NCBI GenBank assembly: GCA_051294905.1
Contig: CM119372.1
Coordinates: 10,788,001-10,852,000 of the forward strand
Length of the DNA: 64,000 bases
Source of the DNA: Botryllus schlosseri
Lineage: Eukaryota
Direction of reading: 5' to 3'
Below, piece by piece: positions 1 to 64,000 of the stretch; the stretch's first letter is position 1; each line of letters opens with the position of its first letter. Made by a program: the position numbers and the translations under genes. The notes under the pieces were generated by a model. It worked only from the letters and a program-made list of their open reading frames with translations, ran no database searches and was not told where the DNA came from.

Positions 1-202
1 GATATACGTCGACTATATCGGATGGTAGTTGTCCGTAGGGTCATACAACATATTTTTTGGAAAGTATTTACACAATTATGGCATAATTTTGCAACTGAAA
101 AGACACAATCTTTTTTAAAAAAAGGCCTTTGTTTGAAACACTGTTTAAAACATGTTTTAAACGATATGTTTTAAAACACCGTTTGTTTTAAATGCAACCC
201 TA
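1..202. mobile_element. Right end of a hAT-like MITE (GCAACCCTA terminus, TTTAAAACA subterminal repeats)
   Basis: Ends ...aaatgcaacccta at 202; a similar left end ggttgcactttaaa occurs near 31190. Confidence 0.4.
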
Positions 203-411
203 TAGCTACATATATATAGACATTAGACGTGCACATTAAGAGTGAAATGCATACAGAAATACATAGCATGGAGGATCAAATGAAAATAGTGCACTTCTCC
301 GATGTTGCTGAGCACGACTGCGATTATTATCATGGGATATAAATTAACGCAACCATCGCTGCTTGAATCTGGTTTATTTGCGTTTTAAAATGAACAATTT
401 TCTGTTGATAG

Positions 412-460
412 CACCGGTAGTGGAAGAGAAGAAGATCGAAGTAAAGAAAGGATATGTACC
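412..460 (+). CDS. MYBPC: MyBP-C exon, M-motif N-part (PVVEEKKIEVKKGYVP)
   Basis: ttctgttgatag acceptor, CC|gtaag donor; phase 2 end fits the next exon. Confidence 0.65.
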
Positions 461-3400
461 GTAAGAACTCTAAAGTGATTTCACAAAGAATTATAATAAG
501 ATACTAATTCACTTCCATGGATTGTGACACCTGCCACTATTTCATTCAAGAATTCAGGTATCAATCACCGTGCTTATCACGACTGGTATATGGAACTGTA
601 AGAGCTCTTACGAGGACGAGTGAATGCGCCTTTAGGTGGTGCGAATCATACGGCATTTGCTCAAACTGAGCAATGAGCATATTGCTATATTTGCAATTTT
701 TATTACAACATTTTTATCAGTTAATCGACATCGGAGTCTAATATGTTGCACATGTGGCATACACATGGCATGTACATTGTGTCCCAGCCCGATGGTTGAT
801 TGCTGCATAATTTGCTCCCGATTTTATCTCGAAATCTGTTGATAGTGAGAACCGGCCGAACCCGTAATATTCGGCTCGACATCCCCCTCTGGTCTCTGGA
901 ATGACTAGAGACAGAATTTCTGTATCTACCCCTATAGAGGGTGCAATGCAGACTTTTGAAATAGTAGTTTTTTTTCATTCGCGCCATTCACACGCATCTT
1001 GTTTTAAGTGACGAAAAAGAGCTCGAAAAAGACATCGATTTCCGGAAAAGACTAAAACAAGTGTAAGCCACAGTATACCGACTCTTGACTGAAACTAGGC
1101 TAAACCATTGCTGCTAACGAAAACAAATACATCATTTGTATTCAGTGAAAAGTATAACAAGGAAGAGGAATCCGGCGAATGGGACGTTTGGTCTCTCCTG
1201 AAAAATGCCTCCTCGCGAGATTACGAAGCCATCGCTTTCAAATTCGGCATATCGGATATCAGGGCGATGCTGCGTCGACTTTCCAATACAAAGAAAAGGG
1301 AAAATCAAAAGACATCGTGTGAGTGAATCATCGGACAAAATGAAATTTCTCTTTACCACCATTCCGCGGATGAAATATCTGATGTCATAGAGATAGACGT
1401 ACAAGATTGCGGATGTAATATAATGAAGGCCTGACATGACCATTTCAATACTCGAATCAGTATCGAGTGCCAATTTTGATGATTCGAGTAATGAGGAATA
1501 CACAAATTGTCGAATCGATTCCAAATAGAATCCTCCAGGTATTCTATTTTGCGCAGCCCTAAATGTAGTACCCGCATTTCGACGAAATTTCATCAGTCCC
1601 AGTTAACAAAAAAATGTCATACCTGCAACATGCTCCTTCAAGCATCGACTGTATTCGTATTGTATTGTATACAGCGTTCTCGAAAAAGATGCCGGAAACG
1701 ATATCGTGCACTCTCGGCGACAAGGTAGTCCTAGAGGCCGAGGTGGCGAACGAGCAAATGACCGTTAAATGGCAAAAGAACGGCCAGAGCATCGACGCCA
1801 GCAAGCACTACCAAATCATGACGAAAGGTATCATTTCCGAAAGACGATTAAAACAGTGGTTCCCAAACTTTTTCAACTCACCGCCCCTTTATCAAACTCG
1901 AAATATATTTATTTTCCCCACAGAGAGCTAGAGGCAATCAGTAAAGAAGTACTTCTACTTTTCCATCGTAATTAAGTAGGTTTTATGTAGGCTACTCGTT
2001 TCATTTAATCAAGTAGTTTTGTTAGTATACTACTTCTACTTGAACAGTTTCTAACGGCAAAACCAACTAACACTGTCAAACGAAAAGTAGGTTTGGATGC
2101 ACTTCAACAACGCGTTGCTATGAAGTTGAGTAATTCATGAATTAGTTCAATTGATATAATGTGAAGTAAATTTTGCCGATATCACCCTTTTCGCTTCTCA
2201 TGGGCGCGGATGAGTCAAGCATTGAGTCGTTTTCCAATTAACATCCATCGATTAATATAAATTTAATCAGAAAGAATCCAAACAGTTAATTGCATAAAAT
2301 AATATGAACGTTCTATATGACTTTCAACCCTTGACTCTCAAAATCACCCCCATGGGCAATATTGCCCACTTTTGGAACCACCGGACTAGAACATGCAACA
2401 CGCGGATGAATCAATCCGCACCTTCTTGACGCTCAGAAAATAAGCGGACTCTAGTAATCGACAAAGCCATTTTGGAAGACGACGCTACCTATTCGTGCCT
2501 CGTTGGCAAGGACAGCTCGGCGTGCGAGCTATTTGTGAGAGGTAAACCTGGGCATTCTCTTACGGGAGTTTGGTTCTGATCTGCAGCGTTTTAAGAACAT
2601 CCCGTCACGATCACCAAAGGGCTGGAGGACGTACAAGTGGTCGAAGGGCAAGACGCTGAATTCAAGTGCGAGGTATACGGGTCGATCGTTTGTCTAGACT
2701 CTAGAGCTAGCGATGGGCAAAACAAGCCAGTTTCAGCTTCACTTACGGCTGTTGACATTGTTAGCGTGGAAAGTGTGTTATCACTTCGAAGAGACTTGGC
2801 GCGTATTTTTTACTTCACTGGCTGACATCATAACACAACAGTATATTCTATATGTTGGAAACTACGTTTTTTCTCTTCGATTCTAGCTTTCCAACGAAAA
2901 CGGCAGATTCAAGATACTAAAAGACGGGTCTCAGATCGAACAAGGCGACAAATACAACATCAAAAAGGAAGGCGCACACGTCACGTTCAACGTCAAAAAA
3001 GTAAATTGCGTTTGACGGTCACAAACTCTACGTACGATATCCGCCCGAACTCATTAAGATTTCAACGGACGACGAAGGCTTCTATCAAGTCGTGACGAAC
3101 GGGGCGCAGTCCTGCGCTGAAATCGTGGTGCAAGAAACTCCCAGCTTCACACAAAGCTTTTCCGATTTGAAGGTGCGGTACTGGGTGACCTTACGATCCG
3201 TAAACGACCGAAGAACGCATGACCTTCGATCTATCTCGCAGGTCAACTTCAAAGACACTGCGGAATTCGCGTGCGAGGTTGCCGATGAAAGTATTCAAGG
3301 TCACTGGCTCAAAAATGGTAAACCTGTCGTGGCCACTGAGAAGATAAAGATTACGCAGGTAAAATATCACGCGGTTATTGTACGACCATGACAAAATATC

Positions 3401-6400
3401 GGCAGGATCGAAAAGACCGGGTGTCTTACCTATAAATAAATACACCATCATCGACAGCGGACATATGATCGAGTTCGAGAAAATATTTCGATATGTATGA
3501 AAAAGATATTACGAAATTGAATTAAGGCAGCTACTCAACTCTTGATCAGGCTTATATTTGACATAGAGGACGTACGGTGGCGGGATGACCCTGCCTATAA
3601 ATAAGGCTTGGTGAGTATGGTATCAGTGTTAATAGAATTAAAACAGCTAATCAAATAAGTCATTGAAATGATTGAAAATTCAGAGGAAAATATGTACAAA
3701 TACCGAGAGACGACACAGATATATCTGTGTCTTCACGATGACAATATAATGTCCAAGTTGTAAAACATGGGTGTATTATATCTAACATCTTTGGTCATCC
3801 CACTGGTCGGCACCCATTCGAATCGTGGAAGATAAAATTCCGATGTTGATATTCCAGGATAAAAAGGAGCGAAAATTGATCATCACACAAGTCAACGACG
3901 GCGATCAAGGCGAATATACATTCGCGGCGGAAGGCGCCGTCACGTGTCGTATCACTGCCGCTTTGGAATTAACGGGCGGTCACGTGGTGATAGAGAAGAA
4001 AAAAGGTAACCTCAATCCCCTGGTACCATTGGCTAATTACAAAAGAATACATGCGCGCGCCTGATAATCGGTGTTTGATTATATATGGATGATAAATGAT
4101 ATTCGCTGAGGGAGTCGTATGCTTGTGGGTTGCTCGAATTGACTCTGGGTGGATACAAAGCAATTATATTTGTCGTGATGAATTATATATTCCATCGCGA
4201 CAATCCATCTTGCGACTTGAAATTTGCTTGATTTATCCGCAAACTATAGGGATTTCGAAACAAAGCTTTCATTCTAATGGCGGCGGAGACTCAGAATCCA
4301 CTGGTACATGTAGTCGGTAGTGACCATTTCCCCAGTTTTCGGTTTCTTAGTCACATTATTCGATTGTGATATATACCGGTAACTATATGCGGATGTCGAT
4401 GCAGGATTGCCATGCAACATTGTTAGGAATACTGCCGTGTAGGCTCGCAAAATCCAGTACTGGTCATTGTAATCATCGTTGGTGCTCAAATAGAAGTTGA
4501 ACTAACATTGTAAATTTCTACTCAAGTACAAGTGGAAGTTGCGATTTCTATAGGTAATTACGAAAGTGGTTATTTGAGGTCTAGTTTTAGGGCATAGAAA
4601 ACTGTTACGAAGAAGTGGAAGTAGTCTAAAATCATAATCTAATCAGAAAATATTGGAAGTAAGCAAAACCTGCTTGACTACTCCAAAAAAGTAACAGTAT
4701 AATTTCTTCCTGACCTTCTCTGCCGCGATCCCCCATCGGCGGAATATCTTATAAACCAGCTAGATACGTACGACTCAAATCTAATGCCAATCTCATTTAG
4801 AGAAGTCACCCCCAAAGATATTTTTGGATAACTCCATGCAAGATCGGGCGATTGTTGTGCGCGCTGGAAATAAGGTCAAGTTGGCCATACCAATCTCTGG
4901 ACAACCCGCGCCCGTGGTGGAATGGAAAAAGGGGCCGAAGGTGAGCTCTTTAGACGTAGAAGCATATAGTACAGTGGATGCTCACCGAGATCAACCTCCA
5001 TTCTTCCACCGCATATGTTAACGATGCTATTCAGGTGATAAGCGAGGAATCTTCGGGCAGGGTTAAGATCGTGAACTCGCTAGACGCGAATATAACAACC
5101 CTCGTGATTGATAAAGCAAAAAGAAGCGACTCCGCCGATTACGTTTTAAACTTAACCAGCGAGGAAGGCGTCGTAACGGCGACTTTCGTCGTGAAAGTAA
5201 TAGGTGGGGAATGGATGAGGAATGTTCGCAATGTGGCGCAAGCGAGTCACAAATATCACGACGGCCATCGACAATGCATGTTGCGCACCTCAATCACGCT
5301 GATTTTGCATTGAATGCTGGGTAACACCGCTACTGCATTGCAGCTAATACGTTTCCTTGAAACAAATTTTGCATTCGTATATCGCTTTGCAATACCGAAT
5401 CACCCACCAAAGTCACTGTTCACGAAATTCCATTAGCGTTATCAAGTAGGCCTAAGGGTTGTGATTGACAGGCTACAAATCCACTACGACATAGTTTCAG
5501 GATTGTGACTTTGGTTCGTGATTCGGTTCCAACAATTGTGAACCGAACGTGGTAAATACCGAAGTACTTCTACTTTTCAAATAGAGTATTCAAGTTAGTT
5601 TTGACCAACTGCCTTGTGTCTACCTACTCAAGTGATTACGTTTTTTTCTGTTCCAATTCTTAACAGTTTTTAGGCAAAACTATATTCTTTTGGACTATGG
5701 ATTTTGTACAGTAAAAAGTAGTTTGGGGATATCATTCCATAACGAGTGAAATTGTGATGACGAATGGGCGACATAGCCCCTGTTTCGCGGTTAATGAATA
5801 TATTTTCGAAAATCGAGCCGATTTGTAGTGGCATGTGTAATTTTACATTAGTCGCTAGTAAACGCACCGTGCAATATCGAAAGTAGCCACCTTCGGTCGG
5901 CTGCGACAAGTACGCGACGTATCAACCAAATCAATTAAAATTTTGATACTACTTACTTCAGTACTATTCGCATGTTCATTGTTCATTTGCCCCTTCAAGT
6001 TGAAGCAGTTTTGACATTTATTAAAAATCGCTGCTTCTTCGTGCAATTGAGTAGAAATTTACTCTGGTAGTTCTGTGTACTTGTAATAAACATGAGTGCT
6101 TTTGCCAGCTTTGGTCGTCTAAGTAGATGTAGAAGTAACTTCGTGAATTTCTACACTAATACAATAAGTTGCGATTTATGCGTTACTAAAAAGTATGTAT
6201 TCTAGACCTAGTTTTGCCTAAACTGAAGACTGCTAAGTATAAGTATAAGTGATATAAAATCACATCCAGTCGAGTACGTTGCGTAAGTAGGCAGAACCTT
6301 CTTGACTACTCCAAAAATTAGAAGTACTTCGTTACACACCATCTCTGAAAACCATGTCATTACGTAGCCACGCGTACGCAAATATATACTTCCCTAATCC

Positions 6401-9400
6401 ACCAAAAGACTAATGTGTCACGGCATGACATGCGAAACTCGCACGCAAACTTGTTCGACATAAAACATACAAAAATCGTTTCCGGCGCATTATCGCGAAG
6501 ATAACAACTTTAGATGCCTGACAGAATCCATCTGATAAATCAATAGATACGGTAGCCGTGCCTCTCGCGGCTTCGTACAATCGTGTAACGAAGCTGCAGC
6601 AAGGAATGCGATCCGCGAACGATTTTGTGCATGCGCTCTTGCAGGATAAATCCGAAGTGATCGAGGCTACCGGCAAGAGAGTATGGACGAACACGAGCAC
6701 CGAGCACAACAAAACGCACTTAGAAATATCGTCTTGTAAGCGCTCGGACAGCGCACTCTACGTCTGCACGCTCACTTGGGACAAATCGGGAACCGAGGGC
6801 GCGGATTCTGAGTATATCCGCCGGCATGACTTCGAATTTCACTTGAGAGTTGTTGGTGAGAACTGCGTGCTTTGAGATGTGTTCGAATATTGAACAGCGC
6901 GTACGTGGTCATATGACTTGAATATGGAACCTGTAGGAGTAGAAGTAGAAGAGCTGGAAGTAGAAGTGCTGGAAGTAGTTTAAAATCATACCCACTTGAG
7001 TAAGTAGTGCGTGTAGCCAAAACGTACTTGAGTACTCCGAAAGCGAATTGGGTTGCTCTTAAACCAGCGATGGTTTCACGACATTTGAGCATGCCTTTAC
7101 AGCCATTTCCCTAACTCTAACCACAACCTTATCCCTAATCGAATCCTATCCCAATCCCAACCCTACTTTTAGCGCACTTTATCATGTCACACATCCATTT
7201 GACCAAGGACCCACCGGCTTAGCTAACACACAAACGGTGTTTATCCCTATAGTATCAATTGATCAGTGGACAGGTCTGACCATAGGCGTGTGTGAAAATT
7301 TAGGAGCGCCAAATTTACGAACAGTATCGAATATCGGATATGTTGTGATGTAACCGCTGCAAATTACGTTACTGTGCCAAAAATGAAATTATTGGCCGGA
7401 CTAGTGTCCTTTGTGCCGTTATTAGTCATTTATATTGTCCGCGTTCTTGATTACTTTGCTGTGCACAGAATATTCATGCTTATTCTACTGCCAGTGTTGC
7501 TACTAGCGACCGAGGCGGCGCTATACGTTGAAATTGTAAATTGGCCTTTCGCTCTTTCGAATCTGTAATTTGCTAGATTCTAGAATCTAGTTCTAGAGCA
7601 TGTGGAGTATCTTATCTATGAACGTGTATTTTGGTACAAATATGGCCCATGGTTCATGTGCGATCTCCGAATTCGCGTTGTGTTGTCACAACAAACTCGT
7701 AATACGGCGCGGAACCGCTGCATATTGCTTGGCTTGCAAACGGGATAGCGTTGACGAGTTTGCATTACGTCACCGAATTTCCGCCGCCCCGAAAGGGGTT
7801 CTTGCAGCAATGGAACAGTGATATGCGCGAATGCATCAATCAGCGGTTACACGCTTTTCCACCCCGCGCAGTGAATGTTGACCCCGGCCGTATATTCGAT
7901 CATGATTGATGCGCGTATTTCCGCGTCTGAGGGGAAATCCCAGATAGTCTTCAGTTGCACGGGGTTATCAAACGCAACCTTTATTCGTCGAAGCAAATTT
8001 AGTGTACCAAGCAATGCAGCCGCCTGTCAGTGACCCCTGGCGATTTAAGACTGCCCGTAAATTGTCCGTACGGCGCGGTGGTCAGTAACGGGGTACTTCT
8101 ACTTTTTTCGAAGTAGATTAAGCCTATACTTGCACTATACTTACTCAGGTGATTATGTTTGTACACAACCTCATTCTACGTAACAATGTTTTAGACAAAA
8201 CTACTTTTATTTACACGTTGGCTTTTGTAAAGTAGAAAGTACTATTGGAATATGTTTGCATTACTTTCATGAGTAAAATTGTCATAATAACAGAATAAAA
8301 TGTTCCTTGTATCACGGTACCTGAAATATATTTTTGAAAATTGCACCAATTTGTAGTGTCCTCAGTCATTTGGCGTCAGTCGCGAATATGCCTAAACGAT
8401 TTTGAAAGTAGCCACCATAATCTGCTAAAATTCTGCGACGCCAGGACCAAATATTTTTTAGACTAAATAAGCTACTTCAGCACTTTTGGACCTTAATTTT
8501 CTGCTTCCACTTGGAGTAGTTTTGACATGTTTTGGAGATTCTACTTCTAATTGAGTACCAACATTGATTACTTTGATCACATGTGCTGTGTAGGGGGCAT
8601 AATCCATTACAATCGTCGCTCTGAAGTCGTTTAACTCCTCAAGCTGGACGTTGCACAATGCACATGATCCCTTGAACAGCAAGTTCTCGCGCCCTGATTA
8701 CGTGTGATCAAGGTCAATGGGTCGAGCGGCACTTAATAGCGCACACTGATCGCGCTCAATGGAATATATGATCCAATAAGCGCTAATAGCCAAATGAAAG
8801 CGTTGTGCGTTAGCACAGTAATTCACACTGACGTGACGACTGTTATGCGCGGGATAGTTTGACCCGCCACGCAAGAACAATCGCGTCGACCTGATAAAAG
8901 CACATCAATGACACCGCGTTTCCTGTCCAGCAAACACGCAACACTTATCAATCGAGTATAGAGCGAGCTTCTCAAAAATTTGACATTCTCATCCATGTGC
9001 CTACCGCACGACGACTGTTTACAGTATCAACACGAGCATGACACATTTGTTATGTCACAAAAACTGAAGTTTCAATGCCGAACAGGCGTTCTTATTGAGC
9101 CAGCGACGCAGGTGAGCTGGTCGGCTGATAAATGGTGGCATCAAACAGATCGCTATCATCGGTTTTGTTGTTGTATTTCGTCTAATTCGTAAATACGAAT
9201 GCAAGTCGATGGTCACAGATGTTCCGGGATCTCCGCTGACACCTAACGTATCGAATGTCACGGCGGAAACGTGCTCGCTGGACTGGCAAGAGCCTGCAGA
9301 CGACGGAGGATATCCGATCGAAGGTGAGAATGCTGTTGATGCTAAATTTGCAAGCTCCCAATAACTACGGCTGCTCAAAACCAAGTACCCGGGTGATTAA

Positions 9401-12400
9401 ATTCTGAGTCGACTATCCCATATTATGACATCTAACCAGAGGTGACGAATTACTCGTACTTTTCGCAGTACTCAAGTAGGTTTATGCTTACCTGCACTAC
9501 TTACTCCAGTGGTTATGGATTTAGACCACTTCTACTTGTATATCACAGGTTTTAGGGCAAAACTACGCCTGGAATAGCTTACTTGGAAATCAATACTTCT
9601 ACTTGTACTTGAGGAGAAATATGCCACGTTATACTTCAACTTGAGTAGGAAAGACGGTTACTTTGACCACCTCTGGCCATAACAGTATTTAATATTCCGA
9701 ATGTTGGAATATGTATGATTCTTTCTGCACAGGGAAATTGTTGCCAATTACATTCCCTCCAAAAAATGTCCATATTTCTGGACTAAGACTATATGCCGCA
9801 GCGCTTTGTGACCATTTCTCGACCAGTACTTGCCAGAAATGCCGTTCCATGAATAATAGTAGCTTTGTACGACAACTCTTACGATGCTGAGGTAGGCAAA
9901 CTGAGGTTTTGTGACTACAACGCTAGATATGAAGCATTGGAACTATATTTTCATTGAAAAAATCTTACCGGTCGACGTGGTCGTGCAATAGCACGGTATA
10001 TACAGAACTATTGTTGAAGTTGTCTTAATATCCCACGCGTGATACCGTGAAATTCCGTGATTATCAAATGCGCATATCCAGCATACCTTTTCCTTACGGT
10101 AAGCCTTACGAAGGAGGGGAAGATTGATAGATAGGAGATTACAACCGTATTGACGCAATACAGTCGAAAATTCAATGTGATATCATCCGGCCGACCTCTA
10201 ATGCTTGAATACATCAACGCTTGATTAACGATTAAATCAAAATATTGTTTAAAAGCACTTTGTTGTGGCAATTCTTACATGCGAAGCAGGGTGATAAAAC
10301 AAGTGTCTACTCTGCATTATGTCTCGTAATATCGATCGATAAGGATAAGCGTATCTGTGTCGCAAGTGAGTGGCCAACTCCAAATAAGCGTATCGACGTA
10401 TTCCTGACTTCACACGAACGAGGCAAGTAATGCCTCGTATGGCGAGTATCCTGTTTAGATTGCGTTCATCTCGTGAAGATGACATGTGATAATGTACAAT
10501 TCCTTTCATCGCTTGATATAAGGTAGAGGAAACACATGACGAAAACTAATTGGCGCGTTGCAAATCATTGCCATATCCTTTGCATCTCAACGTTCTCACG
10601 GCCTATCGGTCGAACTTTGAGTCCAATAAATCTAAAAGAATGCTATTAACACGACAACGGCTAGAACCGAATGAGCAACTGGGTGGGCCGTATTTTATAT
10701 ACGACAGTTGTCGACATCCATTGTGTTGTCCATCGAACTCAATAACTTCCGCCTAAGGTTTCTGTGATATCCTGGTTGAATTGGGCCCATAAATATCTGC
10801 CGCGTCAATGCCGCGAATAACGAACTTGAACTTGTGCCATTTCCTTGATAAATTCCGGCAGAAGCGAGAAGTACAATTGATACTCAAAGGTGGTCACTGC
10901 TGGTCAGTGAATAACCACTTCTACTTTTTCGGAAACCTCGAAAAGGTTTTACCTTTACTTTCACCACTTACTCTACGTTAGTAGACCATACATGACTACT
11001 CGCACTTCTGCGTGACCAGTTATTCTGGCAAACCATTAAATTTTAACGCTGTGGATTTTGAAATGCAGAATATAGTTTTGGTGTAGGTTTGCATCATTTT
11101 CATGAGTGAAGTTGTCATAAAACCGAATCTTAGTAGCCCAGTATCACGGTAAATAATATATACGAAAGATGACACCTATATTCGTAGTACCGCGATACCG
11201 CAAATATACTTTTTGAAACAGCTTGCTCGATTAGTTTATACTCATTTCGTTTTCTAATTACACATGAAGTATAGTGTTGGAAAATCCTACTTTCACTGGT
11301 AATTTAGTAGAGACTCACGGCGTTACTTCTATTTCTACCGGAGTAACAACGATGACAGCGTCGACAAGCGCTAATTAATACCGGATTTCCCCACATTTCA
11401 GGATATGTCATCGAGAGGAAGAAAACGCAATCCCAGCGCTGGATACGGCTCAACGCGGAGCCTCTAGACTGCACCGAGTACGAGGCACGCCGGATGATCG
11501 ACGGAATCGAATACCAAGTGCGCGTGCGAGCGGTCAGCGAAGTCGGCGTCAGCGAACCGAGCGACACTAGCAAGCCCTTCACGCCGTTGGGTGGGTTGAA
11601 CTTTAATCTCGTTTTGAGATTGTCGATAAGATGTCGCGACCGCTCGAGGTGTCATGTCGTAAATAACATCCGCTACCTATTAACCGACAAACATTCGAGA
11701 ATAAAAGTGATTTCGTCACATTACCCGAGGATGAGAAACCTTAATCGTGGTCGCAGATCAGTAGGAGATAAGGAATCGCTTACGTCACCACGGTGATTAA
11801 AAAGTGTAGACAAGATCTCATTTGGTAATGGCGGCGTCGCCTCATCAAACTGCGGACGAAGTGCAAAGCTGGGAATGCTTTAATAGATCAATTACGCGAA
11901 ATGCCACAGTTTGAGGTTCAAAATATCACTTGCGTATGCCACCGATGATTATCGCCGCGCGGCGTGCGGGATAATCAAGGACTGATTCTAAATGACTGTC
12001 GAATCGATCTTTATCTGAGATATGCGATTTTTGTGAAAGTGTAGGCGTGAGCGTTTCGTCTCAACTTCCTGAATATCATGACTTTTCGTGAAAATGACAC
12101 GCACAAGTCATCATTCAAATATTTCACTGATGACGATGGAAAACTACCTTGGTCATAAAATCGTGAAATGGCATAGTCGAATAGATACAGCGCTGGTCAA
12201 AGTAGACAGCGCTTCTGCTAGACTAGAGTGAATGTAAAAGAAACGCTGTGAATTACTACTTTATTACAAGTCATTACTTCAAGGGAAGTGGAAAATGAAA
12301 GATCTGAAAACTACCCAATGAAATAGTTCCAAAAGGTCGATTTGGTCGCGGGTTGCGTGTGCTTTGCAAATTTCTAGATTGCAAAACGTATCTTCGCGAC

Positions 12401-15400
12401 TCGTAAAATCATTGTAATGACATTACGAATAGCTACGATGAGTACGATCTTGGGAAATATACTCAGCTTTGGTGAGACAGGGGCTATTTCAGGCGTAAGG
12501 TGTGACGATTTCACTCATAGTTGTGATGCGAACCTATCACAAACTACATTCTACTTTTCAAAGCCAATGCGTAAAAAGTACATAGTTTGCATGCAAAATG
12601 TTCGAGTAGAAAAACACTTGAGGATATGCAAAAGCTACTTGAACATTCCGAAAAAGTAGAAGTAGTTCCTTACTGACCACATTTGGTTAGGGAATAGTTG
12701 TAGACCATAATCGGCTGGTATCGTCTCCCGACGGGAATTTCCATATTGGTAAGCATTCGCCCTGCATGGCCGATTTGACCTATATGTCATTGGGACGATT
12801 AGGCTGATATTTCATTTGAAGTCTCTTAGGCGGGTTTTCACTATTGATACCATACAAATCTCATGTACAGACAGTGTGCTGTATGTCACGTGTCGACTAT
12901 AGATAATAAACTGTGTCCCTCGGCCATATATGTCTACAAACTCTACAGTAAATGGATAATCAGGCGACATCATAAAGTGTACCATTGTCAAAATGCTAAT
13001 ATTCGATGAATATACTTTCAGCTGCGTGCAGTGTTCCGATTGGTTTCAAAGTTACAGCAACAACAGACGAGAGCATAGAACTTTCCTGGCAGACACCAGT
13101 AGAGATCGGAGCTGCCGGACTCGATGGTTACAAGGTAACTTAACAGCTTCAGGGACCATTCGTATCTATGGTATCTTTGCGAGAATCGATTACTATAAAT
13201 AAAGCAATTTAAAATGGAATTTGTATCACACGCCATTTACGTTACTATATTCACCCCACCCGTACATCAAAACAAATCGACGGTTTCGCATCCGGTTGAC
13301 GTATGCCGGGATTTGATTGGGGCCTTATCAGTCAAATCTTCAATTAGCTGGCCCCTTACTGCGGGGTTTCAGATTGTGAAGATTCGATTGCGCTCACTAT
13401 GTTTGTTTGTTCTAGAATATCGTCGTTTTTCTTCGCTATCCAGCTGTCATTGCTGATCGCATTATTATTTTAATGCCGCAAAAGTAGCGCGTGTCCCTTT
13501 GGGCGAGAATGGCGCCCAAACTAAACCGGCAACCCGCCGTTATTGTAATAACAAACCGAAAGATGGCAATAGAGAACATCTCACAAAAAATCGAGCGTCA
13601 ACCTCCAATCGCCGTTACAGATGACCGTCAGCAAGCAACCGTGAAATTTGCGGTTTAGTTTCGCACGCCGCAAAGAGCTCGCTTTGTCTTACACGCAGAG
13701 GTTCCCTGTTTTGACTTAACGCACGGGCGATACTGCAGACCATAGTTGCTCAGTAACTAAGTACTGCTGCTTTGTCAGGCCACTCAACTAGGTTTTTACC
13801 TGGTTATGTATCTAAACACTGCCTTCCCTTCTACTGGAGTATTTTTTACGCGAAACTCCTTACTTTTTACAATTTCTAGAAAGCAGTTTTGACATGTGCT
13901 TGCGTCACGTTTACGATTGAGCTGTCGTAAAAACCGAGCTAAATAGCCCCTGTATCACGGGAACCAGATATATATTTGAATATCCAACCTATGTATAGTG
14001 TCGTTTGTTGTATTGCGTTAGTCGCAAAGATATAATTCGCAATTTCTAAAGTATTGTTACCTCCGAATACCTGCAAAAATCGCGCGAGCAATCGCCAAAC
14101 GCATTTTTTGAGACTGGCTGCGCAAGTACTTGTCCTTTACCTTTCATTTTCTATTTCCACTTGATAGATAGCTTTGGATTGTCTCGGAAATCGCTATTTC
14201 AACTTCTAGTTAAGCAGAAACGTAAGGCGTTACTTCTACTTCTACTCGAGCAGCAACGCTCACTACTTTGACCACCGCTGCTTCGGACGCCTTATCGAAC
14301 GCGGGCAAATCCCCACGGAAATGACTCCACTAATATCGCGGCGGAAAATAGATAACTATAAACACGGCACTTGTTTATTCAGCTTGAAATGAGAAAAGCG
14401 AGTGGCGAAGGAGGCGAATGGGTTGAAGTTCAAAACGGGCTGTTGAGTAACAAATCGACCAAAATCAACATCGAAAACTTGGAGACCTGCAAGAAGTACG
14501 AGTTCCGAATCGCCGCCATCAACAAAGCCGGCCCGAGCCAGTTCCAGCAGGTCGGGCCGACTGTGTGCGCGGATCAAGTCGGTAAGCACGCAAAGTATAA
14601 TCGCGGCGCGCGTACATGTAGTATCAAAATAAACAACGCGTCACCTGAACCATCGCCACCGGAATCCAAGTCTATATGGCCTTCATCTTTTAATCGAGAT
14701 GGATCAAGATCGGCGCTAAGGCGTTGGCATTCAATATCGTGCTTTTCCGCCCGGGTAACGGTAAACGAACCGAGATCCTGTAAGAGTTCGACGAAATCTG
14801 TCTACGGAATCTTCTAAAAGTTATTGTCGCGATTGGTAATCTGTAGGTTTAGATCGCTGGCGTGATCTTCAAAAGTATCGAGATTATCTGCGTCGGAAGT
14901 TTGTACACACACCCCTGTTTTTTGTTATCAAAGATTGATTGGCGCGTGACTTTATCGATGTCTCGTAGACAGGCAAGGGACAATAATTCGACTGTTCGAA
15001 TCCTCATATAGTATTAATTGTAAAGATTCTAGACGAGTGAGAGATGCTTTTTTCGAGTACTGGGTACTGACGTTTTAAGTCCATTTCCACTAAGGGTTAC
15101 TTTATCAACTGAAAATATCGTTTCGATGCTATTTTCATACTGTGGAAGCCTTGAAACCTCAATCCGTCGTATCTCAGCATACAAGATATGTTGCAAAGAC
15201 CTAGGTAGTGAAAATATCAGTTCCGTCTTTATGTGATGTTGAACTAGCATCATTTTCTTTGTGGTCGCATAAAAGGTGCACATTTGAACTTTCCGCGCCG
15301 TTCATACTAGCCATAATGAGTGCTACTGGAATACTCGTCTCGACCCGAAGCCGAATATCCGACTCAGAATTAGGGCTGGGCAAAATCGAGTACCGGAGTG

Positions 15401-18400
15401 ATTCGATTCTGAATCACGTAATATGCTTCGAGTCGAGTCGAGTAATCGAGTATCACTCATTATGACGTCATAACAGAATGTAATATGTCAAAGTTCAAAT
15501 ATGAACCTTTTATGCGTCCAGAAAGAATATAATGCCTGTCATCCATCAAATTTAAGATACTTCAGTATTTTTTCGACCATGCCGATTTTATTGCACTTGG
15601 TGACAATGTCGTGGGATAATCATGACTTCGGAAATTTCCAGTAACGTTCGCAGCTTTGTACTACATGTTTCGTATGATAACACATGTGAATAATACATTC
15701 ATATTTATTCCCGAAGCTTTCGTATGCTACGATACGGCCAATCAAGGTTTCAAGGCTTCAACATGGAAAATTAGTAGCGAAACTACAATTCTCGTGATTA
15801 AATTAACTTTCAGTGGCGAGGAGCGTATAATTTCAGTACTCGAAAAAATCGTATTTTACTACTCGACTCGAATCATTAAGATTAATGCTCGATTCAGATT
15901 CGAGTACTCGAATCATTGTGCCCAGCCCTACTCAGAATCGAATCACTCAATATTCGATCTTGGCCAGCCCTAGTCGTGGGCAGGCCTCCTTCAACCGCCC
16001 GATCAAATTATGGGAATCTTCCAAACGCTAATCTCGCGCGACGCCAGATATCCTACACCCAAACGCTGTTCCACCCGCTAACGTGCCCGTAAAGCGTAGG
16101 AGAAGGAAGCTGTCGGCCGCATACGCGCACGCATATCCGCGGCGATGTCGCTGGTCCCGTGCTTTGTTTCCGCTAATGTAAATACCGAGACGTAGCCGAA
16201 GAAATTAAGGCGGTAAAACGACCTCTCGACGCATTCTCGCGTTGCAAATGACGGGTGCGCGCTGTGTAATAGCGCCACGACTTCTCGATTTCCCGGTCAC
16301 GAAACGGTTTATATTCAGGACACTTGAACTTGCGCAGCGTAATCTATCCGTCATTAGAGTAACGGCGAGGCCGTAATTGGGCCGTTCATGAGGCTCGGTG
16401 CCCCGCGCGTATAATCTGCGTTGAAATCGATGACAATATGATTCCGGTATTGTAGCTGGAGTGATATCTGTTCCACAAATCTATTAGAATATCGCTTTCT
16501 TGCGGAATTGCCGATTCAGCCCATGCTATTTATATAAGACATATTTATTCGCTATCAGCTACATAGAACACGCGGATTCCTGGTTTATCGAGATGTACTG
16601 CGCGTTCTATTTTTGAAAAAAACTATATTTAAGTCACATGTCAAGTAATGAACTGAGAATACCCTTCCGTTAATCCCATAACACAAACGAGTACGGTATT
16701 CGCCCAAAATCATTGAAAAAATTTACAACTGATTATACATTCGCTTGTATTATTTTAGTGCAACAACATCAATGCGTTTTGTGTTATAAGGTCTCGGGTA
16801 TTGTTCCCTAACGTTCAAGGATAAGATGACACTTTAATTTAAAAGTGGTAGACAATAACTCGCTGCATTTTCATTGCGTCTTGCGAAAGTACTAGGGTGA
16901 AGGGTCCGTGCAATAAGTCGGACTGATCATAATTCATGGTTAGAGATTCATTGTGATAAATTCAAGCCATCATGACATTGCGATAAAATGAAAATATAAG
17001 AAGGATCCAAAACGACTCGGAGTAGTCATTCAATCAGACACCAACATTGGCCTATAGATGTACAATGTACCATGCAAGAAAGGAGATAGCATGAGATTGC
17101 ATAAAAGTACAACGACAACGACAACAAAAACAGCACCAACAATCGTCATCCAGACATCAATCTCTTATCTATAACAGAGAGGAAACTTTGAATTGTACAA
17201 TATGAACATACAGTTTTAAAGCGACATGCCATAGCAGCGTCAACGTCATTCTATCTCCGAACACTTTGGTCACATTGAAAGCATAACAAAACCAGCTTTC
17301 AATGAAGGATTAACATTCCGTTAAGTGAGCGAATTTGCCAATTAGCAGTCAGCGGAAGGGCCGAGTTCAATTTCGTTTGAAGTTCATCGTCAGTTTGCCG
17401 CTTACGTAACCCAGATTTGTACATCCTCTCATCACATTGCCACGGCAGGACGAAAGCTATCTCGCGGTCGACCGAATTTGCATCAAAATCCACCCAATAC
17501 TTTTTGTAGTCTCCACACAACTTGACAGGTCTCATGGTCAAATAGTCTGCTCTGACGCACGTACCAGCATAGTACCGGGCTCGCTATGGCCATGATGTAA
17601 TGCCATTTGTATAAGAGGCTCGTTATATCATAACATAGGCATGACAAGAGCGTGCAAAATCTATTTGCAACCGAGTCAGATGCGTGAAATAGACGGTGTC
17701 CGATAACGGGTCGATATTCGCAATTTCAAAGACACGGCGTGCGATTGTATCTCCACGTAAATACATCAAGATGGTGAGTACCACGAGCACGAAAGCAGAT
17801 AAGAAATCGTAGATCGCCGTGTTCGACGCGATAAAACCTAGCTGTCAGCGTCTAATCAATCAATATATCTATTGTTCTCTACGAGGCACGGGCAGTTGAT
17901 ATATCATATAGTACTCTATGACATTAGTCTAATCTTGATACCATGCTGGCTGCGTACAAAGCGACGGTTACACACAAACGTGACCTATCTAAACCGAATT
18001 GTCACGATGAGAGAATACCGTGGAAATTCGAACAAGCTCCACCGGCGGTTATAACAATGCCATAATCTAATTGACAGAATAGTTGAACTTGTAGTCGCTC
18101 TGTGTACTTCCTACACGCCATGTACCAACATAATGAGCGCATAAACTAGCTCATTAGGACCGTATAACTGGAAAATATCGTAGTTGAACAATGTCTTTGC
18201 TCATTAGTCTAAGCCGGTTTTATTTACAGTGAGTGTACTACGTGATAAACTACCCGTAGCCTACTGCAAAAACAATACGATTGCCTGTCACTAGGTGATT
18301 CGCATTTCTGGAATCCCTGATCATCAAATATCATCGTGAAAAACGAAGAGACCAACACCTCCATAATTTATTGATGTGACTTGATTCTACATGTCAGTAA

Positions 18401-21400
18401 GTTGGGGTTATGGAAACTAGGTTTCTATTTGAATTTGGCACTCACTCACCTCTTCTTCCAGTTCTCGGTCAAGTGTGAACTATCTATACTTGACCAGATT
18501 TGAAAGCTAAACTATATACAATTATACATACTTTCTTTTCCCGTAGAGAGTAGGTCAAATGCATATATATTGTATTATTAAACATTTTATCAGTGTATCA
18601 TAATCTGAGAGAGATAGTGTAATGGGGATGCGTCCGGCTTCGTGATCATAGGTCGTGGGTGCAATCCCCGGTCGGGTCAGACCAAAGACTCGAAAACTGG
18701 TCTCTGCGGCTATACCTCGCTAGGCCAGTAGCCAGTCTAGACGACCTTACTTGAAGGTCGTATTGCACCTCCATCGTTGAAGCAGTCGATGGTACATTCG
18801 AATATGAATCTGATCGATCTCTCGAAATGTAGGACCATTCTTGATACTTGATTAAGCCCCCTCCCAATGCGAGTTTTGATCCCCATTAACCCCCGCTCTC
18901 TGGTTTCGAGACCACCGGATTTTCGTAGCACTATTTGCCATCCTGCTTCAGTTATGAGAAAGCCTTACGGGGCTATCAGAAATAACAGTAGACTGGCAAT
19001 CTGCCTCCGAAGGGATTTTTCAAGCTATACCTTCATAAACACAAGTCAAATAGCGCTGTATTTCTACTTGATGGATAGCTTTGGCAGTTATTTGAAATTA
19101 ATAGCCATATTGGTACATAATGTAAATTTTTACATCACAACTTGTATTATTATTAGACTACCCTCAGTGACTTGAAGAAAATTCAGTAGCTACGTTTATT
19201 GAAGACAAAATTATACGGGACAAATGATCTCTTACAATCGCTGACGAATATAGTCCGGGAAGGGGTATGTATAGGCTCAAGTTTTGATCCTGGAATAATG
19301 CAAAGTTAATTTTTCTGTAAGTCGCAATTCTATCTGATTTCGCGTCATCGCTAAAGTGCTTTCTAGTTTTTGTTCAAAGTCTACCAAATGCAATGTCTTC
19401 TTCCATTAGTAATTTCCATTCCTTTATACAACTTGAATCTGTTACCGATCAGTAAATTGAATCCTAATTCTCCGAGTCATTACCAACTCAATTTGCGACT
19501 TTGTGGCTTTTTCTTTGTTATGATTTACACCAGGTAAGCGACAGGAGATATAATTGGAACAGCTCAGAAGTAATCAATGCCAATCCCGATTCGACCTTTG
19601 GTTTTAGCCGGTTTTGGTATAAACAAAGTATTATTGCCGACCAGATACAGTAATATTCATGTACGATCAACAATGATTTACCTTACTACATCCGCCGATG
19701 TAGTCAACAGATACGTTGCAATATCCACGATTCGCGTATCAATATGTGGGGTCATTCGTGAATGTGATTCTCTTTCTCATCCCAGCGTCTTACATTACAC
19801 TTGTATCCCCATTCACACGCCACGGACCGTCGCTTGCGCGGTAATGTTGTCATCTCATACCGTCATGCCATCTTTCGCATGACTAAAATGTAATAAAGCG
19901 GATTTATAGCCGAGGATTGAATGTCGATCGCGTACCGCGCGAATTTCCACCAACCGTCAGCGTCTTGTTAGCGATAAGTCCGGCAGATACATACGGGCTG
20001 TCTTTCGACACGCTCCGCGAGAATCCCAGGAATACAGAGCCCGCGTTATCTTTCCGTATGCGCAGCCACAATGTTTGCACATCTGTCTCGCCCGCAAGTA
20101 ATATTACCGCTGTTGCAGAGGAGCCTAAGATATCCATCCCGCGGCCCTACTTGAAGCCCGTCAAAGTTAAAGTGGGCGAGAAACTTCACATCAACGTCCC
20201 TTACCAGGTAATTGGCGCGGTTTTGTTTATCCAATTTGGTTACCATAACACGATCGCCTTTGATGCAGGGGAAACCCAAGCCCGTTTTAACATGGACTAT
20301 GGACGGCAAGCCGTTGGAGGATCACGTTGCTGTGCGCAATTCGCCCGACTCGACCGTGCTCTTCATACGCAAGGCTGAGCGCTGGGATTCCGGGCGCTAT
20401 CATCTCGAATTGCGCGTGGGAGAGGACGCGGTTACGGCGCATATCGACGTGGCAGTGATCGGTGATTTGATTTCCGTATTAGGCGATCTTTACGCGTCTC
20501 ATCGGCGGGGTTGTGAATATCAGAGGTGGTCACTGAAGAAATGCTTTTTTGTAATCCAACATTTTCTGCTCTAACTTCGCTTCTACTGGTTGGAATCGAG
20601 CCAAATTTGGTATGCAGGGGTTTTAGGTAACCTAACAATTTCCTCACCTAGCCAGTGACATTTGGAATATCCCTTGGTCAGTGACGTAGTACTTCTACTT
20701 TTTCGGAGTACTCACGTGGACCTACTTGCACTGCTCACTGAAGTGGTGATGTTTGTTAGACAACTTTCTCTTCTGCTTGAATAGGTTTTAGGTAAAACTA
20801 TACTTACATCACACACTTTATGTTTTTATAAATAGAGAGTAGTTTTGGAATAATTTTGCATCAATTTTATGAATGAAATTGTCACAAGAACCGCGCGAAG
20901 TAGCTCTTGTATCATCGCAACTGAAAGATTGTATTTATTTGCAGTGACGTTAGTCATATTGCGTTAGTCGCGAAGATGGACCCTCCCATTTCGTAAGTAG
21001 ACTTGTCCGATTAACGGGTAAGAGTATGCGACTTCCCCTTGAAGTAGTTTTGACGTATCTTGGAAATTGCTATACGTATGCTACTTCTACTTTTGTAGCA
21101 AGAGTGGCTATTCTTTGATCCCCTCTAGCGTATAAAGACTTTCGGGAGGTAAAGGTTGTGTAGGGTAGACCGTTCGGTAAATACGCGGAATTCGTACGGC
21201 GTCGCAGTGATTTCATTGTAAAATTGAACGATACGCACAAAATGTGCCCTTGTTCGATCCCGTATCCATCGATCTAAATTTTCCGGATTTTGACAGATTA
21301 TATTGCCTGTGGCATTCGACCACTTCCAATATACACTATAGCTTGCTTACGTAAACAATACGAATTAGGTTGACGAACGAGTGCAGGAACGCGATAGCGC

Positions 21401-24400
21401 GCTTTGTATCTGATTCTACGCGATTATATCCATGTCCGAAGCTTAAATATCCGAGCTGAAATGCAACGAGTCGCTTACACACAGTTGGACTGGACAAACG
21501 ACGGTGTTTCGCTCCTATAATCCACAGTTGGGTAGTGATGATATGTCAGATAGTCTAACACGAACGCTGATCCTGTCAAGTCAACGCGTACCGTCGTCAC
21601 TTACGCGTGACTATCGGGAGCGGTTAAGCTTGTTAGCGCTAATTTTGTTATTTGCGATTTTATCCTTAGCTAAATTGGGGTGTGCGGAGGTCACCCGTGG
21701 CGATAATAACCCTCGCTGTTGCAGATATCCCGTCTAAGCCCCGTCAGGTGAAACTTGTCGAAGTCATTGGCAACTCGGCGTCTTTGAAATGGGAAGAACC
21801 GAACGACTCCGGCAACACGGACATTATCGGTTACGCGGTGGAGAAGCGTGACACAAGGAGCGATGATTGGTATTTGGATAACTCTGCTTGCTTTTGGTTT
21901 TGTTTAGTGAGAAACGTGAACTATTTACACTGGCTTTACTTTCGCTTTTTGAGTCAAGGAATATTATATTTAGTCTTACGTACATTTGAACGATTGTTAC
22001 GAGTATATACGGAAAGTCTTTTATTCTTCCATCGTGCAATGACTTTCAGGGGCGCGTGCACTTGGTAATATGGCCCATAAATCACGAATATGACAAGTGA
22101 GCTGTTTTTGCAACACTCCCCACAGAATTGCAAGTCATCCTGCGTTGGTTACATCAATTTGCGGTTAGGAACTTTGCAAATCGGCCGTAATCTTCGATTG
22201 GCAAAACCGACCAAGTGCCTGGCACACTATTTCAAACTTGTTTTTATGGTACATGATTGCGTCTCAAGGCAATTATTTACTAAATTCAAGTACTTGGTAT
22301 GCCTTTGAAATAACTGATCCTACTTTCATTTGAGTAATAAATGGTAGCACATCCTTTCTTTGGATTTTGGAATCCGATTAAAGACTTTCTGACCACCGCT
22401 GCCTAATTACCACTCTTACATTGCAGTCTACAGCAGCGCACAAACTCATACACTTCCATTATTCCATTTCACCCGTTCAAATCGCGACACGATACTATGA
22501 CAGAACATAATTATTGAAAATTCTTAAATTACTTGATAACAGTTCATAAACAACACTCCCGTTTACCCCTCTTCTGTATTGCGTGTATTATTTTCCAGGG
22601 GTAGATTGAGCGTTGCAAGTCTCTGTGACGATACAGCGTCGATATAATCTTATGTTATTAATGACGTGGCTGATAGCAGGATCGAACATACTGTTTTAAT
22701 ACTGATGACGTAAATACCAATCGCATACGTACGTTTTGAATACGTCCCATTCCGACTAAAACACCAATATCGTCCGTATTGTCATCCGTGTCGAAGGTTA
22801 TCAGAAAAATCAACAATGGTTAAAAAATGCATAAACAAGCGATTAGGGATGGTGTGAACGTGAGGTTCACGTTCGAGTTCTGTGTGTGAACCTCAGAAAT
22901 TTAGAGGTTCACGTTCACAAACGAACCTTGGTAGGTTCTGCACTGTGAACCTTTTTCATAGATTACCATTTTTCACGTCATTATAACATCTTTGGTTGAA
23001 ATTATTTGCATGTCAACTCCGCACCACTCTATGTATGGCGCTGGCAGCTACGTGTAGGTATTCAGCGTATGATGCTTATTCAACCAATTAATGATACTGA
23101 TATCGTTGTCTGATGTAAAAATTCTCGCAGGCGTACGGTGTCAATCTTGATTTCACATGTTTACTGTATCATAAAAACGAAATCCGTGCGATTGGGGTGT
23201 TGGCTACTGCTATATAACTTGTTATTGGGATAATATCGGTAGCAAGTACAGAAACCCGTTTTTCACTCTGCTCAATATCAACGTAGTAATATTCCCACGC
23301 AGAATACATTGTCAGGTCTGGCCTAGACCGTTAAGGCGTAAGCTTATATTCCCTTGCAAGTCCTCGTCTAAATTGGTGGCAAAGCGACGGAAGGCATTGA
23401 TTCTATGGGATTGTTATATCATTTGATTGCCCCAGTTGATGCATTTCTCGTCGTTAAAAACATCAATATGTACTTCAGCATTGTGGCGTTATGTGGCCTG
23501 AGTCGTCGCTAGATATCGTGTATATATAGTGTATACTAAATAGCATAAGCTGTCACTTCACTGAAATGGCGAACAATACCACTTGCGTTATAATCGCCAA
23601 TCAAATAATAATCAACAACAACAACAACAACAAGAAGAACAACAACAACAACAACAAAAACAACTGAAATGCAGAGTTGGAATCAGCAATATGACATCAC
23701 GTGAAGTCATGAGGTTCACGTTCGCGTTCACACAGAACCTTTCAAAAAGGTTCGCGTTCACACGACCCTGAACCTTTCAGAGGTTCACACCACCCCTACA
23801 AGCGATGCATAATAGTAGGCCAACACGAATTCGCAATTGTAATTAGCTTCGTTTTACAATTCTGTCACGAACCATCGAAGCGTTCGTCAGTAAAGCACCT
23901 GTAATAACCGGTGACCACGTGGCCAAATGGGCGTTCAGTTCTCTCAAATTATCGGACAAGTGAGCAGTGAAACCAGTATAGCAAATATATATACACTGTA
24001 AAGTGTAAATATATGTGGGTGAACAGATTTCGACCATAGCGTAAGGTACAAATCGTCCCACCACGATTCCTGGTGCCAAAGTTTACTTTCACGGCCATTC
24101 CCAAAGGCGAAAACGACAAATACAGGAATCCTCATGGAGATATACACGAGTGTTGTATAGTGGGGGATCTGTTTACATGCAACACCGTTTTGCACGTTCT
24201 TTAGTGGTGGTACAACACGAAAACTAAGTTTACCCCTAGGATACATCTTCATGAAAATTGATGTATAGTGCCCGTTTTTACCCATTGTAACCGAGGCGAA
24301 AGCAAAATTTTGTACCAGAAAGCGCCGTTTACCTAATTTGTCCTCTAAGCTATAGTGTAAATCGGCAAAGTATATGATTGACGTTTACTACGTGATAGAC

Positions 24401-27400
24401 ACAGAGGTACAGTCATAGTAACCGTAAACGATGCCTGGATTGACCTGGAATAGACACGCGTTGGCGCTACATAACAGTCGATGACAAAGGTGTTATTGTA
24501 CAACGCAGACCTGCTCCGTTGTTTTATGGTAATTATACATGTCGGTTGATTAATGATCGTATTGGGCAATAATGGCCATTGTTTACTGAGGCGTAATTTT
24601 GCTATGGCTGATCTCCTGAAGGGCCTGACCTCCGACCCGTGTCGCATTTGCGGTGTTAGTTATATGAAAATAAATAATCGCGCACATGATTGCCGTGACC
24701 TTATGCACCGCGTTAAATGCGATTGTGCGAGCCTTTGTCGGTCGCGCTGCCTATATTGTCACATTGTTGTCTTAATAAACAATCCATCCGCCATCTCGCG
24801 TCGCTCCAAGTGCACACTGCACACTGCGCAGCGCGCATACGTCGCTATTGACAGCCAGATATCAGCGATGAAACTGATAACGCCTTATCGGCTGGCTCTA
24901 TCGAGGACTTCCCAGCCTCGCTTTTCACGCAGGTTCGTCGTGTACGACAAGCTACGGCATAAGCAATGTCAAGTCAGCGATCTCGTGCTTGGAAACAATT
25001 ACTTTTTCCGCGTAAGAGCCATCAACGAAGTCGGTATCGGCGACGCGTCCCCCACGAAAGATAGCGCCGATATACCAAAGGAAAGTAAGACGGATTTTAT
25101 CTCTGTACGCTCTCGCGTTATTAAATACCGGAACCGTGTTAGCGGGCTGCGTGCAAAATCAAAGATTTTGTCGGAAACACGCCGAACGTGGTCGGTAAAA
25201 GTATTCGAGTAGGTTTCGTCTATACTTGCACTATTGATACTCAAGTGCCTATGTTTTTGACGACCCCTTTCTGTATGTCTTCATCATAAGAAGCATGGAA
25301 AATAGCCGCCGCTCAGACTGCTGAGTACATTTACGAAGATTCCACATATATATTTAGCGTCATCAGCCATTTTGCGTTTGTCGCTAATATAAGACGCATC
25401 TTGTAATTTCGTAAGTAGCCGCCGCCGATTAACTGCCAAAAGTGTGCTGACCCGCGCGTACTTCCAATTTTGGAAACTACTTACTTGAGTACTTTTCGGA
25501 CCTTCCATTTTCTACTTCCACTTAGGATAGCTCTGAGATGTCTTCGAAATCGCTACTTTTACTTGTAATAGAGTAGACATTTATGGCGTTGCTTCTCCTT
25601 GTACTTGAGTAACAACGTGGATTACTTTGACCACCTCTGGATATACCTGCATCTGTCTATATATAAATGCATTTTCCGACATAAGCGGTACAAAGACCGC
25701 GGTCCCACATCTATTTTGAATCATAGAATCTAACACGCTACCGCTAATGAGTCTTCAACGATTCTATTCTTACGTGACTGGACTCGAGATGTGTTCGAGA
25801 CTGTAGAAACTCATTTGTCATTTAGTGAATGTAAACAAGCGTACATATCGCGCAATCTGCGCGGTGATACATTCTATTGTGTCTCTTCAAGAACATTACA
25901 GATCTATGTAAATTTTCACCGAGTCTCGATTTATAACGGTATACGTAACCTGGCGGTTATTGGGTGTCATTATCCGTGATACAGGTACATCCGGTCGGAA
26001 GTGGTGGCGATGGCATTAGTTGGATGTAGTTGACGTCCGTGAATATTATCTGAATCGCTCTCTTTCGCGATCCAATGCGCATGGCATCAGATTGCCGTAA
26101 TGGATAGGTTGTTATTCGTTAAATTCTTTGGTCGGGTTCGAAAATAATATGTAATTCGCCAGTTTTTTTTTTAAATATTCTGAACTCTGAACACTAAAAT
26201 CTTGTTGAGAGTTTGCGTGGACCCCCTTTGTGAGTTAGTCTGAGAAACAGGTTTTAAACCGCATTAATTCGACATGGCGCAACTTTATTAGAATGTATTG
26301 TCACCAAAATGTTTGTTTTATCAAATTTAAAGAACAGAGACTTCACTTTCTTTCCCCTATATTCTATTTTATCATGGTTTCTCCGATTGAGTGTGACTTC
26401 TTTTACTTGACAATGCGATAAGGAACCAACGATGTTTCGATATTTCGTTTTTGTGTTGTCATAAAGTCATGGTTCGGTAAGGTTCCAGATTTCTCAAACC
26501 GAGATAAGAGATCAATATTTGTCAGATGAATTATTGGGGTGTACTGATTCGAAATGATCTCAAAACGTCGAGGGCTTCATAGGATTCCGTTAGCAAAAAC
26601 CATCCCACATAAAACGCACTGTCTCTTTTGCATCCCAACGCGGGAGTTAAGAAAGTGAAACCGAAAGGAATATATTGTTCGCTGTGTAGTTATTATTCTT
26701 TGACATTTTTGAAACGGGATGAAAAGTTAATAAGACATAGAAAAAAAGTTGGAAACATTTTATTGACCTTGAAATAAACATAAAGATTTTCATCGTCATT
26801 TCACGAACCACTTAAAAATCAACCCAGGCGATACGCGAACCCCGGTTTAAGAACCCCCGTTATCAGAGGTGGTCAGTAACGAAGTACTTCTACTTTTTCG
26901 AAGTACTCAAGTAGTTCTCCTCTACTTCTGGTACTTACTCAAGTAAATCTGATTTTCGCTACCTCTACTTCTACTTCGCAATATTATGTGATCTACTTAC
27001 TTACTTTTCGCTATTTTCAGTTTGTCAAGTAGAAGTAGTTTAATCCTCCAATCAGGAAGATAGCCTGAGGAATTTCGGGGCTGTTTTCAAGGAGTATCAA
27101 CATTTAATTTTCATAAAAGTTGAGTAAAGCCCAGAATTTTCGTCGCGCTTCGCGCCCAGTGGATACGGAGTGACCAGTATGATTTCACCAAAGTATCGGT
27201 GAATATAATTTAGGTAGCGGGTTGGCCTGCTTACGCTCACATCGCATTGTCGCCCTTCGCCCATATGAAATATTTCATCACATTATGGATCATCATAACG
27301 TTTGAAACTGATGTTTTGCAATCTAGCATTTACTTATCATATCGTAATCTAGCAATCCATGGCGTGTCCTAATCCGGAAAAGTGGACTCTGACTTTTTTT

Positions 27401-30400
27401 CTTTAGTTTTAGAGCTGTTTTAGCATGCCACCTTTGAAACTTTCTGGACTAAAGACATCAAATACATTCTCCGCTTTTAGAAGTAGTATTTATATTTCAC
27501 TTTCAATTCCCAGTATCATATACTTTGAGTTCTTATTAATATCAGTTCTTTTGTCTGGATAACGTACATGTTGAAGTATAAAAGAAATTGTAGTATTGCC
27601 TTTAATTTCCGGAAATAAAGCTACAGAATATGGCATTTTTACGATCCACCTTATTTCTATTCACGTTTACTAGTCGCGCAAAGTGTTTACACCGCATCCT
27701 TTACAACTTCTCAATATTGCTCTTCGACTAAACTACGGGCTTTATAACATGGGGGAGTGCGCCATACCATGATATTTTCTAAAACGTGTTGTTCGATTAA
27801 ATAGAGGATTAGTATCGCATTTCCATATCAACACTATCATTTTCATCCCATGATGCGGACGAATGCTTATGCTGTCGAAAATTGAATACCTCCTGGTATG
27901 CATCAATCTGAATGAAGCTCGGCACCTTTCGCATAGCTCAATTTGCACCTGTTGACAATTCCTTCGAACGAATTACGATCGTTTTCACAACTACTTACTT
28001 ACTTGAGTAGATTTAAAGTCAGTCAATTCTACTTCTACTTCAAGTAGTTTTAGATTGCTTATGGAAGAAGTACTTCTACTCGTACTTGAGTAGATTTTTT
28101 CGTCGCTACTTCTACTTCTACTTGAGTAGCTTTCTTGACTACTTTGACCACCTCTGCCCGTTATACACTGGTCCGAAAAATGATTAAGGCCGATATGCAA
28201 ATCATTTGCACGCGACTCGGCATTAGAGACAGCGCCAGGCTTTCGAGATAACAATACATCGTAATTTTGCATAGAAACGGTCTACAAGAAACCGGAATAC
28301 TCCGCGATGGACTTTCGGATGAAACCGGAATTCACGCAGACCCTCAACAACCGACGCATCGTCGAGAACTACAACGGTACGCTGAGCTGCGCGTTGAAAT
28401 GCAACCCGAAGCCCAAGGTCCGATGGTTCAAGAACAAGATCGAGATCATTGATAACCCAAAATACAAGACGACCCAATCCATGGGTAAGTCGCTAGACGG
28501 AGTCGGGGGTGTCGAATTTCCAGTCGGTTCGCGAAATTCGTTGTATTTGTTCAGGCGGCTTTGAAATCTTATCTGATCGGTAAACGCGCTAAAGCGGTTT
28601 AACCTTATGTGTTCCAGGAATTGTGCAGCTCGAGATACGGCGGGCGCGTCTGAACGATGCTGGCACCTACACCGTGACTGCGTCTAACGAACTGGGTGAG
28701 GCGTCTTGTTCGGCCGAAGTCTCTATACGCGAAATTAAAGGTACGTAAGTCCTGGCGTATAATCGTCGGTCGATATATCTCATATCCAGACTTGTACAAA
28801 CTACCTATTTAGTTGGTTGATGGTCAACTAACTATACTGTGCATTTCAGTAGTTCTAGTTCTAGTTCCAGTTGCGAATTTTGACAAGTACAAGTCTGCTC
28901 ATATCGCCTTTCACGATTTACGTAGTAGAAATTGAAAATGAAAGTTGACGCCACCTATCCGGTATGACGACACCAATGGGAGTTTTAATACTATGACGTC
29001 ATAATGGGCCATCGTGCAAGAGTACCGGTTGAAGTAATTTTGGTTTTCAAGTTTTTTGGTTTCCTGGTGATCATGTAGAAAAAACGTTCCAAAGAAACAT
29101 GCAGATGCGTGCAGTGCATTGCATGAGCTCCCGATGTTTCTCGTGACGCTAATCTAAAGCAAACCCGGTGTATGACTTTACCGGAGGGGATCAGTAAGTG
29201 CGTCTACTTTTTGGGAGAGCTCAAGTATAGGTTTTACTCACGTGGTTCTGTTTTTAGGCGAATTCCACTTCTACTTTACACACTTTCGATTTTGTGGAAA
29301 GTAGTTTAGAGATGTGCGTCAGTTTCACAAGTGAAACTCTTGTATAACAACTAGGAAAAATAGCCCCTGTATCACGGTATATGAGTATATTTTCGTAATT
29401 GCACCTGTAATGTGTTGTTCCATTTTGCACCCTGCAACTTCGATAGCGGCCATCACTTCCGATTGACTGCTAAAAGTATGTGATCTCTCGACCAAATCTA
29501 CTTTATGAAACGGCTTACCCGAGTATACTTAACAGTCCTTCATTTTCATTCTCCCATTTGAAGTAGCTTTTAGATGTGTTGGAAATCAGTGCTTCTACTG
29601 GCAACAGAGTAAAGTGAGTAGAGATTTGCGTCGTTACTTCTACTTCTACTTGAGTACCAACTCTGAATACTTTAACCACCTCCGGATTCCACACGGTTTG
29701 CAAGACACCCTTCATTTCTGACCGCATAAAGAGGCCCATTCGTCAAACATAAAATCGGTTCCATATCCGATAGCCAGTCTATGTTTGTATTCTTGGAATC
29801 GGCTGGGGCGACTAAGTCCACGCTTCGAGTATGCGCAAACACAACAAGAGGCTTGTTGTTGTCATGTGGCGACTTGAGAATTCAAGTCACCGCAAGCTTT
29901 TAATCTACCATGTAAAGCAGAGATAAGATATATTTGAGGGCTCTTTCAAATAGGATAATCTACGTTAACCTTCCCTAGAACTACACGGCGCCGATAAAAA
30001 TGGCATTTCAACTTGTTTGTCTTATACTTGAGTCCCTGTATCCTAACGAGAAAAGACCAAGGCGTGTGTAACTGATATATAGTTGGCACCTGACAAATTT
30101 GCTACGTCATAAATTCGTTTAATCAAAACAGGAGGAAGATAAATTTATCCCTTTTGAAGCATCAGCGATTAATGATAGTTCTGTAAATATCATTCCGACA
30201 AAGATCACATTCATTTTATCACCACTCTGAATATTTACAACGCGCCTAATCCCTGCAATTACGTTGCTTATTCTGTTACACGTGTTAATCTATTGCCCGA
30301 AACTGATGTCTGTGTTTTAGATATTTCTCAGTCTCGCGGTGCAGCGCGTACCTTGCAGGGCTAAAGGAAACTGTATCATTCAGATATTAACATACGATAT

Positions 30401-33315
30401 GTGACTGAGAGATGAGCAATGAACGTGGATTCTGATTCGGACTTGGACATTAACTTTTTTATAATATACAATTTTAATGCGAAAGTTTAGTCACTACCGG
30501 TTACAGACTAGGATTCAGACATGATGCTAAATGAATTCTAGATTTGGAGTTGGATTTCGATTTGTTTTGAATCTGCTCATCTGTGCATGCGATCCGACAC
30601 CGCTTATCCATTTATAGAACTTTTACCGAAAAAAATACTTGTTATATTATCTCTATTACCTCGTGGAATCCCAATAGAAAACGATGACAGAAATCTATAT
30701 TTTGCATTTGCGATAACTGACGGTAATCGTTTTCGATCATACTTCCGCAGATAATTCTTCGCTTTACACACTATCTGTTTGGCCCACTTCGATAACATCT
30801 GGGCTCTGAGGAATCGCGTGCTGTTGAGCAATAAGTCCCCGCATCGTGAGATCTACTCGTATTATGTGTCGTATCAAATTAACTTCCTGAAAATGTTCAT
30901 TAAAGTGATGTGATATAGCACTATGTGTTCTTTGATACCCCAACTGCCTAGATACGAGATATGAACGGGTCTGATATTTTAGCTTGATATGAGCTGCCAA
31001 TCTAAAGCTTGACTTGTATTATATCGTGTTCCAGTCCATATCCGGTATGTGCTCAAAATCTTCCTTAGCAAGAAAATTGAATTGGTCAAAATTCCTTCTC
31101 GAAATCCTTATCTGAATGCGGCCGAAATATTTCGAGCCGGTCTATCAGAATCCAAATCAATCTATGCTTGATACTACCATTTTCAGCCGGGTTGCACTTT
31201 AAATCCATCGCGTATTCAATCGCTCCTGATTAAAACATGTTTTAAGCAATGTTTACAACAAAAACATGTAGTGTTTGCTTTACAAAACCGTGTAATTATG
31301 TCACAATGGTTTAATTATTATTTTCGAAAGACCAAGTGGCCTATAATCGTAACGACTACAGGCACTGTGCGATACGGAACTACAACCCGCAGTCGGTATG
31401 CAGCATGCAGTTCCATCACTCCATATTTTACAGATGAACCAATTCTGGTCTACTTTTATTTTGTGGGGGAGGGGGAAAGCCCTGGGCGATGTCTGTGGTA
31501 ATATTAAAATTGAAGATTATATTTATGACATTTGGACAATTGGTGAAATACTGCCTTCTATTAATATTACCCAATCGCTTCCCTGGCACACTGAGTTGGT
31601 CATCAGATGCGATTAAAGTCACATTCGATAATTCTACCACTGTGATACCAGAGCATGGAATTAACCTCGGCGAATTTCTGATGCACCTGCCATCTCAGAA
31701 AAATTATCATTATCACACATTTTGGCTATACATTATGCTTGATTTTGCAAATCCGATCATGATGCAAGATGATCTGTTTATGGATAACATTGAAGATAAT
31801 GCGCCGAAGTCGATCAATTGCTGCTGAATGCAGCTCAGTCTGCCGTGAATGACGCCTCTTAATGAGTATAGAATAACTTCCAATAATCCTATTTTGCGAA
31901 CCTTGCACTATGCAATATCTACAATTGCACCAATGCACATGTATTCATATAAATGTTATGTTTCATATACTGGTGGTATTAATGGCTAAAATATCATAAA
32001 TTCAGTGTACCTTAACTGAAAAGAGTTGATTTTGATATATTTACGGGTACTGGAAATTTGTTGTGTTGACTAAAAAATCGTCACAATGGGCAAGATTTGT
32101 TCGGTTCGGAGCAGAACTCTGAAACCTTGTCTATCCTTTGTGTATTCACTACATGTAAGGCATGCCACAAATATTAATTTGTTTAGTAAATATCATACGA
32201 CGGCGTTTAGTGTATATATAATATCAACGCCAGTTCGCCACATATCGTGAGATGAATTAGGAAACACTTTTAGTTGTTTCTTCAACGTTCTTCTGACAGC
32301 CTTACCAGAGTCTCCTTCGAATTACGGTCACGAAACCTGTCGGCTTAAATTATCGCGTATGTGTGTGATATTAGAATCAGAATCCGACTAAAGAAAGAAT
32401 CCAGCAATTTCATAATCATAATCAGAAAATAACTGCCGATTTGGACGGACATCAATCCATCATTACCGCACCTAAATACCTCTCTAATCTGTATGGCCAC
32501 TAGCCAGCTTAGAATTAAATGCGAAAACCACGATGTCCATTGTCCAGTCCACTCGTGGAGGATTTGATATCAATCTCAACTTTCAAATTGATTTTACATT
32601 CCTTTTCCTCATTCTGTTCACCATTGACTTCGCCTGTATCACAAGCAGCGACATCGACATATAGGTTTACATTAAGGGCACTGCGCTCTAAATATCATGT
32701 GGTGTAAAATTACAGTTGAAGGTGTGAAAACAATATTGACAGCAGTCAGTTTAGTCAGAGCCATCATATTCGAACTGTGGCTAAAAGATTTTCACGAGTG
32801 GTCCATTTCAGCAATTCTGTGGTATGGAGGAACTAGAAATCTCAAGGATCTTTTGCCGGACTCAGCGAAGTAATGGGGTACAATCGCTCGCAGTTTCTCG
32901 CGCCTTAATATGAGAAAACGCCTTTTGCGGATCGACGTCGGGCTCCGACAGTATGTTTTGATTAGGAACATTCGCGCAAAGTTTGACGAAGTTCATGCCG
33001 TCGAAATCCCTCTACTGTATACATCATCCCAGACGCTTATCGCCATGATATTGCGGAATGCATCCGGGTAAAGATTATTAAATCGCAGAGTGTGCTAAGT
33101 TTGTTTTCGGTTGAGATTGACGTCTAATCCCGAGTCTGCGGCCGGGCGAATACGGCGTTGTCTTGCATCAGCGACGGACGGCTAGTTAATGCAATCAACG
33201 ACTTATAACTTGTTTTCCACAAACACCCCGTCTGGTGATTATATCAGGCAGCGTGAAATTGAACTTTCGATAATAGAGTCACGCTGCTTTCTGCTTCTTT
33301 CCAGCTCAAGGTTAA
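412..33315 (+). CDS. MYBPC: Myosin-binding protein C (M-motif, Ig C2-C5, FN3 C6-C7, Ig C8, FN3 C9, Ig C10); multi-exon, 5' part outside window
   Basis: 23 GT-AG exons splice in consistent phase to 2942 nt (exon A isoform). Diagnostic tri-helix motif [33 protein letters not shown] (vertebrate [33 protein letters not shown]) and the canonical Ig/FN3 domain order. Confidence 0.96.
846..863 (+). CDS. MYBPC: Candidate 18-nt in-frame micro-exon in M-motif (ENRPNP)
   Basis: ctgttgatag|TGAGAACCGGCCGAACCC|gtaata; phase 2-2 matches the flanking exons. Confidence 0.45.
1009..1062 (+). CDS. MYBPC: MyBP-C exon, M-motif (DEKELEKDIDFRKRLKQ)
   Basis: ttttaag acceptor, gtaag donor; DFRKRLK matches the vertebrate DFxxLLKKR motif. 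Confidence 0.85.
1146..1318 (+). CDS. MYBPC: MyBP-C exon, M-motif tri-helix bundle
   Basis: ttcag acceptor, gtgagt donor; conserved tri-helix sequence. Confidence 0.95.
1675..1827 (+). CDS. MYBPC: MyBP-C exon, Ig C2 first half
   Basis: FSKKMPETISCTLGDKVVLEAEV...VKWQKNG; acag/gtatc sites, phase 1-1. Confidence 0.93.
1854..2383 (+). mobile_element. hAT/Charlie-like MITE with a nested fragment of the CTACTT family
   Basis: TIRs CAGTGGTTCCCAAA / TTTGGAACCACCG; flanks GATTAAAA vs GACTAGAA (6/8). Confidence 0.55.
2437..2541 (+). CDS. MYBPC: MyBP-C exon, Ig C2 second half
   Basis: NKRTLVIDKAILEDDATYSCLVGKDSSACELFVR; ctcag/gtaaac. Confidence 0.93.
2596..2672 (+). CDS. MYBPC: MyBP-C exon, Ig C3 start
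   Basis: HPVTITKGLEDVQVVEGQDAEFKCE; ttaag/gtatac. Confidence 0.92.
2887..3000 (+). CDS. MYBPC: MyBP-C exon, Ig C3 middle
   Basis: LSNENGRFKILKDGSQIEQGDKYNIKKEGAHVTFNVKK; ttctag/gtaaat, phase 0-0. Confidence 0.9.
3059..3172 (+). CDS. MYBPC: MyBP-C exon, Ig C3 end / C4 start
   Basis: ISTDDEGFYQVVTNGAQSCAEIVVQETPSFTQSFSDLK; 58-bp upstream intron. Confidence 0.9.
3242..3358 (+). CDS. MYBPC: MyBP-C exon, Ig C4 first half
   Basis: VNFKDTAEFACEVADESIQGHWLKNG...; cgcag/gtaaaa. Confidence 0.93.
3430..3604 (+). promoter_or_regulatory. Two MEF2-consensus sites (CTATAAATAA) in a MyBP-C intron
   Basis: Exact YTA(A/T)4TAR matches at 3430-3439 and 3595-3604; function unproven. Confidence 0.2.
3858..4005 (+). 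CDS. MYBPC: MyBP-C exon, Ig C4 second half and linker
   Basis: DKKERKLIITQVNDGDQGEYTFAAEG...; ttccag/gtaac. Confidence 0.93.
4455..4722 (-). mobile_element. CAGAGGTGGTCA/CTACTT hAT MITE, short type
   Basis: Reverse copy ending tgaccttctctg; internal AGTAGAAGT repeats. Confidence 0.6.
4801..4940 (+). CDS. MYBPC: MyBP-C exon, Ig C5 first half (shared)
   Basis: PPKIFLD...IVVRAGNKVKLAIPISGQPAPVVEWKK (vertebrate PPKIHLD...[25 protein letters not shown]); ends in phase 0 at gtgagc. Confidence 0.95.
5035..5203 (+). CDS. MYBPC: MyBP-C Ig C5 second half, alternative exon A
   Basis: VISEESSGRVKIVNSLDANITTLVIDKAKRSDSADYVLNLTSEEGVVTATFVVKVI; ttcag/gtgggg; phase 0-1, 169 nt. Confidence 0.9.
5545..6112 (+). 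mobile_element. CAGAGGTGGTCA/CTACTT hAT MITE, long type
   Basis: gaagtacttctactttt start motif and atagcccctgt..cgcggt core shared with other copies. Confidence 0.65.
6113..6347 (-). mobile_element. CAGAGGTGGTCA/CTACTT hAT MITE, short type
   Basis: Ends gaagtacttcgttacacaccatctctg (reverse complement of the family terminus). Confidence 0.65.
6645..6855 (+). CDS. MYBPC: MyBP-C Ig C5 second half, alternative exon B
   Basis: DKSEVIEATGKRVWTNTSTEHNKTHLEISSCKRSDSALYVCTLTWDKSGTEGADSEYIRRHDFEFHLRVV; ttgcag/gtgag; phase 0-1, 211 nt. Confidence 0.88.
8072..8585 (+). mobile_element. CAGAGGTGGTCA/CTACTT hAT MITE, long type
   Basis: cggtggtcagtaacggggtacttctacttttt ... tactttgatcacatgtg. Confidence 0.7.
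9219..9323 (+). CDS. MYBPC: MyBP-C exon, FN3 C6 first part
   Basis: DVPGSPLTPNVSNVTAETCSLDWQEPADDGGYPIE; acag/gtgag. Confidence 0.95.
9437..9675 (+). mobile_element. CAGAGGTGGTCA/CTACTT hAT MITE, short type
   Basis: cagaggtgac ... tactttgaccacctctg. Confidence 0.7.
10000..10560 (-). pseudogene. Possible decayed LINE (CR1/L2 group) ORF2 3' end
   Basis: Frame-broken VFPLPYIKR*KEL (compare FFPxxIKxWNxL) and IRLSLS...RHN...SPCFAC (compare LRLGLSxLxxH...SPxCxC); judged by eye only. Confidence 0.3.
10885..11300 (+). mobile_element. CAGAGGTGGTCA/CTACTT hAT MITE, degenerate
   Basis: caaaggtggtca start; tagcccagtatcacggt core. Confidence 0.55.
11402..11590 (+). CDS. MYBPC: MyBP-C exon, FN3 C6 second part
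   Basis: GYVIERKKTQSQRWIRLN...YEARRMIDGIEYQVRVRAVSEVGVSEPS; tttcag/gtgggt. Confidence 0.95.
12188..12685 (-). mobile_element. CAGAGGTGGTCA/CTACTT hAT MITE, long type
   Basis: cagcgctggtcaaagta ... aaaagtagaagtagttccttactgaccacatttg. Confidence 0.65.
13022..13134 (+). CDS. MYBPC: MyBP-C exon, FN3 C7 first part
   Basis: ACSVPIGFKVTATTDESIELSWQTPVEIGAAGLDGYK (vertebrate W.PPERVGAGGLDGY); tttcag/gtaact. Confidence 0.93.
13741..14280 (+). mobile_element. CAGAGGTGGTCA/CTACTT hAT MITE, long type
   Basis: catagttgctcagtaac ... tactttgaccaccgctg; flanks CTGCAGAC/CTTCGGAC (6/8). Confidence 0.7.
14383..14581 (+). CDS. MYBPC: MyBP-C exon, FN3 C7 second part
   Basis: LEMRK...W...NLETCKKYEFRIAAINKAGPS; ttcag/gtaag. 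Confidence 0.93.
15371..15930 (+). mobile_element. hAT MITE (TAGGGCTGGGCA TIR) nested in an older inverted copy of the same family (about 15200-15972)
   Basis: TIR tagggctgggca / tgcccagcccta; perfect TSD CTCAGAAT at 15363-15370 and 15931-15938. Confidence 0.85.
18607..18860 (+). mobile_element. tRNA-derived SINE, possibly MetaSINE-like
   Basis: A box TAGTGTAATGG, B-box-like GGTGCAATCCC, followed by gggtcagaccaaagactcgaaaactggt..ctcgctaggc. Confidence 0.55.
20119..20207 (+). CDS. MYBPC: MyBP-C exon, Ig C8 first part
   Basis: EEPKISIPRPYLKPVKVKVGEKLHINVPYQ; ttgcag/gtaatt. Confidence 0.94.
20269..20461 (+). CDS. MYBPC: MyBP-C exon, Ig C8 second part
   Basis: GKPKPVLTW...VRNSPDSTVLFIRKAERWDSGRY; atgcag/gtgatt. 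Confidence 0.95.
20668..21127 (+). mobile_element. CAGAGGTGGTCA/CTACTT hAT MITE, long type
   Basis: ttggtcagtgacgtagtacttctactttttcgg ... ttctttgatcccctcta; an extra terminus CAGAGGTGGTCA at 20521. Confidence 0.65.
21725..21869 (+). CDS. MYBPC: MyBP-C exon, FN3 C9 first part
   Basis: DIPSKPRQVKLVEVIGNSASLKWEEPNDSGNTDIIGYAVEKRD; Trp codon split TG|G with the next exon. Confidence 0.94.
22844..23798 (+). mobile_element. Non-autonomous hAT element (TAGGGATGGTGTGAAC TIR, GGTTCACGTTC subterminal repeats)
   Basis: Perfect TSD CAAGCGAT at 22836-22843 and 23799-23806. Confidence 0.85.
23614..23661 (+). repeat. (CAA)n microsatellite inside the hAT element
   Basis: caacaacaa...gaagaacaacaa; source of the spurious poly-Q ORF. 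Confidence 0.85.
24933..25084 (+). CDS. MYBPC: MyBP-C exon, FN3 C9 second part
   Basis: FVVYDKLRHKQCQVSDLVLGNNYFFRVRAINEVG; acgcag/gtaag. Confidence 0.95.
25183..25639 (+). mobile_element. CAGAGGTGGTCA/CTACTT hAT MITE
   Basis: Ends tactttgaccacctctg; CTACTT repeats. Confidence 0.65.
26864..28156 (+). mobile_element. 1.3-kb CAGAGGTGGTCA hAT element with a unique interior
   Basis: TIR CAGAGGTGGTCA at both ends; perfect TSD CCCGTTAT at 26856-26863 and 28157-28164. Confidence 0.88.
28275..28484 (+). CDS. MYBPC: MyBP-C exon, C9-C10 linker and Ig C10 first part
   Basis: YKKPEYSAMDFRMKPEFTQTLNNR...LSCALKCNPKPKVRWFKN; catag/gtaag. Confidence 0.95.
28618..28740 (+). CDS. MYBPC: MyBP-C exon, Ig C10 second part
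   Basis: GIVQLEIRRARLNDAGTYTVTASNELGEASCSAEVSIREIK; ttccag acceptor; donors at 28741 and 28745; not present in the supplied ORF track. Confidence 0.93.
29182..29684 (+). mobile_element. CAGAGGTGGTCA/CTACTT hAT MITE, long type
   Basis: cggagggggatcagtaa ... tactttaaccacctccg; atagcccctgtatcacggt core. Confidence 0.65.
33305..33315 (+). CDS. MYBPC: Probable MyBP-C terminal coding exon (AQG-stop) followed by 3' UTR
   Basis: Strong acceptor gctttctgcttctttccag; short ORF in either donor phase; two AATAAA about 400 nt downstream. Confidence 0.6.
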
Positions 33316-33701
33316 AGTAACAGAGATTCGCGGACGTCAGCTGCAGCGGAAATATCATCTGTTACTAAGAAGCAAAAGGATTATATATTTAGTCTTTATT
33401 TATAAGTAAGATTATTTGCGATGTCTCCAAAAAGTAGAGCATTCTTGGCAAACGAAGTCGCCTCATCTGCGTATAAAATGAACGGTTAAACAGTGAACAC
33501 GTATCCTGTTTCGCTTCAAAACAAATTCGTAACTCGTGCTTGTTATTATTTGAATCCGGTGGAATTAGCACCATATTTCAATGACATTCGTGCTCGATTT
33601 CTCCTGTAGCATTCTTTCGACTTGAACGCATTTTTTAAATTTAATCTTATAGGCCTGTATTGCTGATGCATGTACATTGTACATTTGTATAATACGATGG
33701 A

Positions 33702-33724
33702 AATAAACCTGTAAACTCAATAAA
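33702..33724 (+). terminator. Tandem AATAAA polyadenylation signals, probable MyBP-C 3' end
   Basis: AATAAA at 33702-33707 and 33719-33724 after an AT-rich UTR-like stretch. Confidence 0.5.
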
Positions 33725-35288
33725 CACAGCATATCAAAACATGAAACTTTCGCGGAAACAACCATCACGATCTGTGCATTTGCTGAATACAAATGCGAAT
33801 TTCGGGCTGTACCAAATCGGGCACCGGTGATTCCATTCTTAGTCGAGGAATAGTTCAGCCTTACGAATTATTTATGTTAGCTATACATCGCCCTGCGACC
33901 TTGCGTGACCTTGCACGCAAAAGGCTTGTGGCTTAAGTCTCGTGCGCTGGATAACAATAGATGTTGATAACTCACGCATCTGCCTTTTGGAAACGTTTAA
34001 TGCACACAGAATAGAGCAATGGTTCTTAACCTTGCCTCCAGCGCCCGCCGTGGGGCGATTTGGGTTTAGAAGGGACCGGAAACGCTCAGGGGGTGATATG
34101 GGGGGCGCTGGGCTCAGCGGGCGGTATGGGAGGGGGCGCTGAAAACAAATGGTTCCGAGTAGGACATATCATTAAGGAGTTTTCAGTGAAATTAACATTA
34201 GACAAAACATGTCGAATCTCGAAAGTTTTGGTCGCGCACCTCGACGATGCTTGTTACATGTTTACGTAAATGTAGTGGCTTATTATAATTCATGTAAAAT
34301 GAATTGCGCGTACTTTAAGTTCGCCAATTTCCCGTATTGACATTCGCAGATGTGAATTCGGGATGTCTACACCTGCATGGTTCGAACCAGCTTGTTATAA
34401 CAACCTTCATTGGACCCCGAATATGCCACATACAATTACTATATCTTTTATTAGTCGAGTGGTGCTCGGGCACGAGTGAAGAGCGAAATATTTCCAATAG
34501 TTAAGTCTCAACCCAAAAAGAACGACCGGACTTTGACGTCTTACCAGGACCGTGACTGCCGCACCCCAAGCCCATTAATTGGGAGGGGCGAGCTCGAAGG
34601 GAGCCCAAAATTATTTCGGTGAATGGACAATAATTCTACATCATTTTTTGATGATTTATATAACTTTTTTCAATTTTCTTCTCCCGCTATACGCGATTTC
34701 ACGTTACCAAATTATTGATTATTGGGTACCCTTCCCCCACGAAAAATACGCATGATTTATCGAAAATAGAAACAGGCATTTCGGTGTCGGCCATTACCAC
34801 TACACGATACACGAACGAAGACATATGAAGTTTGGGCCAATATGGTACTCCGAGAAGTGTGCCAAAAAGATCGTCAGTGAGAAAACCTTGGCCGAAGAGG
34901 ATTGCCTTTTTGGTGACCGCAAACTTCGATATAAATATGTCCAATTGTCCATAAGTGCTTAAATGGCTCGTGCCGAATCATCCTGTCATGGCAATCTTAA
35001 CCACACAGAACAAATAACAAATTATTTGCCAGTGAAGAAATACCGATTTTGAATCGTGTGCTTATTTTAGTTTAGTACGTTTATGCGATTTCGATATCTT
35101 TTGCTTATATATCGGACAGCAGGTCACAAAATGACAACTTGTTACGAAGTAATTGTACCAAAGGGCCCGACCGATTATGTTTAATTAATTTCGTGCCCTA
35201 CATTTTCCAAGGCAACACCTCACTCTGCGCTACCGGTAAATCTGATTACGTGGGCTGAGAGGATATATAGTGATATATATACAATCAC

Positions 35289-35649
35289 GGCTCTTCAAAA
35301 ATGACTTTTTTTTTCAAACCGTACTGGCTACTTGATAATATTGTTAGTTTACCTAATTTAAGCCTACCCACAAAACTTGGTTCAATTCCAGCCAGTAACC
35401 GCTTTGCTACAGGAGAAGAAAGTTTCTATTTATTATATAAAAATAAATGATAAAAAATTTGAAAATTTTCTGTTCACCCCATGAAAGTGTTAGGCTGTCT
35501 ATAGAAACGATGCTCACCAAATTTGGTTCAATTCCAACCAGTGGAAGCGGAGTTATTGCCATCGAAAAATTTGGATTTGAATAAAATAGTATTTACGGTG
35601 ACCGATTCTTTGTTTATTTATAATAGTTGTGCTCACCGTAAATACTATT
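35289..35649. mobile_element. Truncated copy (one arm plus spacer) of the 59028-59691 foldback element
   Basis: Near-identical to the reverse complement of its right arm and central spacer. Confidence 0.8.
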
Positions 35650-35860
35650 GCCAGTGTTTGGACCATTGCACGTCAAGACATTTTACTTATTGATACCATC
35701 AGGTGACTCTCCATCGATGGAATGCTGTTGCCATCGTAGAAGGCGTTTCAGCCAGTGTGGAATAGTGTTGTTGGGCACAGGCGAAATGGCTTATTTTGAA
35801 GCAGCAACAATAATAATTTAAAAATGAAATCAATTTTAGCATTTCAAAATCCTTTAATTA
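35650..35860 (+). repeat. Dispersed repeat, second copy at about 54970-55200
   Basis: Shared blocks ccattgcacgtcaag, tcgatggaatgctgttg, tattttgaa, gaaatcaat..agcatt. Confidence 0.6.
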
Positions 35861-36682
35861 GCGTTCTTCCAAAATCACAAATCCCATCGCCGGCCGCGAT
35901 TTCGGCGACCCCCGGTATAGTACAAAACGAGCCAAGCTTGGTGTAGCATATACTGTACAGATGTTAACCATTCTCATGATTATGGGAATGCACTGTGATT
36001 TGATATGAACTGATTTTTGCTACGTTCATTTCCCATATACAATTCCATTCAATTTCAAAGTTTTTGCGAATTCAGTATTTCTAATTCTAATCTAATTTGG
36101 ATAAAACTGTGTAGCTCTAATTCTATTTCTAATCTGTAATACTAGCGATTGACTATACGATCCATAGCACAATTCGATAAGTCCTTCATAACTATAACAC
36201 TATATAATATAAATACCAGTCGTATAGGCTACTGCAGTCTTCGCAAGATAATGAATTGCATGGATGATGACATACGTTTGAGCCTCCAAATTTTGGGATG
36301 TATTCGATATTTGACCAAATGTTATCCTTATCACTTTTTCGCGACGTTATTGTAAAATGTATTCTACAGTTGAACGCAAACTGCGACTTTGCCAATGGTT
36401 AGAAATGGCGCAATGCAGTCGAGATAAGTAATATCTATCGCCAAGCGCGCTCAGATAAATTGCAGCTGGATGAGCGTCAATATGATAATTTGAGTTTATT
36501 ATGTAATTATAATTTATGAGTGGTGCGTCTTAAACATTCGATTCGAGGCCTACAGAGTTCCTGAGACATTCCTCTACGGCACTGGTTCTTAACCCTTACT
36601 AACGTGAGACACGCTTACGCCAATCTGCCAGCCTTTGGGAACGCCAAATGAAAACATACCACAACGCACATGTGATACACAT

Positions 36683-36950
36683 GTGGCGAGATAGCGTAGT
36701 GGCGGGTCCCCGGTGGTGGTATGATCCACACCACAGCTGCAAAACCAATGGGTCACGGGTTCGAGTGCGACCGAGGTCGACTTCAGAATTCCTACCTAAG
36801 TGTTGTTCGTAGGCTGCTTCACGCCACGTGGGCCGCGTAAGCGGGTCGTGCTACAAGTCGACAGCTACTGAATCAAAAACAAGGAATATCGGCCTGGTGT
36901 AAATGATCAATGATCATTGTAGTCGACAAGCACCATGGATACCACAAACG
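36683..36950 (+). mobile_element. tRNA-derived SINE, family 2
   Basis: GGCGAGATAGCGTAGTGG A box, GGGTTCGAGTGC B box; body matches the copy at 54381-54646. Confidence 0.7.
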
Positions 36951-39812
36951 CATCTAATACACCATATGTTACTTATGCACAAATTGAACTGTGCATCAAC
37001 AGGGTGTTAAAAGAACAAAACATTTGAAATATGATTATCGCACAAAAAGAAAACATAAATGAATATTTATAGTAAAATCAGCGATTTCTGCTGTTCCCTT
37101 TCAGATCTCAGTTCAGAAATGCGAGGCTTCACCTTGGGCACTTGGGAAGTGTCATCAATGTTCGGTCGAAACGTAACTGTACGATACCAATTGCTTATAG
37201 TTGCAAATAAGCTACGCTTGGCATTTTAGAGGAACTACCACACGACATACTATCACAACAGTCACTATTCGACTACTGATCGGGTCTATAATTGGTTGCA
37301 ATCAATGATGGCCAAGACTGACGTGTCATCAGTCATAACAAATCATATGTATTAGATGAGTGAGCGTCTTCAATCATATCCAGCGAACCCCGTAGACTTG
37401 GTCAGGGAACCACTGAGGTTCCCAGGAACACCGGTTTAGAACCATTGTTCTAGAAATATTGGAATTACGATATCCTCGTATTCAATGCACATCACGCGTT
37501 TGTCAGATTTCCTAATTGGAGACAAACATTTTGAACATGATCACTATATACACGCGACATTTTGTCGCCACAAGCGATTAAGGTGTGTCAATGCAACACA
37601 TGACCTGTTACGAAATATGGAAATAATTACTGACGAAACAATGCATTTGCATGTTACGCAATTGCATGCGGATTACATAAGACCGCGGTGACTTAAATAT
37701 GTTACCTCTCCAAATAGATATGGAACGGTATGCTTGTTGTGACTATATGAGGCATACGTCAGATTCGTGCAAAGCGGTTTTGAATGATGGCTTAATTATA
37801 TTAGTGGGTTGCCAATGTTGGTGTTTGAGATGGGTCAGACACGTAACTTCGTTATTAGTTACTGAATTGATACAGTTGTATATGCTCATTAGCTATGACT
37901 AGCTAGATTGGTTCTGTTCCATACCTGCGTATAATTTGGCTTTCCTTTGCAGCAATGGAATGTGTATTGTATTGCATAGAACATGCCTTTACACAATTTG
38001 ACCTCTGTGAATCTAAGTAGTATTGCCTGAAAATCGTTAACTGTTTCTATCCTGATTGATGCATTCATGTCGTTAGGGGTAAATCATAATAAGTCAACCG
38101 TAAGAGACGGCGAATGTCAAGCAACAGACCCGACTAGACAGTAGTATTCACGATAACTCTGCAGCCTATATTCCAAGGAATGTTGAAATAACAAGGCGTG
38201 GAAAATGGCTTTCATCATGAATTGACATGTCTGTCATTACTGCTCTGAATTCTCTTCCATGAGGATTGAGGATATATTTTGCAGGCTATGAACCTCATCT
38301 CAGGCATGTAAGCCTAACATGAGTCAGAATGAAAATCTTTTATCAAGGGTTTCGAATAAATAGTCCAATAGTTTTCCCGAAACGCTAATAACTTTTTTTT
38401 TCACAAAACCGCAATTTTAAGGCTTTTCAGCCATTATCTTAAAAGAGTTGCTAATCGCCCAATATCCCCGGTCGAGTTTCTGTAGCATGCGTCTTTGCGG
38501 TCTTTTTGTCACCTTCTGTAACGTCGAAATAAATACATATCATAAAGTAAAGTGACAGCTATACATGTTCATAGGCATGACAAATCCCAAACTCTATGAC
38601 TAAGGACACTCTGGATCAGGAGCTTTGAGTCTTGGATTATGATTTGTTATGACTCAGTGTGATTGGTCTTTTGACAAAGCTATAGGAACTAAAGCCGATT
38701 TGAACGGATTGCAAAAAAAAACGTAAGCGGTATACATATAGGTCAGCCTTGAATTATATGAACAATTGTACACTGAACGGAGAAGACGAAAAGTTTCGCA
38801 TCGTATTGGTGCTCCTTGAGCTCCTCACCCAATTTGCTTGCGCCGACGTAACTATCATTTGTTGCGAATTGTGCGGTGTTTGTCGGGCGTGCCTTGAAGA
38901 ACGTAATTCACAGCAGCAAAGGCATGCTTTATGGTTGCGCGTGCATGTTTAAACGCGCTTGTGACCTAGTTAGACGAGTATTGCATATATGCAATAGAAG
39001 CACGCCCTCATCAAACCGAATAAATCGAAATGTCATGCAGATATCTAACAATTCACGGCGTACAGCGAAAATATCATTACTGTGTTGAGAAGAACCCACT
39101 GGAAGATGGAAATGATATACCATTTGCTAAAAAAATATCAGGTATTTAGAATTCTACTATCTATAATGTAATAATTATATGTTGGCGTTGAATGTCAATT
39201 ATTTAACTTTAATCTTAGATTCGCTATCTTGGATCACAGAAATTGTTTTACTGAATCGGTAAGACAACGTTTTGCAGTCAATTATATTTCCACGTGGCTG
39301 ATGCGATAACCGTTTTTCAGGATCATTAACCACTCTCTACATATGAAACAGAGCAATAGTTACCTATAAACAAAACAGATATGCCCCACTAAGATTTTAA
39401 AACATTCTTACGTACTTTAATATCAACGTAACTCTGCGTGTAATTCATTTATTTTATTGTAGGATAATCTGGAGCGAAACCTTCTGTTGTTGGTAGTCAT
39501 ACCGCTGCGGACGCGATGGGATATTCAATTGCTAGATACAATATGCAGTATGTATTCATCGAGCCCGTGGTTGTGTTAAGGTATTCTGAAAAACGATATT
39601 ATACCTTTCATCTGGATTATGTAGGGAACGAAGTGGATATAGATAACTTTTTATCATAGGAATAGGACGTTGTTCATTTCTGTCCTTGATGTTTTTTGCG
39701 GTATATACAGAGTTATACTCATGATATACACACACACAATCTGTGCATATGCATACCATGAGTGCATGATGTGCATATGCCGCTGGACAAGGAAGGTGCG
39801 GATACATATAGC

Positions 39813-39931
39813 CAGACTTGGACAACTAGATAATTCTAGTTGTCTAATTTCACTGAATTAGAGCGAAATGCCAGTAATCTAATTCTAATCTAATTTATAA
39901 AAGCTGAAAATTTTCTAGTTGTCCAAGTCTG
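39813..39931. mobile_element. 119-bp hAT-type mini-MITE
   Basis: 18-bp TIR CAGACTTGGACAACTAGA; perfect TSD CATATAGC at 39805-39812 and 39932-39939. Confidence 0.85.
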
Positions 39932-42834
39932 CATATAGCCTTGTAAGGCTTTCAAAGTCTTGCACCACCCTCCATGATATCCATGCTAATATAATATGGA
40001 ATATCAGCATATAGCCAAGCATTTGCTGGCACTTGACGTCAAAGACAACGAAGCTTCGTGCACATTTACAAATTACACCAATTCTCCCCTATTTCTTGTT
40101 TGGTAAGTTAAGTTCACTACTAATAAGAATGATTGGTAAATGTACCGAGGAGCAGGCATGCTGAGAAAACAGAATTGTCGTGTCTGTCGGTCATATAAGA
40201 TGGGTACCACTATACGTTGACCTATAGCAATTGCCTTCATTGAAGACAAATGATATGACGCAAGCCAACGGTATGCGTCGCTACCGGTTATTTAAGAACA
40301 GACACGTCGGTCTTAACTAATTACCCAAACAAACAGCTCCATCGACCTGAAGCGTAAATAAGCTGACAAATTATAAGATTTTCCTAAATTTGAAACACGA
40401 CAACGGAAGCCATTGGCATATTTCTGACTAACACCAAGATTAAGAGTATGAGAACGTGCGAATTTGGCACCTGCACAAAACATCGATGCCAAGCTCTTGC
40501 ACCGATGATTTCTTGCGAAAATGTGATACACCGCTGAACCTTACACCGTGCACTTGAACGCGCCAGCACGATATTTTGCTGTTTCAGGCAGAAGAGAGTC
40601 GGGTGTCCGAAAGAGTCATGTGTCAGAAATGTCAGAAATTTCAAAATGCAGAATGAAATAAGCTTCGCGTGCTCAATCTATTGAAAATACAAGGTTCTAG
40701 TAAAGCACCACATACTTTCTTCACAGTCCCACACGAAAGTTTGTTTCCATTGACAATAGATTTGGCATTGTGTTCTCTCTCTATTTTGGCCGATTCCCAC
40801 AGAGGGTCAAAAGATCCGTGTATCGGTTTCTCTCAGATTTAATTTAGCATGATCTGTTGGCGAAAACAGAAGAAAACGATGCGAAACGGATCACATGAGC
40901 TTCAAAATAGCGTGAGACACGGAGATTTACGCTGACCGAACAGAAGACCCCGATGATACCAAACAAGCCGTTGCAAATTAAGCTGCAATTCAAATCCACA
41001 CTTTAACACGCTAGAACGCTTAAATGTTAAATCGACGCTAGTTGGCGTGATACTAGCACCATTTGAGACAGCCAATTACTCCATCGCGGTGAAATATCCT
41101 GCTATTCTCGCAACTTGTACTGGTTAATCTTTAGGGCTTCAAATGCGTTTAGTTGCATAAATAGCGCACTATCGGATCATCATTATATCGAGCAGTGACT
41201 GTTTAACCCATCTCTTTTCAATCGTCACGTTGATGGGCTATTTCACCAAAAGCAATTTTAGCAAAGCAAGCGATCCGATTTTTAGAGTGACAGCAACGCG
41301 GTTTCCATGTAGGCCGCATTTTTCTTCGGTGGATTAAATAGAATCACTCAAAAGTATAATCCAAATCCTATTGTCGGCGATCGCGGAGGCGTAGCGCACT
41401 GACAGTGTCGCTCATTAAATTCCGTCGTCGGGTAACGAAAGCATTGTTGCGGATTCGCCCTGAACAGATTAGATTATCGTGAAGCCGTGAAATCACAATT
41501 TTCCTAATACATACTTAGAAAATTAAAATTTGTAAATTATTATAAGATACAACATCATCATTTTGGCTGATGTTTATACCGATCTTTCGACCTCCGATAA
41601 TTAGGTTTCTATGGTAACCTTCTGTAGTGTTATCCACTTCTGTCAGATGCACGTAGAATTCTTCGATGTCACAGTAACATAGTAGTAGATGTTGAAGATG
41701 GATCTCACTCGAAAGATTGATGCGATATTAGTAATTTTCCAATTTCCCAACGCAATTTACGCGATTACGGATTATTTCCGGTTACGGTTACGATCGCTAG
41801 GAAAATTGCTCGCTATCGTCAAGACGATTTCTGCAACAATAATATACTCGCTGGATAAAAGGTTTCGGAAACTTTTTGCTGTGACGTTACATATTACATT
41901 ACGAATTTGTTAATGTGTGTCTTCGAAGATAAATGAATGGAAACACGATGAGTATTGAGCAGAATATTGTTTGTACAAGAGGTCATAGAAGTTATTGAAT
42001 CCGCCAAGACAAGACAAAACAAACCCACACCACTGCGCAATGAAACTTGTGATGTGACGGATAGCGTTCGCTTCTGAGCATAATCGTCAAGTAATAGACA
42101 AACTTTCCTTATATACATTTCTGAGTGTGGTATTTTGACAACGGCTCCGATATAACTGGAAGCTGCAACTAGAGCCCAACTAATATATGTTTACGAAGTT
42201 ATATGGTAGCGTAATATGTGCTCCAATGGCATGGACGTACGAGCCCGGAGCGCGGAGCCCGGAGTCCATCTCGGAACATGACAATAGATGGCAACAAAGC
42301 TTCTTCGTAGTTCGCACGCACATTGATCTTTTTCAGCAGATAAAATAATCAACTCCACTACATCGAACGCAGTTTATATAGAATGACAATTTTCCATGCT
42401 TTACATATCCAAGCCGATTACAGTGGACATAATTGCTGAATGCGGAATGATATCATTTGCTTAAGCGCGGCTGCGCGTTTCATATCTTTCCAATATCACT
42501 TTGTTAAACAAACGAAAGTACCATTCTCATATAAATCGATTTAGGCATCATCTTCAAGTAGCCAGTCGCCAAAACACCATCCCAAACATACCGATTCTCA
42601 ACGAGACGAACGCCTAGGATGTTTCCCGGGATAAATATGACGCAATACGAGTATCGGGTTGTGTGAACTGACCAATTTGATCGAGATTGGTGATGTAATA
42701 AAACACCTCTAATTGCGCAGTAACCGGCAAACGAATACGAAATGTCACGTGAACATGAGTCACTTTACGCTCTCGTAACGCTGATTGAGACTGTACGCAC
42801 GTCTTAATCTTCTTGCAATATCAATTATAATTAC

Positions 42835-43776
42835 TAGGGCAAGTTTTTGAACCCTTTGCAACTTTTTTTACAGCTTCCGGGAGCTTCCTAAATACTCAGA
42901 ATACATGTAGAATAATGTTTTAAGCTGTGTGTTATAGTGCAACTTTTTGCAACTTTTTCTCTTTTTTTTTTATGCAACGTTTTAGTACAACTGTTATCAA
43001 ATGTTGCGGAAAATGTAAAGGAGTGATTTAAGAAAACATGCAATAAAACTATTTATGGCATGGTTTTTTCTTTGATTTGCTTAAAAAGCTATGTGATGGA
43101 TTAGCTGCATCACAGTGTTATCTACGCAAGCTAAAAGTTCAACAACCGTAGTCAAACACGACAATGCATGAAATATATGTAAATCAGTCGCTTGATTGAT
43201 TCACTGTCGTTTAAATTTGAGATCCTATCCCATTTCACGGACGCCCAGGCGAGGCCGCCAAGTATTACGTTTTTACTTGGTCACCTTTTCTGGCTGTTGA
43301 TTTTGTTAAAGTACCCAAGATTGAGTTTTGCTGCATTGCATGCGGCCAATTTTTCAGCCTAGGACGTTTGGATTATGGTGTTTGACTTCTTACTGGACTA
43401 ACTAAACTATGTCTGCATCGTGTATTTTTTTGCTGCGTACTGGAAAAAAATGTTATTTTCCACGGTCTCGTCAGGCCGTCTGTGACATGGGGAAGTACCG
43501 ATTTTGACAGTTCTGCGGGAGCTGACAACGAAATGCTGTCATGAAGGTTTGAAACCCAAAGAACATAAATGTGTATGCATAATCGATTGAACAGCGACAA
43601 AGCACACGAAAATAGATATCCTGCGAATCTTAAACTGTGGGATTATACAATGGAACCTTTCGAGTGTGCCGTACCCAAATAATTATAAATAATCATACCT
43701 GCAACTTTTTACTGCAACTTTTGTTGAAATTAAATGCAACTTTCTGAGGATTTTAGTGCAACAAAAACTTGCCCTA
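42835..43776. mobile_element. Non-autonomous hAT element (TAGGGCAAGTTTTTG TIR, GCAACTTTT subterminal repeats)
   Basis: 15-bp TIR; TSD ATAATTAC / ATAATTAT (7/8). Confidence 0.8.
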
Positions 43777-44180
43777 ATAATTATATGTCACGCGTCGTCT
43801 TATCCCTTATTGTTCGACAAATAGCCTACCTGCTATTTTTAATACATCTCTATGACGTCGCAAACCGACAGAAGACATTTCTGGAGTTCCTTGCTGTTAC
43901 TACATTCTTCGGGCGATATACCGTGCCACTCCGCGTGACAAAAATTGGAATACGAATCACTTAGTCGCAATCTGCGTCATTGGACTCGCTTTATTGTGAA
44001 AACAATTCCTATAAGTTTACGCATGCGACTGAATGGTTGATTCCTCCTGAATAGCGCAGAATAATACAGATGACTTATGTTTGCATCTGGACAAAGTATG
44101 CAGTGCATACGTTCACAACACATCCCATCAACGTATAGTCGCGTAAGATTTAAATGGTTCGAGAGAAGCGAAGCTGCTCA

Positions 44181-44510
44181 CTATACGGCTGAAGTAATTA
44201 GACACATAGTGACATGTATTACGTCAGCGATTACATGAACTTTCCAAATGCTTTGTATATGTCTTGGTGAGTTAATCCAACAACAATGACCAAATTGGAG
44301 GTAAACGAACGACATGATTAATACCAGATTAAGGATATTTACAATTCCAGCCAATAAATCACGAAAATACACCGGCTTCGTCAAATCACGTAGAAAATTG
44401 TACATTGTGCGCATATGGTACAATTGTGCAGGTGATGTGCCTGCACTACCTATGGGTAATATAAATACCACCATCAAACGATTGCGCATTTGTATACAAT
44501 TAATCCCCAT
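44181..44510 (-). pseudogene. Probable LINE (Crack/Daphne/L2-like) ORF2 C-terminal remnant
   Basis: QL..RTMYNFLRDLTKPVY and SFVY...WINSPRHIQSI resemble the MY...L.P.Y and WNSLP.HIQ motifs of LINE ORF2 C-termini; judged by eye. Confidence 0.45.
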
Positions 44511-44558
44511 AGATTATGACATATCACGTCTAAATGACATGGTCACTATTCACTATAG

Positions 44559-45490
44559 CAGGGGTGGGCAAACTACGGTCCGCGGGCCGCATGCGGCCCG
44601 CCACACCGTTATGTGCGGCCCGCGAGAGTATAAAGAAACTTATTAAATGTATTGATAAAATGCGTAGTAAATATCGAATTAATGCAGACACTTGATTAAA
44701 CTTTTTCTTAACATATTTCACCATGATAATGGCAGGGGGCCCGAAGCTGAGCTCAACTGAAAAAATTTTTACTTCCCATTCATTATTATTTCCAACTATT
44801 TAGTCTGAATTTAATATTCAAAAATCTCTCATCCACAGTCGTAACCTTCCATGCCATCAGACTATCAGTCCACGCAGTTTGAAAGGTTTCATCTGCTAAC
44901 CGTGACAGAAATCTTAAACGACATTGACATAATTCGGATCACGAGTGTGATTTCAGATTGGCCACTCCAGTTTTAATCATTTCAGTGACGTGCTTATAAA
45001 AACGATTCGCGCGTGTCTTAGGTAGATTCGTTCTATGTATGCGTAGAATTAGGGTATTTATATTTTATCTACATATAGTAGAAGCGTGTTTGAAGCTAAC
45101 ATGGTTATGATGCTGTCAGCATTGTGTGTCCTGGAACTGAACCAAAAGTTGAATTAGTAAATCGTTGAACAGATCGCTGCTCTGAGATTTAAATTTCAAT
45201 CCTGTTCTAATAACGGGACAACCAACTTTCATCGCTATAGTTTTGACAAATTGATCATTGAGGCCGACCAGCCTATGAAATCTCGCCACTGTTTCTGAGG
45301 CTTGTACGGTATCATCAAAGCAATGTGTGGATTGGTGTAAATAAGCATATATATTATCTCCATGTCATCACTATATAATCAAATACCAATATTGCGTTTT
45401 GGTTTATAGTCCCAATTTTATATAGTGCGGCCCGCGAATGGATTCAGAGGTTGAATGCGGCCCGCGAGCTCAAAAGTTTGCCCACCCCTG
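44559..45490. mobile_element. hAT Charlie/Buster-like non-autonomous element
   Basis: TIR CAGGGGTGGGCAAACT; GCGGCCCGC subterminal repeats; perfect TSD CACTATAG at 44551-44558 and 45491-45498. Confidence 0.9.
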
Positions 45491-48400
45491 CACTATAGTA
45501 TGCCGCTGATGGTTTTGGGTATTGATAGAGTAGCCTATAATGTCGTCTGGACAATGGCTGAAAGCAAATTTGACAACATGTAGTTATGCAGTCTCGATAC
45601 CAACGAACACATACATCAGTCCAAATGGTTGTGATGTTTAATGTTCGGAGAAAATTATCGTTTTGGTTAATATTCCACTGAATATCGTTGTCAGAATTAT
45701 GAAAAACGTGGAATATCACTGGATTGAAAAACTCATGCCTCATACTATACTCGTTCTCCTAAATATAACTGTATCGGTATTTCTACTTACATCGAATCAT
45801 GGATCTCAAAGGTATACGATCAGTTTAACTGTCGAAATTATCCAGTCTAAAATATAATGGTTATTTACAATAAGTGTAAAATCACGCCACATATTCGGCA
45901 ATGACACGCCCAATAAGTTTCAAATCTCACTGTGTTTATGTAATGATTGCGTCCCTGATTCATCACAGACTAGGCTTATGTAGATATCTGTGTCACAGAC
46001 GAGCTAAATGCGACATCGCGCAGGCGATATCCTATGAAATGGGGACCGATGGCTCCGACATAACACTCAAATATATTACACTCGGGCGTTGGGCGCAAAT
46101 CAGAGCTTGATCTCATAAGTATCTGACACTGGTTGATGATTAGATTAATAGTGGCTTTATCAGTTATATAAGATACCGTTAAAGCACCGGATAAACAACA
46201 AATCACGTCGTTTGATTGCTGGCATTTGCTGGATTGCCAAATAATTGCTTAGGTACTTTAAGTAAAATTCTATCATCTAGATCAGTTCAAACTTAACAAT
46301 AAACGCGAACAAAGACGAGAAAAGGGTCAATCCAGCGGTAACAGATTGCTAAGTGTCATGCTGTCAAGGAAAAATTCCTCGAAAGCGTTCACTTCTCGAG
46401 AAAAAATGCAACTGTTTTTTCATTAAGTGCTCTCTTTCCAAGAACGACAACACGTGAGTGAGCGGTTGTTAGTCTGTTACATCATACGGGCTTTACCATT
46501 CTACAGCACATTTGAGCTCTGTTATTACCTGGAGATGAAACCTGATCATTCCAGGAGAATAAAACGAAAACAATGAGTTGAAAATGGTATATCGGCTCAA
46601 CATGGGAGATAATGTTTGCCAGTGCGTCATCTAAGTCAAAGTTTGCCCTGTTTAATATGAATTTCACCCCGCGAGACGATGTAGTGTGGAGGATTAGTCG
46701 AAGGAAAATCTGCATAATCGTGAAACTGAATCGGCGGGTGCGAACCGTATGTATTGAATTGATATCGATATGATTTCGATACACCTGCACGGGACATTTA
46801 TTAATGTAATCAGTAATGCTTTCCTGCCATAACCACCATTGTTTCAATTCAAACTATTGTGAGTTTCGTCATAATACTTGACCATTAGTCTAGTCATGAC
46901 GAGTGTCAGCCGGAAATATCCGGGAATATTCTAATATGAATATTATTCAATTGTATATGGAAGTTCGTTCTGCACCCCCGAGAGTCTTCAAAGAATGCTT
47001 TTAGGATTCAACTCAAAATCCTTCAGCGATGACTATTAGCAAAATCACTTTACTGTGGGGACAAAAAACATACGCCACGTGATATGAGGTATATCGTGAT
47101 GCACATATTCTTTGAATGGTCAGTGGCCAGCCGCATTGGCTGATGTCATCTCATGAGAGCGGGTTACAATTAGCAGCACCTGGAAACCGTGATGGTTTCA
47201 ACGCGGGGCGGGAATCGGCAACAAAACGTTCGGTTCCCGAATGAGATCATCGAAAAATTGCTGAAACCGAACGAAATTACACGCTCCGCTAATGCCATTA
47301 ACGTCGACTAATGTTTAGCAACAAACTGTTTCACCACAAAAACGTAATGGAGCTGTTTGCTCGTTGGTATTTCGTAGGCTGCATCCAACGTGAAGTGAAT
47401 TGTGGCACGCACTTTGTGAAGACGAAATTGAAATTATGGTAAGCCTTGATTGCTCGCCAACGCAACAACTGAGCCCTATAAACAGTGTACGAGAGGATGA
47501 GCGGGTGGTTTTCCCTACTGAATGTTATTGAGAGTTGTTTTGAGATTTGATCATCCTTATCGTGGCGTATTATGGCTGAATTTCTCTAATAAGGCCAGGC
47601 AAACATGACACGGAGTCAGAGACCCTCTTGACCTCTTCGGTCATAACTCATAACCATAAATCCTATAAAGAAATTTAAAATACAATATCATAGCGGAGTT
47701 CTAAGCCAGAAATTCGAATTTAATTCGAATCTTCGTGCGATAGCACTGACAACTAATTAAAAACAGGCCCTTATACTTCATCTGTAACGTTGATGCCAAG
47801 CATAGACTTTACGGCACACGGAACAGTGAACACCGTACAGTTATCCGCTTTGGAGCCGTTTAGTTGACAGCCGTAACTGTCCGTTTATATTGTTAGATTG
47901 ATGTATTGGAGTATTGAGATCATGAATTGCGATGTATACAAATACAATATTAATCTCATTAATTAATGCTGAGGTATGATGGTGTCGGTAATTCACATTC
48001 GAGTCGAATTGTTCAGGTCTACAAATGTCCCTTTCCATTTTGATTGCAGTATATCCCAACATATAAATAGGAAGCATAAACTTCTCGGCCAATGACTAGC
48101 AGAACAGAATACAGACGACTGGAAGACCACTATGCGATAAACTTGTTGATAAACTAAACATGAGATAGATTTACAAAGCAGGTCACTGGGAGATATGCGT
48201 ATGATACAGAAGTCTTCATTTGTATGATAAGATGGACTAAACATATTGACATTAGATTTAAGAACGGTAATAATTCGGATTTTCTCTATATGACATCAAT
48301 TCTTCCCGAAATACCGTACTAAGTATACATACTCACCAAATTACATACTGACCCGTCACCATAACTACAGGTGAGACAATGTTTCACTTTGTGGAAGGGA

Positions 48401-50530
48401 TTTGCACCCACCCGCGGAAAACTTGACATATGCTGTTAAGTGGTATATGTCAGACAATCTTGAGGTATGTCGCGTGCAGCATTGTCGTGCAAAGATCATA
48501 TGTTGATCCCAGCTCGCGTGCAGGACAGAGCCGGTAACACAAATCCGCGATATTTCTGATTTTCTGACCGGTAAATACTGCGGTAGTCATAATCTGGTCT
48601 GTCACGCCAGTATATTGTCATAGGTGTCTCGGTATTACAGCGTGCGAAGTTACAACCATATGTAACAAATTTGTTCAAGCGCAATGTGCGAGAAGACGGC
48701 ACTGTGTTTGAATACCTAATGGAACTTTTTGTTTTTGCCAAGACTTCCCTTTAACAATTATATAGTACCTACTCCGCAAAGCATGTTAAAGACTTTGATG
48801 ATAGCAAGATATTGTGTTCATCGCTTCAAAATTACACTTCAACGACAGTCGGGTTGGATGATATTACGGCGAACTTTAATCGGCGTAAGCATGGCGTTTT
48901 CCGACTACTGGGAGGATAGTGGGATGGAATATAAATAAGAGGATGAAATCCATGCGCGTTTTGACCCACGTTCTAAACTGCCGCGAACTCACCCGTCTTT
49001 ATTACACGGTTTCTGTACTACTTGCAACCTATCGACGGATTATCGGTTAAATTTGCGTGATTATGGATTTCGCGGTTCTTTGGAGCAGAAAATCCTTGTC
49101 CAAACTACTGTCATCAGTCTTTAATCCAGGTTTGGTCTTATGAAGGCCCCAAAATAGATTTGGCTCCGAAAGTTTTCATCGGTAAAGAGGTATTAAAGTT
49201 ATTGTTTGCGTGCTTGCATCTCACGAGGTTTCCTATACTTGTGCTCCAAACCATGGTATATCCGCTGTCTACGGTGCGGTTTTGTATATATCGGTATGGC
49301 CGAGGTATTTCGGTACTGCCGGTTTGCCCGTACCTTAATCCCGGTGTTTAAGCTTCTAAATTTTCGGATTTAGGACTGGCTGCGGTAATTTCAATTGTGA
49401 ATATTTATGCAATTCCGTTCATCCTTAAAAGCTATTTTTATCGTTTTAGCAGAAAATAATTGCGCGCTATTGCAGATTGAATGTATCCCTCTCGAAATTT
49501 TTGCATATATTGAGGTGTTTAATGGGCGGAACGCGGCACTTTCACATTCCGTCTATATATATATCGAAATCCGATAGCTGTGAACAGATAGATCGGGTGT
49601 GACATAATATGACATCGGCGTAGGTGTGAAAATTCTGCTACAACGACATTACGAGTTTCTGACCCAAATTGCTCTAAAATCGAATGCCATTGGGAAATAA
49701 GATCCAGAGGTTGATATGCATCGAACAAAGAGTCTATTCCAAACTATTATCAGCATCATTTCGATTGAATCCGAGATTACTACGATTACGATATCATGTG
49801 GCGACGGAACAGCCAAAGGTTAGACTTGTTCTCACGATATGGTTTCTAGACAAACGAACGACAAGCTTGCGTCCACGTTGCTTGAACATTTTTCCATATA
49901 AAAGTTTTTATGGTATCATCTTATTACTTGTTTACGGAAGTACAGTGCAAATTTCGATGAGACTCATGGAGGCACAGAACTTTACAATATAACTGAATAA
50001 TATATTCAATTCGTATTGGAATGAGCCGAAATATTTTCGAACAGACACTCTTTAGGGACAATAGTTTGCAGCTAGACTTGAAAATTCGTGATCCAACATG
50101 TTGCTGTACTAAGTTTTTTGACTAATCTGGTTGCCGACGATTGGCCCCGGATAGTGTCAGCTGGACAATATTCGTCTCATCAGCGATCTGGTATATTGAA
50201 TTCTGGTAATTCGCTTGTGCACCAGAGCGAAACGTTTTATTAGAATAAGTATTTTTAAATTGTTCCGGGGCCTACGATAACTTATAGTAGGCCCCGATTG
50301 TTCTATTGGAAAACGCACTCAATACAATGACAGTTCATATCGCTGCTATATAGATAAGTATCAAGTTATAATGCGATGACCACAAGGCATATATATCTTG
50401 TTACTTTGAAAAAAGATAACGCCTTCTCATTTTAAGAATATCCCATAGTATATCTCGAGGATATCTCGGAAGACACTACCAATGTAACGAGTAACGAAGA
50501 TACTAATAACATTGGACTAACCGTGTATAC

Positions 50531-50833
50531 AAGTGGCTCTCAAACTGGGGGGAGGGCATGAAAGCATCTGAAGGGGACGCGAATCTGCGGTTCACTGAAA
50601 AAATTTTCTGGGTTCCGTGCGGTTTACGTCAAATTCATCGTTATTGCTCGGTGTATAGTCCGAATTTAATATTTGATAATTCTTTCATCAACACTCATAA
50701 CCTTCCATGCCATCAAACTAACCGTTGGGATTGCTAGCATTCTGGTTGCATGTAGTAATGTGGCGTTAAGGGGGCGCGAAAATGTTCACTGTCGTAAAGG
50801 GGTGTGTGTCCAAAAAACGCTTGAGAACCGCTG
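50531..50833. mobile_element. hAT Charlie/Buster-like MITE
   Basis: Imperfect TIR aagtggctctcaa / ttgagaaccgctg; perfect TSD GTGTATAC at 50523-50530 and 50834-50841. Confidence 0.8.
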
Positions 50834-50885
50834 GTGTATACGGAGTCCAACGCGACGCCATTATATTCCGGGGAAGTGATTACAT

Positions 50886-50924
<39 letters not shown>
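50886..50924 (+). repeat. (GA)n microsatellite
   Basis: Direct reading. Confidence 0.9.
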
Positions 50925-50927
<3 letters not shown>

Positions 50928-53648
50928 AAAAATAACGTGTGAATAAGTAATTGTGAGCCAGTGTAATCTATTCTCTCGTGTTACATTCGTCACAATGTAA
51001 CCATGGCGTTACTTTGTTTTTTATTGCCAAATTCAAATTTTCATTCTGGCTAAACGCAATATATATACACCTGTGATGGGCAGAGTGCTCATTCCATGAT
51101 GAATCTTCTTCGGTGATTGGACCAGAATATCTACGGAGAACATTTGTTAGAAATATAGGATCTGTAACACATTTCGAGGAACAGCAATGTATTTTTTTAG
51201 ACCCACGTGTCATCCGACAGGATAATTGTTCAATTTGACAACTATATGTCTCACTAACGGGTGAGATAGCGTGCTAAGGTGTACATTGTGCACCTAATCC
51301 AATCCGCTTTGAGTAATAAAAGGAGGAATATATTTTCCTGTCTACGACGCGTCAAATGCCATATGGAATTGGAATACGGGAGCAATTTGCGAATTACACG
51401 CATTTCCCTAAGGATTTAGATAGGAAAGCAATACTATAATGGTTGACATGAAATTGAGATGTTCAAATATAATATTTATCTCAAATTTAATTTTTATTAA
51501 AATGTACGGATCCTATAATCATCTTGTCATCGTGCTATTATCCCGAGCGAAAGCTGCCAACACACAACAGCTTTGCGTCGACGAATAAAGTTGAACTTGA
51601 CTTGCACCTTGAACAAAGTTATTAAGATGCCATGAATTCGATTGACTTCTGTCGAGTGCTATATTTATCTTTCATTGCCGTATACCATTTATGCATAGCT
51701 GATGTGCTATCAACAGGATGTCGTAACACAAATACAAAATTATTTATACTCGCAACGATGATAGACTACTGCATATTATAAAGAGGCGATGCCCACGATA
51801 TTATACTTCCTGCAAACAAAACTTGACATCTCATTGTAAACCCGTAAAATATTCGCAATAATATTTCTAGATTTACAACCGAAAAGAGGCAGATATGGCA
51901 CGTTCAGTCCACAATAAAGCAGAAGAATCCTATATCAATCAGCCGATAAAATATCAATGAAAATATGCTTGCTGGAACAGCACGATATCGTACCACAGCG
52001 CTCAGCAGATTGTCACCTGTTTTGCAAGTGTTGTAATGTTAAATCGGCGGAATGTGTGAATGTGGAATTTTATTTTTATACGTGATTCCAAACCGCAACT
52101 TTTATTCCACCACATTTAAGTTAACTGTATTAGGAAGGGGTCAATTTGTTTACAAAATACTTTACAATACAAGGTGGACTCGCCAAGTGGGTATGGTAGA
52201 CGTCAAGGAGTTGTCAATATTTTGTTTTGCACGATCGAATACGGAATGATACCCCACTTTACTATGAAAATATTTTGAAGAACAATTTAAAACAAATCGT
52301 ATTATGTAGCCTCAATTAATTACCTCTGAATAGGTCAAGACGTGCCTGGCAGAAAAACAACATAATAAAGCCCTATTTTGTGTACGTAATCTCTGATGTC
52401 GCGGTAAATGCATTTCGTGTTGAATTAGAACATGCGCATGATTTAACGAGGCACGCCCAAAAATGGAAACTCTCAGCGGGTACAACGATATCGAGTTCCT
52501 TCGTTTTAATTTGTAACTACAGGATTACGAGCAAGGAATTTTGCGTTGCACGCATACCCTATATGTGGTTGCGCCTCCGTGTGTGGTAACACTGCGGTAA
52601 TGCGTCCTGCTACAGTCGCTTGTAGTTTCATCACTGAGGTTTACAGAATGATTTGTTTTGTTTTTATTGCAATTAAAGCTTAGTTGGCTTCCTCGAAAAC
52701 ACGGTCTGAAGTTCAATCTGTCCTTCGTTTCATTTTGAACCAAGAAAATCCTTTATTTTCGGTTGTCCGCTGGGAAGCAGGTGAAGCAGCAGGCAATTCT
52801 CGATCGTAAAGGAACGAGAGTGGCAAATTCGTGATGATTTATGTTCGCAAAATGAGACTAAGAATGATCGCGCCACCTGCTTCGTGTTGTTATTAATACA
52901 GCACTTCGCAGACCATAAACGGAAGATTAGACTTGATCCCGTAGATTATGTAAATCTTTATCTCACAAATATATCAACAGAAAAGAAGGCACGCACCGGA
53001 AGTAATTGTGGCACAGCGTACCACATGGCCAAAATTATAGGTGGAGTTGCGTGTTTGTTCGGTCACGTACGAATGTGAAGCTATAGTCCCACTTGAATTT
53101 GAGCATTTGAACCACAGTGCCAAAGTGCTGGGACTGCATGATTTTCAACTTATAACTATTCATTAAATGTACTAATAGATTAGAGGTTTACATTCAGAGC
53201 AACATTGCCATATTGTCGTTGTTTTGCGGCATTCGTTGTGTTTTTTCGACTACAATCGTTATTTACACCGTTGCTTTCAACTTGACGCAGGGCCCACTTC
53301 TGGGCTTTTGTAGGTATCCATGGTGTTTCATGTAACATGGTCATTTACGTCAGGCTGGATAGTAATAACGATGATAACTTTACAGCTATGATGACCCGTG
53401 AGTGTCTATTGCTCTATACTTTACAACGTCCCCGGACAGCAACAAAGTTCCGTTAACGCGTATTAAATGATATTATATTTGATGAAATAAAGATATCAAT
53501 CCTATATATTAACCTTTGTCCATTTGGTGAACTAAATAATACACATATGGCTACGTATGAAACCAGGAACTGAAATGCGAATCGAAATTACCGCTAATCT
53601 CCAACTTTCTCGACATTATATCTTTGCAAGTGCGCTATAGTACCGCAA

Positions 53649-56600
53649 TCAGAGTCGAGATTGAGATCCCCCAGCTACAACAATTGTTTCGCCACTGATG
53701 AATGAGGCCTCGTGTGATGACAGGAAAGAAACAATGCCGGCGCACTCTTCCGGCTCTCCAGGTCGATTCATCGGGATACCGTCTGTCGCTGTCTTCAGTG
53801 CAGCTGGCGAACTTCTCAGAGCCTCACTGAACCTTGTCTTAATGAGGCCCGGAGCCACTGCATTTACCCTGATGTTCGATGGAGCAAGTTCAGTTGAGAG
53901 TGCCTTCGTCATTCCGAGCAGAGCTGTTTTGCTAACAGAGTATGCCCCCAACACCGAGCTCGGGGAATATCCAGCAATCGAAGTTACCATGGTAATCGAA
54001 CCTTGTCCTCGCTCCTCCAAGTATGGCACGACCTCCTTGATCAGCATGAAAGCGGCTTTCACGTTGATTTCCATGATTTTATCGAATGCCCTTTCGGGCG
54101 TGTGGATGAATGGTCCGAAATACGGGTTGACTGCCGCGTTCGAAACGAGGATGTCCACGCCACCGAATTCCGAGACAGCCTGTTATGAAAATAATCGAAT
54201 GCCGTCGCCATTTCTTGTAGTTGCAGGTTGTTCCTTGACTTATCGAATTTAGCGTTGAATGTAGTTTTGCAGTTAAAACAAAAATCAATTCAAAACAAAC
54301 ACGTCTAACACGGCCCCAATTGTTTAAAACAGGGGTCGCCAACTCCAAACGGGTCGCGGGCCACTTTTCAAATTTCGTAGAGGTTGTTGTTATTGTTGTT
54401 TGTGATATTTATGGTGTTTGTCGACTACGGTGGTCATTTACACCAGGTCAATTCTCTTCCTTTTTTATTCCGTAGCTGCCGACTTGTAGCACGGCCCACT
54501 TCCAGGCTTTTATAAGACACCGCTTACATTACAGGGATGAGATGGCAGGAGAAGCCTAGGAATTCTGGAGTCGACCTAGATCGGATTCGAGCCCGCAACC
54601 CATTGGTGTTGCAGCTGTGGATTATACCACTCCGCTATCTCGCCACATTTCGTAGAGGTCGCGGGCCGCAAGAATTCAATATCGAGACAAAATAGACGGC
54701 GCAGTTTCGCAACAACGCTTTAGAACTTCACATCAGTACAAAGTTGTGCTCTTTAACATGGAAGACGGCCATAGTTACAGCAAAAGAAGTATTATATAAA
54801 AGAAATACAAATACGACAATAATGTATATATGAGAACCTTGATTTTATTTTGAACTATGATCTGCGCACGATACCTAACAACGCTGTCCAGCTACCAAGG
54901 GATATTGAGGCGTTATTAAAGGGTGATCTCATGGGGATGCCCTAAGCCGTTTTCGAAGCGTCTCGGTCTTGGCAGTGTCTGGGCCATTGCACGTCAAGGC
55001 AATATGTGCGCAGTCACATCAACTGATTCTCTCTCGATGGAATGCTGTTGTTATCGCCGAAGCCGATTCAGATGGTGAGGAGTAGTGATGCTGGACCCAA
55101 GAAAATAGCATATTTTGAAACAACGATAACATCAATAACAATATTTTGAAACTGAAATCAATGTCAGCATTGCAAAACGCGTTCTTACGAAATCTCAAAT
55201 CTGACATGTGGGCTGCAAATTATAACCTCGCGGGCCCCTGGTTTGAAACACGTTATTTTTAGCCATGCAGTGTGTGCAACAGTTTAGGGTAAGTGGGATC
55301 ATATCTATCGATTGATACAAAGTGTTTTAAAACACTTATTTTAAATGCAATGTATGGATTCATAATTTTGTGAAAATTTTATGGTATGCAAAGTCATTTA
55401 TTCATTGCTTGGTATATATTAGCGTGTTAGTCATGGTGCTCCGACTTCTATGCGCAGGGCTGTTCAAAAATAACTTTTTTATCCAGATTCCAGCCATTCA
55501 CTGATTAAATTGTCAGGTTACCCTAAAAAACGCTGCACACCAAATTTGGTTCGATTCTAACAAGTATAGGACTCCGCAGATCCAATTACAATTTTTAATT
55601 TATTATGGAAAATTGAAAAAAACAATTTCCAAATTTTTTTGCCAACCCCATGAAATTGTTGAGCTGTCTTCAAAGACGTTGCAAAACAAATTTGAGTCAA
55701 TTCCGACCAATAGAAGCGGAGTTATGTGAATTTTTTCGATGATAATCCTCGGATTATCCTTGATCAATGGATAATCCGCGATTTATCAACGAAAAACTCA
55801 CATAACTCCGCTTCTACTGGTCGGAATTGACTCAAATTTGTTTTCCAACGTCTTTGAAGACAGCTCAGCAATTTCATGGGGTTGGCAGAAAAATTTGGAA
55901 ATTTTATTTTTCAATTTTCCATAATAAATTAAAAATTTTAATTGGATCTGCGGAGTCCTATACTTGTTAGAATCGAACCAAATTTGGTGTGCAGCGTTTT
56001 TTAGGGTAACCTGACAATTTAATCAGTGAATGGCTGGAATCCGGGTAAAAAAGTTATTTTTGAACAGCCCAATGCGCAATGCTTATACAATACACCGAGC
56101 CTGTCGACGGGATTATTGATTATATGGGCCCACAGCCCGGTTTGTTTCAATTACCATTTAATACCGGATTCACGACGGCGACATTTGTGGAGGTGTGAAA
56201 CATGAGTAAGTGCTTCACTTCCAGATGCTCTGCAGGCCAATGAATGATTTCGACTCATGATAACATGGAAAGAAATTGAAGATGCGGTGGGACTGCGTAA
56301 TGAGCAGGCCTGATCTCTATAATGTCGTGCGGCACGCTAGCATGCTTCAGAAGATAGCTCCGTTCAATACGAGTCATGATTAAACAATATGTTTCGAAAC
56401 ACCAATGCGATGGTTATTGTTCACTTAGGAGAGGGGGAACGCCATGATATACAACAAACCTTCGCCACCAATGCCCGACGATGGTCGGCGTTTCCGACAT
56501 GGCACACAACTCCGCAGACTGATAAATCTTCATTTTTCAGGTTTTCTACGGCCCTGTCGACGTTTATCTGCTTTCTACTACTGATAACAACTTTCGCTCC

Positions 56601-56687
56601 ATCCTGTGCCAGTTTGCGCGCGATAGCATAGCCTATTCCTTCCGTAGACGCAGTGACAATCGCTACCTTGCCATCTAACTTTCCCAT
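53649..56687 (-). CDS. DHRS4: Dehydrogenase/reductase SDR family member 4-like, 252 aa; coding exons 56687-56460 and 54179-53649
   Basis: [13 protein letters not shown] cofactor motif, [16 protein letters not shown] catalytic Yxxx[15 protein letters not shown]-terminal SRL (PTS1). Splice AAG|gtttgt ... ataacag|GCT, phase 0. Confidence 0.95.
54381..54646 (-). mobile_element. tRNA-derived SINE, family 2, in the DHRS4 intron
   Basis: Reverse complement GGCGAGATAGCGGAGTGG...GGGCTCGAATCC with a CAA/TAA-rich tail; a 3' fragment also at about 53215-53310. Confidence 0.7.
55457..56070. mobile_element. Foldback-type MITE (about 290-bp inverted arms) in the DHRS4 intron
   Basis: gggctgttcaaaaataact ... 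agttatttttgaacagccc; near-perfect self-complementarity; flanks TATGCGCA/AATGCGCA. Confidence 0.88.
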
Positions 56688-59027
56688 TCTTGATGGTCGA
56701 CATGAAATGAAGAGATTATGGTAGCCGTTCCAGTAATAGCGAGTAGCGGACGAGACAACTGCTTCATGTTAATCATTAACCGGTAACAACGCACCAAGAG
56801 TTCTGTACTCTTCAAATTAGCAGCGAATGAATTGTGTATGCGAACGTCAATGTCATTGCAACCACGAAGAAACGCGGGGTTTAGTAGTGTCAATTAACAT
56901 AATGCAGTCAGCTTTCTCAAACACCCATGAAACCGCATCGCGTGACTATGAACAATCGCCCGTTTCCAGTCTTCCTGGAAAAGGGTCCGGATGTCAATTC
57001 TGGACCACGAAACGGCACTATGTGCTCTAACGAGGAGAGTGAAATATTGGTGACTATTGACCAGTCGCTTAGAGTAGATACCTGTTCTTTGATATCTTTA
57101 ATTCGGATTTAGTCGAGCTGCCAATTTGTACAGTTGACCAGCAATACGCGTCGCCCCTTCTTGGCAAATATGTGACAATAGTCATCTTACATCTGGGATG
57201 TTCATTACTGACAATTTAGTTCACACGCAAAGCACATAGGGAAGAAACTATAAAAAGAGCAATTAACTTTAAAGCGAAAAGGAATCAATGATGAAACTAA
57301 TTCTTTTCGATTCTCAAGGCGAACCAACGTGAGCGAAACTTTCGGTTGAAAAATAGATTTGTTAAGTGCGTATAAAATGCCTTTTGTATCAGAGAATTTC
57401 AAGGATAGGTTCCGGTGACGTGGAAAACGGGTAAACGATAGCAAAGTTGGGTGAGGGACACAAAACATCTGCATCGCATTCTGAGCAATTGCGAATCTTC
57501 CCACTATATAATCTTCCATGTTGTTATTGTTGTTATTGCGGCTGTTATTGTTACGACATTATGATGTTTCAAGTGTCTAGTTAAAGCGCGGCTCGCGTTT
57601 TCTGTATATTATCAACTACTCACGTCGCTACACTACACTACACTACTACATTAGCCTAGATTGGTAAATTAATATTGATATCCACGTAAGAGTGGTGATG
57701 TCATATGTCGATCATCACAAGGTGCGATTTCATTAGGCCGAAAGCAATGCAATTGCTCGCTCTCGACGGCTCAGCACTCCAAAATAAGCAGTTAACGCAA
57801 TGACCTTTTTGGTATGCACTGGAACGTTTTCACTTTCCAGTTTTGCACACATTTTGAATGAAGTGTGAATTATATTATGCACAATAACACATTGCTCCAT
57901 AAGCAAGACTATTCTAATAGTTCCGCGCAGGGACTCTGTGCGCCTTCTGACGCATTCAGTGACATATTGGGTTGTCGGTTTCATTTAAACGGCGTTTGGT
58001 ACTCATAGAGTTCACTACGTTCGTTAACAGGATTTATAAGTCGACAAAACTCTCAATTACCAATCGAAGGCAACGATATTTATTACGGATTTTGACGTAC
58101 GCCGCTGCAGGTTTTTGGAGAATTGTATGCTTCTCTTCGAAGATGTATTTCAAACTTGGAAGATACAGGCGTCATCTCTTCGACAAGACGATTTCGTTGG
58201 TACCGTGTTAAACCCTTAATAGCACTAAATGGCATAGTTATCAAGAAATTACAAACGATCTGAATAAACGTCGCCCGAAGGCTTACTTTACTTTCGTGCA
58301 CACGGCAAACGCAAACGATAATCTTATAAAGGTAACCTCCAACTAGGCTATAGCCCTAAAAGCCCTGACCAATTACTTGACATTACGTCACCGAAGTGGT
58401 ATAAATTACAGCAGCTCATAATGACTTTTGAGATATGGCATAACAATAAATGAATAGCATTTAGTGTTTAATTACACAGTATTAACCCTCGGCGATTGGC
58501 AGTCAGAGATCTATCGAGAAGATGATTACATTAGTAAGCCATGAACCAGCCTTCACTCAGTTCCTTCAACGAGGGTTCTCGAACTAATCTCATGATGTAA
58601 TAAAAAAGCAGATGTCACCACGGTAACGGACGCGTTCCCGCAAAACATGAGCATTGAGCATGACGTTAAGTCGCAGGTACATTTGACATCAAATCAATGT
58701 CAAAGCTCAATTTCAATTCGACATAATCAAACCATATTCAAGGGGTGGCAAGTTTACTACGCCTTAGTTAGTTCATATGGTCGATGCATATGCCGGGCTA
58801 TATGTTCCAGAAGACAACAAATTAAAAACATAATTATGGTACTGTTGTGTTTCTGCAATATGCATACATATTGACATTGTCACCCTTGTCTGATCACCGC
58901 CATTGTAATTACAAGCACGACAGGTAAATTGTTGGCCATTTTTCAATAGCAAAGCCATGTCATTATGATGTTCACGTCAAAACTACAACTCAAGTCAAGA
59001 ATAGCTAATAATATACCGGGTATCCAT

Positions 59028-59691
59028 TAGGGCTCTTCAAAAATGACTTTTTTTCTCAAATCGTACTGGCTACTTGATAAAATTGTTAGGTTACCTCATT
59101 TAAGCCTACACACAAAATTTGGTTCAATTCCAGCCAGTAACCGCTTTGCTACAGGAGAAGAAAGTTTCTATTTATTATATAAAAATAATAATAGAAAAAT
59201 TTGAAAATTTTCTGTCCACCCCATGAAAGTGTTAGGCTGTCTATAGAAACGATGCTCACCAAATATGGTTCAATTCCAACCAGTGGAAGCGGAGTTATTT
59301 CCGTCGAAAACTTTTGATTTGAATAAAATAGTATTTACGGTGAGCACAACTATAATAAATAAACAAAGAATCGGTCACCGTAAATACTATTTTATTCAAA
59401 TACGAATTTTTCGACGGCAATAACTCTGCTTCCACTGGTTGGAATTGAACCAAATTTGGTGAGCATCGTTACTATAGACAGCCTAACACGTTCATGGGGT
59501 GAACAGAAAATTTTCTAATTTTTTATCATTTATTTTTATATAATAAATAGAAACTTTCTTCTCCTGTAGCAAAGCGGTTACTGGCAGGAATTGAACCAAA
59601 ATTTGTGTGTAGGCTTAAATTAGGTAACCTAACAATTTTATCAAGTAGCCAATACGATTTGAGAAAAAAAAGTCATTTTTGAAGAGCCCTA
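59028..59691. mobile_element. Foldback-type hAT MITE (about 315-bp inverted arms)
   Basis: TIR TAGGGCTCTTCAAAAATGACT; perfect TSD GTATCCAT at 59020-59027 and 59692-59699. Confidence 0.92.
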
Positions 59692-60089
59692 GTATCCATA
59701 TCCAACAATGATAGAAAGTACCACGCTGAACGAGAGCGACGCAGACAACAAGTCTATTTATCAGAGTCAGAGGTAATCACGATACCCGTGGTATGGTAAC
59801 GGCATTTGTGTATATTATAAACAAGCCCATGCAGTTTTATTTAACATATGACGTCAGCACATAGTTCATTTGGGATTACTTATATGTTAGCTAACAAAGT
59901 AGTCGGTTGATACCAATAAATATGTAAACCAATAATATGTTTGGGACAAACCTGCGAGATCGGTGATTAAATGTGTTTAACGCCGTTCGATACTAATCCG
60001 GTATAGGTGTCACGATCAGGTCGATTTGACAGAAACGCAACAACGGCATACTTAATCCGATACAGAAAGTGTCAAGGTGTCGGAATAAT

Positions 60090-60893
60090 ACCCCCGTTTC
60101 TTTAACTCCATGCGGCGATGTGGGATTTCAGGGGGTCCGCGAAACCTCCAAATTTGCAAAATGTGTGTCAACCTAATTTCCAATTTCTTTTAGTTAGAGA
60201 AATCACGAAACAGCAGTTTCATTTCATAACTGCTAAAACTTAAAGGACTCACGTAAACAGAATGGCCGTCTAAGATGCAATATTCTACCGTGCAAACTCA
60301 TTTTAATCGCCAAATTGCCTATAGCCTATACTGATACCAACATATTGCTGTGTAAAGATGTTTTGTTGAGGTTTCGGAATAAATTCGGCTGTTAAAAAAT
60401 CCATTTTCTCCTGTGATATACATAGCCGCTATTCCAGAATAACTTCAAGATGAGCTGCTACATAGAAATGACTAGGCTGGACCGGGGCCTACGATATCGT
60501 AGGCCCCGGATAGACGTTATATTGGTGCCATGTATGTTGCGGTCAGACCCAAACGTGTCGTCGGAAGAGTTACGCGTTATTATTACATTCGCCACCACCT
60601 ATATCTTTGTGGAAATTAATGTATTTTCGGCACTCGCTCATGTCAAATCGATTGGTCGGATTTTCGAGACACGGCAGTGTATTTCAAGAAATGCAGCCAC
60701 AGAATTCGCTTTGAAATAATAAACGCCTTCCTAATTTCTAGATATATAGTATGATATTAATTTCAAAAAAGACAGATGACGGTTGCACGGTAATAGAGCT
60801 AAATTCGAACTAAAACATGGGGGTCCGCGAGAGTGCGGGAGTTCGTTACGGTCCGAAGCGGGTCCGCGAAGACAAAAAGGTTCAGAACCACTG
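60090..60893. mobile_element. hAT Charlie-like element with GGGTCCGCGA subterminal repeats
   Basis: Right end ggttcagaaccactg at 60893; left end degenerate. Confidence 0.45.
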
Positions 60894-61199
60894 GTCTTTA
60901 CACAACACATACAAATTCCAAGTATATAGCTGATGATGATCAAGTACAAGTAGAATTAACGATTTCCAAGACATGCGAAAACGACTTCAAATAGAGACCG
61001 AGCGGCCTGAAAATTACGCAAGTAAGTCGATTGAAGCAGTGATTCCCAACCTTTTTGACCTCGCGGACCGGTAAAATTTCAAAATAAATGTTGCGAACCG
61101 GTGAACTTTCAAAAATCAAAATTAACCTCAAGTTTAAAACGATCAAGTTGGTGGTCTTTAACAAGACTCTGCGCGCTTCACCTTGCAGAGACTTCAATG

Positions 61200-61521
61200 G
61201 AATCACTGAAGTGTCCATTATATTGCATTTGAATTATATACATTTGTCGTTATTAAAGAAATGTTACTTTGCATGATTATTGATGGCGCAAATGTACCGA
61301 CTTTTCGGAATTATATTTCATGACTGTGATACAGGAGCTATATCGTGATGTAAAGCAATCGAAACACCATTGACTATACTTGAATAAATACAAAATGTAA
61401 AAACTAAGGGAAGTTTGTAGTGGTATAAAACATAAATAATTGAGTGAGTTAGCGCCGGTATGCAAACATTGCTTGAGAACTCTGTGAAAAGATAGAAAAC
61501 CATCGTTACTGACCTACTCTG
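61200..61521 (-). mobile_element. Degenerate CAGAGGTGGTCA/CTACTT MITE
   Basis: actgtgatacaggagctat core and terminus cgttactgacctactctg. Confidence 0.5.
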
Positions 61522-64000
61522 CGTAAAACTACACTGAATACTTTAAAGAACCGGGTGGAATATATTATCGTGATCGCTTGACAAAATATTTTACAACTGC
61601 ATCATTACCTGATATAAAGCTGATGTAATTTCGAGAAGAACAGTGCTCGGGTAAGAGTCGTACGGAAAAACAGACGATAGTCGTAGCTGCGAAATTGACC
61701 ATTATCACGATCTGTCTCGAACGATTGGGATAATTGCGTCGGTACTTTGTGTTCATTACGTCTCGGCTTTTAGCCCATTTAGTGACTTGTTTTGGTTACT
61801 ATAATTCGAATTTTATTCCGACACTGGATAATAGTCTTTAACCCCGGAGCCTTTTACCGTAGGTAATGAGGCCTAACATTGAAGCTCCGAAGGTAAATTG
61901 GTCTCTTAAAAACTTCGGGATCGCGTCTCGAACTTGATTGAAAAATCTAACCTTTTCAAGGAGAAGAATCATTACCGAAGTATGACGCATCGAGGATGAC
62001 AATTCATGGCCTCGAAGTGGTACGATCTATATATTACTTTCCGCACTACACTCGTGACAGTTTTAGGGCAGATAGTTTGAGTAATTATAATTATCCTACC
62101 GCCATGATATCAAGAGATTGGCGGCGTTGATTGCAAAATCTTGTAGTTCGACGAACTCGGTGTATTTTTTATAATGTAGATGGTCGTCAGGTAATCGACA
62201 TCTATGCGAGGATGCTACGTGAGCCAGTCGTTTGCTTCAACTGAAAAATTGTGAATCATAAATGTCATGATACATGCGATACACGGCCCGCTGTTACTAT
62301 AGGAACGTTTACGTGAGACATGAAACGTAATAAGACGATTTAAAGGATTGCAGACTATACAATATGTTCCGATTCCGTGTATTCTATCAACTGATTTCGA
62401 TCGAAATATGGTATAGGACCCCATGAATCGCATACATTTACTATTTATAGAACTTATTTACATATGCGCCAAACCTTTCGGTCACTTTGAACTGTAAATT
62501 TTAACAACCGAGGAGAGATTTTTGCATGCAGAATTTGAGTAGCATATTCATAGCGCGTGACAAACGCGTGAATGCACTTAAGTGAAAATTGCATTAATTA
62601 CAATTATCCCACATTGTAATTGTAGCTGAGGAAAAAACTTATTCGTGTTTGATGTGATTGCAATTGCGGATTTACGATTGTAATTGTAAAGTAATTGGCC
62701 TCTAAATCGTGTAATTTTTGTAACTCTGTAGTAGAGGGTGTCAGAAGAATTTAGTAGAAATCGATATGTGATGCATGAAATTCTATGGATTAGATCGCAT
62801 CCAGTAAGTTCAATTTAAAGTGCGAATTTACAAAAATGATGATTAAATACAAAAGAAAAGATATTGTCGCTTTTCACATTATTGTCTTTTGCGTCCGAGC
62901 AGCGTCAGCGTGTAGGCATAGCTAGTTAGTTAGCGTGTTACGCATAGTATAATCCACAACACAATATTGTGCAATAATTGGCAGACTGAGAGAATGATAC
63001 AAAAGCAGGCTTACATGATCGTAATAGTTTGAGCCGGATTTTCATTAGTTTTTCTCACTTCACATTCTTTTATGAGTTACTGAGTATTCATATATATTAA
63101 ATTACGAAGTAAATCGACATCTAAAGAAGGACAATCGAAGAATATATATCATTGACTCTTTATCGAGGCCAAATGTGACCGGTGGTTAACTACAGATTAT
63201 AGTGTGATCTGGATTTTTGAGACGGAAACACGAGAATGCGATCGGAATTGTGCATAGCTGACAAGAATATTGAAATCAAGATCTATCGCAATTCGTTTTT
63301 TAGAAAATAGCACATACATAACCGGTTCGCTGCACAAACAAACACTAACTGGACGAATTCAAAACCAACAAGCACAAAATCACCGCATAAAAATGGTTAC
63401 ATACATGACAGGAAATGGTTTGCTTTATTTATACGGATTAAATGCGACGTTAAAGTTGAACCGTAATTCTCAGATTGATTGCAGCAAAATAGCAAGCCAA
63501 GTGGAAAGAATGGAAAGTAAAGTAAATTCAAGGCACGCGACGGATGAAGCCGAAGATCATCATAACGAAATTCCAGCGAAGCTGTCCAGTGGCCATTACG
63601 AAAGATAAATTAGTGGGTGGCCTTACTTGTAAAATGTTGTGCGCACGCTTGTAAAATTGTTGGAATGTTACAGTCGCGCAAGAGTATACGGTTGAGGAGG
63701 TGAATTCCAGTCGTTCTTTTCAAGTATACTGTTACATATATTATTAATTCATATAATCGTTGTTCACGAGTGGGTTCAATCCGATTAATTTTGGAGGGCC
63801 AGGGATATAAATGCTGCTATTTCGGGCAAGAGACAGAAATATGTACCAGGATAATGCACTCTCGTATACACATAATCCATCAGTGGATAAATTCCAGGGA
63901 TATCTTCTGAAATTAGACTGGCCATAAAGATCCATTTGAGGCGAGTCGTCAATAATTGGAAGATAGCATTCTCTCGGTCAATGGGTGGTAGGTACACGCG

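What the first reader, a model, noticed from the sequence alone, without database searches (positions are those of the whole stretch)
5035..6855. Tandem mutually exclusive exons encode two different C-terminal halves of MyBP-C Ig domain C5
Seen in sequence: after the shared C5 first-half exon (4801-4940, ends phase 0) come two exons, A (5035-5203, 169 nt) and B (6645-6855, 211 nt). Both are phase 0 to 1, have GT-AG sites, and are followed by the phase-1 FN3 C6 exon. Including both, or skipping both, shifts the frame. Each encodes the D-E-F-G strands with a shared KRSDSAxY motif but different synonymous codons, which suggests an old duplication. B is 14 aa longer, mostly a charged F-G loop insert (WDKSGTEGADSEYIRRH), and carries two Cys absent from A. 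Established: vertebrate C5 differs between paralogous genes (the cardiac form has a large CD-loop insert) and lies in the hinge/interaction region. Inference: a single-gene animal swaps half of an Ig fold by splicing to make tissue- or stage-specific C5 variants. I know of no description of this for MyBP-C.
Basis: partly seen in the sequence, partly recalled or inferred. Interest (0 to 1): 0.88.

Follow-up and report, generated by a model that had tools for sequence, protein, structure and literature searches.

The report
Either-or exons in MyBP-C domain C5
A sea-squirt-type muscle gene (myosin-binding protein C) builds the second half of one of its Ig domains from either of two old, conserved alternative exons, a splice switch not described before for this heart- and muscle-regulating protein.

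Summary
Exons A (5035-5203, 169 nt) and B (6645-6855, 211 nt) follow the shared exon 4801-4940. Both have AG/GT sites, both run phase 0 to 1, and they are homologous (47% over 38 aa).

Assembled RNA contigs show each exon spliced in alone at the predicted junctions. Run X25 has 4940>6645 and 6855>9219 (exon B, depth 43). Run X1 has 4940>5035 and 5203>9219 (exon A). Including both or neither gives a stop within 2 or 6 codons.

The gene is a MyBP-C orthologue. It has the M-motif tri-helix bundle, then Ig x4, FN3, FN3, Ig, FN3, Ig, and it matches human cMyBP-C collinearly. The shared exon matches C5 residues 643-686.

The A/B pair sits in the same order, phase and splice pattern in three other species' genomic contigs, and exon B alone in three more. 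A groups with A and B with B, and third codon positions are near saturation. The duplication is therefore old and both copies are under selection.

Exon B adds a strongly conserved acidic F-G loop and an invariant F-strand Cys.

The kind is known (FGFR IIIb/IIIc-type half-Ig swap), but I found no description for MyBP-C. Tissue or stage specificity and single-gene status remain untested. The scan noted other either-or exon candidates in this genome, none here.

The parts
1183..1281 (+). MyBP-C M-motif tri-helix bundle (context: family marker upstream of C2)
   Evidence: Pfam THB PF18362 scores 53 bits against a cutoff of 25. The best PDB matches are MyBP-C M-domain structures 9pfe, 2lhu and 5k6p.
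3858..4005 (+). Second-half exon of Ig domain C4, ends in phase 1
   Evidence: Sequence read. The X25 contig's loose end before 4799 continues into this exon. It is 62-65% identical to the collinear exon in L001, L003 and L004.
4801..4940 (+). Shared first-half exon of Ig domain C5 (strands A-B-C), phase 1 to 0
   Evidence: Matches I-set positions 8-37. Its best single-domain PDB match is human cMyBP-C residues 643-686, the start of C5, at 30.7 bits. It is joined to A in X1 and to B in X25. It is 73-75% identical in L001 and L003.
5035..5203 (+). Exon A: canonical I-set second half of C5 (strands D-E-F-G, tight F-G turn), 169 nt, phase 0 to 1
   Evidence: Matches I-set positions 43-90. X1 contigs join 4940>5035 and 5203>9219. 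Orthologues are L001 6877-7048, L002 330-504 and L003 4547-4718.
6645..6855 (+). Exon B: alternative second half of C5 with an F-strand Cys and a conserved acidic F-G loop insert, 211 nt, phase 0 to 1
   Evidence: A 2262-nt X25 contig at depth 43 joins 4940>6645 and 6855>9219. It matches V-set positions 54-97 and I-set positions 49-78. Orthologues are P0001, P0002, P0005, P0006, P0016, L001 7225-7438, L002 811-1024, L003 5786-5999 and L005.
9219..9323 (+). First exon of FN3 domain C6, entered in phase 1 from either A or B
   Evidence: Joints, sequence, translation. It is 51-57% identical in L001-L004.
11402..11590 (+). Second exon of FN3 domain C6 (3' end approximate)
   Evidence: The loose end behind 9324 in X25 matches its start. 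Matches fn3 positions 28-81. It is 71-75% identical in L001 and L003.

Best explanation
This is a genuine, evolutionarily old pair of mutually exclusive exons in the orthologue of myosin-binding protein C.

Gene structure (shown): the shared exon encodes strands A-B-C of Ig domain C5. The splicing machinery then takes either exon A or exon B for strands D-E-F-G and goes on to the FN3 domain C6.

Exclusivity (shown at the level of the reading frame): both exons are 1 mod 3 in length, so taking both or neither puts a stop codon almost at once. That such mRNAs are removed by nonsense-mediated decay is inferred.

Choice of exon (partly shown, partly inferred): one sample's assembly holds only the B form and another's only the A form. 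That the difference is muscle type or life stage is inferred.

Protein consequences:
- Exon A gives a standard sarcomeric I-set domain with a two-residue F-G turn.
- Exon B gives the same fold with an invariant F-strand Cys and Trp and a roughly 12-residue acidic F-G loop (W-D-K..E-G-x-D-S-E-Y-I-x-R). This loop is the best conserved part of the exon.
- By Ig topology the F-G loop lies at the N-terminal pole of C5, next to the C4-C5 junction.
- In the human cardiac filament, C5 is the first domain held on the filament and C2-C4 are mobile.

Inference: exon B most likely changes the C4-C5 hinge, or adds a docking surface there. This would give the animal two functional MyBP-C forms from one gene, where vertebrates use paralogues that differ in C5.
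For: - Splicing: one search gives exact GT..AG joints. X25 has 4940>6645 and 6855>9219 in one 2262-nt contig at depth 43, with zero depth over exon A. X1 has 4940>5035 and 5203>9219, with zero depth over exon B.
- Expression breadth: one search finds exon B words held in full by four runs of study P2, and at 0.47-0.79 by eight runs of two other studies.
- Frame: one search shows the stops for A+B and for skipping both.
- Homology: one search shows A and B are homologous.
- Gene identity: establish MyBP-C and the C5 position.
- Conservation: searches show the same order (C4b, shared exon, A, B, FN3a, FN3b) in L001 and L003/L004, and A, B, FN3a in the short contig L002. All eight exons have AG..GT and length 1 mod 3. 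A-A identity is 46-75%, B-B 44-77% and A-B 25-38%.
- Selection: L001 against L002, gives codon positions 1 and 2 differing at 14-17% and position 3 at 53-58% for both exons. The intron between the exons shows no similarity.
- Loop conservation: one search finds 21 invariant columns in B, concentrated in the F strand and the F-G insert.
- Half-domain models: searches give an F-G connection of 12 residues in B against 2 in A (pLDDT about 69).
- Vertebrate context: bioRxiv 10.1101/2023.04.11.536274 reports strong density for C5-C10 and mobile C2-C4. PMC10937550 says human C5 is encoded by exons 21-23, with the cardiac insert in exon 22.
Against: - Tissue or stage of the two runs is unknown.
- Contigs drop rare variants, so low-level co-expression in one sample is not excluded.
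- The X1 joint 4940>5035 rests on only 25 nt on its shorter side.
- The two raw-read RNA runs tried (X8, X9) had no coverage of the gene, so there are no junction counts.
- No full C5 or C4-C5 model was made, so the hinge or docking role of the B loop is inference from Ig topology and from isolated half-domain models of moderate confidence.
- No conserved intronic regulatory element was found.
- The taxon of the window and of the metagenomic contigs was not determined here.
Confidence: 0.85

Rival explanations
1. Exon A is the only functional exon. Exon B is a decaying duplicate, or a 'poison' exon whose inclusion merely lowers expression.
For: A looks like the canonical I-set half and matches titin-type domains. 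B is the odd one out: it has a V-set-like E-F motif and a long insert.
Against: - B alone keeps the frame into FN3.
- B is the only form in a depth-43 contig of run X25.
- B keeps an open frame, AG..GT sites and 1 mod 3 length in five further species.
- B shows a third-position excess of change, typical of purifying selection.
- B's insert is its most conserved part.
Confidence: 0.03
2. Both isoforms are real, but the choice is not tissue- or stage-regulated. They are co-expressed in the same muscle cells at some ratio, or differ between individuals or alleles. The two runs differ only through assembly dropout.
For: Contigs show presence, not absence (notes). X1 has low depth (4-9). Metadata of the runs are hidden. 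The species is highly polymorphic, with 3% differences in X1 contigs.
Against: - X25 has depth 43 on B and nothing on A.
- Its unitig runs across 4940 without a branch.
- Long-term conservation of both exons in several species argues for separate roles.
- Ascidians are reported to use splice isoforms of other muscle genes in a muscle-type-specific way (PMC6589888).
Confidence: 0.1
3. The tandem pair is an assembly artefact, such as two haplotypes or a collapsed or expanded repeat, rather than two exons of one gene.
For: The genome is polymorphic.
Against: - A and B are only 38% identical in protein and differ in length by 42 nt.
- The same A-then-B order is found in independent contigs of three other species.
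- RNA contigs join each exon to the same flanking exons.
Confidence: 0.01

Closest known systems
FGFR1-3 IIIb/IIIc mutually exclusive exons (own knowledge)
   Same: Two tandem homologous exons encode alternative C-terminal halves of a single Ig domain after a shared first-half exon. One and only one is used, and the swap changes the binding properties of the domain.
   Different: FGFR is an extracellular receptor domain that binds ligand, with well-studied epithelial/mesenchymal regulation. Here the domain is an intracellular sarcomeric I-set domain, the main change is an F-G loop insert, and the regulators and tissues are unknown.
Dscam1 exon 4 and exon 6 clusters (own knowledge)
   Same: Mutually exclusive exons that each encode half of an Ig domain.
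   Different: Dscam has dozens of variants, they encode N-terminal halves, and the choice is made by docking/selector RNA pairing. Here there are two variants encoding the C-terminal half, and no docking/selector pairing was found. Exclusivity is secured by reading frame.
Vertebrate MyBP-C paralogues (MYBPC1/2/3) differing in C5; cardiac 28-aa C-D loop insert encoded by MYBPC3 exon 22 (PMC10937550)
   Same: Same protein family and same domain. An intron falls after the C strand in both. Muscle-type-specific forms differ by a loop insert in C5.
   Different: Vertebrates achieve this with separate genes, not splicing. Their insert is in the C-D loop (C-terminal pole). The insert here is in the F-G loop (N-terminal pole, by Ig topology) and has an unrelated sequence.
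Alternative splicing of vertebrate MYBPC1 (own knowledge; papers listed)
   Same: The MyBP-C family is known to be diversified by splicing.
   Different: As far as I know, the reported MYBPC1 events are cassette exons in the N-terminal region, M-motif, C7 and C-terminus. They are not an either-or swap of half of C5. I did not read the papers listed in detail.
Ascidian troponin I tissue-specific splicing (MacLean, Meedel and Hastings 1997, cited in PMC6589888)
   Same: The logic is the same. A tunicate single gene plus splicing yields muscle-type isoforms where vertebrates use paralogous genes.
   Different: It is a different gene and a different kind of event. It does not remodel a folded domain.

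Membership tests
[quoted passage not shown] | M-motif with C-terminal tri-helix bundle between C1 and C2 | tested here: met
   Pfam THB scores 53 bits against a cutoff of 25 at window 1183-1281. The top PDB matches are MyBP-C M-domains.
[quoted passage not shown] | Domain order after the M-motif: Ig(C2)-Ig(C3)-Ig(C4)-Ig(C5)-FN3(C6)-FN3(C7)-Ig(C8)-FN3(C9)-Ig(C10) | tested here: met
   Exon-by-exon Pfam scans give four Ig domains, then FN3, FN3, Ig, FN3, Ig along 1677-28480.
[quoted passage not shown] | Domains match the positionally equivalent MyBP-C domains best | tested here: met
   The C8 piece matches cMyBP-C 997-1055 as top hit. The C10 piece matches 1166-1228 as top hit. For the shared exon, the cMyBP-C C5 stretch 643-686 (30.7 bits) is its best single-domain match, although titin ranks first by whole-sequence E-value.
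[quoted passage not shown] | N-terminal C0/C1 and Pro/Ala linker | not testable with these tools
   The 5' part of the gene lies upstream of the window start.
Mutually exclusive exon (MXE) pair by tandem exon duplication | Adjacent exons that are homologous, with the same phases and canonical splice sites | tested here: met
   A and B are 47% identical over 38 aa, E = 1e-7. Both have AG..GT and run phase 0 to 1.
Mutually exclusive exon (MXE) pair by tandem exon duplication | Transcripts contain one exon or the other | tested here: met
   The X25 contig has B without A. The X1 contigs have A without B. All junctions are exact.
Mutually exclusive exon (MXE) pair by tandem exon duplication | Transcripts with both or neither are absent or unproductive | tested here: inconclusive
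   Both combinations give immediate stops, so they are unproductive. Their absence could not be measured because no raw reads covered the gene (X8 and X9).
Mutually exclusive exon (MXE) pair by tandem exon duplication | Both exons conserved in other species | tested here: met
   L001, L002 and L003/L004 carry both exons in the same order and phase. P0001, P0002 and L005 carry B.
Tissue- or stage-regulated splice switch | Isoform ratio differs reproducibly between defined tissues or stages | not testable with these tools
   Only one read-laying run was allowed, run metadata are coded and the raw-read runs had no coverage. The sole indication is that X25 holds only B and X1 only A.

The most novel reading that the evidence does not exclude
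The exon-B F-G loop (W-D-K..E-G-x-D-S-E-Y-I-x-R, with an invariant F-strand Cys) is a conserved, splice-controlled docking or hinge module at the C4-C5 junction. It would set how the mobile N-terminal half of MyBP-C leaves the thick filament in one muscle type, for example heart against larval tail. On this reading tunicates and vertebrates independently made C5 the muscle-type-specific domain of MyBP-C: one lineage by an either-or exon with an F-G insert, the other by gene duplication with a C-D insert.
Probability: 0.25. Interest if true: 0.7.

Novelty: new member of a known kind. Interest (0 to 1): 0.52.

Why it matters
MyBP-C is a main regulator of striated-muscle contraction, and its cardiac paralogue is among the most frequently mutated genes in hypertrophic cardiomyopathy. 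The role of its central domains C3-C6 is still unclear (PMC10937550).

A natural switch that leaves the protein unchanged except for half of C5 singles this domain out as a site of functional tuning. The switch is old and under selection. In particular it points to the C5 pole facing C4.

It offers two matched isoforms for structural, binding and knockout tests in a simple chordate.

It also adds a clear case to the rule that splicing in one lineage and gene duplication in another can solve the same problem.

Tried and rejected
- Raw-read RNA runs X8 and X9 gave no reads on the gene. There are therefore no junction counts and no test of co-expression.
- A Foldseek search of the isolated exon-B half-domain model against the PDB gave only chance matches, all with E above 0.8. 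A half sandwich folded alone is not a meaningful query.
- I did not predict the full C5 or C4-C5 structures. A spliced protein has no reference in these tools and I did not type long sequences.
- Full-length annotated isoforms could not be retrieved. The 50%-identity library would hide a B isoform behind an A representative. Whether databases already list both isoforms is therefore untested.
- Docking/selector RNA pairing: the inverted repeats in the introns are copies of short dispersed repeats, not exon-proximal conserved sites (and loose ends).
- Steric exclusion is rejected. The A-B intron is 176-1441 nt in the four species.
- Conserved intronic regulators: the 300 nt downstream of exon B do not align between species. 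A GCATG lies 130-240 nt downstream of B in all four species, but this is a post hoc, weak lead.
- A third copy of the exon was sought by tblastn over the whole window and none was found.
- Earlier notes of this scan had nothing at this place.
Full report
**Observation**

- The shared exon is 4801-4940 (140 nt). It starts with two bases that complete a codon begun in the exon ending at 4005, and it ends in phase 0.
- Exon A is 5035-5203 (169 nt). Exon B is 6645-6855 (211 nt).
- Each is preceded by AG and followed by GT. Each ends with one extra base, which is completed by the AT that opens the exon at 9219.
- A and B share K-R-S-D-S-A-x-Y written with different codons.
- B is 14 residues longer and has two Cys, whereas A has none.
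- BLASTP of A against B gives 47% identity over 38 residues, E = 1e-7 for the single comparison.
- Joining the shared exon to A and then B gives a stop two codons into B. Joining it directly to 9219 gives a stop after six codons. A alone or B alone reads through into FN3.

**Transcripts**

I laid two contig runs and two raw-read runs on 4700-9400.
- Run X25 (study P2) has a 2262-nt contig at depth 43. It covers 4855-4938, jumps to 6643-6854, jumps to 9218-9324 and goes on into the next exon. The skips are 1704 and 2363 nt with GT..AG ends. Depth over exon A in X25 is zero.
- Run X1 (study P1) has contigs joining 4938 to 5033 (skip 94; 25 nt on the shorter side) and 5201 to 9217 (skip 4015; 45 nt on the shorter side). 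Depth over exon B in X1 is zero.
- All four predicted junctions therefore exist in RNA, and each sample's assembly holds only one form.
- The two raw-read runs (X8, X9) had no coverage of the gene and test nothing.
- Exon B's 31-mers are held in full by four runs of P2 and at 0.47-0.79 by eight runs of two further studies.
- Contigs cannot show absence of a minor form, and the run metadata are coded. Tissue or stage specificity is therefore an inference.

**What gene and which domain**

- A tri-helix bundle of the MyBP-C M-motif lies at 1183-1281. Pfam THB scores 53 bits against a cutoff of 25, and the best PDB matches are MyBP-C M-domain entries.
- Exon-wise Pfam scans downstream give four Ig domains, then FN3, FN3, Ig, FN3, Ig, out to about 28.5 kb. 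This is the C2-C10 order of MyBP-C.
- The pieces for C8 and C10 have human cardiac MyBP-C as their top PDB hit, at residues 997-1055 and 1166-1228.
- For the shared exon, titin ranks first by whole-sequence E-value, but its best single-domain match is cardiac MyBP-C residues 643-686, the start of C5, at 30.7 bits.
- The alternative exons therefore encode the second half of C5.
- Exon A matches I-set positions 43-90. Exon B matches V-set positions 54-97 and I-set positions 49-78, and then departs because of its insert.
- In human MYBPC3, C5 is encoded by exons 21-23, with the cardiac C-D insert roughly equal to exon 22 (PMC10937550). An intron after the C strand is thus shared with vertebrates.

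**Conservation**

- A full phmmer scan of 1.84 billion representative proteins with exon B found four clear relatives. All are short ORFs called on genomic or metagenomic contigs (P0001 67%, P0002 52%, P0005 53%, P0006 48% identity).
- A profile search added P0016. One metagenome scan added L003 and L004.
- In L001 (ENA assembly) and L003/L004 (JGI metagenomes), tblastn finds the same order: C4 second half, shared C5 exon, A, B, FN3 first exon, FN3 second exon. L002 (JGI) is a short contig and holds A, B and the first FN3 exon.
- I placed the exon ends by hand. All eight exons have AG..GT. A is 169-175 nt and B is 211-214 nt, always 1 mod 3.
- L005, a TARA Oceans scaffold, carries a more divergent B exon of 208 nt with the same ends and phase and a shorter insert.
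- Identity is 46-75% among A exons, 44-77% among B exons and 25-38% between A and B. The duplication is therefore older than these species.
- Between L001 and L002, codon positions 1 and 2 differ at 14-17% and position 3 at 53-58%, for both exons. The intron between them has no detectable similarity. Both exons are under purifying selection.
- In B the invariant columns cluster in the F strand and the insert: D-S..Y-x-C-x-L-x-W-D-K, then E-G-x-D-S-E-Y-I-x-R.
- No third copy exists in the window.

**How it most likely works**

Shown:
- The exon structure, the spliced forms and the frame rule.
- The age of the pair and the selection on both exons.

Inferred:
- Removal of A+B and skip mRNAs by nonsense-mediated decay.
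- A regulated choice between muscle types or life stages.

Steric exclusion is ruled out by intron lengths of 176-1441 nt. I found no docking/selector pairing: the intronic inverted repeats look like dispersed repeat copies (and loose ends).

At the protein level, isolated half-domain AlphaFold models (pLDDT about 69, so low weight) give four strands for each exon. The F-G connection is 2 residues in A and 12 in B.

By standard Ig topology (own knowledge) the F-G loop sits at the N-terminal pole of the domain, facing C4. In the human cardiac filament, C5-C10 are held on the backbone while C2-C4 are mobile (bioRxiv 10.1101/2023.04.11.536274).

I therefore think exon B changes the C4-C5 hinge or adds an acidic docking surface there. 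This step is untested.

**Comparison with what is known**

- The closest known kind is the FGFR IIIb/IIIc switch, in which two exons encode alternative second halves of one Ig domain. Dscam half-Ig exon clusters are a further relative (both from own knowledge).
- Within the family, vertebrate paralogues differ in C5 by a C-D loop insert (PMC10937550). Here the difference is made by splicing and lies in the F-G loop.
- Ascidians are reported to use splice isoforms of other muscle genes in a muscle-type-specific way (PMC6589888).
- I found no paper describing this event. The large review of tunicate muscle does not mention MyBP-C at all. Only two held papers pair the protein with ascidians. One reports the Ciona homologue as heart-specific among adult tissues (PMC8462739). 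The other places the origin of MYBPC genes at the tunicate-vertebrate node (PMC11203038).
- Whether gene annotations already list both isoforms could not be checked with these tools.

**Organism**

I did not determine the taxon. Other agents' notes on this genome call it a tunicate or ascidian. These are leads that I did not test. The presence of a MyBP-C orthologue only about 40-50% identical to the human protein fits that.

The scan's notes list other candidate either-or exons elsewhere in this genome, none at this place.

**Verdict**

The feature is real and well supported. It is a new member of a known kind. It is of moderate interest to muscle biology and to the study of splicing against gene duplication.

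Noticed in passing
window 53652-54182 and 56424-56768, minus strand: Two exons of a short-chain dehydrogenase/reductase gene (adh_short_C2 E = 9e-47; adh_short E = 2e-11). It is an unrelated neighbour downstream of the MyBP-C gene.
   Followed up: partly
window 5550-5577, 6314-6341, 8079-8107; 5620-5645, 6982-7007, 8138-8172: Short repeat copies lie in both orientations in the introns around exons A and B. RNA-run contigs enter them from elsewhere in the genome (loose ends at 6188). They look like a dispersed MITE-like family.
   Followed up: no
window about 7089; L001 about 7677; L002 about 1232 and 1247; L003 about 6131 and 6174: A GCATG (Rbfox-type motif) lies 130-240 nt downstream of exon B in all four species, although the introns do not align. 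This is a weak, post hoc lead to a splicing enhancer.
   Followed up: partly
window 5023-5034: The 12 bases before exon A's acceptor read in frame as D-A-I-Q. They align with the D-G-K-Q that opens exon B homologues. This may be a relic of an older acceptor position.
   Followed up: no
window about 4853: X25 unitigs break at 4852-4855 inside the shared exon. A 31-nt side contig is present, and depth is 111 upstream against 43 downstream. This is probably a polymorphism bubble and was not examined.
   Followed up: no
L005 (TARA Oceans metagenome scaffold), about 230-437: A divergent exon-B homologue with the same splice pattern and phase but a shorter F-G insert (W-D-K-G-A-D-S-E-Y-I-R-R). It comes from a plankton metagenome, which hints that the exon also exists in a pelagic relative.
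   Followed up: partly
window 5035-5203 and 8441-8992 in run X1: X1 contigs differ from the window at about 3% of bases and also cover intron pieces at low depth. This fits a highly polymorphic species and some unspliced RNA or DNA in that library.
   Followed up: no
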